From the NCBI RefSeq assembly GCF_009914755.1, contig NC_060936.1: DNA of 64,000 bases; one strand, written 5' to 3'. This DNA is from the human T2T-CHM13v2.0 reference genome, Homo sapiens. The notes beneath the pieces were generated by a model. That model saw only the letters and a list, made by a program, of their open reading frames with translations. It made no database searches and was not told the origin of the DNA. Position numbers and translations under genes: made by a program. Positions 1 through 64,000 of this stretch are shown here, piece by piece (within the stretch, counting starts at the first letter, position 1; each line of letters starts with the position of its first letter).

Positions 1-420
1 TAAGTGTCCACCAACAGATGGTTAAAGAAAATGTGGTTATGCATACACCACGGAATACTATGCAGCCATAAAAATAATGAAATCATGTCTTTTGCAGCAA
101 CATGGATGGAGCTGGGGGCCATTATCCTAAGTGAAATAACTCAGAAGCAGAAAATCAAACACCCCATGTTCTCACTTATAAGTGGAAGCTAAAGACTGAG
201 TGCACGTGGACATACAGAGGGGAATAATAGACACTGGGGACTCCAAAAGTGGGGAGAGTGGGAGGGGAAGGGTGAGGGTTGAAAAATTAACTATTGGGTA
301 CAATGTTCACTGTTTGGGTGATGGGTACACTAGAAGCCCAGACCTCACCACTACACAATATATCTGTATAATAAACCTACACATAAACCACCTGAATCTA
401 TGTATTAAAAAAGAAAGCAT
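1..420 (+). mobile_element. L1 3' end (ORF2 C-terminus plus 3' UTR), L1PB/L1MA-age
   Basis: ORF 4..192 is the L1 ORF2 C-terminus (SFAATWMEL..IILSE..Q.QK.KH.MFSLISGS), followed by an L1PB4-like 3' UTR and an A-rich end. Confidence 0.85.
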
Positions 421-1810
421 GAAAAAAATCCAAATAGTATTTCAAATGTATATAGGCTATGGTCCATTTCTAGGCATATCTAGCCTGCCTTCAGTATTCC
501 AAACTAATCACACTGAATTGTAATGGCTTAGTTTTCCATATGTGTGTTTTAGTTCAATAACTGGATTGAAAGCTAGTTGTGTGGTCCTAGATAAATTATT
601 GAATTTTGCTGAGCCCACTTTATCTGCAAATTAGAGATAATACTTACTTTGCAGGGTTGTAGTGAGGATTGGAAATAATGTATCCAAGGTGAATTTAATT
701 AAAAAGTAGTTACTTTTTTTTTGACTTCTGGCTTTAATAGTCTATGTACATAGGAGTTGTTTGTATTTTTATAATATTCCAGATGAATGACTATCCTAGC
801 ATCCCACTCAATTTAGATATTGAGCATCTATGACACATAAAGCACTGTTCATAACCCTAAAGGCCTGCTGAGCCTATATTTTTCAGATATGTTTCTTACA
901 TAAACCACATGCTGCTCTTCATCTTTAGCAATTTTCTTAGTCATGTGTTTCCTCAGTCTCTTACACCTTGCCTGGCCCATCATAGTAGGTGCTGAATAAA
1001 TGTGTGAGCTGAGTGGAATAATTTAGTAGGAAAAGAGAAACACACAAATTGGATAAAACCTGGCAGGCTACGATGAAAATGATTAACAGGTACAAAGTGC
1101 TTTGTACATTGGGAGATCAGGAGACATTAATTTTGATTAAGGTATCTGGGAATGCCCTGTGGAGTAGGCAGATTTGACCTGGGCCCCAATCATAGGGGCT
1201 GAGGCAAGGAGCTTAAAGATGGAAATGACAGTATGAGTTAAGGCTGAGAGGTAGAAGTAAACAGGGTGCGCTTTGTTATCAGGGAGTTATTGGTGGGGGG
1301 TGGGGCAGAAGAGTAGGGTAAACGAATGGGTACAGGTGGGAAGAAAAAATGTAGTTGGTTCCTACATTTTGAGGATTTTGATGTGACTAGTCATTCTTTA
1401 TAGTTTTAAAACGTTTCTGAAAAACACTGCTTTCAATATGGCCAGAGGCATCTTTGGGCAGAGTGGATCTGAGGGATGGCAGGGGTCGGGAAAGTGGCGG
1501 GCCAGAAATGACAACTGGCTTGCCCCGGAAGAAGGCAGGGAGTGGGAGGATGGCCGAGACCTTCGGCGGCACAAGAGCAGTTAGTGGCCAATATTCGCCC
1601 CGAGGTGAGGAAGGAGTGTCTGCGAGGAGGCGGGACACCCTTAGAGCTCAGCAGGCAGCAGGAAGCTGCAGAACAACGCTTATAAAGACATGTCACCCAC
1701 ACTGGGAGGGCAGCAGCGAAATCCGCGGCAGCCGGGTTGTTACAGCCTTTGAGGGAAGTCGCAAGACCCAGCTCCGCCCAACAGCATCGGGCCCCGCGCC
1801 CCGCCCCATG

Positions 1811-1886
1811 CCCTCGCCCCGCCCCTCATCCCTCGCCCCGCCCCTCGCCTCTCGCCCCGCCCCTCGCCTCTCGCCCCGCCTCCCGC
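1811..1886 (+). repeat. 19-bp GC-box minisatellite, 4 units
   Basis: Units ccctcgccccgcccctcat / ccctcgccccgcccctcgc / ctctcgccccgcccctcgc / ctctcgccccgcctcccgc. Confidence 0.85.
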
Positions 1887-2063
1887 GCTCCCCGTCAGGT
1901 TCAAAGCCCCCTCCCGCCTAACGTCTTCAGCCCAGCCAGGCTGCCCTTCTTCCCTGCGGAGGGAGGGCCTGGGCGGTCGCGTTGGCGGGAGGGAGGTTAC
2001 CTTTCCCAGTCTCGCTCTGGCCGCCTGAGCCAGGAGGAAGCAGCGGCGAGGTCTGCGGGAGGC

Positions 2064-2250
2064 ATGGCGGGAGCTCCGGACGAGCGCCGGCGGGGCCCCG
2101 CGGCAGGGGAGCAGCTGCAGCAGCAACACGTCTCTTGCCAGGTCTTCCCCGAGCGTCTGGCCCAGGGGAATCCCCAGCAAGGGTTCTTCTCCAGCTTCTT
2201 CACCAGCAACCAGAAGTGCCAGCTTAGGCTCCTGAAGACGCTGGAGACAA
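2064..2250 (+). CDS. ATP23: ATP23 coding exon 1 (MAGAPDERRRG...LLKTLET, phase 1 end)
   Basis: ATG 2064 in good Kozak context (ggcATGg); GT donor at 2251; protein recognised as human ATP23/KUB3; 187 nt. Confidence 0.97.
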
Positions 2251-2750
2251 GTAGGAGCCATGACCTGGAGGCTGTGGTTCCACAGAATGGGTCTGAGACC
2301 GGGTGGGCGAGGAAGGGCCTGGGCAACACCTGGCCAGGGGCTTCAGGTTCAGCACAGAGTCTAGACAGACTGGGCATCATGGGGGCTGGGTTGGGAGCCT
2401 GAGGCTCAGTTTCCCCACTAGAGGTGGCGCTGAGACCCTTTTCGTCGCTGTTTTTGGCTTGTGGAATGAATTTGTCTGCCCTTTTTTGTCACTCACTGTT
2501 GTGACAGATCCTCCGATTTCTTACATAAGTTATGCAGCCACACTGTGACTTCAGGGTAAGGGTGAGGCCAAGTTTTAAAGTGCCAGCCAGGTTAATTAAG
2601 GCACACAAAGGCTGTAAAAATGTAAAAATGTAATTAAGGCATACCAAGGCTGTAAAAATATAAAAGCAGTTTTGCAAACCTACCGTTCCTTGGAAGTGGT
2701 TCATGCATGAATGGGCTTCAGAGCGTAGAAATCCCTGAAATGGTCTGTGA

Positions 2751-3084
<334 letters not shown>

Positions 3085-3759
3085 CAAAGTGTATTTTTTT
3101 TTGGTCGGGGGAGAGAGTTAATAGCTTCATCATATTCTCAAAGAGGCCAACGACCCCACAAAGGTTAAGAACTGCTGTGGGTTAAACAGGGACACAACTG
3201 CCCATTGACAAATTTCTCTCCCGTCCCAGAGACATTGCACTAGAGAAGATTTCTTAATTCCTTTACATTGACATAGACTTCTTAAGTTTACTTTCAGATA
3301 CATTCAGAAAATTAGTCTTAAACATACTTGTCCCAAAGCAAGGTTACTATTTCATAGCTAGTCAGTCACAGTTCAAAAGTCAACCACCGAAAGATTTTCC
3401 AACCTTCTTGGGATTACCTGCTTGTAGAGACTCAGGGAGGTAGGAGGAGGAAGGGGAGTTGAGGGTAAAAGGGGAGAGAATGATGATATTGTATTTACTG
3501 TACAAATATGTATTGAGTGCCTCCCAGGTTCTGGTGGGGGAAGTAGAAAGATGAGTTAGCACCCTGCCTTGAAGGTGCTTCAAAGTGGAATAGAGTGGAA
3601 AGAGTATGGGTTGCAGAGTTAGATGTGGGTTCAAATGCGGATCCCTTTCCTCAGGTGTGGAAGGTGACTTAACTTCTCTGATCCTCACTATCCTTATTGT
3701 AAAAAAAGAGAAGGGGAAAATACCTTTTTTAGGGTTGTTGTGAAGAATAGATTTTATGG

Positions 3760-4053
3760 GGCTGGGTACGGTGGCTCATGCCTGTAATCTCAGCACTTTG
3801 GGGAGCCAAGGCAGGGGGATTGCTTGAGCTCAGATGTTTAAGACCAGCCTGGGTAATATAGGGAGACCCTGTCTCTACAAAAAATAAAAAAAATTAGCTG
3901 GATGTGGTGGCTCATGCCTGCAGTCCCAACTATTTAGGAGGCTGAGGCAGGAGATTTGCTTGAACCCAGGAGGCTGAGGCTGCAGTGAGCTGTTATTGCA
4001 TCACTGCACTCCAGCCTGGGCAACAGAGCGAGACCCTGTCTAAAAAAAAAAAA
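3760..4053 (+). mobile_element. AluJ-type
   Basis: Dimeric Alu with A tail, J-type gaggctgcagtgagc. Confidence 0.9.
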
Positions 4054-5605
4054 AGTACTGATTTTATGAATGTAAAGTACCAGCATATCAGGAGCTGAGC
4101 TGAATAAATGGTAGCTGTTTTTACAGTGGAAGGGCCACACAGTGGAGGAAGAGTGGAAATAGATAGGATGTGAGGAAGGTGGGGTGCTGAACATGAGCCC
4201 CAGTAGGAATCAATGGACCTTGATCTTCCAAGGGCAGGGTGGCTGGGAGGGTCTTTTGGTGGTATTAAAGTGTCAACCTGCAGCTTTAAAATGCTATCCC
4301 TGGGTGGGGCGTGGTGGTGGAAACCAGACCTCATGGGAGTCTCTTTTTTTTTTTTTTTTTTCACCAAAGCAATTTTATTCTAAATATTGCTGCAGGTCCT
4401 TTTTGAAGTACTAAACCATGGTTTTTTTTTTTTTTAAGTACAAGGACTACAGACTTTTGAAACTGTTTTAATTTTGTAAAATTCTCCTAGTTGCATGAAT
4501 AATAATGTGCTTAATATGGTGCCTGCTACCTGGTATTCACTCAATAATACGTATTGTTAACAATAATTATTCTACTGTGAACACTCTTGCAAGGGGCAGG
4601 TTGGTAAAGCAGTAACCTATACCTGACTTTCTCATCTCACATTTCTTTTTCTCACCTATTTTTGCCTTCAACATTTTTTTTAAACCTTAGTTTCTTTTTC
4701 ACTTTTTTTGGGTTACATCATATAATTGGCTGTGCATTTATATTCTCAGACAAGATGCCTATGTGAAAAGTTAATATCAGAGGCATTTGGGCTCCTTGTA
4801 CTTTCCTGTAGTAGTCACGGGCCCATAGAGTCTTAGATGTGGAAGGGCCCTCAGGAATCGTCTAGGCCTCCCCGTCCCCTTACAGGGAAACCTCTGTGCT
4901 ATTGCTGGCCAGATACTCTACAGACCTCTCCTGGAATACAGTTACCTGTTCCTTGAGGCTCTTTCAATCTACTGTCTATTGTTTCACCAGCTTTAATTGT
5001 TGGAGAAAAATCCTTTCTCATACTGAGCTGAAATCTGCCACATGTAACTTCCATACTTTGGTCCTTGTTCTGCCCTTTGAAGAAATATTAACTGAATCTA
5101 GTCCCACATGGCACCCCTTCAATACTTGAAAGTAGTGTGGTCCTAGTTAAGTCTTCTGTCTCCTTTCCAACCCCCCAAATCCTTTCTTGCTTCTTACTGG
5201 AAATAGTCTGTAGTACCCTAGTCACCATCCCCTGTGGAAGAGCTTCAGTGGCAGGTCCAATTTAGAAGGTGGTAGTACTCAGCATGGGACATGGTATTGC
5301 CGGTATGATCTGATCAGGACAGAACAGTGTGGCTACTGGCTTCCTCAAATCTAGGTACTGTGCTGTTGTTCACTTCTAAGAATGTGGCCCTAGATTCCCT
5401 CAGTCTTTTGGTATATACCGTAATACAACGTGTTTGATCATTTAACTAAAAATGAACTTTAAAAGCATAGTTGATATTGTCTAAGATGCTTAGTAGTACC
5501 ATCTTGGTATTTGTATTAGTGTTTTATTTCAGTACAAACTTGCTTTGATGTTGATTTAAGCTTGGCCTCTCATGTCAATTTTTACCAATTTTAAGATAAC
5601 ATTAC

Positions 5606-5893
<288 letters not shown>

Positions 5894-5989
5894 TGTGAGT
5901 TACTTTTTGATAATATCTTACACTGCTATTTGGGTAGTTTAATTGGTGCTACTTTTCCAATTACTTAATTAAATCAATATCTTTTTTAG

Positions 5990-6035
5990 ATCCATATGTC
6001 AAACTTCTGCTTGATGCTATGAAACACTCAGGTTG
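5990..6035 (+). CDS. ATP23: ATP23 exon 2 (NPYVKLLLDAMKHSGC)
   Basis: cttttttag acceptor, gtaagt donor at 6036; 46 nt; keeps frame with exons 1 and 3. Confidence 0.96.
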
Positions 6036-6222
6036 GTAAGTAACTCTTTTTGAAGTGCTGCTCTGAGGTCTGGCTGCTGAAAACAAAAACCAAGTTCTCT
6101 TCTTAAGAGAACTGCTTAAGATTTCTCTGAGGTCACAAAGTCTTTTCCATAGGGTAAATAGAGGTAATTGGCTGCATTGTCTCCGGGCTGGCCTTGTTCT
6201 CTTTGGACATTTTCTGCCCTAA

Positions 6223-6561
<339 letters not shown>

Positions 6562-6803
6562 TGATTAATAAAGACAGTACTCAAAATTTTCTTGTAAGTA
6601 ATTACCAAGCCTGGCCTTTCTGCTACACCAGCCTGAGCACTGTTTTTAATGGAAAAGAAATCTCAGCTTGTTATGTAGGAACCTTGCAGATGTTGTATAA
6701 CTTTGAGGGGTTTAAAGGAAGTGACTTCTGACATCCACTTCTTAACATTCTGGCCCAAGGGCAGGAACTCCAGCATACTTGCAATATGGCCATAATCAGT
6801 TGA

Positions 6804-7115
<312 letters not shown>

Positions 7116-7356
7116 GGGACAAATGTTTTATGGAATCATATCTATAGAATTTGAACTAGAATGGATTTTGTGTACAACCTCCTTATTTTACAGGTGAGAT
7201 AACAGTCCTGAAGATGTTGTTTCTTTCCCAAGATTTCCTATGTGTTAGTAGTAGAGGGGATTTACTATATGGTGGAGGGTCTCCTGAGCCCTGGCCCAGG
7301 GCTGTTTGCCACATACACACTGTTTCTGGACATTGTCTCCTTTTCTTGCCTTTTAG

Positions 7357-7438
7357 TGCTGTTAACAAAGATAGACACTTTTCTTGCGAAGACTGTAATG
7401 GAAATGTCAGTGGAGGTTTTGATGCTTCAACATCTCAG
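7357..7438 (+). CDS. ATP23: ATP23 exon 3 ([27 protein letters not shown])
   Basis: Polypyrimidine tract plus ag acceptor, gtaggc donor; 82 nt; part of ORF 7214..7474. Confidence 0.96.
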
Positions 7439-8648
7439 GTAGGCATTATTGCCAAATTGTTTCCTTCCCTTTAATCCTCTCTCTTTATATTTTTTGAGCA
7501 TCTTCCACATGCTCGGCATTCTGTTTGGTAGACTTTATGTAGGACTAAAAAAGTGAATTAGTTATCCTTACTCTAAGGAGTTTACTCTTAAAATCTCTTA
7601 AGGAGTTTACAGCCTTACAGGAAAGATAAGACATGAACACAGATAATTATAAAATGAGGCAAGCTAAACCATTTTAGGTGGGCTTGGTTACCACAATGGA
7701 ACAGTGATGTGATCGATTGAAAGATGCCAACAGATTCGACTAGAGGATATAAAGCCTCCTTAGGGGCAGAGCAGGGACAGAGCAGGGGCAGCATGAGCAA
7801 AAGTGCATGCTACGAAACTGCATGGCATGTGTAGGGAATGGCATATTGTCTAGTTTATCTGGAGGGCAGGAACATGTGGGGAATGAGGGAAAATAGGATT
7901 GGAAGGAAATGTAAGCCCTATGGTGGGAGGTTTTGAATGCTAAATTAAAGGGTTTTTACCTTTACGTGGTGAGAATTGATACTGCCTGTGAAAATTTTTT
8001 ATTAGGGGAGTTTTCTAATCTGTACAATTTGGGCAACGATTGTATCTATTTTATGGAATGATTATGAGAATTAAATGAGATATCTCTTATAGAGTTGCTT
8101 ATCTTAGTGCCTGGCCCATAGTAAGCATTCAATAAATTTTATTATTAGTTTTAAGTCATCAGAGAGTTTCGACAGAGTCTTGGAGGTGGTAGATAATGTC
8201 ATGTGATCAGGGTAAATGATGGTGTTATAAGTAACTGTTTCCCACTTGAATGTATAATTCATACTTAACTACACTTAACTGTTTCCTGCTGGATAATTTT
8301 GTATGTATTTAGGTTATTTATAGCATTTTTACAGTAATCATGTGAAGTGGCAATATAGAACAAGGATGAGAAGTCTAGATTTTGGAGTCAGACTTGAGTT
8401 CAAATCCTAGTTTCCTTGCTTATTATCTGTGGGGCTTGGGCAAGTTATTTTTCTTCTTCTCAGTTTCCTCATTTGTAAACTGGTAATCACAATACCTATA
8501 GCTCTCAAAATGGCTCTGGATAAGTTCACTCCCTTCTCGGTCCCCCCAGGGTTAAACAGAGTGCACATCTTGAACTTTCATCCTAATTCTCAGCAGTGTT
8601 GAACACAGTTGGGCACCCTCTCCTTTTATTTTATTATTATTTTTTAAA

Positions 8649-8944
8649 TTATTATTATTTTTGAGACAGAGTCTTACTCTGTCACCCAGGCTGGAATGCA
8701 GTGGTGCAATATGGGCTCACTGCAACCTCTGCCTCCTGGGTTCAAGTGATTCTCCTGCCTCAGCCTCCTGAGTAGCTGGGATTGCAGGCATGTGCCACCA
8801 TGCCCAGCTAATTTTTGTATTTTTAGTAGAGTCAGGGTTTCACCATATTGGCCAGGCTGGTCTTGAACCCCTGACCTCAGGTGATCCACCCATCTTGGCC
8901 TCCCAAACTGCTAGGATTACAGGCGTGAGCCACTGTGCCTGGCC
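8649..8944 (-). mobile_element. AluS-type
   Basis: Antisense Alu consensus. Confidence 0.9.
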
Positions 8945-8949
8945 TATTT

Positions 8950-9570
8950 TTTTAAATGAAAATTTTTATTATGAAGTATCTCATTCATACAGAAGAGTAA
9001 AACATCTATATGTACACTTTCAGTAATAATAAAGTGCACACCTATGTAACCACCACCCAGACTAGAGAAAAAGAACATTACTAGGACTTCAGAAGCCTTC
9101 GTGGTCCTCTTGAATCAGGTCCTTTTCCCTTCCTTATCCTGACTTTTGTGGTAACCATTCCCTGCTTTTCTGAATGGCTTTACCATCTACATATACAATC
9201 CAACAGTGTGTTATTTAGTTGCCTGCTTTTGAGCTTTATACATGTTATACTTTGAATTTTATGTAGCATTTTGTAGTATTATGAAATTGTACAGTATATA
9301 GTCTCCAATTACTTTCCACCTTCAGCATTTGTGAGATTCTTTCTTGTTGTTGTGTGTACCTCTCTGGTTTATTTCGTTTCCCTGTTATATGGTATTTATT
9401 CCGTTGTGTGTTTATACTATAGTTTACTCTAATATTGATTGTTTCCAACTTTGTTATTATGAACAATGCTGCTATGAATATTTTTGACCTTCGCTACTGG
9501 TGCACATGTGCAAGAGTTTCTCTAAGGTATATGCTCAAGAGCAGAATTACTGGGTCATATAGTTTGTATA
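8950..9570 (-). mobile_element. Old L1M (L1ME-like) 3' fragment
   Basis: Diverged antisense L1M 3'-end motifs (ttgtttccaact..attatgaacaatgctgctatgaat, gaattactgggtcata). Confidence 0.6.
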
Positions 9571-9867
9571 CACTTGACTTCAGCTGTTAATGCCAAACAC
9601 TTTCTTTGGTTTCTAGTATACAGCACTCTTCTGGTTGCTCCTTTGCTAGCTTACCTTCCTCTACTAGCATTTAAATGTCAAAGTCCCTCAATCCTTGGTC
9701 ATAGAGCCCCTTCTTTTCTTACTCTGCCAAGGAGGTCTCATCAATTTTCTGGGGTCAAAGCTCACTTTTAAGAACTCCACATTCCATATATCCAAGTGCC
9801 CATTTAACACCTCTACTTGAGCATCTTTTTATTTATTTATTTATTTTTATTTTTAAGGAAAAAAAGT

Positions 9868-10155
9868 TTTTTTGGGACAGGGTCTTGCTCTGTCGCCTAG
9901 GCTGGAGTGCAGTGGCGCAATCATGGCTCACTACAGCCTTGAACTCCTGGGCTCAAGCAATCCTCCCATCTCAGCCTCCTGAGTAGTTGGGACTACAGGA
10001 GTGCATCACTGGACCCAGCTAACTTTTAAAATTTTTTGTAGAGATGAGGTCTCACTATGTTGCCCAGGCTGGTCTTAAACTCCTGGCCTCAAATGATCCT
10101 TCCATTTCAGCCTCCCAAAGTGCTGGGATTACAAGTGAGAGCCACTGCTCCCCAC
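9868..10155 (-). mobile_element. AluJ-type
   Basis: Antisense Alu consensus, inserted in L2-like sequence. Confidence 0.88.
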
Positions 10156-10879
10156 CTACTTAAGGGTCTTAAGGACACTTCAGACTTGAAATGTGTAAGT
10201 CCAAATTCATGATTTTTACCATCCCCCATCTCCCCACTCAACCCAGTCTTTTAGTTTTGCATATCTCAGTGGATGGTGCTACCATCGACCCTATTAGCCA
10301 AGCCAGAAATTTATGGATCATCTTTGATACCCCTGATTCCTTCCCCGTATTCTATCAACATATTTTGTCTAATTTACCTCCTAAATAACTCTTTTGGCTT
10401 CCACCACCATTCTAGCTGAAGTGCTGTTCTCTCTTGCCTAGAATATTAGCCTTCAGCTAATTTCTCTGCATCCAGTTTTGGCCATCTCCTGCCTATTCTT
10501 CCAACTATAGTTAAAAGGATAAAAGCAAAATAAAACAAAAGCAGTCTTCTGTTTCAACATTCCCTTTATCCTGAGAGCTTCCCATTGCTCTTAGGGTAAA
10601 GACAAGGTCTTCAGGGATTTGGCCCCCCGACCTCACCAGCCGTATCTGTTGCCTACCACCCCCACCGCTGTGCTTCAACTCTAGGGCTCTCCTTTTAGCT
10701 TCTCAAGCATTTTCTTCCGTCAACCCTCCCTCTACGCTTTGCATAGGTTTTTCTCTCTGCCTAGAATACTCCCTTCCCCTCCACACCTCAAATTTCACTT
10801 CTATTCCTCCATTAGATACCAGTTTAACCATTCCTTCCACAGAGAAACCTTCCCCCACCTCCAGAGTAGGTCAGGCATT

Positions 10880-11189
10880 CTTTCTTTTTCTTTTTTTTTT
10901 TTTTGACACAGGGTCTCCCTTTCTTGCCCAGGCTGGAGTTCAGTGGCGTGTTCCTGGCTCACTGCAGCACCAACCTCCTGGGCTCAAGTGATCCTCCTAC
11001 CTCAGCCTTCCAAGTAGCTGGGACTATAGGCATGTGCCACCATGCCTGGCTAATTTTTATTTTATTTTTTTATAGAGATGGGGTTTTGCTCTGTTGCCCA
11101 GGCTGGTCCCGAACTCCTGGGCTCAAGGAATCTGCCTGCCTCAGCCTCTCAAAGTACTGGGATTATAGGCATGAGCCACTGCACCCAAC
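10880..11189 (-). mobile_element. AluJ-type
   Basis: Antisense Alu consensus. Confidence 0.88.
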
Positions 11190-11599
11190 CTCATTGTATA
11201 TGCTCATGACAACCTGGGTTTTTCTTCATGACAACTGTCATTGCATGTATGTAAACATTTTGGTAAATATTTGGTTAGTTTCTATCTCCATCAGTAGATT
11301 ATAATCTATTATTAGGTCTCAATAAGTATTAGTTGAATCAATGGATGTTGAATGAATGTATATAAATATCTGGCACATATCCCAGTGTCTGGCAGTAGTA
11401 CACAATCAATGGCAGCTATTACTATTAGGATCCCTTGTGTCTTTCTTATTCTTATAGGGTCCTGCTCAGTGTGCTGTTGTGTTTTGCACTTCTTTCTGAA
11501 GGTCTTTCTGATGAGTTTTCCCTGGCATTTGCCCTCATTCTAGTAAAATGAGGACAGTGGTGGTCATTCCTTTTTCATTCAATGCTCATTCAGAAACTT

Positions 11600-11805
11600 G
11601 ATAAGAAGTATTTTACATATATTCTCATTTAATTCTCACAGTTCTATGAGGTAGCTACCCTAATTATCTCCTTTTTATAGTTGAGGAAATTGAGGTACAG
11701 AGAGATTAAGAAACTTGCCTAAGGTCACTGAGTTAGTAAGGGGTGGAGCTGGAATTTGAATCTGTGTGCTTCATTCCAAAGCCCACTCTCTTAACCATAA
11801 TGCTG
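11600..11805 (-). mobile_element. MIR
   Basis: MIR core: ctcatttaattctcac..gaggaaattgaggtacagagagattaagaaacttgcctaaggtcac. Confidence 0.75.
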
Positions 11806-12119
11806 TGGAGTCCGAGACAGACTAGTACGATCAGCCCAGTAAGGATGGTGTGTGAATACGTGTCCTTAATCTAAGTACTGCTGTAGTCCAGAGAGAGGAG
11901 AAGGGAGAAGTTAGTCACTGGGCGAGGCAATTGGAGCATGTACACTTAGGACTAGGACTTGTCCCATGGGTAGATGTGTGGCCAATGAAGAAGAGTGGGT
12001 AGAGATATTCCAGGCAGGTGAGCTTGTGGGGGAGAGGTGAGGTCATGTGGGAGAGAAGATCGAGTCTATGGAAGGAGATTTTAGAATCACTGAACTTCTT
12101 TTATTTTGGTGTCTCCTAG

Positions 12120-12257
12120 ATAGTTTTGTGCCAGAATAATATCCATAATCAGGCCCATATGAACAGAGTGGTCACACACGAGCTTATTCATGCATTTGAT
12201 CATTGTCGTGCCCATGTCGACTGGTTCACCAACATCAGACATTTGGCGTGCTCAGAG
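12120..12257 (+). CDS. ATP23: ATP23 exon 4 with HEXXH zinc-binding motif (HELIH, 12177-12191, residues 125-129)
   Basis: ctcctag acceptor, gtgagt donor; 138 nt; [46 protein letters not shown], peptidase M76 signature. Confidence 0.97.
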
Positions 12258-13967
12258 GTGAGTTTTATTGTATTTTTCTCCAGAATACTCTATGCTTGAA
12301 TATTTTATTCAAGTGTAATTTATTTAAATGTATTCCTTTTCTTACTGTCATAGTTCTACCTTAGTCTTGAATTTCGGTTTATAACTAACATTGAATACCA
12401 TTTTTGATATACAGTTAGAGAAATTTAAAGTGTATTTTTAGAATTCTCTTAACTATATCCTGTAAGTCCTAGTAATAGTGATGACTGACTTTAATAAGCT
12501 ATTAATTTTTTCCTATGGAATATATTTTATAATGTATTCCATAGGAGACATTAATAATAAAAATAAAAATAAAAAAATAATTAAAATTTACTGAGGGCTG
12601 TGTTCCAAACACTGTTCTGTTTGCACAGATTCTTATTTAATCTTCACAATAACCTACTGAGATAGATATTATACTATTATTGTCCCTGTTTTACATATGT
12701 GGAAAGTGAGACAGTTGTTTAGATTCCAAAGTTAGTAAGTGGTAGAGGCAGGATTACAACTAGTGTTTTTAACTAGCTTGCCCAGCTGCCTTCCATAGAG
12801 CTCCTTGCTTGCCCTAGAGTAAAACATGCTCTTTTCAAAAATACAACATAAAAAGATATTTATTACTAAGCACGTTGGATTGCTCTTGGAATATGCTCCT
12901 AGAGAGAGCGTATTCTGCATATGCATATACTTGGATGTCATTAATTGAAGAGTTAATTAAAATAATCTAAATCTCAAGCCTATACTATATAACTTCGATT
13001 ATTTCCCTTTCTCTTGAAATTAATATGTAGCCCCCTGCATCTAATTATAATTCCAATTATTTGGAGAATAGACTGAAACCTGAATTTTTAAATAGGTCTC
13101 TTTCTTGGGTACTGTGAGAATTAATGCCTTTTAGCTAGTTAAAGTGTGTTAAGTACTTTGAGCTCCTCAGAGGAATGAGGCCATAATATTGAAGAAGGAA
13201 CAAGAAGTGGGCCATTCTGTTAGCAATGAATTAGCAAAAATGTGGTCAAGCTGCCTGTAGAATCTATGTGGGTAGTTCTAAGACTTTTTCATTCATTGAA
13301 GTATAGTAAATCTGAAAATATGTCCTAATTTCAGGCTGTCATGCTCATAGCGTGACCAGTTTGGAATGTTCTTGATTCTTTGTGTTTTGTATTGCTTCAT
13401 TTTTCATAGGACAATCAAGTCCCTAGAGGAAGGTCATGAACTTATATAGGTTTGAGGGAAGCTCCAAGGGAGATTCGGGCAAGGGTTGGGAGGGGCATAT
13501 TCTCAAAGTGTCTCAGATATTAATGCATTCAGTTTTAAGGTCACATTGAAACTCAGTTTATTTCAAGAATGCTTTCTTGAAGTACTTTTGGCAATTTCTA
13601 CAAGTATTTGTATCTTGTAGAGTGTGTAGTTTAACTCTGAGGTCTAGCTCTCTGACTTTTGGTTCCAAAAGAAATTAGTTCTGTCAGTAAAGCTACGCAT
13701 AAAGTTTAGAAAATTTCCTTTGGTAGGCGATTGAACTTTTCCCCATCTCTCCAGTGTATTTGGCATTGTCTAGCATAGCTCATAGATATTTGCTCTCGTT
13801 GTCAATAGAGTTTAAAAAGTCCTTTAAGAAGAAGTGTCACAAATACTCTTTTCTCAGACAAAGATGCTAATTTTATATTCTTTTCTAATTTTTAAAAATT
13901 GGTTGATATCATAAAGATATATAGAGCATGAGCGTTTATTTCTTTTTATTTGTCTTCTGTGTGATAG

Positions 13968-14051
13968 GTTCGAGCTGCTAACCTTAGTGGAGACTGCTCA
14001 CTTGTCAATGAAATATTCAGGTTACATTTTGGATTAAAACAACACCACCAG
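13968..14051 (+). CDS. ATP23: ATP23 exon 5 ([28 protein letters not shown])
   Basis: gtgatag acceptor, gtaaaa donor; 84 nt, phase 0-0. Confidence 0.96.
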
Positions 14052-14279
14052 GTAAAAACTAATATGAAATCACTTCCCCTCCAGAGTGTTACGAGTGGAA
14101 ATAATGAATAAAGAAATGAAAAGTACATTCAGTATTTGAAATTTGAAAGAACTTCGTATGTGAAAAGAATACAAAGTATGTACCATTTAAACAAAGTAGA
14201 TGGAATTTAGTTCTACTTTGTAATTATGGGCAAGCTATGTGACTCAATGAGTGTGTGAGATAGTCTAATAATGAAAAGA

Positions 14280-14639
<360 letters not shown>

Positions 14640-15483
14640 TCACAGCATGTCTTACTGTTATTCTAACAATTCTTGACTTCTATTTTGAATCTACCATAGC
14701 ATTCTGGAGACAAAAGATGTAATCCCTTTCAGAACAGAGAGTGTGTTGCTGCACAAGTTATGGCTATGTGTCAGTGTACCTGTAAAGGCTATATAATGTG
14801 ATAGAAAACCTTTGGCTTAGCACAGACTTGAGTATGATGAGCTTAGCTGAGAGGGATTTGTGTGAACAAAACAAAAACAAAAAACAAAAGAGAGCTATAA
14901 GGCAAGATTATCCTGGTAGAAAGGCTTTGAGATCTGTATTAGGTGGACGTGGGGAAAGAAAGTATAGGACTCATGGATTGATAATGAATGTGAGCAGTTC
15001 TGCCTGGGCCTGTGTCCACATTTAGGAGAAAGGCTGGTCAGTCATTTTCTACAGTAAGAGCCTGCTGAGTCAGTTTGTGAAGTATATGAGCATCACGATA
15101 TCAGTTCCAACTAGATGAAAAAAGATAGGCTTAGGACAACAGGAAGGCCCTTGGTTTTCTGGAGAAGAGAGTAACTCAACTCTGGAGTGGGGGGTGGAAA
15201 GTCACAGTGAGCTACTCAGAAATTGTGAACTTAGTGAATGGGAGGGAGAAGAAAAGCCTTCTGCCTGGAAAGGGTGATTACTCTAGACAGTGAGGTGTTC
15301 AGCCTCTGCCAGGTCAGCTTAGTGATATGCCAGTGACTTGTCTTGTGCTGCATGTTTTCTGTGCCCTTGAGTCCCTGCTTCTCTGGTGAATTCTGTGTGT
15401 TCTGGCTGTCAGTGGAGAGGGTGGAAGCAGGGTACACATCAGCACGCCCCTAGAGAAGAGAATAATGTGGTTAAAGCATGTGC

Positions 15484-15684
15484 TGGCATAGCTTATGGAT
15501 ATCTGCTCTTGTCAATAGAGTTTGAAAAATTCCTTAAAAAAAAAAACTATTACATATACTCTGTTTTTAGAAAAATATGCTAATTTTATATTCTTTTCCA
15601 ATTAAAAAAAAATCAGTTGATATACTAAAGAAATAGAGCATGTTTTTTTTTTTTTTAATTCACCTTCTATCTTTGTGATAGGTT
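15484..15684 (+). repeat. Diverged direct duplication of 13771-13970 (end of intron 4 plus exon 5 acceptor)
   Basis: Shared blocks gcatagct..gatat.tgctct, ttgtcaatagagttt, atgctaattttatattcttttc, gttgatat, atagagcatg, tgtgataggtt in the same order and spacing. Confidence 0.9.
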
Positions 15685-17048
15685 TGTGATGCACACAATC
15701 TTTGAAAGAGGAAGTTTTCCTCTTTTTACCATTGGGTAGCAGCAGCAGAAAACAAATAGAAACAGCAATAGGACAGAAAATAAGTGGAGGTAGTAGGAAT
15801 CTGGCTGAGGGAGAAGAGTCTTAGAGAATGGAGTCCCTGCTTTTGTACAGCATGTACCCAGGAAATAGAAACAGCAAGTACAGTTACTGATTGTAAAATT
15901 GCATAGTCATATCTTTATTTTAACAGAAATTTATTATGTCTGAAAAGAAGTAAATCTGTGGTCTACACTTGTGTCTCCCAACCCTGTGGCTTCAGGAGAC
16001 AAATTTTTGTACCTTTTTTCCCTGGAGGGGAGAAATTTCCTCTCTTTTTAGCAACTGTTGTTTTGGCTTCACATGGTTCTTCCTTTTCTTGTTCCTTTAT
16101 GCCTGGGGTTTATTTTTTAAAATCAGCGTTTAGTAAAATTCAGGTTGAGAAACACTATATTCCAATGTTAGTGAATATCTCCAGCTTGAGCACACTGACC
16201 AGGCCAATGAAAAACTGGGAACATGTGGAGAAAACGGATGGCTGTCAGGATGCACAGCCATCCAAACCAGTGTTTGATTATTTTTAGGAAAAGGTCAAAT
16301 GCCATTCTTTTGAGTTTTAGATTGGTCCTGGGGAGAAATAAATGGATTAAAAGCTCTCCAAGAATTGGAATGGCAGGGCCTTATATTTCTTAAATATTTA
16401 AATTAGAGTATTGAGAAATTCTAGCCTATTACTATGAAATGTTAGGTAAATTATTATCTTAGAACTTTAATATCTGTGTAAAGAACAATCAGGAAAAAAA
16501 AGTTGTTTAATTTCCACACCCCCTAAAAAATTAAGGTACATTCCAAGTTCGGGTGGATATGTGTATGGTTTCCTGTTGCCTCCAGAGAGGACTTACCCTT
16601 CTCAAAGGAAAAGTTATCTAGCATTGGTCAACTGAAAAGAAAGAGAGGTACAGAAGTGAAGTATATTTTAAATTTAATTAAATTTTATCAAAAAGTCAAT
16701 CAGGACTTTATAGACTTTTTTTTTTTTTTTGGCGAGTTTGCAAATTGGGAGATATTGTTTGGCAGACACTGCCAAGAATTTCTGAGAATGACATCTGCTT
16801 ATATCAGTGGGAAAGATGAGAAAATGGAGAAGGTCTTACTTATGCCTAAATAATTTTAGGTTGAGCTAAAAATACTCCTTAAGTGTTATGGATCTTTGTT
16901 CATTTTGTTTTCTTCTTTGGAATGACAGAAATTAGTAAAATAATATGAGGAAATTAATTTTAATTAATTCAGACATTAGATAAAATGTATTATTTCGTGA
17001 TTAAATGTTTATATAAAATTAGAGCCTCATACTTTTCCTTCTTTTTAG

Positions 17049-17252
17049 ACTTGTGTGCGAGACAGAGCCACTCTTTCTATCCTGGCTGTTAGGAATATCA
17101 GCAAAGAAGTAGCTAAAAAGGCTGTTGATGAAGTTTTTGAATCTTGTTTCAATGACCATGAACCTTTTGGAAGGATCCCACATAACAAGACTTATGCAAG
17201 ATATGCTCACAGAGACTTTGAAAACCGTGATCGGTATTATTCAAATATATGA
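17049..17252 (+). CDS. ATP23: ATP23 exon 6 coding part ([10 protein letters not shown]...DRYYSNI stop)
   Basis: ctttttag acceptor; TGA at 17250-17252; spliced CDS totals 741 nt = 246 aa. Confidence 0.97.
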
Positions 17253-17475
17253 GCACAATGACATTTTTATATTACAGAGCTTCCATCATCATGAAGAAAA
17301 AAAAATTTGGTTCTCAAGTGAACAAACATATAAAATGTAAACAATCCCTACAATCCAGATAAAACAGAGAAGACTGTGATTCTAGCATATTATCAGAAAA
17401 AGTAACTATGGCAAAAAATGAAACTGCTTTAAACTCCAAGGCAGAAATTGTATCTTTATAGCTAACCATTTAGTA

Positions 17476-17481
17476 AATAAA
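17476..17481 (+). terminator. Candidate ATP23 polyadenylation signal AATAAA (alternatives ATTAAA 17606 and AATAAA 17793)
   Basis: First canonical hexamer after the stop codon, followed by T-rich sequence. Confidence 0.6.
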
Positions 17482-17806
17482 TACATTACATTTTTGTATT
17501 TTAGTCATTTGTTTTTATTACATGTGATTATTTTAAAATTTGATTATGAAACCTGTGAAGTGTGCTCTTCCATGATGTTGATAGGTGACCACTGTTGGTA
17601 TTTACATTAAATGTAAAGAAATGTGTACTGATCTCATTGTAGGATACTTATTGAGCTGTTGTTATGATGAAAATTGGAAATAATTCATTCAGTGGTCAAT
17701 GCTATCCTCTCCCTATTCTTCTTTTATCATATATGTGGGACCCATATGGCCTAATTTTCTGGGGACAGTCCTGGTTAGATCTTTTTCTTTTTAATAAAGG
17801 CAGTGC

Positions 17807-20800
17807 TCGAATTTTAGCTCCAGATCGACTGCAAGAACAAACCAGCAATACTGAGAGGACCCACAGACCCTCTGAAGGAAGCGACTGCTCCTACAGTGCC
17901 CAGGAGACACCCCAAATACTGTGAGTGCCCAACTGCAGAAGTGGGAAAGGGAGACCCTCCTCTCCCACACACACCCCCCCACTGGAGAAACTGAAGGTCT
18001 GTTTGTGGGAGAAGTTTCCGACCTTACCTGGAGCTGAGTTAATTTAGAGAGCCGAGCGAAATACAGGGGTAGAGCAAGCAGCAGGAAGGCCCAGGGAGCT
18101 CGCTGGGTCCCCAAGCAGCCCATTCCTGCCTGTCACCACAGAGATCCATTGCAAGGGCAGCCAGAAGAGCAGCGGGTAAAACTCCACAGGGAGAAGGACA
18201 TCTCTAGCTGAACTTTGTAACTATTTCAATGGGGCAAGAAGCCTCCCGGCCAGAACTTGGGAGAGGGCACAAATCCCATGTGCAGAATCCACAGAGGGGA
18301 AGAACCAAGCTCTTTTCTTTCACAGCTGGGAGGTGGGTAGCCTGGGGCAAGTTTTCAAGCCTGTCTCACCCACCACCTGGAAGCAGACTTGGGGCTGTGG
18401 TGGGGGGCATGGTGGGAGTGAGACTGGCCCTTCGGCTTGTGTGGGAGCTGGGTGAGGCCTGTGACTGCCGGCTTTCCCCTACTTCCCTGACAACCTGCAT
18501 GACTCCCCAGAGGCAGTCATAATCCTCCTAGGGACACAACTCCAGTGACCTGGGAATCTCACCCTCATCTCCCACAACAGTCACAGCAAGACCTGCCCAA
18601 GGAGAGTCTGAGCTCAGACATGTCTATCCCTGCCCCGACCTGATGTTCCTTCCCTACCCACCCTGGTATCTGAACAAAAAGGGCATACAATCTTGGGAGT
18701 TCTAGGGCCCCACTCACCACAAGTTCTTCTCCATACTACCACAACTGATGCTCTCTGGAAAGCGCTACCTCCTGGCAGGAGGCCAGCCAGCACAAAAACA
18801 GAGCCTTCAACCACCAAAGCTAAGAACCCTCATGGAGTCCATTGCACCCCCCCTGCCACCTCCACTGGAACAGGTGCTGGTATCCACAGCCGAGAGACCC
18901 ATAGACGGTTCACATCACAGGATTCTGTGCAGGCAACCCCCAGTACCAGCATGGAGCTGGGTAGACTCACTGGGTGGCTAGACCCAGAAGAGAGACAACA
19001 ATCACAGCAGTTTGGCTTACAGGAAGCCACATCCATCGGAAAAGGGGGAGGGTATACATCAAGGGAACACCCTGTGGGACAAAGGAACCTGAACAATGGC
19101 CTTCAGCCCTAGACCTTCCCTTTGACAGAGACTACCCAAATGAGAAGGAACCAGAAAACTAACCCTGGTAATATGACAAAACAAAAGCTCTTTAACACCC
19201 ACAAAAAAATCACACTAGTTCACCAGCAATGGATTCAAACCAAGAAGAAATCCCTGATTTACCTGAAAAAGAATTCAGGAGGTTAGTTATTAAGCTAATC
19301 AGGGAGGCACCAGAGAAAGGCAAAGCCCAGTGCAAGGAAATCCAAAAAATGATATAAGAAGTGAAGGGAGAAATATTCAAGGAAATGGAGAGCTTAAAGA
19401 AAAAAGAATAAAAAATTCAGGAAACTTTGGACACACTTTTAGAAATGCAAAATGCTCTGGAAAATCTCAGCAATAGAATTGAACAAGTAGAAGAAAGAAA
19501 TTCAGAGCTTGAAGACAAGGTCTTCAAATTAACCCAATCCAAAAAAGACAAAGAAAAAAGAATAAGAAAATATGAACAAAGCTTCCAAGAAGTCTAGGAT
19601 TATGTTAAGTGACCAAAACTAAGAATAATCAGTGTTCCTGAGGAAGAAGAGAATTCTAAAAGCTTGGAAGACATATATGGGGGAAATAATCAAGGAAAAC
19701 TTCTCTGGCCTTGCGAGAGACCTAGACATTCAAATACAAGAAGCACAAAGAACACCTGGGAAATTCATCACAAAAAGATCATTGTTTAAGTACATTGTCA
19801 CTAGGTTATCCAAAGTTAAGATGAAGGAAAGAATCTCAAGAGCTGTGAGACAGAAGCACCAGGTAACCTATAAAGGAAAACCTATCAGATTAACAACAGA
19901 TTTCTCAGCAGAAACCCTACAAGCCAGAAGGGATTGGGGCCCTATCTTCAGCCTCCTCAAACAAAACAATTATCAGCCAAGGATTTTGTATCCAGTGAAA
20001 CAAAGCATCATATATGAAGGAAAGATACAGTCTTTTTTCAGACAAATAAGTGCTGGGAGAATTCACCACTACCAAGCCACCACCACAAGAACTGCTTAAA
20101 AGGAGCTCTAAATCTTGAAACAAATCCTGGAAATGCAACACATCAAAACAGAACCTCTTTAAAGCATAAATCACACAGGATCTGTAAAACGAAAATACAA
20201 ATTAAAAAGCAAAAGTAAAAAACCAAAATACAGAGGCAACAAAGAGCATGATGAATGCAATGATACCTCACATTTCAATTATAACATTGAATGTAAATGG
20301 CCTAAATGCTCCACCTAAAAGAAATAGAACCACAGAATGGATAAAAACTCACCAACCAACTATCTGCTGCCTTCAGGAGACTCACCTAACACATAAGAAC
20401 TCACATAAACTTAAACTAAAGGGGTGGAATAAAGCATTTGATGCAAACGGACACCAAAAGTGAGCAGGGGTGGCTATTCTTACATCAGACAAAACAAACT
20501 TTAAAACAACAGCAGTTAAAAGAGACAAAGAGGGACATTACATAATGGTAAAAGGCCATGTCCAACAGGAAAATATTACTGTCCTAAACATATATGCATC
20601 TAACACTGGAGCTTCCAAATTTATAAAACAATTACTAATAGACCTAAGAAATGAGAGACAGCAACACAACAAGAGTGGGGGACTTCAGTACTCCACTGAC
20701 AGCATTAGACAGGTCATCAAGACAGAAAGTCAACAAAGAAACAAGGGATTTAAACTATAACTTGGAACAAATGGACTTAACCGATATATACAGAACATTT

Positions 20801-23800
20801 CATGCAACAACCACAGAATACACGTTCTATTCAACAGTGCATGGAACTTTCTCCAAGGTAGACCTTAGGATAGGCCATAAAATGAGCCTCAATAAATTTA
20901 AGAAAATCAAAATTATATCAAGCACTCTCTCTGACCACAGTGGAATAAAACTGGAAATCAACTCCAAAAGGAACCATCAAAACCATGCAAATACATGGAA
21001 ATTAAATAACTTGCTCCTGAATGAGTATTGGGTCAAGAACGAAATCAAGATGGAAATTAAAAAATTCTTTGAACTGAATGATAATAATGACACAACCTAC
21101 CAAACCCCTGGGATAAAGCAAAGGTGGTGCTAGGAGGAAGGTTCATAGCCCTAAATGCTGATATCAAAAAGACTAAAAGAGCACAAACTGACATTCTAAG
21201 GTCACACCTCAAGGAACTAGAGAAACAAGAACAAACCAAACCCAAACCCAGTAGAAGAAAGAAGTAACCAAGATCAGAGCAGAACTAAAGGAAATTGAAA
21301 CAGCAATAACAACAACAAAAATACAAAAGATAAACAAAAAGCTGGTTCTTTGATAAGATAAGTAAAATTGATGGACTATTAGCAAGATTAACTGAGAAAA
21401 TAAGAAAGAAAATCCAAATAATTTCACTAATAAACAAAACAGGAGATATTACAACTGACACCACTGAAATACAAAGGATCATTCAAAGCTACTGTGAACA
21501 CCTTTATGCACATAAACTGGAAAACCTAGAAGAGATGGATAAATTCTTGGAAAAACACAATCCTCCTAGCTTAAACCAGGAAGAATTAGATACCCTGAAC
21601 AGACTAATAACAAGCAGCGAGATTGAAATGGTAATTAAAAAATTACCAACAAAAAAAGTCCCGGACCAGATGGATTCACAGCAGAATTCTACCAGACATT
21701 CAAAGAAGAATTGATACCAATCGTTTTGACACTATTCCACACGATAGAGAAAGAAGAAACCCTTCCTAATTCATTCTATGAAGCCAGCATCACCCTAATA
21801 CCAAAATCAGGGCAGGACATAACCATAAAAGAAAACTACAGACCAATATCCTTGAAGAACATAGATGCTAAAATCATTAACAAAATACTAGCTAACTGAA
21901 TTCAACAACATATCAAAAAGATAATCCACCATGATTAAGTGGGCTTCATACCAAGGATGCAGGGATGGTTTAACATACACAGTTCAATAAATGTGATACA
22001 CCACACAAACAATTAAAAACAAAAATCATGTGATCATCTCAATAGATGCAGAAAAAGCATTCAACAAAATCCAGCATTGCTTTATGATTAAAACTCTCAG
22101 CAAAATGGGCAGACAAGGGACAGGTATGTCCCTTGTAATAAAAGCCATCTATGATAGACCCACAGCCAACATAATACTGAGTGGGGAAAAGTTGAAAGCA
22201 TTCCCTCTGAGAACTGGAACAAGACAAGGATGCCCACTCTCACCACTCCTCTTCAACATAGTACTGGAAGTCCAAGCCAGAGCAATCAGACAAGAGAAAG
22301 AAATAAAGGGCATCCAAATTGGTAAAGGGAAAGTCAAACTGTCACTGTTTGCTGGTGATATGATTGTTTACCTTGAAAACTCCAAAGACTCCTCCAGAAA
22401 GCTCTTAGAACAGATAAAAGAATTCAGCAAAGTTTCTGGATACAAGATTAATGTACACAAATCAGTAGCTCTTCTATATACCAACAGCAACCAAGCAGAG
22501 GATGAAGTAAAGAACTCAGCCCCTTTTACAATAGTTGGAAAAAAAAAAAAAAAGGAATATATCTAACCAAGGAGTCAAAATAGCTCTACAGGGAAACTAC
22601 AAAACACTGCTGAAAGAAATCATAGATGATACAAACAAATGGAAACATCCCATGCTCACGAATGGGTAGAATCAATATTGTGAACATGACCGTACTGCCA
22701 AAAGCAATCTACAAATTCAATGCAATCCCCATCAAAATACCACCATCATTCTTCACAGAATTAGAAAAAGCAATTCTAAAATTCATATGGAACCAAAAAA
22801 GAGCCTGCATAGCCAAAGCAAGACTAAGCAAAAAGAACAAATCTGGAGGCATCACACTACCTGATTTCAAACTATATTATAAGGCCATAGTCACCAAAAC
22901 AGCATGGTACTGGTACTGGTATAAATAGGCACATAGACCAATAGAATAGAATAGAGAACCTAGAAATAAACCCAAATACTTACAGCCAACTGATCTTTGA
23001 CAAAGCAAACAACATTAAGTGGGGAAAGGACACCCTTTTCAACAAATGGTGCTGGCAGAATTGGATAGCCACATGTAGGAGAATGAAGCTGGATCCTCAT
23101 CTCTCACCTTATACCAAAATCAACTCAAGATGGATGAAGGACTTAAACCTAAGACCTGAAACTATTAAAATTCTAGAAGATAACATTGGAAAAATTCTAG
23201 ACATTGGCTTAGGCAAGGATTTCACGACCAAGAACCCAAAAACAAATACGACAAAAACAAAGATAAATAGCTGGGACCTAATTAAACTAAAGAGCTTTTG
23301 CATGGCAAAAGGAACAGTCAGCAGACTAAACACAACCTACAGAGTGGGAGAAAATATTCACAGTCTATACATCTGACAAAGGACTAATATCCAGAATCTA
23401 CAATGAACACAAATCAGTAAGAAGAAAACAATCCCATCAAAAAGTGGGCTAAGGACATGAATAGAAAATTCTCAAAAGAAGATATACAAATTGCCAACAA
23501 ACATATGAAAAAACGCTCAACATCATTAATGATCAGGGAAATGCAAATCAAAACCACAATGCAGTACCACCATACTCCTGCAAGAATGGCCATAATAAAA
23601 AAGTCAAATAACAGTAGATGTTGGCGTGGATGCGGTGATCAGGGAACACTTCTACACTGCTGGTGGGAATGTAAAGTAAAGTATACAGCCACTATGGAAA
23701 ACAGTGTGGATATTTCTTAAAGAACTAAAAGTAGAACTTCCATTTGATCCAGCAATCCCACTACTGGGTATCTACCCAGAGGAAAAGAAGTCATTATTCA

Positions 23801-24302
23801 AAAAAGACACTTGCACACATATGTTTATAGGAGCACAATTCACAATTGCAAAATTGTGGAACCAAGCCAAATGCCCATCAATCAACGAGTGGATAAAGAA
23901 ACTGTTATATATATATATGATGGAATACTACTCAGCCATAAAAAGGAATGAATTAACAGCATGTGCAGTGACCTGGATGAGACTGGAGACTATTATTCTA
24001 AGTGAAGTAACTCAGGAATGGAAACCCAAACATCATATGTTCTCACTGATATGTGGGAGCTAAGCTATGAGGACACAAAGGCATAAGAATAATTCAATGG
24101 ACTTCGGGGACTTGTGGGGAAGAAGAGGAGGAGGGCCGAGGAATAAAAGACTAAAAATATGGTGCAGTGTATACTGTTCGGGAGATGGGTGTGCCAAAAT
24201 CTCACAAATCACCACTAAAGAACTTACTCATGTAACCAAATACCACCTGTACCCCAATAATTATGGAAAAAAAAATTAAGCAAACTAAAACCATAACAGA
24301 AA
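17807..24302 (+). mobile_element. Near full-length L1PB1-type LINE-1 (5' UTR, degraded ORF1 about 19140-20170, degraded ORF2 about 20248-24063, 3' UTR)
   Basis: ORF fragments match L1 ORF1 and the EN, RT and C-terminal parts of ORF2 with frameshifts and stops; L1PB1-type 3' UTR; TSD aaaggcagtgc at 17796-17806 and 24303-24313. Confidence 0.93.
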
Positions 24303-25557
24303 AAAGGCAGTGCATTAAATTCATAATACAATCAATTTAATTTTTATATATTTATAATATTTTTCATATAATCATTCTCAAATCTTTTTTAGGCACCATA
24401 TCTGAATTTTGGATCCAGAAAGCATGGTCATTGTATCTATACCCCTTAACACAGGCATTACCTGCATCTTCTACCTGCTCTTAGCAGCTGCATCTTTAAC
24501 CCGCTTTTAGCAAACATCATTTGGCCTATGTCTAGATTGATAGGTGATGATGCCTATGTGTAGATGTGACTGATTAGAGGTTTAAAGACTGAAGCTAGCA
24601 GGATTCATTCTCTTGAGTTAAAATTTTATTAAATATAAATTATAAAGTAATACCTGAAGCCTTGTCAAACATTTAAAACAAAATTTGAGGATTCTGGGAA
24701 GATAATGGAGAAGGAAGCACCAGAAATCTGTCTTCCCACTTAGGTAAAAATTATAGTAGTAGAACCTCTCTGATGTAACTGTTTTGGAACTCTGGGTCTA
24801 TTGAAGGCTTGCAACGTCCAGGGAAAAGCTTGGATATTAAATTGTGGTTCATTTTGGTCAATTTTAGTTCTTAGCACAGTAGCAGCTACCCATCCCCCAT
24901 CCCCTATCCTTGTGGCAGGTGGGTGTGCACATGTTCCTGGAGCAGCTTGCATGCAGGTTGTGGGAGCCAGGGTGGATTAAAAAAGACTCTGTCCTCCAAA
25001 TAGTGGAGATCTGTGCTTTGATTGCTAATTGCTGCTTCTGATTACAGAGGTTCAGAGGTGGACATTGTGGTTTCACCTCCCTCCATTGTTGCAAGCTCCC
25101 CCTACCCTCTGGCTGAAGTGACTTCCTGGTTATTTAAAAGGCTGGTGCCTTTTTGTTTTTCCTGTGCCCTTCATTTTTCTCTTTTCCCCCCTTTGGGAGC
25201 CAGACACTGAAGACTATGACATTCAAAAGTAACCTCATATACAAGAGAAATTAGAAAGTTACAGTACACGTGCAGGGGAAGGTGCAAGCTCTGAAAACAC
25301 CCTAATTTTATACCTCAGACTGATCCTCAGCACAGGGATAGCTTACAAAAAAAATAAAAACACAAAACAGCAAACCCTGGAGAGAGAGTATCTGACTTTT
25401 AGACTTACCAGATTATTAGATTAAAATGTACAGTTTTCAACAAAAATCACAAGAGATAGAAACAGGAAATTGTGGCCCATTCTATGGAAAAAAGCAAACA
25501 AACAGAAACTGTCCCTGAAAAAGACCTGTTGGCAGATTTACTAGACAAAAACTTTAA

Positions 25558-26117
<560 letters not shown>

Positions 26118-26419
26118 TCATTATGTTAAGTGAAATAAGCCAAACTTTGCATGTTCTCACCCATGGGAGCTAAACATTAAAACAATTGAACTCATGGAGA
26201 TAGCAGAATGATAGTTACCAGAGGCTAGGAAGGGTAGTGGGGTGGGGGTGGGGGCATGAGGGTAAGGGAGGGGAAATTGGGGATGGCTAATGGGTACAAA
26301 AAAATAGAATGAACAAGACAGTATTTGCTAGCACAACAGGGTGACTGTAGTAAAAAGTAATTTAATTGTACATTTAAAAATAACTAAAAGTGTATAATTG
26401 GATTGTTCATATCACAAAG

Positions 26420-26928
26420 TGAGGGACTGAGGGGCTAAATTGGCTGGACTTCCTGGGTCAATAGGGACGTCCCTAAGGGGACTTTCCCCTAAGCCAAAAT
26501 GAGTCACAGCTGCAAGCTAAGGGATTGAACTTCAACCAGTCACATAGGGAGTTTAAGCTCTAGCTGCAGCCTGATGTTTTTAACCAATCAGGCCTGCCAA
26601 CCCGCAAGCAGATTGAAAAATAAGCTAATTCTATAGGACAGAAAAAGGAAAAGAGGAGGGGTTATAAGGGGATATAAGCATAAGATACCCAAGCGAAAAA
26701 CGGCAACTCTTCCGTGTCCCCTTCCACCGTGTGGAAGCTTTACTTTTGCTTTACTTTCACTTTCACTTTAATAAATCTTGCTGCTGCACACTCTTGGGGT
26801 CCGTGCGTTTCTCTAATCAAGTTGTAACACTCACTGCTGCAGTCCATGGCTTCATTCCTTGAAGCCCTTGAGACCACGAACCATTCAATCTAGAAAAACC
26901 TTAGATTGGAAGAAGACTTCTTGTCTCA
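26420..26928 (+). mobile_element. Solo ERV1-class LTR (LTR21-like, tentative)
   Basis: TG...CA termini, 4-bp TSD aaag, internal CCAAT, TATA-like and AATAAA motifs; interrupts the L1MA sequence cacaaag|gataaatgc. Confidence 0.85.
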
Positions 26929-27586
26929 AAAGGATAAATGCTTGAGGTGGGGGATACCCTGTTTATCCAGATGTGATTATTATGCATTGCATGCCTGTAT
27001 CAAAATGTCTCATGTATCCCATAAATACACCTAATGTGTTCCCACAAAAATTAAAAATAAAAATTTAATTAAAAAAGAACTAGCAAAAGATGCTCAAAGA
27101 ACTAAAGGAAGACATGGAGAAAGTTAAGAAAACTATGTAGAAACAAAATAGGAATATTAAGAGAAAACCTAGAAAGGAAAAAGAAATTCTGAAGCTGAAA
27201 AGTTCAATAATTGAAATAAGAAATTTACTAGAGGGATTCAAAGGCAGATTTGAGCAAGCAGAAGAAAATCAGCAAACTCAAAGATAGGACAATGGAAATT
27301 AGCAAGTCTGAGGAACAGAAAGGAAAAAGATTGAAGAAAAGTAAGCACAGCCTAGGAGTCCCATGGGACAATATCAAGCAGACCAATATATACATCGTAG
27401 GAGTTCCAGCAGAAGAGAGAAAGGGGCAGAGAGAATATTGGAAGAAATAATGGCTGAAAACTTTTCAAGTTTGATAAAAGACATGAATATAAACATCCAA
27501 GAAGCTCAACAAACTCCAAGTATGATGAACTCAAAGATAGCCACATTGAGACATATTATAATCAAACTGTCAAAAGACAAACACAG

Positions 27587-30007
<2,421 letters not shown>

Positions 30008-31307
30008 AAAAGACAAATACAGAGAGAATTCTGAAAGCAGCAAGAGAAAATTGACTTGTTGCATACAAAGGCTGATCTTCAATAAGATTGTTAGCATATT
30101 TATCATCAGAAACTTTTAACAGAGCAGAGTAGACTGATATATTTAAAGTGCTAAAAGAATAAAACTGGTAACCAAGAATCCTATATCTGGTAAAACTGCC
30201 CTTCAAAAGTGAGTAAGAAATTAAGACACTCCCAGATAAACAAAAGCAGAGGCAGTTCACTACCATTAGATCTGTCCTGCAAGAAATGCTAAAAGAGTCC
30301 TGCAGGTTGAAATCATGACTAGATAGTAACATGAAACCGTATGAAGAAATAAAGATTTCAGTTAAGGTAAACACATAGGCAATTATAAAAGCCACTATTA
30401 TTGTAACGATGTGTAATTTTACCTTTGCTTTCTACGTGATTTGAGACTAATACATTAAAAAAACAATGATTACTCTAAAAGTATTATTGTAATTTGGTTT
30501 GTAACTCCATATTTTGTTTCCTACATAATTTAAGAGACTAACACATTAAAAATTTGTATGTTTTTGGACCCACACTATTAAAGATGTAATTTTGCAGCAT
30601 CAACAATGGAAAGGGATGGGGATAGAGCTGTTAAAGAAGTAGAGTTTCTATATGTTATTAAAGTTAATCTAGTATAAATTCAAATTAGAGTGTTATAACT
30701 TTATGATGTTAAATGTTATCTGCATGGTAACCACAGAAAAAATAGCTAAATAATGTACGCAAAAGGAAATGAGAAAGGAATTTAAAGATTTCACTACAAA
30801 AATGAACTGAACAGAAAAGAAGATAGTAATGCATGAAATGAGGCAACAAAAGCTATAAGGCATATAGAAAGCAAATAGCAAATTGATAGAAATCCCTCCT
30901 TATGAGCAATTACTTTAAATGTAAATGAGTTAAACTCTCCAAGCCATAAGGATTTAACTATATGCTGCTTACAAGAGACTCATCTTGGATCCAAAGACAC
31001 AAAAAGATTGAAAGCAAAAGGATAGAAAAGGTTATTCCGTGCAAATAGTAATTAAAAGAGAGCAGGGGCGACTACACTAATATCAGACAAAAAAAAAATC
31101 TTACTCGAGACAAGGACAGTGTATATCAATAAAAAGGTTCAATGCAGCAAGAAGATATAACAATTATAAGCATTTATACAACTAATGACAAAGTATAAGA
31201 AGCAAAAATTGACAGACTCAAAGGGAGAAATAGTTCTGCAATAATAGTTGGAAACATCAATATTTCCCCTCTGAATAATGGATAGACCAGCCAGCCAGAT
31301 GATAAGA

Positions 31308-31320
31308 GTGATATGTGTAT

Positions 31321-31360
<40 letters not shown>

Positions 31361-31569
31361 GTATATATATATATATCTTATCATCTGGCTGGCTGGTCTA
31401 TCCATTATATATATACATATATACATATATATGTGTATATATATATGTGTATGTGTATATATATGTGTATGTGTGTATATATATGTGTCTGTGTGTATAT
31501 ATATGTGTGTATATATATGTGTATGTGTATATATATATGTGTAGGTGTGTATATATGTGTGTGTGTGTG

Positions 31570-31604
<35 letters not shown>

Positions 31605-31668
31605 CTTTGATCTTTTCAAAGAAACAAATTTTAATTTCATGAAGTATATATATATATATGTATATACA
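31308..31668. repeat. (TA)n/(TG)n microsatellite filler with embedded inverted fragments
   Basis: Alternating tatg/tata/tgtg arrays; inverted fragments at 31376-31408 and 31601-31640. Confidence 0.9.
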
Positions 31669-32438
31669 TCACCATCACTGGCCATCAGAGAAATGCAAAT
31701 CAAAACCACAATGAGATACCATCTCAAACCAGTTAGAATGGCAATCATTAAAAAGTCAGGAAACAACAGGTGCTGGAGAGGATATGGAGAAATAGGAACA
31801 CTTTTACACTGTTGGTGGGACTGTAAACTAGTTCAACCCTTGTGGAAGTCAGTGTGGCCATTCCTCAGGGATCTAGAACTAGAAATACCATTTGACCCAG
31901 CCATCCCATTACTGGGTATATACCCAAAGGACTATAAATCATGCTGCTATAAAGACACATGCACACGTATGTTTATTGCGGCACTATTCACAATAGCAAA
32001 GACTTGGAACCAACCCAAATGTCCAACAATGATAGACTGGATTGAGAAAATGTGGCACATATACACCATGGAATACTATGCAGCCATAAAAAATGATGAG
32101 TTCATGTCCTTTGTAGGGACATGGATGAAATTGGAAATCATCATTCTCAGTAAACTATCGCAAGAACAAAAAACCAAACACCGCATATTCTCACTCATAG
32201 GTGGGAATTGAACAATGAGAACACATGGACACAGGAAGGGGAACATCACACTCTGGGGACTGTTGTGGGGTGGGGGGAGGGGGGAGGGATAGATTTAGGA
32301 GATATACCTAATGCTAAATGACGAGTTAATGGGTGCAGCACACCAGCATGGCACACGTATACATATGTAACTAACCTGCATATTGTGCACATGTACCCTA
32401 AAACTTAAAGTATAATAATAATAAAATAAAATAAAAAA
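31669..32438 (+). mobile_element. Young 5'-truncated L1PA2/3
   Basis: Uninterrupted ORF2 C-terminal frame to 32211, L1PA2/3-type 3' UTR with G-tract and A tail; no TSD seen. Confidence 0.9.
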
Positions 32439-33131
32439 AGAAACTGTAGACCAATGTTCCTTATGAACATCGATGCAAAAAACCTCAACAAAATACTAGC
32501 AAACTAATCCCAGCAGCATAATAAATGGATTAGAAACATGACCAAGTGGGATGCATTCTTGGAATACAAGAATGCCTTAACATATGAAAATTCACCATTA
32601 TAATACATAACATTAACAGAATAAAGGAAAAGAAACACATCATCATTTCAATTATTGCAGAAAAGGCATATGACAAAATTCAACACACTTTCATGATAAA
32701 AACACTCAACATGCTAGGAATAGAGAGAAACTACTTTAACATAATAGAAGCCTTAATGAAAACTCATACAGAACATCATAATCAATGGTAAAAGACTGAA
32801 AGTGTTTCCTCTAAGATCAAACACAAGGTAAGGATGCCCACTTTTACTACTTCTATTCAATATAGTGCTAGAAGTTTTAGCCAGAGCAATTAGGTAAGAC
32901 AAAAGCATCTAATGAAAGGCATCCTAATCAGAAAGGAATAATTAAAATTGTTTATGCTCACAAATGATATTTATCTTCTATTGTCTTGTATTTCTGCTCA
33001 CAGATAATATGAAAACCTTAAAGATTCTACAAAGAAACTATTAGAACAAATAAATAAATTCAGCAAAGTAGTAGGATACAAAGTTAACATACAAAAAGCT
33101 GCACTTTTATAAATTAATAATAAACAGTCTG

Positions 33132-33414
33132 GGCTGGGCACACTGTGGCTCACACCTATAATCCAAGCACTTTGGGAGGCTGAGATGGGTGGATCACTTA
33201 ATCTCAGGAGTTCAAGACCAGCCTCGGCAACATGGTGAAACCCTGTCTGTACAAAAAATTACTAAAATTAGCAGGGTATGGTGGTGTGTGCCAGTAATCC
33301 CAACTACCCGAGAGGATGAGGTGGGAACATTGGTTGGGCTGCAGTAAGCCATGATCATGTCATTGCACTCCAGCCTGGAAAACAGAGTGAGACTCTGTCT
33401 CAAAAAACCCCAAA
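33132..33414 (+). mobile_element. AluJ-type (internally deleted)
   Basis: Alu consensus with TSD aa(a/c)cagtctg. Confidence 0.85.
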
Positions 33415-33717
33415 AACCAGTCTGAAAAGGAGATTAAGTAAATAATTCAATTTAAAATAGTATCAACAAGAATAAATTATTTAGGAATTAACCAAGAAGG
33501 TAAAAGACTTGTGAAAAAACAATGAAAACTACAAAATATTTCTGAGAGAAATTAGAGAAGATGTAAATAAATGGAAAGACACCATGCTCATGGGTTGGCA
33601 AACTTAATATCATTAAGATGTCAATACTGCCCAAAGTGTTGTACGTATTTAATGCAATCCCTTACATAATTCCAATTTTTTTTGCAGAAATAGAAAAACT
33701 CATTCTAAAATTAATAT

Positions 33718-33880
33718 GGCATGGTGGCTCATACCTGTAATCTCTACACTTTGGGAGGCTGAGGCAGAAGGATTGCTTCAGCTCTGGAGGTCGAGGCTGC
33801 AGTGAGCCAAGATCGCACCATTGCACTCCAGCCTCAGCAACAGAGTGAGAGTTTGTCTCAAAAAAAAAAAATTAAAATAA
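33718..33880 (+). mobile_element. Alu monomer (FRAM-like)
   Basis: Single Alu arm with A tail. Confidence 0.75.
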
Positions 33881-36689
33881 AATGAACGTGGAATCTCAAG
33901 GGACCAAAATAGCCAAAACAACCCTGTAAAAGAACAAAGCTGGAGGACTCCCACTTCCTGATTTCAAAACTTACCACAAAGCTACAGTAATCAAAACAGT
34001 GTGGTGGTGGCATAAAGACACATATACAGATCAATGAAACAGACTAGGGAGTTCAGGAATATATCTTCACTTACATGGTCAAATGATTTTCAACAGTGTG
34101 CCAAGACTCTTCAATTGAGGAAAAAACAGTCTTTTCAACCAGTGGTATTGGAAATACTGGATGTCCACATCCAAAAGAATAGTGTTGGATCCTTAGCTAA
34201 CACCATATACAAAATTAACTCCAAATTGATCTGCTACCTAAATACAAGAGCTAAAATTATGAAATTCTTAGAGGAAAACATAGGGGAAGTGCTTCATGAA
34301 ATTGGATTTGGCAATGATTGCTTGGATATGAAACCAAAAGCATAAGGAAACAAGAGAAAAAACAGACAAATTGGACTTCATGAAAAAGACAACCCACAGA
34401 ATGGGAGAAAATATTTGCTAATCATGTATCCAATATGAGATTAATGGCCAGAATATATAGATAACCCTTAAGACTCAAGAAGAAAATGCCAAACAACCTG
34501 ATTCAAAAATGGGCAAAGGACTTGAATAGACATTTCTCCAAAGAAGATATACAAATGACCAATAAGCACATGAAAAGATGCTCAACATCACTAATCATTA
34601 GGGAAATGCAAGCAAATGAAAACTATGAGATACCACCTCATACTTACTAGGATGGCTACTACCAAAATAGTAGTACAAACAGAAAATAAGTGTTGAAAAG
34701 GACGTGGAGAAATTGGAGCCCTTGTGGATGGTTGGTGGGAATGTAAAATGATACAACTGCTATAGAAAACAGCATAGTGGTTTCCCAAAGAGTTAAAAAT
34801 AGTTTTATCTGAAAGTCTTAATAAAGAAAAAAAGAGAAAGAAAAAAGTTAAAAGTAGAATTACCATATGATCCTGAAATTCCACTTCTGGGTGTTACTCA
34901 CAAGAATTGAAAGTGGGATCTCAAAGACATATTTGTGCACCATGTTCACAGCAGCAGCATTCACAATAGCTAAAACATGGAGGCAACTCAAGTGTCCATT
35001 GATGCATGCATGGATAAGCAAAATGTGGTATATCCACACAATGGAATATTATTTATGTATAAAAAGGAAGGAAATTCTGACACATGCTATGACATAGATG
35101 AACCTTGAAGTCTTTATACTGAGTAAAATAATCCAGACAAAAAAGGACAAATATTTTATGATTCCATTTATATGAGGTACTTACAGTAGTCAAAATATTA
35201 GATACAGAAGGTGGTTCAGAGCTTGGGAGAGAAGAGAATGGGGAGTTATTGTTTAATGGGTATGAGGTTTTAATTTTAAAAGATGAAAAGAGTTCTGGAG
35301 ATGGAGGGTGCTGGTGGTTACACAAGAGTATGAATGTACTTAATACCACTGAACTGTACACTTAAAAATAGTTAAGATAGTAAGTTGACTTGCTATCTCC
35401 TCCTCATACTCCAGGTTTCAGTTTAAATGTTACTTTTTCTGGACATTTTTTCTTGAGCCTCCAACCTGGGTCTCAACACAGGTTATATATCCTCAAATAT
35501 ATGCTGTATTACATACCCCAGATCACCCTGCACTTCCTCCTTGATGAAGCTGTTCCCCATGGTGACAAAGACTCAGCTCATGTTGGTCCTTCCTGTATCC
35601 CTGGTGCCTACATCAGCACATAGTAGACAGTAAGTGTTTAATAAATACTTATTGAATGGGTACAATGTCTATTTTTTCTTCAGATTGAGTCCCTTTTCAT
35701 GCAGTGGTTGGGAGAATGAATGGGAGCTGTAGTTTCCTAGTGAGCCCTGATCTGAGTCCAGCCACCTTGACTCTTCTGAGGCTCCTCAGGGCTTCCTACT
35801 AATAGGTGGCCCCATTAGTGGGCTGCCTGGTATGGCTTTGACCCTACAGATCCAGATTTGGAGTGTGCGTGTCACTTTGACCTTTGCTTTGGGACTCTGA
35901 AGCATTATGTTAGGAGAGTGTTTTTGGCTCATTGTAATTTTCCCCCCCTCGTATTTGATCACTTTGGTTATGAGGTAGCATGAATGCAGTTAGCACTCAG
36001 AGAAGCTGCCACTTGCCACTTAGGGCATCACACAATTTTTGTTTTCCTTCTAACTTAACATCTGTACCTGTTGAATAAACAGTGTTGTTCAATAAAACTG
36101 CAGATATTCTACTTGGTAATTTCTATAGAACCAAATTCAGCTCTTGGGGACTGTAACACTCGCATTGCAAAAGTTAGAAGTAGAAATCAGCAGGGAAGAG
36201 AAAGAAGAAAGAGAATAATGAAAGAAAAATGCAGGCTTATTAGCAGAATGCTTGGCTCTTGCTTCTCGAATATTTTAAATTCAGAAAAAAGTTAAAAAAT
36301 TCAAGTGCAACCTTATCATTAATATAAATTAACATTTATTAATTATACACTTAGGGCATTTCTCTGAAGTGAGTTTAATGAACAAATAACTAGGTTTGGT
36401 AATATCTTGGCTGAATATCACTATCCTCTTGAGAAGGTGAATAGTTGAAATAGCATGGTCTGATTGCTACAGACTAACATTATTCTGTTTCATTCTCCAC
36501 TCTGCTCTTCCTTCTCCCAAGGGCACAAATGAACAAAACAATGGTTTCTTAATTGTTTAGCACTCAATTTTCTGCCTAGCAAAAACTGTGCGGTTATGCC
36601 AGTTCTCATACAGTTTTAGTTAAAATAGAAGATTATTGCAATTAGAATTCAGTGCATATTAACCTTTAATTCATTTCTACCAGTTTAAA

Positions 36690-38515
36690 CAAACTCTATT
36701 GTAGAAAATTTCAAACATTTACGAAGCAAACCAAGAATAATAAATATCCTTGCACCCATGACTCAGGTTTGACAATTATCAACATTCTGCCCTTTTGTTT
36801 AATCTATACTTTCAGCCAATATCCACATCACATTCATTTTTTAAAGGTAAATTTCACCTCTAGTGAGATACCCAAATAATAACTATACAATTTGGACAAT
36901 ATGTACATTTGTGTAACCCACATCATAAAATTTAGAACACCCCATCACCCCAGAAAGTTCCTTCCTCTTTTTTCTCAGTTTCCCTCTTTCCCACCATCCA
37001 GCTAACCAGTCTTCTAAGTTTTTTTCACCATAGATTGGTTTTTCCTGTTCTAGAATTTCATACACATGGAATCATTAAATATATTTTCTTTTGTATCAGG
37101 TTTCTTTTGCCCAGCATGTCTGTGAGTTTCATTGCTATTATTGCATTTATTATTAATTCATTCTCTTTTTATTGCTAAGACATGTCCCATGGTATGAATA
37201 TAAAACAGTTTGCTTATTCATCCTCCTGTTTATATATAATGGGTTGTTTTTAGTTTTAGGTGTTGTAAATAAGGCTGTTAAGAACATTCTTGTACAAGTC
37301 TTTTTGTGGATATGTTTTCCTTTCCACAAATAAGTAAAATACCTATGATAGAATAGCAGAGTCAAAAGATATATGTATATTTAACTTTAAATGAAACAGA
37401 AACCTTTTCCCAAAGTGGTTGTGTTATTTCAGATTCCTACCAGTAGTGTATGTGAGTTCTATTTTCTCTTATATTCTAACAAATATTGTCAGTTGTCTTT
37501 TTAATTTTAGTCATTCTAGTAGGTGTGTAGTGGTTTCTTATTGTAGTTTCAATTTCCACTTCTTTGATAACTAATGATATTAAACAATTTTGTTGTGTTT
37601 ATCAGACAATTTTAAATTTTAAAATAAATTTCCTTTGTAAAAGTGTCTGTTCAAATATTTTGCCCATTTTTTCTTCGATTGTTTTTCTTTTTACTATTGA
37701 GTTATAAAAAGCCTTTGTATTTTCACTTAAAAGTTTTTTTTAATCAGATAAATGTTTCATGAATATTTTCTTCCAGTCTGTGGCTTGCCTATTCATGTTC
37801 TTAACATTTTCAATGAGCAGAGTTCTTTAATTTTGAAGTTTAATTTACCAATTAAAAACATTTTGTGGTTATTGCTTTCCGTGTCCTAACAAATTTTTGT
37901 CTACTCCTAGTTGTGAAAATAGTCTTTTACATTTTATTCTAAGAGCTTTAGAGTTTTAGCTTTTATATTTGAGTCTATAATATTTATATGAAATTCATTT
38001 TTGTTTATGGTGTGAAGTAAGAGTTCAGGTTTACTCTTTTTCTTATAGCTGTCCAGATGTTCTAGAACCATTTGCTGAAAATACTTTCCTCATTGAATTG
38101 CTTTGGTGTCTGTTGCAAATCAATGGACTATGTATGTGTGGGTCTATTTCCAGATTTTATATTTGGTTCTACTGATCTATTTATTTATGTTTAAGCCAGT
38201 AATACACTGTCTTGGTTACTTTATAGTAAGTCTTAAGGTCAGAAGTGTAAGTCCTTCAGCTTTGTTTTTCTTTTACAAGGTTGTTTTGACCATTCTAGGT
38301 CTTCTGCATTTCTATACACATTTTAGAATCAGCTTGTCAATTTCTATGAAAAAGCCTGCTGAGATTTATGAATGGGATTGCACTGAAGCTATAGATCAAT
38401 TAGGGGAAAATTCTCAACAGTATCAAGTCTTCCAAATTATGAACACTCAAATTAATGGACATAAAATATGTCTCAATTTATTTAAATCTTCCTTTTTTTT
38501 TTTTAGCAATTTTAA
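36690..38515 (-). mobile_element. Old L1M (MC/ME-type) 3' portion
   Basis: Diverged antisense ORF2 end and 3' UTR motifs. Confidence 0.7.
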
Positions 38516-38519
38516 ATAT

Positions 38520-38707
38520 TTTTCTTTTTTCTTGTTTATTTATTTAAGACGGAGTCTTGCTCTGTTGCCCAGTTTGGAATGTGGCAGTACAATCACAGCT
38601 CACTGTAACCATGAACTCTTGGGCTCAAGTGATCCTCTTGCCTCAGCCTCTTGAGTGGGTGGGAGAGAGGTGTATGCCACCACAACTGGCTAATTAAAAA
38701 TTTTGTT
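38520..38707 (-). mobile_element. AluJ right arm only
   Basis: Antisense right monomer ending in the A-rich linker. Confidence 0.8.
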
Positions 38708-38932
38708 TTGAGAACTTGTTTGGAGGTTCTAGCAAGGGAGTGCAGCTACTCCTATACCCTTGACCAAAGACTGCAGTCCTCCTCTATCAGGGATGGTCAT
38801 CCTCTTTGACCGAGTGCACAAAGGGCTAATATACATGGAGCAGTGAGGGAGGAAGGGGACACCCGCCTAGCCAGCCAGATCAGCCAAATCAACCCTGGCC
38901 ATCAATAGGGTGACAGATGTCACAGCCAGATC
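38708..38932 (-). pseudogene. 7SK snRNA retropseudogene (about nt 13-241)
   Basis: Reverse complement reads gatctggctgtgacatctgtcaccc..gatctggctggctaggcgggtgtccccttcctccctc..ctagaacctccaaacaag, matching recalled RN7SK. Confidence 0.92.
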
Positions 38933-41396
38933 AAGTCAGCTTCATCCCTTGGATGTAAGCCTGATTCAACATATGCAAATCAATAAATGTAATCCATCAC
39001 ATAAACAGAACCAATGACAAAAACCACATGATTATCTCAATAGATGCAGAAAAGGCCTACCTTTGAAAAAATTCAGCACCCCTTCATGCTAAAAACTCTC
39101 AATAAAATAGGTATTGATGGACTGTATCTCAAAATAATAACAGCTATTTATGACAAACCCACAGCCAATATCACATTGAATGGGCAAAAGCTGGAAGCAT
39201 TCCCTTTGAAAACTGGCACAAGACAAGGATGCTCTCTCTCACCACTCCTATTCAACATAGTATTGGAAGTTCTGGCCAGAACAATCAGGCAAGAGAAAGA
39301 AATAAAGAGAAAGAAACTGGGCAACAGAGCAAGACTCTGTCTTAAATAAATAAACAAGAAAAAAGAAAAATATTAAAAATTGCTTACAAAAGGAAGATTT
39401 AAATAAATGGAGACATTCAAACAGGAAAAGAGGAAATCAAATTGTCTTTGTTTGCAGATGACATGATTGTATATTTAGAAAACTCCATCATCTCAGCCCC
39501 AAATCTCCTTAAGCTGATAAGCAACTTCAGCAAAGTCTTAGGATACAAAATCAATGTGCAAAAATCAGAAGCATTCCTATACACCAGTAATAGACAAACA
39601 GAGAGCCAAATTATGAGTGAACTCCCACTCACAATTTCTACAAAGAGAATAAAATACCTTGGAATACAACTTACAAGGGATGTGAAGGACCTTTTCAAAG
39701 AGAACTACAAACCGCTTCTCAAGGAAATAAGAGTGGACACAAACAAATGGAAAAACATTCCATGCTCATGGATAGGAAGAATCAACATCATGAAAATGGC
39801 CATACTGTCCAAAGTAATTTATAGATTCAATGCCATCTCCATCAAGCTACCATTGACTTTCTTCACAGAATTGGAGAAAACTACTTTAAATTTCCTATGG
39901 AATCAAAAAAGGGCCTGTATAGCCAAGACAATCCTAAGCAAAAAGAACAAAGCTGGAGCCATCGTGCTACCTGACTTCAAACTATACTACGAGGCTCCTA
40001 CAAGGTTACAGTAACCAACACAGCATGGTACTTGTACCAAAACAGATATATAGACCAATGGAACAGAAGAGAGGCCTCAGAAATAACACCACACATCTAC
40101 AACCATCTGATCTTTGACAAACCTGGCAAAAAGAAGCAATGGGGAAAGATTCCCTGTTTAATAAATGGTGTTGGGAAAACTGGCTAGCCATAGGCAGAAA
40201 ACTTAAACTGGACCCCTTCCTTACACCTTATACAAAAATTAACTCAAGATGGATTAAAGACTTAATTGAAAGACCTAAAACCATAAAAACCCTAGAAGAA
40301 AACCTAGGCAATACCATTCAGGACATAGGCATGGGCAAAGACTTCATGACTAAAACACCAAAAGCAATTACAACAAAAGCCAAAATTGACAAATGGGATC
40401 TAATTAAACTAAAGAGCTTCTGCACAGCAAAAGAAACTATCATCAGAGTGAACAGGCAACCTACAGAATGGGAGAAAAATTTTTGCAATCTATCCATCTG
40501 ACAAAGGGCTAATATCCAGAATCTACAAGGAACTTAAACAAATTTACAAGAAAAAATCAACCCCATCAAAAAGTGGGAGAAAGACATGAACAGACACTTC
40601 TCAAAAGAAGACATTTATGTGGCCAATAAACATATGAAAAAAAGCTCATCATCCCTGGTCATTAGAGAAATGCAAATCAAAACCACAATCAGATACTATC
40701 TCATGCCAGTTAGAATGGTGATCATTAAAAAGTCAGGAAACAACAGATGCTGGAGAGGATGTGGAGAAATAGGAACGTTTTTACGCTGTTGGTTGGAGTG
40801 TAAACTAGTTCAACCATTGTCGAAGACAGTGTGGCTATTCCTCAAGGATCTAGAACCAGAAATACCATTTGACCTAGCAATCCCATTACTGGGTATACAC
40901 CCAATGGATTATAAGTCATTCTACTATAAAGACACATGCACATGTATGTTTATTGCAGTATTATTCAGAACAGCAAAGACTTGGAACCAACCCAAATGCA
41001 CATCAATGATAGACTAGATAAAGAAAATGTGGCACATATACACCATGGAATACTATGCATCCATAAAAAAGGATGAATTCATGTCCTTTGCAGGGACGTG
41101 GATGAAGCTGGAAACCATCATTCTCAGCAGACTAACACTGGAACAGAAAACCAAACACCAAATGTTCTCACTCATAGGTGGGAGTTGAACAATGAGAACA
41201 CAACAGGTAGAGGAACATCACACACCGGGGCCTGTTGGGGAGTAGGGGGCTAGGGGAGGGATAGCATTAGGAGAAATACCTAATGTATATGACGGGTTGA
41301 TGGGTGCAGCAAACCACCATGGCACGTGTATACCTATGTAACAAACCTGCATGTTCTGCACATGTATCTCAGTCCTTAAAGTATTAAAAAAAAAAA
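38929..41396 (+). mobile_element. 5'-truncated L1PA7/8-type element
   Basis: ORF2 RT to C-terminus fragments (39044-41190), PA7-type 3' UTR, A tail; no TSD seen. Confidence 0.9.
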
Positions 41397-41399
41397 TCC

Positions 41400-41563
41400 A
41401 CAAAAATTAGCTGGGTGTGGTGGCACATGCCTGTAGTCCCAGCTACTCAGGAGGCTGAGGCAGGAGAATCGCTTGAACCAGGAGATGGAGGTTGCAGTGA
41501 GCAGAGATCACATCACTGCACTTCAGCCTGGGTGACAAAGTGAGACTGTGTGAAAAAAAAAAA
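41400..41563 (+). mobile_element. AluS right arm only
   Basis: Starts at the linker caaaaattagctggg directly after the L1 tail. Confidence 0.85.
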
Positions 41564-42646
41564 GGCATTGGCTTTGAGGTGAAATATGAATGCTTAAGGC
41601 AGAATACCTCAATACCAGTTTATATTATTAATTCTGGAAAGATTTTAAAGACAATGTTATATGCACTGTTTTCTACAACGTGTCCCTATAAACCATTTTT
41701 GAGGGCTTGGAAGATTATGGTGGCTGTTTCCATATTAAAATGTTAATGTCTGAGTCAAGTTGGTGGTTTTTGAACCTGAAAGATCAAACAGTTCTATTTA
41801 ATTGTATTAACCAAATTGATTTTAAACCAGCGGAATTATTTGCAGTGCTTAAAAAGTCATTATTTTCCATTCAAGTGAGATAAATGGGTCACCTTGGGAT
41901 TTGCAGCTGGAGTTTTCCTTTATGATAATATATTGGGAACCAAGTCATTTGTCCTAATGACACTCTCAGCAAAGGTTCACCAAACCTGTCTTGATTAATT
42001 TTTCAAAAGCACTTGAAGAGATTTACCAATTACACTTTCAGGGGTTGATTTGATCAGCTCCACATGGTTGCACAATCTGCATCTTGCTACTTAAACTCCA
42101 ACAGACCAAAATGGTTAAAAGAGGTCTGATGGAAATAAACTATGAACTCAATTCTAATGTGGTCTAAACTTGTATGCTTTAAATTACTGCATATTTGGGA
42201 TGCTGCATATAAAATGATCTAATGCAAATTCTCAAATTCTGAAAAAGTAGTGAGGGAGCAAATATTAATTCCATTTTGCCAGTGAGAGATACTGTGACAG
42301 AAAACGATAAAGGAACTGAAGATGGCACACTGAACACCACCACAGGACGATTAATCGTTTTCTTTCATCTCCGCTCCCATCCTTCGTTTCTGTGGCAGTT
42401 ATCATTACATTCTGGCAGTAATGTGGTGGTAAGTAATCTGCATTTTCAATTCTCACAGACATTATACAGTTCCTTTTTGAAACAAATTGCTTTTTCTTTT
42501 TTGGTCTCTTCTAAAATCTTTCTTCTCAAAGTATGGTCCTTGGCTTAGCAGCAATGGCATCAACTAGTTGCTAATTAGAAATGCCCAGATTCTGCTAGAT
42601 CAATCTGTTTCATTCATGTGTATATTAAAATCAAGAAGCACTCTCT

Positions 42647-42976
<330 letters not shown>

Positions 42977-43409
42977 TCAGCTGTGCAAGCTTGAGAATCA
43001 CTGCTTTAGCATAATGTTGCATCTGGGTGGCCTCACTTTCAAACTTACCATTCGTAAAACGGAATTTTTATATGCTTTTTATATAGTATGTTTGTTGCTC
43101 CATAAAGGAAGTTGAGGAATTCAGGATTGTTCTTACTTAATCCATCCATTAATTAAATAACTCTTCTTTTAAGAACAAATGCTTTTAATCTCATGACTAA
43201 CAAACCTTGTTATGTCAATTTGTGCATTAAGCATTGTTATGTGAAAACCTACTCAGCGTTTCACAAAATGTGAGGAAAGAAATAGAAAATAAAGAAATGT
43301 GTTTGGTTTTAGTCATTATTACGGTAGGATAAACTCTGATTATCATAACAGAAAAGAATTTCAATTATGAAATTCAGAGCACACATGAGAATAGATAAGG
43401 TCACTAGGT

Positions 43410-43567
43410 AAGATACAGGAAATCCAGTTAAATTTGAATTTCAGATCAACTGTAAATATTTTTTTTTTACCTAAGAATTTAGCATTTTTTAGTATAAGTA
43501 TTTAGTAGAAATAGGTTCCATGAAAGTACCTGGGACATAGTTTTATTTGCTAAATCTGGCAACCCTA
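43410..43567. mobile_element. MER53-like hAT MITE fragment
   Basis: atacagg..ccagttaaatttgaatttcagat and terminal tttgctaaatctggcaacccta. Confidence 0.65.
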
Positions 43568-44040
43568 AGAAATAAGCCAGGCAAAATGAGGGGTAAATTA
43601 TTATATTTATAATCATTAAAAATTGGAACCTATATGATATGCTATCAGGCCAGCTACATAAGTTACCTTTTATAGAATATTTTACAATTAAGGAGCAATA
43701 ATGTATGCTGTGTTCCGTGATTGCAGCTCAATATGAAATCTCTAAGTAATTTTGATCAAGAAATTTCTTTGCGTTGATGTCGAAACACAAGCAATAATAA
43801 TTTAAAATAATCCCATGCATCCTGATTACCATTCTACTAATTTTATTAATTTATGTGTAAAATGTTGAACCAAAACAATACACTGCAATGTTCTTAAAAG
43901 AAGAGGAGAGAGAGAGGAAAAAAAAAGGAGAAAAAGAAAAGCCATACCGAAATTCTGAGCTGTTGGAAAACTCAGCCAGCAGCAGAGGGCACTAATGTAT
44001 CACTGATGAATTGTGCATCACAAGAGGCTTAAACATTTTT

Positions 44041-45816
44041 TTTTTTTTGCCTCGCACTAATAAACTTTTATTTCACTCAAATTAGAGCAATAATCTTCCA
44101 TACATAAGTATTTTCCCTGCCCAATAATTCAAATAAAAAAATCCAAAATGATTAATAAAGAAAAATATAAGAATTAACAGACCCTTTAAATTTGTTTTAC
44201 ATATTTTTAAGGTTTAAAAAGGGTTTAAAGTTTGTAATTCCTAGTAGGAAAACATTATCTGAATGAATACTCTAATGGCAAACCACCGTAAAATGCTTCA
44301 GCTGCATTCGGGGGAGAGGGGTAGGGATTATCTTCAAAGCACTCCAGCTCTCTTGATGAGAAGGTCAGAGGTACACCGGTTTGTATTACTGCATCATCCA
44401 TAAGGTGATCTAGGTTGCTTTTCCTTCAGCAATGCCTTTATTTATCGGAAGGGCATTAGGCTTGACCTCCAAATTTGGCTGACAATTTACTGATAAGATT
44501 CATAACCTTTGGATTGCTCTGGTATTTTGACATATTTGCTGGGTTCTGAGCCACATCCTGGAAGGCCACCATGACTTCTGGATCCTGCAAGGCTGCAGGA
44601 ACCTCTGGATCACTAAGAATTTCATTGGGTCCAGGCCTTCTGGCCATCCTAGGTATGCCCCCTCCATTCCAGGTATTCTTCTGGGAAAATTACCAGGCAT
44701 TTCCCCAGGAAAGCCACCTGGAAAAAAGCCAGACTGAGCTCCTGACTATTGTCTGGCTTCTTCCTCCCTCTGGGCTCTCTCATGCTCTTCCGAGTCTTCT
44801 TAACTCTTTCTATTCTTTCTTTGGTCTCTCGCTCTTCACGTTTTCGCTCATACTTTCTCCGATGTTCTGTAATTTCCTGTGTCCTAGGTTGAATCAGGAT
44901 TTTTTTCAATGACTCTGTCACAGTCTCGGATGGCAGAATTTGGCTTCTGTAATTTGATGAAGACACTGGCCCTCTTGGCATACAAAATAGCCAAGTGAGG
45001 ATTCAGCTTGATGGAATCTGTGATAAGTCAATGGCTTTCTGCAGTTCACCATCATTTAGGGCTTCAACAGCAGCCACTTTCTTATCATTTGCCTGATCCA
45101 TCATCTCCTCTGTTATCTCTGCATTTTCATCTCCCATTTCTTGAGGGGCATCAGTGTCTGGTTCAATCACACCTTCATTATTAATTTCTAGATAACTTTC
45201 CTTACTGGATGGTTCATCTGCCTTTAAGTCTTCCTCCACATTCTTACTACCAGATTTTTCTTCCTTGGTATTTTCTTCTGATTTAGCTTTCTGACTAGCA
45301 GGTGGCACTTTACTCCCCATGCTCTCCACCCACTCCCTCAGGAAGCACATTTCCTTGGTGTGCAGAACGCTGAGATCCTGCTTACACATTTTCACAAAGG
45401 CCCGAAGCGTGTTCACTTCGGGAGGCGGTGGGCAAAGCTAAGGGGCTGTGGCTGGTTCCAGGCCCAGGTGCTGGCTTGGCATGACCTCGTAGAAGCAGGC
45501 GGCTGCCGGGAGACAGAACACACTAGAACCTTCCTGGCCACTGGCTCCTCTTCACCCAACGGTCTCGTGACCCCAGGTCCTCTGCCTGCTCATTCCTATT
45601 CCCTCTGCGCTGCTCCTGCCCTCTCCCTAGAACCTTCTAGAAGCGTGGCTGTTCGTGCTGTTCCCTGCCTTTCTGTGCACACATGCTCATATTCTTAACT
45701 AGGGACCAGCTCCCTGGATGGGGCAACCCCTGACATGGGTGCCTTCAAGGAGGCGGGGGATAGCAGCCCTTTCAGGGAGCAATGTCCAAGAGCATATTCT
45801 GTGGCTGCGTGCACTT
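44041..45816 (-). pseudogene. ST13 (HIP, Hsp70-interacting protein) processed pseudogene with long 5' leader
   Basis: Intronless ST13 homology ([26 protein letters not shown]; [42 protein letters not shown]); AATAAA at 44067-44072 (minus), T tail, 17-bp TSD gaggcttaaacattttt at 44024-44040 and 45817-45833; ATG lost, frameshifts. Confidence 0.95.
45629..45643. promoter_or_regulatory. Perfect three-unit heat-shock element (aGAAc cTTCt aGAAg)
   Basis: Exact nGAAnnTTCnnGAAn match; a second partial HSE at 45515-45534; function untested. Confidence 0.6.
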
Positions 45817-46924
45817 GAGGCTTAAACATTTTTGTAATGCTTTGTTCAACTTAGATTTTATTTAAATATTTATTTTAATCAACTTTGCCATGCAGTGTTG
45901 TTAAAAGATTAGAAACTAAAAGCAGTTCTAGTGTACTGTTCAGCACTTGCATGACCCTAAATAACATATATATATATATATATTTGCTTAAGATCCTTCG
46001 CTAAAAAAGTACTTAACCATTTTGGCAACTGGATGTACTATGTTTCTGGTTTATGCTTGAATGCCTGGGTCTTTACAAGTGTGTTGACTGTGTGTGAGGG
46101 ACCACAGGTCTAATTAAGGAAGGCAGTGGTGGATGGAGGCTTGTGAAGTTAAGGAACTAAATCTAGTTGGGTGGGAGATGGCCATGGCTGGACTGACTTA
46201 ACTCCTGAACCAGACAATGAAGTGTCATATGATACATTTCTGTCCCCAGGCATACAAACCTATACAGAGGTGTGTATAAGTGCAGTAAAATTCAGGACTA
46301 TTTCATTTTCCCCACAGTAATGCCTTTATGGACAGAGAAGGAGAGTTCATTTTGGCCCTCTTTGTGCTAGCCTTGGCATTGCATATATTTGATTTCATTC
46401 CAGTTTCATGACAACCCTGTGAGGTAGGTGTTATTATCATCTGTTTACAGATGAAAAAATCCCCAAGGCTGAAAGAAAGGATATATTTCAATGAACACTA
46501 TCCTTGTGTATAGTGGGCACTCAACATTCATCTAATGTAGCATTTCTTAAACTTTGGTCTGTAAGACACTGGTACCATTCAAGGTTTCATAAGTTTTCCT
46601 TATCAAACAATTATGGGAAATGTTGCAAATTTTAACTGTCTCTTAGAGTTTCACAATGCACAAAAATGTTTTAAAATTTCTTAAGAAATTATGTGGTAAT
46701 GCAACTTATTTAACTTTATGCTTAGGTTTCTCAATCTTATTTAGCTAAATAATTTTTCTTTTCCTCCCATTTTTAGTAGAACTACCATCCATGTGGCAAG
46801 GCATACACCTTTTGTGAAACATGTTTTGAAAAACATGGGTCTAATTATGTATGGAGTATATTTTCTGGTAGGAATTAGAGGAGTTAGTTCATTATTATCA
46901 TCATTCTTAGAAAATATGTATTTG

Positions 46925-47520
46925 GGTGGCGATTCCTCAAGGATCTAGAAACAGAAATACCATTTTTCCCAGCAATTCCATTACTGGGTATATACCCAAA
47001 GGATTATAAATCATTCTACCATAAAGACACATGCACATGTATGTTTATTGTGGCACTATTCACAATAGCAAAGACTTGGAACCAACCCGAATGCCCATCA
47101 ATTATAGACTGGATAAAGAAAATGTGGCACATATACACGATGGAATACTATGCAGCCATAAAAAAGAATGAGCTCATGTCCTTTGCAGGGACATGAATGA
47201 AACTGGAAACCATCATTCTCAGCAAACTAACACAAGAATGGAAAACTAAACACTGTATGTTCTCACTCATAAGTGTGATTTGAACACTGAGAACACATGG
47301 ACACAAGTAGGGGAACATCACACACCGGGGCCTGTTTGGGCGTGGGGGCAAGGGGAGGGAGAGCATTAGGACAAATACCTAATGCATGCAGGGCTTAAAA
47401 CCTAGATGATGGGTTGATGGGTGCAGCAAACCACCATGGCACATGTATACCCATGTAGCAAGCCTGCACAGTCTGCACATATATCCCAGAACTTAAAGTA
47501 TAATAATAAAAAAAAGAAAA
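46925..47520 (+). mobile_element. L1PA8-type 3' fragment
   Basis: ORF2 end plus 3' UTR (gcatgcagggcttaaaacctagatgatgggttg) and A tail. Confidence 0.88.
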
Positions 47521-49419
47521 TAGGTATTTGGTACCTTCAATTTGTAGGGCATTGGGATAGAATCCAGAGATATGACACAAACCCTGTTAGAGAGAGAGAG
47601 GAGTTTACAGTTTATATGAAGAGGCAAAAATGTCTTTGGTTTGAGTGGGAATGTAACTTTAACTCCAGTGCTCTTCTTTCTTTAATTTTTAGCGTAGGAT
47701 GGTGGTCATGGATAACAGGGTTTCCAATGATTTCTTAATGTGACATTCTGTTTTGTTCCCCTAGTAAACAATTACCACTTTCTTCCATTAATTTAGTATG
47801 GCTTAGATATTTGGAAGGATGAAAAACTTAAACATTTGAATACAAGTAAATCCCAGATAGAAGTCATTAAGAATCGTACATCTTTGACACATCCTAGGAA
47901 AACAGGTGTCTTCCTTTTCACACACATTCAAATGCACACACACATTCCATTTCATCTCATCAGCACATCACATCTTTATATCATTTGTTAGATAAACAAA
48001 AGCAAATGAAGGTTGTGGATATCTATATCAAGGGATTGGTCAAAGGATTTGAAGTTCATAGACTAAAAATTTCAGTTGTTTTTCAGTAATTTTGAAGGCT
48101 GGCAAGTTACTACTATGCCAGAGATCTCTAGCCTTTCTTCTTTAGGGATGTGATGATATTTTGCACTGTTCTGGCACCTTTTTCTAATAATCTTTTAAAA
48201 CCTTATCAAGCAATGTAACATATTACCAACAAGGAAATGAAATTAATTTGTAGTTGTAACATTAACAGGGGAGTTGGAAATGAAATATTCAGCTGTGTTT
48301 GGATATGCAAGGGGAAATGTGAAGATGATGAACAATAAACCAATAATACAATCTTGAAATATTTTTTTCTTGAGGTATTCAGATACTTATAACAAAAAAA
48401 GATTTTCCTCCCTGTATCACCTTATTTAAGTCAGCCCCAGCACTTCACTGTATGTGTCCCTTCGAAGTAGGGCGTTGCTTAGAAAGGCTCTGGGTGTGCA
48501 GCCTTGCTTTTTTGAAAGGATCGTGACTTGCACCTCCATCTCATATTCTTGGGGAGGACAGAGAAGGGGGTTTATCTTTGCTTCTACATATCTTAGCAGC
48601 ATTCTTATCCTATTAAGCCATAGGCCTTATTTATTCAGGTCACAAATAACTGAGAAGTGTAGAAATGATAGGCTACTGATGGCAAATTGTATTTTTCCAT
48701 ATTATGACTATAAATAAGTTACCTGAGACAATTTTTTAGAAGCCAATTTCACTATAGTGGTTTAAACCAAAACTCAATGAAAGGAAGTCATTTTTTCACA
48801 CAATGCAGTAGTGATAAAGAATGATTATTTTCTCTTTACATTGATAACACCTAATCTTTAATCCTCCTTATGAGATTTGCTTTAATATCTAAAAATAATG
48901 AACATTTCTAAAAAATGTGCCTCCAATGGAACTACAAACTCACTAGAAATTGCAGAGGATGTCCATGTGGAGATGTTGCATATGAAACTGCAAGTGGCTC
49001 ATGACATTACTTTTGGATAGTTCCCCTGGGGGAACATGACACACATCTGACAATATAAATGAGATAATTCGTATCTTGGCCTAAAGCTTGGTGTCCCTTC
49101 ATTTCAAATAATAACACTGGGGAGCCTGGAAGAAAGAGGCAGATTCATCATTTAAACTGTGTTTCCTACATTAAGAGATTGGGAATGCAAAACAAAAGAA
49201 GTTGAGCCCCAGAGTTACTGGTTGTTATCTCTTTCAGCACTACTAGTAGCAGAGCCATTGTAAACTTGTTGGGGCAACATGGGCAACTGGGGACTCTCTA
49301 GTCACTTGTTTATAACAGAAATCAATGCTTTTTAAACATCTTTAACTCCAGTTGTGGCTTAAAGTCATCAGTAGATTCAGTTAAACAAAAACCTTTCTTT
49401 AATACTTATATTGAATTTC

Positions 49420-50580
49420 TTCAAAAAGCATTTATTAAGCACCTATTTTATGCCAGGCACTGTTCTAGGTAGTGGGTCACTGGTGAACATGATGGGTGAA
49501 GTCCCAGCTCTCTTAGAGTTTACTTTTCCCTGGGAATAAAGACAATAAACAAGTTAACAAAGAGGCTATAAAAAATAAAATAGATTAATGTAATAGAGAG
49601 TGACACGTGTGGGGTGGAAAAGGCATCCCTGAGGGGGTATTATTTAAGAAAATGGAATCAGCTAGAGAAGGGGAAGGAAAAGAGCACCCCAGTCATTGGA
49701 AACAAGTGCAAAGGCCGGAGGCAGGAGCAAACTTGGCATACTCAAGGTACTGGAAGGAGCTCTTGTAGCCAGAGCCTGGTGAGCAAAGGAGGGGTAATGG
49801 AAGATAAGCAAGGAGAGGCAGGCAGGGATTGGACCATCTGGGATCTTGTAAGATCTCGATGAAGAGTTTAGATTTTATTGTACGTGCAATTCTAGCTGCT
49901 GTGAGGAGAATGACTGTGCAGGCAAGAGTGGGTGCAGGAAGAGCACCAGGGCTATTTCAGATAAGCCAGGTAAGTCCAGGGTCTTGGTCTAAGGTGGAAA
50001 TAGTAGAAATGGTGACAAGTAGTTGATTCCAAAATATATTTTAGAGAGATAAACCACAGGATATATTGATGGATTAGATGTGGGGATTGAGGGAAAGAGG
50101 TCTTTGTCCTGAACAATCTCCTGAGATGGGAAAGAAGAGGTTTAGGGGGTGGAAATTAAGGATTTGATTTGAATGTGCTTAGTTTCAGATGCCTACTGGG
50201 CATCAAAACACTGATATCAGATAAGTCAGAGCTGAAGATACACACTTGGGTGTTATTTGTATATAGGTGGCATTGGAAGATCAGGGCCATGACCAGCTGA
50301 TGTTGGGAGAGAGTATAGATCCAAGAGAAGGTGGTGCAGAACTGCGTCTCCAAGTCACAACATTGTTGAAGTTGGGAAGAGGAAGAGGAGCAGCAAAAAA
50401 AAGGAGAAGGACCAGCCAGTGTAACAGGCAGGAAGTTGGAGAGGTGTAGCTATGGAAATCAATAGAAAAAGTGTTTTAGGGAGGAAGAGTATAGTGCTGC
50501 AGAGAGGTAAAGTAAGATGAGAACAGAGAGATAGCCATCAGGTTTGTCTCTCAATGGTCATGAGTGACCTTGAGAAGAGT
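49420..50580 (-). mobile_element. L2 remnant
   Basis: tttattaagcacct..atgccaggcactgttctagg L2 3' end and purine-rich L2 body. Confidence 0.65.
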
Positions 50581-50874
50581 GAGGTTAACAAAGAGGATGA
50601 AACTCAACCTTTCTCTTCAGAGAACTGACAGTGTAGCCACAGAAACAAAAACCAGTCTAAAGTGGAACTTTATTTTGTGGCTCTACTTAACTTCTCAGGG
50701 TAACTGTAACCATAGAAACCCACTGTGATTTAAGAACCCCTAGAGGTTGGATAGTCCAGACTTTCACCTTGGGCCTTCCAGGACAGGCTGACAGATGTTA
50801 AAAATTTGCACAAACATTTCCAGGACTGGAAGTTCATCTTATGATAGTTCACTTTGTGGCTGGATAGCTTTGTC

Positions 50875-51257
50875 TGTTAAAATAAAAGCCTTTGACAACT
50901 TAAATTTAGCAGAGTTTATTTGAGCAAAAAATAATTCATGCATTGGCAGTACTTAGAACCAGCAAAAGTTCAGAGAGCTCACTAAGCACAGTTGGAAGTG
51001 AGTATGTTTACACAGTAAAGGGAAGTGCAGAAAGAGCTTGACTTGCTACAGCTTGATATTTGCCCTATTTGAACATGATCTGAGCAGGTGGCAGCCTGTG
51101 ATTGGCTGGAGCTCAGCTGCTATGGTTGGCCAAGACTGACCATTTGTTATATTCCAAAGTTAGATTTTCAGTTGTTTACTCACTAAGTTGCAATTTGTTT
51201 GTAGGAACTCAAGGTATGGAGATGGCCTCAGACCAATGGCCTCCTACTTATTTAAGA
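50875..51257 (-). mobile_element. MER31-like solo LTR
   Basis: tgttaaaa..ttaaattta.cagagttta.ttgagc terminus typical of MER31-group LTRs. Confidence 0.6.
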
Positions 51258-51367
51258 GATCTCTTTCAGAGCATGGAGATGTCTCATGCCAGGATGTTTA
51301 TTTGTTATTATTAAATTAATTAATTTTTATTATTACCATTTTGTTATTATTATTTTATTTTATTTAA

Positions 51368-51744
<377 letters not shown>

Positions 51745-51800
51745 TTTTACAGGATGTTTTTAATGTCTTTTTGCTATTCCTTCCTCTTCTCCTCCTACTC

Positions 51801-51852
51801 TGTGTGTGTGTGTGCGCATGTGTGTGTGTGCTTGTGTGTGTGTGTGTGTGTA
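51801..51852. repeat. Interrupted (TG)n microsatellite
   Basis: Direct observation. Confidence 0.9.
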
Positions 51853-52059
51853 TAGTGGGGGGAGGTGGGAGAGGAAAGAGCATGGGCTTCTGAGCTAGAC
51901 AAAAGTTCGTTCTTGGCTCTGGCACTTAATAATTGTTCAGTTTTAGACAAGTTATTTTATTTTTAGGGGATTAGTCTCTTGATCAGTAAAAGAGAGACAA
52001 CACATAGTTCATAGGGCGTATTATGGGGCTAGAATGAGATGATCTGTGTTAACACTTAC

Positions 52060-52417
52060 TGATATGGTTTGGGTGTGTCCTCTCCCGAATCTCATCTTGA
52101 ATTGTAACTCTCATAATTACCACATGTTGTGGGAGGGACCCAGTGGGAGGTATTTGAATCGTGGGGGTGGGTCTTTCCTGTGCTATTCTCATGATGGTGA
52201 ATAAGTCTCACGAGAGCTGATGGTTTTATAAAGGGGATTTCCCTGCACAAGCTTTCTTCTCTTGTCTGCCACCATGTGAGATGTGCCTTTCACCTTCTGC
52301 CATGATTGTGAGGCCTCCCCAGCCACGTGGACCTATGAATACATTAAACTTCTTTCTTTTGTAGATTGCTGAGTCTTGGGTATGTCTTTATTAGCAGCGT
52401 GAAAACAGACTAATACA
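52060..52417 (+). mobile_element. THE1 (MaLR) solo LTR
   Basis: tgatatggtttgg..ctcatcttgaattgtaactc ... cagcgtgaaaacagactaataca; 358 bp. Confidence 0.9.
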
Positions 52418-55400
52418 CTCGCCAAGCACCTGGTAAGTGGCAGGTGTGGAGTAGATGTTCATTACCCTCCCCTCCCTCAGCTCTTGTGAGGAGACCAGCT
52501 CTTGGCTTTGCTGGGGGCTTCCTCTTGGAAATGTTCCTTGACACTCCTCACCCTTCCCACCCACACTCAATCAAGCTTTCTTCTTTTTTCTTTGTGTGTG
52601 CCTTTATCATACCATCTATGATATGTGATTGGTTTCTACATTTCTCTCCAACTAGACTGTAAACCTTCAGAGATTGGGAAGGGTTTTCACCTTCAGGGAT
52701 GAAAAATAGCATACTGATTAAAGATGCAGCTTGAAGCCAAACAACTTGTTCCATCGGTGTCAGCTGAGGTCTTGAGCAATTTACTTAACTGCTCTGTGCC
52801 TCGTTTCCTCATTTGAGGAGTGGGTCTGACATAATTGGGTGAGGATTAAATGAGATAGCTCTGATAAGTTCTTGAGGCAGTGCCTGCCACATAGCACTCC
52901 ATAAATGTTTGCTATTACAAGGATTGTCTTTGTAGCCTCTGCAGTGCCTGCTCTGGGGACTGGTGCCCCAAAGGAGCTAGTCTGTGGGATGACTGAACAA
53001 AGTGACCAAATAGAGAGCATGGATTATTACCTAGATGGGTAAGTATGTTGCAGATAATATTATTATTTTAGATGACTCTTTGAAAAATAAAATTTCAGAA
53101 GTTTTACATAAAAACATGCTTATTATAAAAAATTCAACTAATATAGAATTATATCAAGTAGAAAGAAAAACACCTTATTTCATCGCCAGCTTTTCATCTT
53201 TTCATGTGTTAAGTTTGGTGTATAACCTTCCAACCTTTATTATTTAACACATTTACTGTTTTCTCTTTGTGGTTCAGGCATTGGCTCTCATGCCCATAGA
53301 CTGAAAAACAAACTCTACTACCCATTTGCCAAAAATGTCAGAGACTAAGAATTTGAATTAATCAGACATTGATACATTAATTCTAAGTTGTTAGAAACTT
53401 ATTACTAACAACTTGTTTTTAAAAAATAATTGTTTTATACCTGAATATATCTTTCACTTCCTTCAAGATGATTTGTGTGCAGAGTAGACACTGGCCTTGG
53501 AGTGTTTGGGGATAATGGGAAGAGGTGCTTTGTTCAAAAATTCTCTCCCACACTCTGTCACGTGCTTGGTATTTTCTTGTTAGAGCTGCATTTCTTTGAG
53601 TTCGGATATTACCAAAAAGCCCCTGCAAATTTGCAGGTGAGCACAGTTTTTAGACAAAGCAGCTTAAGGGAAGGGAAAGCCCTGAGAATGAACTTAGAAG
53701 CTTTGTCCCTGTCAGGGTTTGACTTTTAGCTCCTTCTGTTTAAGAATCAGAATCTCAGCCCTGACTCAGGGGCTTTAACTCTTCTGGTTCCTATGCCTTG
53801 ATTTTGTCATGCTCTGGTTCTTCAGTTAAAGTTCCTCTCTTCAGACTCATTTTATATTTTGGAGAAACAGTGGGAGGAGCTCTTTGGATGAGCTGAGGCT
53901 TTAGCCATCCTTTGATAATAAATTTTTATTTCTAAGGCGCTAGGCATAGACCTAGAGGCATTTTACTGTGGTAGGTTTTTATCTCTTTTAAAATAAATAG
54001 AAAGGGACATATGAATTTTTATCAAATCATGGATCTAAAAACAAAGCCCATGGTAACAGAATGTTGCTGCATATTTCCTAATAATGCTTTATTACTAACA
54101 TTTTCTTATTATCCTAAAAACTAGTTACTTCTCTTCCAATTTTATGGTAATATAAAGTTATTGGTTGAAACATTATTATAGCTGTTTTATATTTGAAAAT
54201 TTATTTTGGGACTGAAGTCATATCTTCAGGGAAAACATGATTGTATATTCATAGATGTTATGATTTCTTAACTGAGTCTTTTAACTTTTATAATATTTTA
54301 ATACTTTTATTTGTCTAAATGTTCAAATAATCAATATCCCAAGGTTTAACAGTGCTTACAGTGTAATTGCATTTAGGACAATAAATTTTATATTGACAGT
54401 TCAGGGATCCCTATTTAGTTGAACATAACGAATTATGAAACCCCATTGGTTGAAATCTGGTTAGATGCTGCTGTTAATGATTTTCTTTTTCCTCTGTTAT
54501 TAGTATTTTATGTTGTAGTTAGTAGCTTCTAAACTTCACCCCTATGAGCACTCCTATCCTTTCAAATGATTATAAAGTGTTACCCCATTTGATAAATTGT
54601 GGTAAAATACATGAAACAAAAAATTTGTCATCGTGACTATTTTTAAGTACACAGTTCAGTATTTTTAAATGCATTCATAGTGTTGTGCAATCATCACCAT
54701 CATTCATCTCCATAACATGTTTCATCTTGTAAAATTGAAACTCTGTATCCATTAAACAATAATTCCCCATATTCCCTTTTCCCCAGCTGCTGGCACCCGC
54801 TATTCTACTGTCTGACTCTATAATTTTGAACTGCTCTAAATACCTCATATAAGTGGAATCATACAGTACTCGTCTGCTAGAGACTGGCTTATTTCACTTC
54901 ACATAATGTTCTCAAGATTCATCTATATTGTAGCCGACATCAGAATTTCCTTCCCTTTTAAGGTGAAATATATTTCATTGTACAGATATACCACATTTAG
55001 CTTATCCATTCATCCATTGATGGACCATGGGTTGCTTTCATGGTTTAGCTCAAAAATGCTGCTACCAACATGGGTATACAAATATCCTTTGAGGCCCTGC
55101 TTTCAGCTTTTTTTGGCTACAGAAATAGAATTCCTGGATCATAAGTTAATCCAATTTTTAAATTTTTGAGGAACTGTCATACTGTTTTTCACAGCGGCTG
55201 TAACATTTTACATTTTCACCAACAGTACACAAGGGTCCCAATTTCTCCACACCCTCTCCAACACTTCTGTTCTGTTCTGTTCTTTTGGCAGTAGCCCTCT
55301 TAATGGGTGTGAGGTGATATCTCATTGTTTTGATTTGCATTTCCCCAGTGATTAGTAATGTTGAACATCTTTTCATGTGCTTATTGGCTATTTGTGTATT

Positions 55401-55438
55401 TTCTTTAAAGAAATGTCTGTTCAAATCTTTTGCCCATT

Positions 55439-55737
55439 AAAACTTTTTTTTTTCAATATGGTGGGCAGTTTAGTATGGCCCAACTCATAGTTGGAGGGAG
55501 GCAGGGACAAACCCAGTGTGCTTCTGCCAGCTCTGAGGCCACCACAGGACTCATAGAGAGTAGGCTCATAAATAGACAGGAACCAGAGATCGCACTGGCC
55601 TGCCAGCCACTGCTTCCAATTCCTGTTTGTAGAAAAAAAAGACTGCCACCTTTTGGTCCACTGGCTTTTTAAGGCCAATGGGGATGAGCAGATGGCAACT
55701 CCCAGGCATCCCGCAAAGAAGGTGAGTCACCTTAAGA
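55439..55737 (-). pseudogene. Retrocopy of U12 snRNA 3' end (55685-55736) plus about 230 nt 3' extension and poly(A)
   Basis: Minus strand cttaaggtgactcaccttctttgcgggatgcctgggagttgccatctgctca matches about 45/52 nt of the recalled U12 3' end; T10 tail at 55444-55453; 12-bp TSD cttttgcccatt at 55427-55438 and 55738-55749. Confidence 0.8.
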
Positions 55738-56089
55738 CTTTTGCCCATTTTGAATCAGGTTGTCTTCTTGTTGTTGAGTTTTAGAAGTTCTCTATGTATG
55801 CTGCACATTAATCCCTTATCAGATATGATATTTTCTTTCATTTTGTGGGTTGTGTTTTTACTTTGTTGATAGTATCTTTTGATGTACAAAATGTAAACAT
55901 TGTTTAGGAAGTACAATTTGTCTATATTTTCTTTTGTTGTCTGTGCCTTTGATGTCAAATCTGAGAAATGACTGTCAAATCCAATGTTGTGAAGCTTTTG
56001 CCCTGTGTTTTCTTCTAAGGGTTTTATTGTTTTAAGTCTTATGTTTAGGCTTTTGATCCATTAAAACATTTTAAAAATTGTTTCATTTT

Positions 56090-56224
56090 TGTTTTTAAAC
56101 TTATCATAGAGATGAAGGTCTTGCTATATTACCCAGGCTGTTCTCAAATTCTTGGCCTCAAGCGATCCTCTGCCTTGGCCTCCCAAAGTGCTGGGATTAC
56201 AGGCATGAGCCACTGTGCCTGGCC
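56090..56224 (-). mobile_element. Alu left monomer (FLAM-like)
   Basis: Single antisense left arm. Confidence 0.8.
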
Positions 56225-57544
56225 TCTGATCAATTTTGATTTAATGTTTGAATATGGATTAGATAAGGATCCAGTTTTATTCTTTTGCAAGTGAATATCC
56301 CATTTTCCCAGGATTATTTGTTGAAAAGACTGTCTTCTCCCCACTGAATAGTCTTGGCATTCTTGTCAAAAATCATTTGACCATATATATATAGCAGGGT
56401 TCATTTCTGGGCTCTTAATTCTATTCCATTGGTATATATGTCTGGCTTTATGCCACTACCACAGTATTTTAATTATTATAGCTTTGTGGTAAGTTTTAAA
56501 TTCAGGAAATGTGAGTCCTCCAGCTTTGTTCTTTTTTTCAGGTTGTTTTGGCTATTTTGGGTCCTTGAGATTCTATATGAATTTTAGGATGGGTTTTTCT
56601 ATTTCTGCAAAAAATGCCATTTGGATTTTGGTAGTTTTTGCATTGAATCTGCAGATCACTTTGGGTAGTATTGATGTCTTAGCCATATTGTCTTCCAATC
56701 CATGAACATAGGATGCATTTCCATTTGTTTAAGTCTTCTTTAATTTCATCAGTGATTCATAATTTTCATTGTAAAATATTTTACTTCTTTATTTAGGTTA
56801 GTTCCTAAGTGTTTTATTCTTTTTAATGCTATTGTAAGTTGAATTTTCATAATTTCCCTTTTAGATTTTTTATTGTTAGTATGTAGAAATGCAGCTGATT
56901 TTTATGTGCTAACTTTGTATCCTGCTACTTTGCTGAATTCCATTATTAGTTCTAATAGTTTCTTTTGTTAGAATCCTGAGGGTTTTCTATATATAAAATT
57001 ATATCATCTGTAAACAGAGATAATTTTACTTCTTCCTTTCCAGTTTAGATGTCTTTTCTTTTTCTTGCCTAATTGTTCTGCGTAGAATGTCCAGTGTTAT
57101 GTTGAATTCAAGTGGCAAAAGTGGGCATTCTTGCTCTGTTCTTGATATTAGAAGAAAAGCTTTTATTGTTTTACCATTGAATATGATATTTGCTGTGGGT
57201 TTTTCATAATGCCTTCTATTATGTTAAGGTGGTTTCCTTCTATTCCCAGTTTGTTGAGTGTTTTCTATCATGAAAGGGTATTGAATTTTGTCATATGCCT
57301 TTTCTGCACCAATTGAAAAGATCATGTGGTTCCCTCCCCTTCATTCTGTTAATGTTGTTTATTAGAGTGGTGGATTCTAATACGTTGAACCATCCTTGCA
57401 TTCCAGGAATAAATCCCACTTGATGATTGTGTAAAATGCTTTTAATGTGCTGCAAGATTTGGTTCGCTAGTATTTTGTTGAAGATTTTTGCATCAATGTT
57501 CATAAGAGATGGTGGTCTTTTGTTCTTTTTTCTTTCTCATTTAT

Positions 57545-57750
57545 TTTTATTTAATTAATTGTAAAGATACAGGGTCTCACTCTGTCACCCAGGCTGGAGT
57601 GCAGTGGTGTTATCCTAGCTCACTGTAGCCTTGAACTCCTTGGCTCAAGCAATCCTCCCACCTCAGCCTCCTGAGTAGCTGGATCTAAAGGCATGTACCA
57701 CCATGACTGGCTAATTAAAAAAAAATTTTGTTTTTAGAGACAGGATCTTT
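57545..57750 (-). mobile_element. AluJ, truncated after the linker
   Basis: Antisense right arm plus a few bases of the left arm. Confidence 0.8.
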
Positions 57751-57774
57751 GTCCCAAGTGCTCAGATAATATGC

Positions 57775-59608
57775 AGTTACAGGATCTTCAGGGTGTTGTT
57801 TTTCTGGCTAGAAACCTCTGTGGCTAGGCTGTTTCACCAACTCACCCTGGCAGGCTGCACTTGACCTACTGGCCTGGGTCCCATGCCTGCCAAGGGTGAA
57901 TCAGACATGGAATGGCCAGGGGTGTGTGAGTGAGCATGGGGTCTGGCCACTGCATACAGTCAGACATGCTGGTTGCTGCAGTGGGGTGGGCAGCTCCAGG
58001 TGCTGTCACAGGTGCTGGCCCTCTGCAAGGCTGCAGCTGGACCAGGCACACCACAAGCAGCTTCCAAGGCTGGAATGGGGGAACATGGTGATGCCTGGAG
58101 GCTTGGAGATGCCAGGAACTGCAGGTCCCCAAAGAAGGAGTCACAGTCCTGGCTTGGGGAGTTCCCAGGTCTGGGCTAACTGAAGAGCCATAGCTCTTCT
58201 TTCCTTCTCTTCACTCACAATGTCGCAAGCAAGGGGGTATGTCTCAGCCCTGTTTGTGTTACAGCTCTTTTAGCCTTGCCATTTGGACTTGTGCCCAGGA
58301 AGAATGAAGTACGCAGACAAGTGGAGGGTGAGCAAGACAAAGAGGAGATTTACTGAGTGATATAACAGATCAGAGGAAATCTTCAGGGGGCAGCTCCTTT
58401 CCGTAACCAGGGTGCCCTGATGAATGTTCTGCTCCTAGCAGAGAGGAGACCCTGGAGTGGGAAGCTCCTCTCTGCAGGCAGGTCATTCTGATGTCTTCCC
58501 AGCTTTCAGCAGAGAGGAGGCCCTGGAGTGGGTAGCACCTCTCTGCAGCTGGTTGTCCCAATGTTTCTGCAGCTGGTTGTCCCAATGTCTCTGCAGCTCT
58601 CAGCAGAGAGGAGGCCCTGGAGTGGGTAGCTTCTCTCTGCAGCTGGTGGTCCCAATGTCTCTGCAGCTCTCAGCAGACAGGAGACCCTGGAGTGGGTAGC
58701 TCCACTCTGAAGCTGGTCCTCCTGATGTCTGTTCTGGCTGAGCCTGGGGCTTTTATGGGGCTCAGAGGGGAGGAAGTGCTTGCCAACTGGTCCATGGGTG
58801 GTCATGGACAGGACCGGAAAAGGCACCACAAGTTCCATCTCTGGTCCCTGGGACTGGCAGCCCAGCCCCCAGCCTTTAGGTCCTCCTTGGCCTGAAGGTG
58901 GGGCTCACTGGGGACCTGTCCCCTTCCACTCAGGAACTTGCCTGCCTCCTGCTGCCATTGATGGCACCCAGGCTGTAGGTGCTAAGGGGTGCCTTCAGAC
59001 CAGCACTGAGCTGCCTTCAGCCTCCCTTTGGCTTCCCTCCTATGCTTGTTTGGAGGGGGCTGGGATGTCAGGGGGCTGGTGTGTCAGCACTGCCCTGAGT
59101 GTGTGCAAACTCAGCTGGGCCATGACAGCATCTGGGCTTGGCCCTGACTTTGCTTTGAGATTGGAGCAGGTGCCAACAGCAGGGGGAAGCCAGGCAGTGG
59201 GAGCAGGCACTTCTGAGCCTGTGAGGGCAGGGGGGCCTTCCTGGGCTTCCAAGAGTGCAGGAATGCCTGAATCTGCAGCCACAGTTTGGGCAGCTGCAGC
59301 TGTGCCTGGTGTGGGTGTGTGTGCAGAGCTCCTGCCTGCTCCATGGTTTGGGTGGCTGGAGCTGTGGGGTGAGGTGTGGTTCCCACTTGCTCCCAGGCTC
59401 TGAGAGCACAGGGATGCCCAGGTATTCAGCTGTGGCTTGGGTGGCTGCAGCAGCACCTGGGGAGCTCCCATCCCAACTCAGAAAAGGTGGGGCTCCTGCT
59501 TGTCCTTGTCTCCTGCTGTCTCCATGGAGCATGCAGCCCCAGCTGTACCTCCCCACTGCAGCTGGCATGACGGCAGTGGCTGCTCCAGATGGGCTGCTGC
59601 TGCCATCA
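57775..59608 (-). mobile_element. MER52-type ERV1 solo LTR (long, GC-rich, internal tandem repeats at about 58430-58720)
   Basis: Termini gttacaggatct..gggtgt..ttttctggc.agaaacctctgtggc and gatgggctgctgctgccatca; repeated cagcagagaggag.ccctggagtggg units. Confidence 0.85.
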
Positions 59609-60799
59609 ATATTTTGTATATTATCTATATTTTCAAACACATTGAGACTTAATTTGTGGCCTAACATATGGTCTATCTTGGTGAAAATATTTCATGTACA
59701 CTGGAGAAGAAAGCATTTGCTGTTATTGTTGGGTATAGTGTTCTGTATATGTCTGTTAAATCTAGTTGATATTTTGTGTTAAGTCCTCTATTTCCTTATT
59801 TTCTGTTTGGTTGTTCTGTCTTTTATAGAGAAGGGGCTATTGAAATCACTAACTATTACTGTAGAATTAATTCTCTCTTCAATTCTGTTTTTGCTTCATA
59901 TATTTTTGATGGTCTGTCATGTTTATAAAAGTGTTATGTCTTCTTACTGTGTTGACTCTTTTATTAATACACAATGTCCTTCTTTGTCTTTTTTAACCTT
60001 TTTTTTTTATTTAAAGTCTGTTTTATCTGATATTAGCATAGCCGCCCCTGCTCTCTTTTGGTTATGATTTACGTGGAATATCTTTTTTAACTCTTTCACT
60101 TTCAATCTGTGTGTGCCTGTGAGTCTAAATTGAGTCTCTCTTGTAGAGAACATATAGTTAGTTCATGTTTTTAAAATCTTTCTGCCAATCTCTGTCTTTT
60201 GATTAGAAAATTTAATCTACTTGCAATTAAAGTAATTACTGATAAGGAGGGACTTCTGTCATATTGCTCTTTGTTTCCTGAATGGTGTATAGCTTTTTTT
60301 GTCTTTCAGTTCCTGCACTACTGTCTTAAAATTTTTTTTTTGGTAGTAAAATGTTTAAATTTCTCTCTTATTTCCTTTTGTATGCATTCTGTAGCTATTT
60401 TCTTTGTAGTTACCATGGAAATTACATTTAACATGCTAAAGTTATAATAGTCTAGTATGAATTTATACTACATTAATTTAAATAACATAAGTCTGCTCCT
60501 TTAACAGCTCTGTCATCATCCCTTTTAGTTGTTGATGTCAAAAAATTATGTTTTATACATTGTACTCCAAAACATGCTATTTTTAAGTTTAATATTAATA
60601 TTTTATTAATAATTTAATTATTATATTAAATAAATTATCCTTTTATGTAAAAAATAAATTATGGAGTTACACCAAAGTTACAATAATACTAGCTTCGAGA
60701 CTAATATGTTTTCTTAATATATTAGTCTCTTAAATCAGAAAATAAAAAAATGGAGTTATACCATTACAATAATACTAGCTCTTATAATGCCTATTAAAT

Positions 60800-61100
60800 C
60801 TTTATTTATTTAGGTTAGAGATGGGGTTTTGCTCTGTCACCCAGGCTGGAGTGTAGTGGCACAATCACAGCTCACTGCCTCCTCAAACTTCTGGACTCAA
60901 GCATTCTTCCTGCCTCAGTCTCTCGAGTAGTGGAACTACGGGTATGCACAACCACACCTTGCTAATTTTTAAACATTTTATTGTGCAGACTGGGTCTTGC
61001 TATCTTGCTTAGGATGGTCTTGAACTCCTGAGCTCAAGCAATCCTTCTGCCATGATGTCCCAAAGTGTTGGGATTACAGGTGTGGGCCACCACACTCTGC
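60800..61100 (-). mobile_element. AluJ-type
   Basis: Diverged antisense Alu. Confidence 0.85.
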
Positions 61101-61798
61101 TAAGATCTTTATTTCTTTGTATTGCTTCAAGTTAATGTCTAGTGTCCTTTCATTTAACTCTGCAGGACTTCCTGAAACATTTATTGCGGGGCAGGTATAG
61201 TGGTAAAAACCCCCCTCAGCTTTTGTTTATCTGGGAACGCCTTAATTTCTTCATCACTTTTGAAGGACAGTTTTGGCAGATATAGGATTCTTGGCTGACA
61301 GTTTTTTTCTTTTAGCACTTTGAATATATTAAGCCACTCTTCTATTTTCAAAAGTTTCTGATGAGAAATCTTCTGGTAATCTTATTGAGGACCCCTTGTA
61401 TGTGACAAGTCACTTCTCTTCTGTCTTACTGCTTTCAAAATTCTCTCTTCATCTTTGAATTTTGACAGATTGGTTATGTGTCTTGGTGTGGCTGTCTTTG
61501 AGTTCATCTTACTTGGAGTTTGCTGAGCTTCTTGGATGTCTATATTTATGTCTTTCATCAAATTTGGGAAGTTTTCAGCCATTATTGAAATATTGTCTCT
61601 GTCCTTTTGTTTTCTCTCTCTCTCTCTTCCTTCTGGAATTTTTACAATGCATAGTTTGTTCCACTTGATAGTGTCCCAAGGTCCCCTAGGCTCTCTTTTC
61701 ACTTTTCTTTAATCTTTTTTCTTTCTCTTTCTCAGACTTGCTAATTTCTATCATCCTATCTTCAAGTTTGCTGGTTCTTTCTGTTGCTTGTTCATATG

Positions 61799-61924
61799 TG
61801 CTTTTGGGGGGAACCCGGGCTAAGATAGCTGTGACTTCATATCTCACTGACACTAGGTTAGTACCCAGTTTTGAATAAATATTTGTTCAAAGATGAATAT
61901 TGAATGAATGAACATTTTTTCAAT
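61799..61924 (-). repeat. Inverted copy of 63097-63199 inserted in L1MB ORF1
   Basis: gcttttggggggaacccgggctaagatagctgtgacttcatatctca versus reverse complement gctcttggggtgaaccctggctacgacagttgtgacttcatatctca, continuing to tgaatgaat.aac..tt.ttcaat. Confidence 0.88.
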
Positions 61925-62415
61925 CAACTGAATTTTCATTTCAGTTATTATAATTTTCAGCTTCAGAATTTTGTTTCTTTTTGTATCTTCTATCTCTTTA
62001 TTAATATTCCCATTTTGTTCATATGTAATTTTCTTAACTTTCTCCATGTCCTTATTTAGTTCTTTGAGCATATTTAAGACAGTTGTTTAAAGTTTTTCTC
62101 TAGTAGATCTGCCACCAGGTCTTTTTCAGAAATGGTTTCTGTTGATTTGTTATTTTTTTCTTTAAATGAGCCATACTTTTCTGTTTTTTTGTATGCTTTG
62201 TGAGTTTTTTGAAATATTTGCATTTCATAATATGGTAACTTTTGAAATTAGATTTTCCCTCTTCCTAGGGTTTGCTGTTTTCTCTGATTCTTTATTATTT
62301 TGATTGTTGTGCCAAGGATCAGCCTGAGATGTAAACTTAAGGCCTTTCAGCTCTTTTCTGAGCCTGTGACTTTCCCCGGTTATGTGTACTTGCCAACTTT
62401 TCCCATATGTGCAGT

Positions 62416-62856
62416 TTTTATTTTTATTTTATTTTTATTATACTTTAAGTTCTGGGATACATGTGCAGAATGTGCAGGTTTGTTACGTAGGTATTCACAT
62501 GCCATGGTGGTTTGCTGCACCCATCAACCCATCATCTACATTAGATATTTCTTCTAATGGTATCCCTCCTCTAGCCCTGCACCCCCCAGCAGGCCCCAGT
62601 GTGTGATGTTCCCCTCCCTGTGTCCATGTGTTCTCATTGTTCAACTCCTATTTATGAGTGAGAACATGTAGTGTTTGGTTTTCTGTTCCTGTGTTAGTTT
62701 GCTGAGAATGATGGTTTCCAGCTTCATCCATATCCCTGCAAAGGACCTGAACTCATCCTTTTTTTTATAGCTGCATAGAATTCCATGGTGTATATGTGCC
62801 ACATTTTCTTTATCCATCCTATCATTGATGGACATTTGGGTTGGTTCCAAGTCTTT
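62416..62856 (-). mobile_element. L1PA7/8-type 3' fragment
   Basis: Antisense 3' UTR and ORF2 end (ORF 62641..62850); short TSD tgcagtt. Confidence 0.88.
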
Positions 62857-63170
62857 TATGCAGTTGTTTTGAATGTCCTAGTTTTCAGTGTCTCACTCCC
62901 AAAAAAAAGAACAGGAAGTCACAGGCCTTCAATAGACTCTAGAGTTCTAAATAGTTCCACCAGACAAATTCTACCACTGCAGTGTTGTTCAAATGAAGAG
63001 ACAGACTCCTGGTGCTTCCTACTTCATCATCTTCCCAGAATCTGCTCAGATTATAAGCGTTAATGAAATAAAAAGCAGTTCTCCCAAAGGGATATAATTG
63101 AAGAAGTTTATTCATTCAGTATTTATCATTGGGTACCACCCTAAGTGCTGATGAGATATGAAGTCACAAC

Positions 63171-63560
63171 TGTCGTAGCCAGGGTTCACCCCAAGAGCAG
63201 AGCCTGACAAGATCTCACTGGTAGGGAGCTTTGGGAAATAAGCAGGAGTGGGATTTGGAAATAATATAGGAAAGTGTTATGAGCTGGTTTACCACTGTGG
63301 GCACCTGGAATTCAATTCCATGGGGCCTCTGAGAAGCTGTGTAGGATGCCCCTCAGAACTGCCCCCTTGAGACATGGAAGTGGCGGTATTCAATCTACTG
63401 AATAAGGATTGCCCTTGGGAGTGTTAACTCCCTCAACTTCCAAGTTATGCAAGAAGCAGAATGGCTGAGTGTCTCCAAGCAAAGGCAGATTGCCCATAGT
63501 AGAAAGCAAGAGACAGTGGTGCAGCTGAGATAATGTGCTGTCAGTTTTCATCTGGTGCTT
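63171..63560. mobile_element. MLT1-type MaLR LTR remnant
   Basis: tgtc.tag.c.gggttc.cccaa..gcagagcctga terminus typical of MLT1J/K. Confidence 0.6.
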
Positions 63561-64000
63561 GCCTTGGCCAAGGCTGGACTAAAAAGTGAGCTAAGAGGCT
63601 GTGAGATGAGGACGAAGTAGAGAGTCATAAAACAGCCCGTGTGGTCATGGACCCTATTTAATGAACTCAGACACTAGGCAATTACAAAGAATATAGTGTG
63701 ATAAGTGATAAGGAAATAGAGAGAGTTTATCAGTTAGAATTGGGATACATGCAACAGAAACCCTACAGTAGAGGCTTAACCCAGTGGTTTAAAAATAAAC
63801 CTATTTTTCTCATGTAAAAAGAAGTTCAGAGCGAGGAAGTTTGGCACTCAGGGAAGTCATCCAGTACCAGGCTCCATCCAGCTTCCTGCTCTTCCATCCT
63901 TAGTGTCTGGCTTTCATCTTCATAGTTGGTCTGATTGTGTTCTAGGCAGGAAGACAGGGAAGACAGGCAGAGGACATGTGCCAGCTGAGTCTGTTTTTAT

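What the first reader, a model, noticed from the sequence alone, without database searches (positions are those of the whole stretch)
55427..55749. Fossil of an unprocessed, polyadenylated U12 snRNA read-through transcript
Seen: a 299-bp insert in an old L1, bounded by a perfect 12-bp TSD with a poly(A) tail, so it was inserted by L1 machinery. On the minus strand it begins with 52 nt matching about 45/52 nt of the U12 minor-spliceosome snRNA 3' end as I recall it. It does not stop at the mature end. Nine nt later comes gccttaaaaagccag (55675-55661), at the position of, and loosely resembling, the snRNA 3' box. About 205 nt of non-repeat sequence follow, with ACTAAA (55474-55469) 15 nt before the A tail. 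Known: Pol II snRNAs are normally cut by Integrator upstream of the 3' box and are not polyadenylated; failed processing gives extended, polyadenylated forms. Inference: this copy records a germline U12 precursor that escaped Integrator and used a cryptic poly(A) site. It would preserve the ancestral 3' flank of RNU12, or of a lost second U12 gene. The alternative is a U12/mRNA template-switch chimera.
Basis: partly seen in the sequence, partly recalled or inferred. Interest (0 to 1): 0.8.

Follow-up and report, generated by a model that had tools for sequence, protein, structure and literature searches.

The report
Retrocopy of unprocessed, read-through U12 snRNA
A 299-bp insert in an old L1 element is a retrotransposed copy of a U12 snRNA transcript that ran about 210 nt past its normal 3' end, a small molecular fossil of failed snRNA 3'-end processing.

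Summary
A 299-bp insert (55439-55737, minus strand) lies between perfect 12-bp target-site duplications inside L1 ORF2. It starts with U12 nt 98-150 (45 of 53 identical to RNU12). It runs on for 231 nt and ends in A10.

The 231-nt extension aligns colinearly with the present-day downstream flank of RNU12 on chr22, from +1 to about +210. The anchored alignment score was reached by 0 of 500 shuffles, 0 of 590 window decoys and 0 of 258 chr22 decoys. Mismatches are transition-rich (41 of 73, against 0.33 in decoys). MAFFT finds the same alignment independently.

The template was therefore an RNA running from U12 through the 3' box into its own flank, not a U12/mRNA chimera.

Three points remain open:
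- The transcription start is unknown, because the copy is 5'-truncated.
- Canonical polyadenylation is only weakly supported. ACTAAA is a weak signal, and present-day RNU12 reads TCTAAG at that site.
- The source could be RNU12 or a lost paralog. The flank is only about 64% identical.

The chrX U12 pseudogene also carries about 28 nt of flank, including the 3' box, fused to an Alu.

This is a new variant of known retrocopy classes, of moderate interest.

The parts
55738..55749 (-). 5' copy of the 12-bp target-site duplication (aatgggcaaaag on the minus strand)
   Evidence: 12 of 12 identical to 55427-55438
55685..55737 (-). 5'-truncated U12 snRNA segment, nt 98-150 (most of 3' stem-loop III, up to the mature 3' end)
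   Evidence: 45 of 53 identical to RNU12. Rfam U12 truncated match to model 97-151, 18.2 bits, E 0.046; one of 3 places the genome search returned for RNU12 DNA.
55661..55675 (-). Decayed homolog of the RNU12 3' box (gccttaaaaagccag against gcctaaaaagtagac in RNU12)
   Evidence: aligned to RNU12 +12..+25. That this word is the 3' box of RNU12 is read against a consensus recalled from memory.
55633..55640 (-). T8 run, aligned to the T-rich block of the RNU12 flank (gtgttttttgtttct). It is the best-kept block of the proximal flank.
55454..55684 (-). 231-nt 3' extension, colinear with RNU12 downstream flank +1 to about +210
   Evidence: anchored score 7.5 against shuffles of -19.9 +/- 5.6 (0 of 500 reach it); 0 of 590 and 0 of 258 genomic decoys reach it; 129 matches, 41 transitions, 32 transversions, 37 gap columns. 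MAFFT gives the same alignment.
55469..55474 (-). ACTAAA, a possible weak poly(A) signal 15 nt before the A run
   Evidence: Weak: one search gives a 15.6% chance background, and present-day RNU12 reads TCTAAG here.
55444..55453 (-). A10 tail. It starts where RNU12 continues CGTTGGG, so it is not templated by the present-day flank.
55439..55443 (-). GTTTT, 5 unexplained bases between the A tail and the 3' TSD
55427..55438 (-). 3' copy of the target-site duplication
55758..56060 (-). Host L1 ORF2 remnant upstream of the insert (ORF2p residues 963-1065)
   Evidence: E 5e-10 to human L1 ORF2p chains
55161..55436 (-). Host L1 ORF2 remnant downstream of the insert (ORF2p residues 1072-1140)
   Evidence: E 3.9e-16

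Best explanation
This is an L1-mediated, 5'-truncated retrocopy of a 3'-extended U12 snRNA transcript.

Proposed course of events:
1. In a germline or early-embryo cell, transcription of a U12 gene was not cut upstream of the 3' box. The gene was RNU12 or a close paralog.
2. The RNA ran on through the 3' box and the T-rich block to about +210 and acquired an A tail there.
3. L1 ORF2p used this tailed RNA in trans. Target-primed reverse transcription began at a nick inside an older L1 ORF2.
4. The cDNA stopped or was joined at U12 nt 98, and a 12-bp target-site duplication formed.

Shown: the retrocopy hallmarks, the U12 identity of the first 53 nt, and the homology of the following 231 nt to the RNU12 flank.

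Inferred: that the transcript began at the U12 promoter, that Integrator cleavage failed, and how the A tail was added. The tail could come from cleavage and polyadenylation at a weak ACUAAA site, or from surveillance-type adenylation of a terminated read-through RNA.
For: Retrocopy hallmarks:
- Perfect 12-bp TSD, A10 tail and a 299-bp insert.
- The host L1 ORF2 is contiguous across the insert, residues 963-1065 and 1072-1140.

U12 identity:
- 45 of 53 identical to RNU12 nt 98-150.
- The Rfam truncated match ends at the mature 3' end.
- It is one of only 3 places the genome search returned for RNU12 DNA.

Flank homology:
- blastn extends from U12 into the flank, 75 of 103, E 4e-15. A second colinear HSP of 29 of 43 ends at the A tail.
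- The left-anchored global alignment of the 231-nt extension to RNU12 +1..+260 scores 7.5. Shuffles give -19.9 +/- 5.6, and 0 of 500 reach the observed score.
- 0 of 590 real decoys from the window reach it (maximum -0.5), and 0 of 258 from the chr22 locus (maximum -1.5).
- The proximal 57 nt alone are reached by 1 of 1000 shuffles and by 0-1 of 400 decoys.
- The distal 174 nt, anchored where the proximal part ends, are reached by 2-9 of 400 decoys under three gap settings.
- Transitions are 41 of 73 mismatches (0.56), against 0.33 in decoy alignments.
- The RNU12 flank has 10 CpG and the retrocopy has 1. Three of these CpGs align to TG or CA.
- MAFFT recovers the same alignment.

Other support:
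- The extension has no other genomic place and no repeat-like hits, best E 2.2 in about 70 kb.
[quoted passage not shown] 3'-extended snRNAs are exosome substrates (PMC12667742).
Against: - Flank identity is only 129 of 202 aligned columns (64%), with 37 gap columns.
- The middle of the extension (nt 58-145) is not significant on its own: 50-127 of 400 decoys reach its score.
- Unanchored local alignment of extension against flank is not significant: 55 of 500 shuffles reach it.
- The strong result for the last 86 nt (0 of 400 decoys) used start points taken from the earlier alignment, so it is post hoc.
- The flank is more diverged than the U12 part (8 of 53) and the perfect TSD predict under equal rates. 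The fitted branch ratio is 3.4, LRT p 0.03, but p 0.31 without the TSD term.
- Present-day RNU12 has none of the 12 listed poly(A) hexamers in its first 426 nt of flank.
- ACTAAA is weak evidence, with a 15.6% chance background.
- The copy is 5'-truncated, so the transcription start is unknown.
- No other mammalian genome could be consulted.
Confidence: 0.75

Rival explanations
1. The structure is the same, but the template came from a second U12 gene or variant, now lost from the human genome. Its 3' box was weak, so it habitually produced extended transcripts. The similarity to the RNU12 flank would then reflect older paralogy. (This is a sub-case of the read-through model, differing only in the source gene.)
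For: The flank is about 36% mismatched, while the U12 part is 15% mismatched and the TSD is perfect. The fitted RNU12-flank branch is 3.4 times the retrocopy branch. In the copy the 3' box word reads AAAAAGCCAG, against AAAAAGTAGA in both RNU12 and the chrX copy. Variant U1 genes are reported to be poorly cleaved and 3'-extended (PMC12667742, passages).
Against: The rate excess is weak, p 0.03, and p 0.31 without the TSD. It is equally explained by the very high mutation rate reported for snRNA genes (PMC13484765, passages). The genome search found no other U12 gene: 3 places in all and 2 Rfam matches of E 0.001 or better. The 3' box differences may have arisen after insertion.
Confidence: 0.2
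2. The template was not a U12-promoter transcript. It was a longer Pol II transcript that started upstream and merely ran through the U12 gene and its flank, such as read-through from a neighbouring gene or a lncRNA. It ended at about +210.
For: The copy is truncated at U12 nt 98, so nothing in it records the start site. An mRNA-type transcript would more naturally be polyadenylated.
Against: No evidence for such a transcript was found. The chrX copy starts at or within 3 nt of U12 nt 1, since ATG is shared with the TSD, and it too carries post-3'-box flank. That shows U12-start transcripts can reach past the 3' box and be retrotransposed. The A tail lies within the few hundred nt where snRNA read-through is described (PMC7044329, passages).
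Confidence: 0.12
3. It is a template-switch chimera. Reverse transcription began on an unrelated polyadenylated RNA and jumped onto a short 3'-extended U12 precursor. Only the first 50-60 nt after U12 would then be RNU12 flank.
For: snRNA/L1 and snRNA/Alu chimeras are well known (PMC4476161, passages). The chrX U12 copy looks like exactly such a chimera with an Alu. The middle of the extension has no independent support.
Against: The distal part, anchored only by the end of the proximal alignment, still beats all but 2-9 of 400 decoys. The best local match of the whole extension to the flank is the last 42 nt, in colinear order and spacing. MAFFT agrees. No other source locus was found in the genome.
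Confidence: 0.07
4. It is a chance resemblance or a DNA-level duplication, not an RNA-derived U12 copy.
For: The Rfam score is far below gathering: 18.2 against 53 bits, and E 4.1 in a 2.2-kb search.
Against: The genome-wide DNA search gives E 3e-9 and identity is 45 of 53. The TSD, the A tail and the precise interruption of L1 ORF2 are retrotransposition marks that a DNA duplication would not produce.
Confidence: 0.01

Closest known systems
Polyadenylated snRNA processed pseudogenes (the 'Poly(A)' class of Doucet et al. 2015, PMC4476161)
   Same: An snRNA-derived sequence with an A tract and TSD, mobilised in trans by L1. An aberrant, adenylated snRNA is proposed as the template (passages).
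   Different: In that class the A tract follows the mature or truncated snRNA end directly. Here 231 nt of the gene's own downstream flank lie between the U12 end and the A tail, and the snRNA is 5'-truncated. Their table lists 15 BLAST hits for U12, of which 4 were analysed and 3 characterised (2 'alone', 1 3'-truncated). It has no read-through class. Their 90% identity filter would probably drop this copy.
snRNA/L1 and snRNA/Alu template-switch chimeras (U6/L1 type)
   Same: An snRNA segment at the 5' side, other sequence with a poly(A) tail at the 3' side, and one TSD around the whole.
   Different: The 3' part here is homologous to the snRNA gene's own flank, so no switch is needed. The chrX U12 copy (L002) does fit this class.
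Retrocopies of other small-RNA precursors: pre-tRNA retropseudogenes, snoRNA retrogenes carrying host-intron flanks, miRNA host-transcript retrocopies
   Same: The retrocopy records an unprocessed precursor rather than the mature RNA, and can reveal how the parent was transcribed. Sources: PMC7692494 (abstract) and the pre-tRNA mention in PMC4476161. snoRNA retrogenes with flanks are recalled from memory; only the search listing for PMC1802619 was seen.
   Different: The parent here is a Pol II snRNA gene whose 3' end is normally made by Integrator at a 3' box. The copy therefore records failure of that specific step.
Read-through, polyadenylated snRNA transcripts seen after Integrator, NELF or DSIF depletion
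   Same: An RNA running from the snRNA body past the 3' box to a downstream A-tailed end (PMC4349240, passages; PMC7044329, passages).
   Different: Those are experimental RNA species in cultured cells. This is a genomic fossil of such an RNA made in an unperturbed germline. Whether RNU12 today yields a 3' end at +210 is unknown.

Membership tests
L1-mediated processed retrocopy | Target-site duplication flanking the insert | tested here: met
   12 of 12 identical at 55427-55438 and 55738-55749. It is the only direct repeat of 10 nt or more in 55380-55800.
L1-mediated processed retrocopy | 3' A tail not templated by the parent locus | tested here: met
   A10 at 55444-55453. RNU12 reads CGTTGGG at the aligned place. 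The 5 nt GTTTT between the tail and the TSD are atypical.
L1-mediated processed retrocopy | Homology to a transcribed parent locus, without its promoter | tested here: met
   U12 nt 98-150 plus flank +1..+210. The copy starts inside U12.
L1-mediated processed retrocopy | L1 endonuclease-type target (TT/AAAA-like; consensus recalled from memory) | tested here: inconclusive
   The 5' junction reads gattca|aaatgggcaaaag. An A-rich start is present, but the 12-bp TSD begins AATG and the GTTTT filler obscures the nick site.
U12 snRNA gene (Rfam RF00007) | Score at or above the gathering threshold (53 bits) over the full model | tested here: not met
   18.2 bits over model 97-151 only; 15.7 bits in context. 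RNU12 scores 158.5 bits and the chrX copy 122.4 bits.
snRNA template-switch chimera | 3' partner derived from an unrelated RNA (L1, Alu or mRNA 3' end) | tested here: not met
   The 3' part aligns to RNU12's own flank: 0 of 500 shuffles and 0 of 848 decoys reach its score. No other genomic source was found.
Polyadenylated snRNA pseudogene (A tract at the snRNA end) | A tract directly after the mature or truncated snRNA sequence | tested here: not met
   231 nt separate the U12 3' end (55685) from the A run (55453).
Cleavage/polyadenylation at a cryptic site | Poly(A) signal hexamer 10-30 nt upstream of the tail | tested here: inconclusive
   ACTAAA lies 15 nt upstream, but 15.6% of random window positions have one of the 12 listed hexamers there. 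The homologous RNU12 word is TCTAAG. The hexamer list is recalled from memory.
Integrator-escaped snRNA read-through transcript | Transcript starts at the snRNA cap site and is uncut at the 3' box | not testable with these tools
   The uncut 3' box region is present in the copy. The start site is lost through 5' truncation at nt 98.

The most novel reading that the evidence does not exclude
Two independent fossils show that Integrator-escaped U12 precursors were repeatedly available to L1 in the germline. One is this chr12 copy. The other is the chrX U12 + 3' box + Alu chimera.

The chr12 copy acts as a frozen snapshot of the ancestral RNU12 flank. It indicates that the transcribed 3' flank of RNU12 has evolved about three times faster than a neutral retrocopy. 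That would be a long-term evolutionary trace of the extreme mutability now seen at snRNA genes.

Alternatively, the excess divergence marks a lost U12 variant gene with a defective 3' box.
Probability: 0.3. Interest if true: 0.55.

Novelty: new variant of a known kind. Interest (0 to 1): 0.4.

Why it matters
snRNA 3'-end formation by Integrator is normally studied by depleting factors in cell lines. A retrocopy that carries the uncut 3' box and about 210 nt of flank is direct evidence that such read-through, A-tailed U12 RNAs arose naturally in the germline. It also shows they lived long enough to be reverse-transcribed.

The copy adds a class (snRNA + own flank + A tail) that the published snRNA-pseudogene classification I read does not contain.

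It also gives an independent old snapshot of the RNU12 flank. With other mammalian genomes, that snapshot could be used to polarise changes and measure how fast the flank of a hypermutable snRNA gene evolves.

On its own it is a single non-functional fossil.

Tried and rejected
- Unanchored local alignment of extension against flank: not significant (55 of 500 shuffles reach it). It was replaced by left-anchored alignment, which uses the known shared start point.
- Genome search with the extension: only the window itself was found. No parent mRNA was found, but the search would probably miss matches near 65-75% identity. It did not find the RNU12 flank either.
- Search for further U12 copies that might bridge the alignment: only 3 places in all. 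The Rfam genome search scored 43 of 262,473 first-look candidates and gave 2 matches of E 0.001 or better.
- Repeat check: sensitive blastn of the extension and of the RNU12 flank against about 70 kb (window plus loci, with self regions masked). For the extension, nothing was below E 2.2. For the flank, the best hits were the known chrX flank (E 0.048) and one 63-nt hit in the window (66.7% identity, E 0.13). No repeat library (Dfam/RepeatMasker) was available, so an ancient shared repeat is not formally excluded.
- Rate test of a 'lost paralog or fast flank': suggestive only.
- Literature: searches listed no paper describing retrocopies of snRNA transcripts that include the 3' box and downstream flank. 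I read only passages of PMC4476161, PMC12667742, PMC7044329, PMC4349240, PMC7968993 and PMC13484765, and the abstract of PMC7692494. Subscription journals and supplements, such as Doucet's table S1, were not seen and may list such copies.
- Dating by orthologous empty sites and comparison with other mammals' RNU12 flanks: not possible with the collections held.

Full report
**What is there**

Read on the minus strand, an L1 ORF2 remnant is interrupted after ...caaaatgggcaaaag by a 299-bp insert at 55737-55439. The L1 sequence resumes with a second aatgggcaaaag. The two 12-mers, at 55738-55749 and 55427-55438, are identical. They are the only direct repeat of 10 nt or more in 55380-55800.

Translations of the flanks match human L1 ORF2p residues 963-1065 (E 5e-10) and 1072-1140 (E 3.9e-16). 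The host element is therefore contiguous across the insert, in the same orientation.

The insert has four parts:
- 53 nt of U12 (55737-55685)
- 231 nt of extension (55684-55454)
- an A10 run (55453-55444)

**Is it U12?**

The human genome holding the window was searchable. Rfam U12 found the RNU12 gene on contig 22 (158.5 bits) and one copy on contig 23, the X chromosome (122.4 bits). Searches with RNU12 DNA returned three places in all: those two and this site, which matched over 49 nt at 90%, E 1.2e-8 and 3e-9.

Ungapped, 55737-55685 matches RNU12 nt 98-150 at 45 of 53. Six of the eight differences are transitions by my reading of that alignment.

The covariance model gives a 5'-truncated match to positions 97-151 that ends exactly at 55685. 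It scores only 18.2 bits (E 0.046 on 99 nt) and 15.7 bits (E 4.1) in a 2.2-kb search. The sequence is therefore a U12 fragment and not a U12 gene.

**The decisive question: where does the extension come from?**

RNU12's own downstream sequence looks similar by eye:
- RNU12: ...gcccg|accttattcacgcctaaaaagtagactgac...ggtggtcgtgttttttgtttct
- Copy: ...gctca|tccccattggccttaaaaagccagtggac...ggtggcagtcttttttttct

Results in favour of homology:
- blastn carried the U12 match 50 nt into the flank (75 of 103, E 4e-15). It gave a second, colinear HSP of 29 of 43 that ends exactly at the A tail, though E 0.21 on its own.
- Both sequences share a known start, the mature 3' end, so I used left-anchored global alignment. 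The 231-nt extension against RNU12 +1..+260 scores 7.5. Dinucleotide shuffles give -19.9 +/- 5.6, and 0 of 500 reach the observed score.
- None of 590 real 260-mers from the window (maximum -0.5) and none of 258 from the chr22 locus (maximum -1.5) reach it.
- The first 60 nt alone are reached by 1 of 1000 shuffles. The first 57 nt are reached by 0-1 of 400 decoys.
- The distal 174 nt, anchored only where the proximal alignment ends, are reached by 2-9 of 400 decoys under three gap settings.
- Among mismatches, 41 of 73 are transitions (0.56), against 0.33 in decoy alignments.
- The RNU12 flank has 10 CpG and the copy has 1. Three of these CpGs align to TG or CA.
- MAFFT, run independently, gives the same colinear alignment. 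The A tail begins where RNU12 continues CGTTGGG.

Results against:
- A free local alignment of extension against flank is not significant (55 of 500 shuffles reach it).
- The middle of the extension (nt 58-145) has no independent support (50-127 of 400 decoys reach it).
- My strong result for the last 86 nt (0 of 400) used start points taken from the earlier alignment, so it is post hoc.
- Identity is only 129 of 202 aligned columns, with 37 gap columns.

The extension has no other place in the genome search. It has no repeat-like hits in about 70 kb of test sequence, best E 2.2. No repeat library was available.

**Reading**

The template RNA ran without a break from inside U12, through the region homologous to the 3' box, through the T-rich block, and on to about +210 of a U12 gene's flank. 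There it carried an A tail. The TSD, the tail and the 5' truncation show that L1 copied it into the genome.

The U12/mRNA chimera alternative is disfavoured. That RNU12's gcctaaaaagtagac is its 3' box is read against a consensus I recall from memory. PMC7044329 states only that the box lies about 20 nt past the mature end.

**What is not shown**

- *Start site.* The copy begins at nt 98. A longer transcript that merely crossed the U12 gene cannot be excluded.
- *How the tail was added.* ACTAAA lies 15 nt before the tail. However, 15.6% of random positions in this window have one of the 12 listed hexamers in that upstream range. The homologous RNU12 word is TCTAAG, and RNU12 has none of the listed hexamers in its first 426 nt of flank. 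Adenylation of a terminated read-through RNA by the nuclear surveillance machinery is an equally good route. Doucet et al. propose such templates for polyadenylated snRNA pseudogenes.
- *Which gene.* I fitted the U12 part (8 of 53), the perfect TSD and the flank (73 of 202 mismatches). The retrocopy branch comes out at 0.11 and the RNU12-flank branch at 0.38, a ratio of 3.4. The likelihood-ratio p is 0.03, but 0.31 if the TSD is left out.
  - Equal rates need about 0.22 substitutions per site on each branch. A perfect 12-bp TSD then has a probability of about 0.01.
  - One explanation is that the RNU12 flank evolves fast. This fits the roughly 50-fold excess of de novo variants per nt reported for snRNA genes (0.0119 against 0.00024 in random intergenic regions, PMC13484765, passages).
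  - The other is that the source was a paralog now lost.

**Comparison with what is known**

Doucet et al. 2015 sort human snRNA copies into four classes: alone, repeat-associated, poly(A) and 3'-truncated. For U12 they list 15 BLAST hits, of which 4 were analysed and 3 characterised. None of their classes includes parental downstream flank.

A 2026 preprint tabulates one U12 gene and one pseudogene. This fragment is not in the gene table supplied with the finding.

Read-through with cryptic polyadenylation after Integrator loss is established for snRNAs in cells. 3'-extended snRNAs are NEXT-exosome substrates. Retrocopies that record precursors are known for pre-tRNAs and miRNA host transcripts.

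My seven relevant literature searches listed no description of a retrocopy of a read-through snRNA that includes its 3' box. Subscription papers and supplements were not seen.

**A second fossil**

The chrX copy (L002) is a full-length U12 followed by about 28 nt of flank, including an intact 3' box word (acacctaaaaagtagactg). This is joined directly to a full Alu whose A tail abuts the outer TSD, AAATTCCCAGTACCATG / AATTTCCCAGTACCATG. A further Alu with its own 16-nt TSD was inserted later.

It looks like an Alu-to-U12 template-switch chimera whose U12 partner was also uncut at the 3' box.

**Verdict**

This is a non-functional fossil and a new variant of known retrocopy classes, of moderate interest.

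Noticed in passing
L002:1487-2310 (G000 C23, about 46,542,378-46,543,201): The chrX U12 pseudogene is a full-length U12 plus about 28 nt of RNU12-type flank with an intact 3' box word. It is fused to a full Alu, and the whole is bounded by a 17-nt TSD in which 16 of 17 positions agree (AAATTCCCAGTACCATG / AATTTCCCAGTACCATG). A second Alu with its own 16-nt TSD sits inside. It appears to be a template-switch chimera built on a 3'-box-uncut U12 precursor.
   Followed up: partly
window 55439-55443: Five bases, GTTTT on the minus strand, lie between the A10 tail and the 3' TSD copy. This is atypical for an L1-mediated 3' junction and I have no tested explanation. Possibilities are tail decay, filler, or terminal uridylation of the template.
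   Followed up: no
window 55633-55640 and L001:1695-1707: The best-kept block of the flank beyond the 3' box is a T-rich run, T8 in the copy and gttttttgtttct in RNU12. U-rich sequence in extended snRNAs is reported to be bound by RBM7/NEXT. I saw only a reference title for this.
   Followed up: no
window 56108-56223: An Alu-like fragment (Metazoa_SRP match, 39.1 bits, below gathering) interrupts the same L1 ORF2 remnant upstream of the insert.
   Followed up: no
window 55734 and L002:1606: Both U12 retrocopies carry T at U12 nt 101, where RNU12 has C. This may be parallel C>T change or an older allele. With one shared site it is not significant.
   Followed up: no
window 55750-55770: The host L1 ORF2 frame has a stop and a 1-nt frame shift just upstream of the insertion point (KKTT*FKMGK against ORF2p [12 protein letters not shown], where the ORF2p residues 1065-1071 are recalled from memory, not shown by any search). 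This is consistent with an old, decayed L1.
   Followed up: partly
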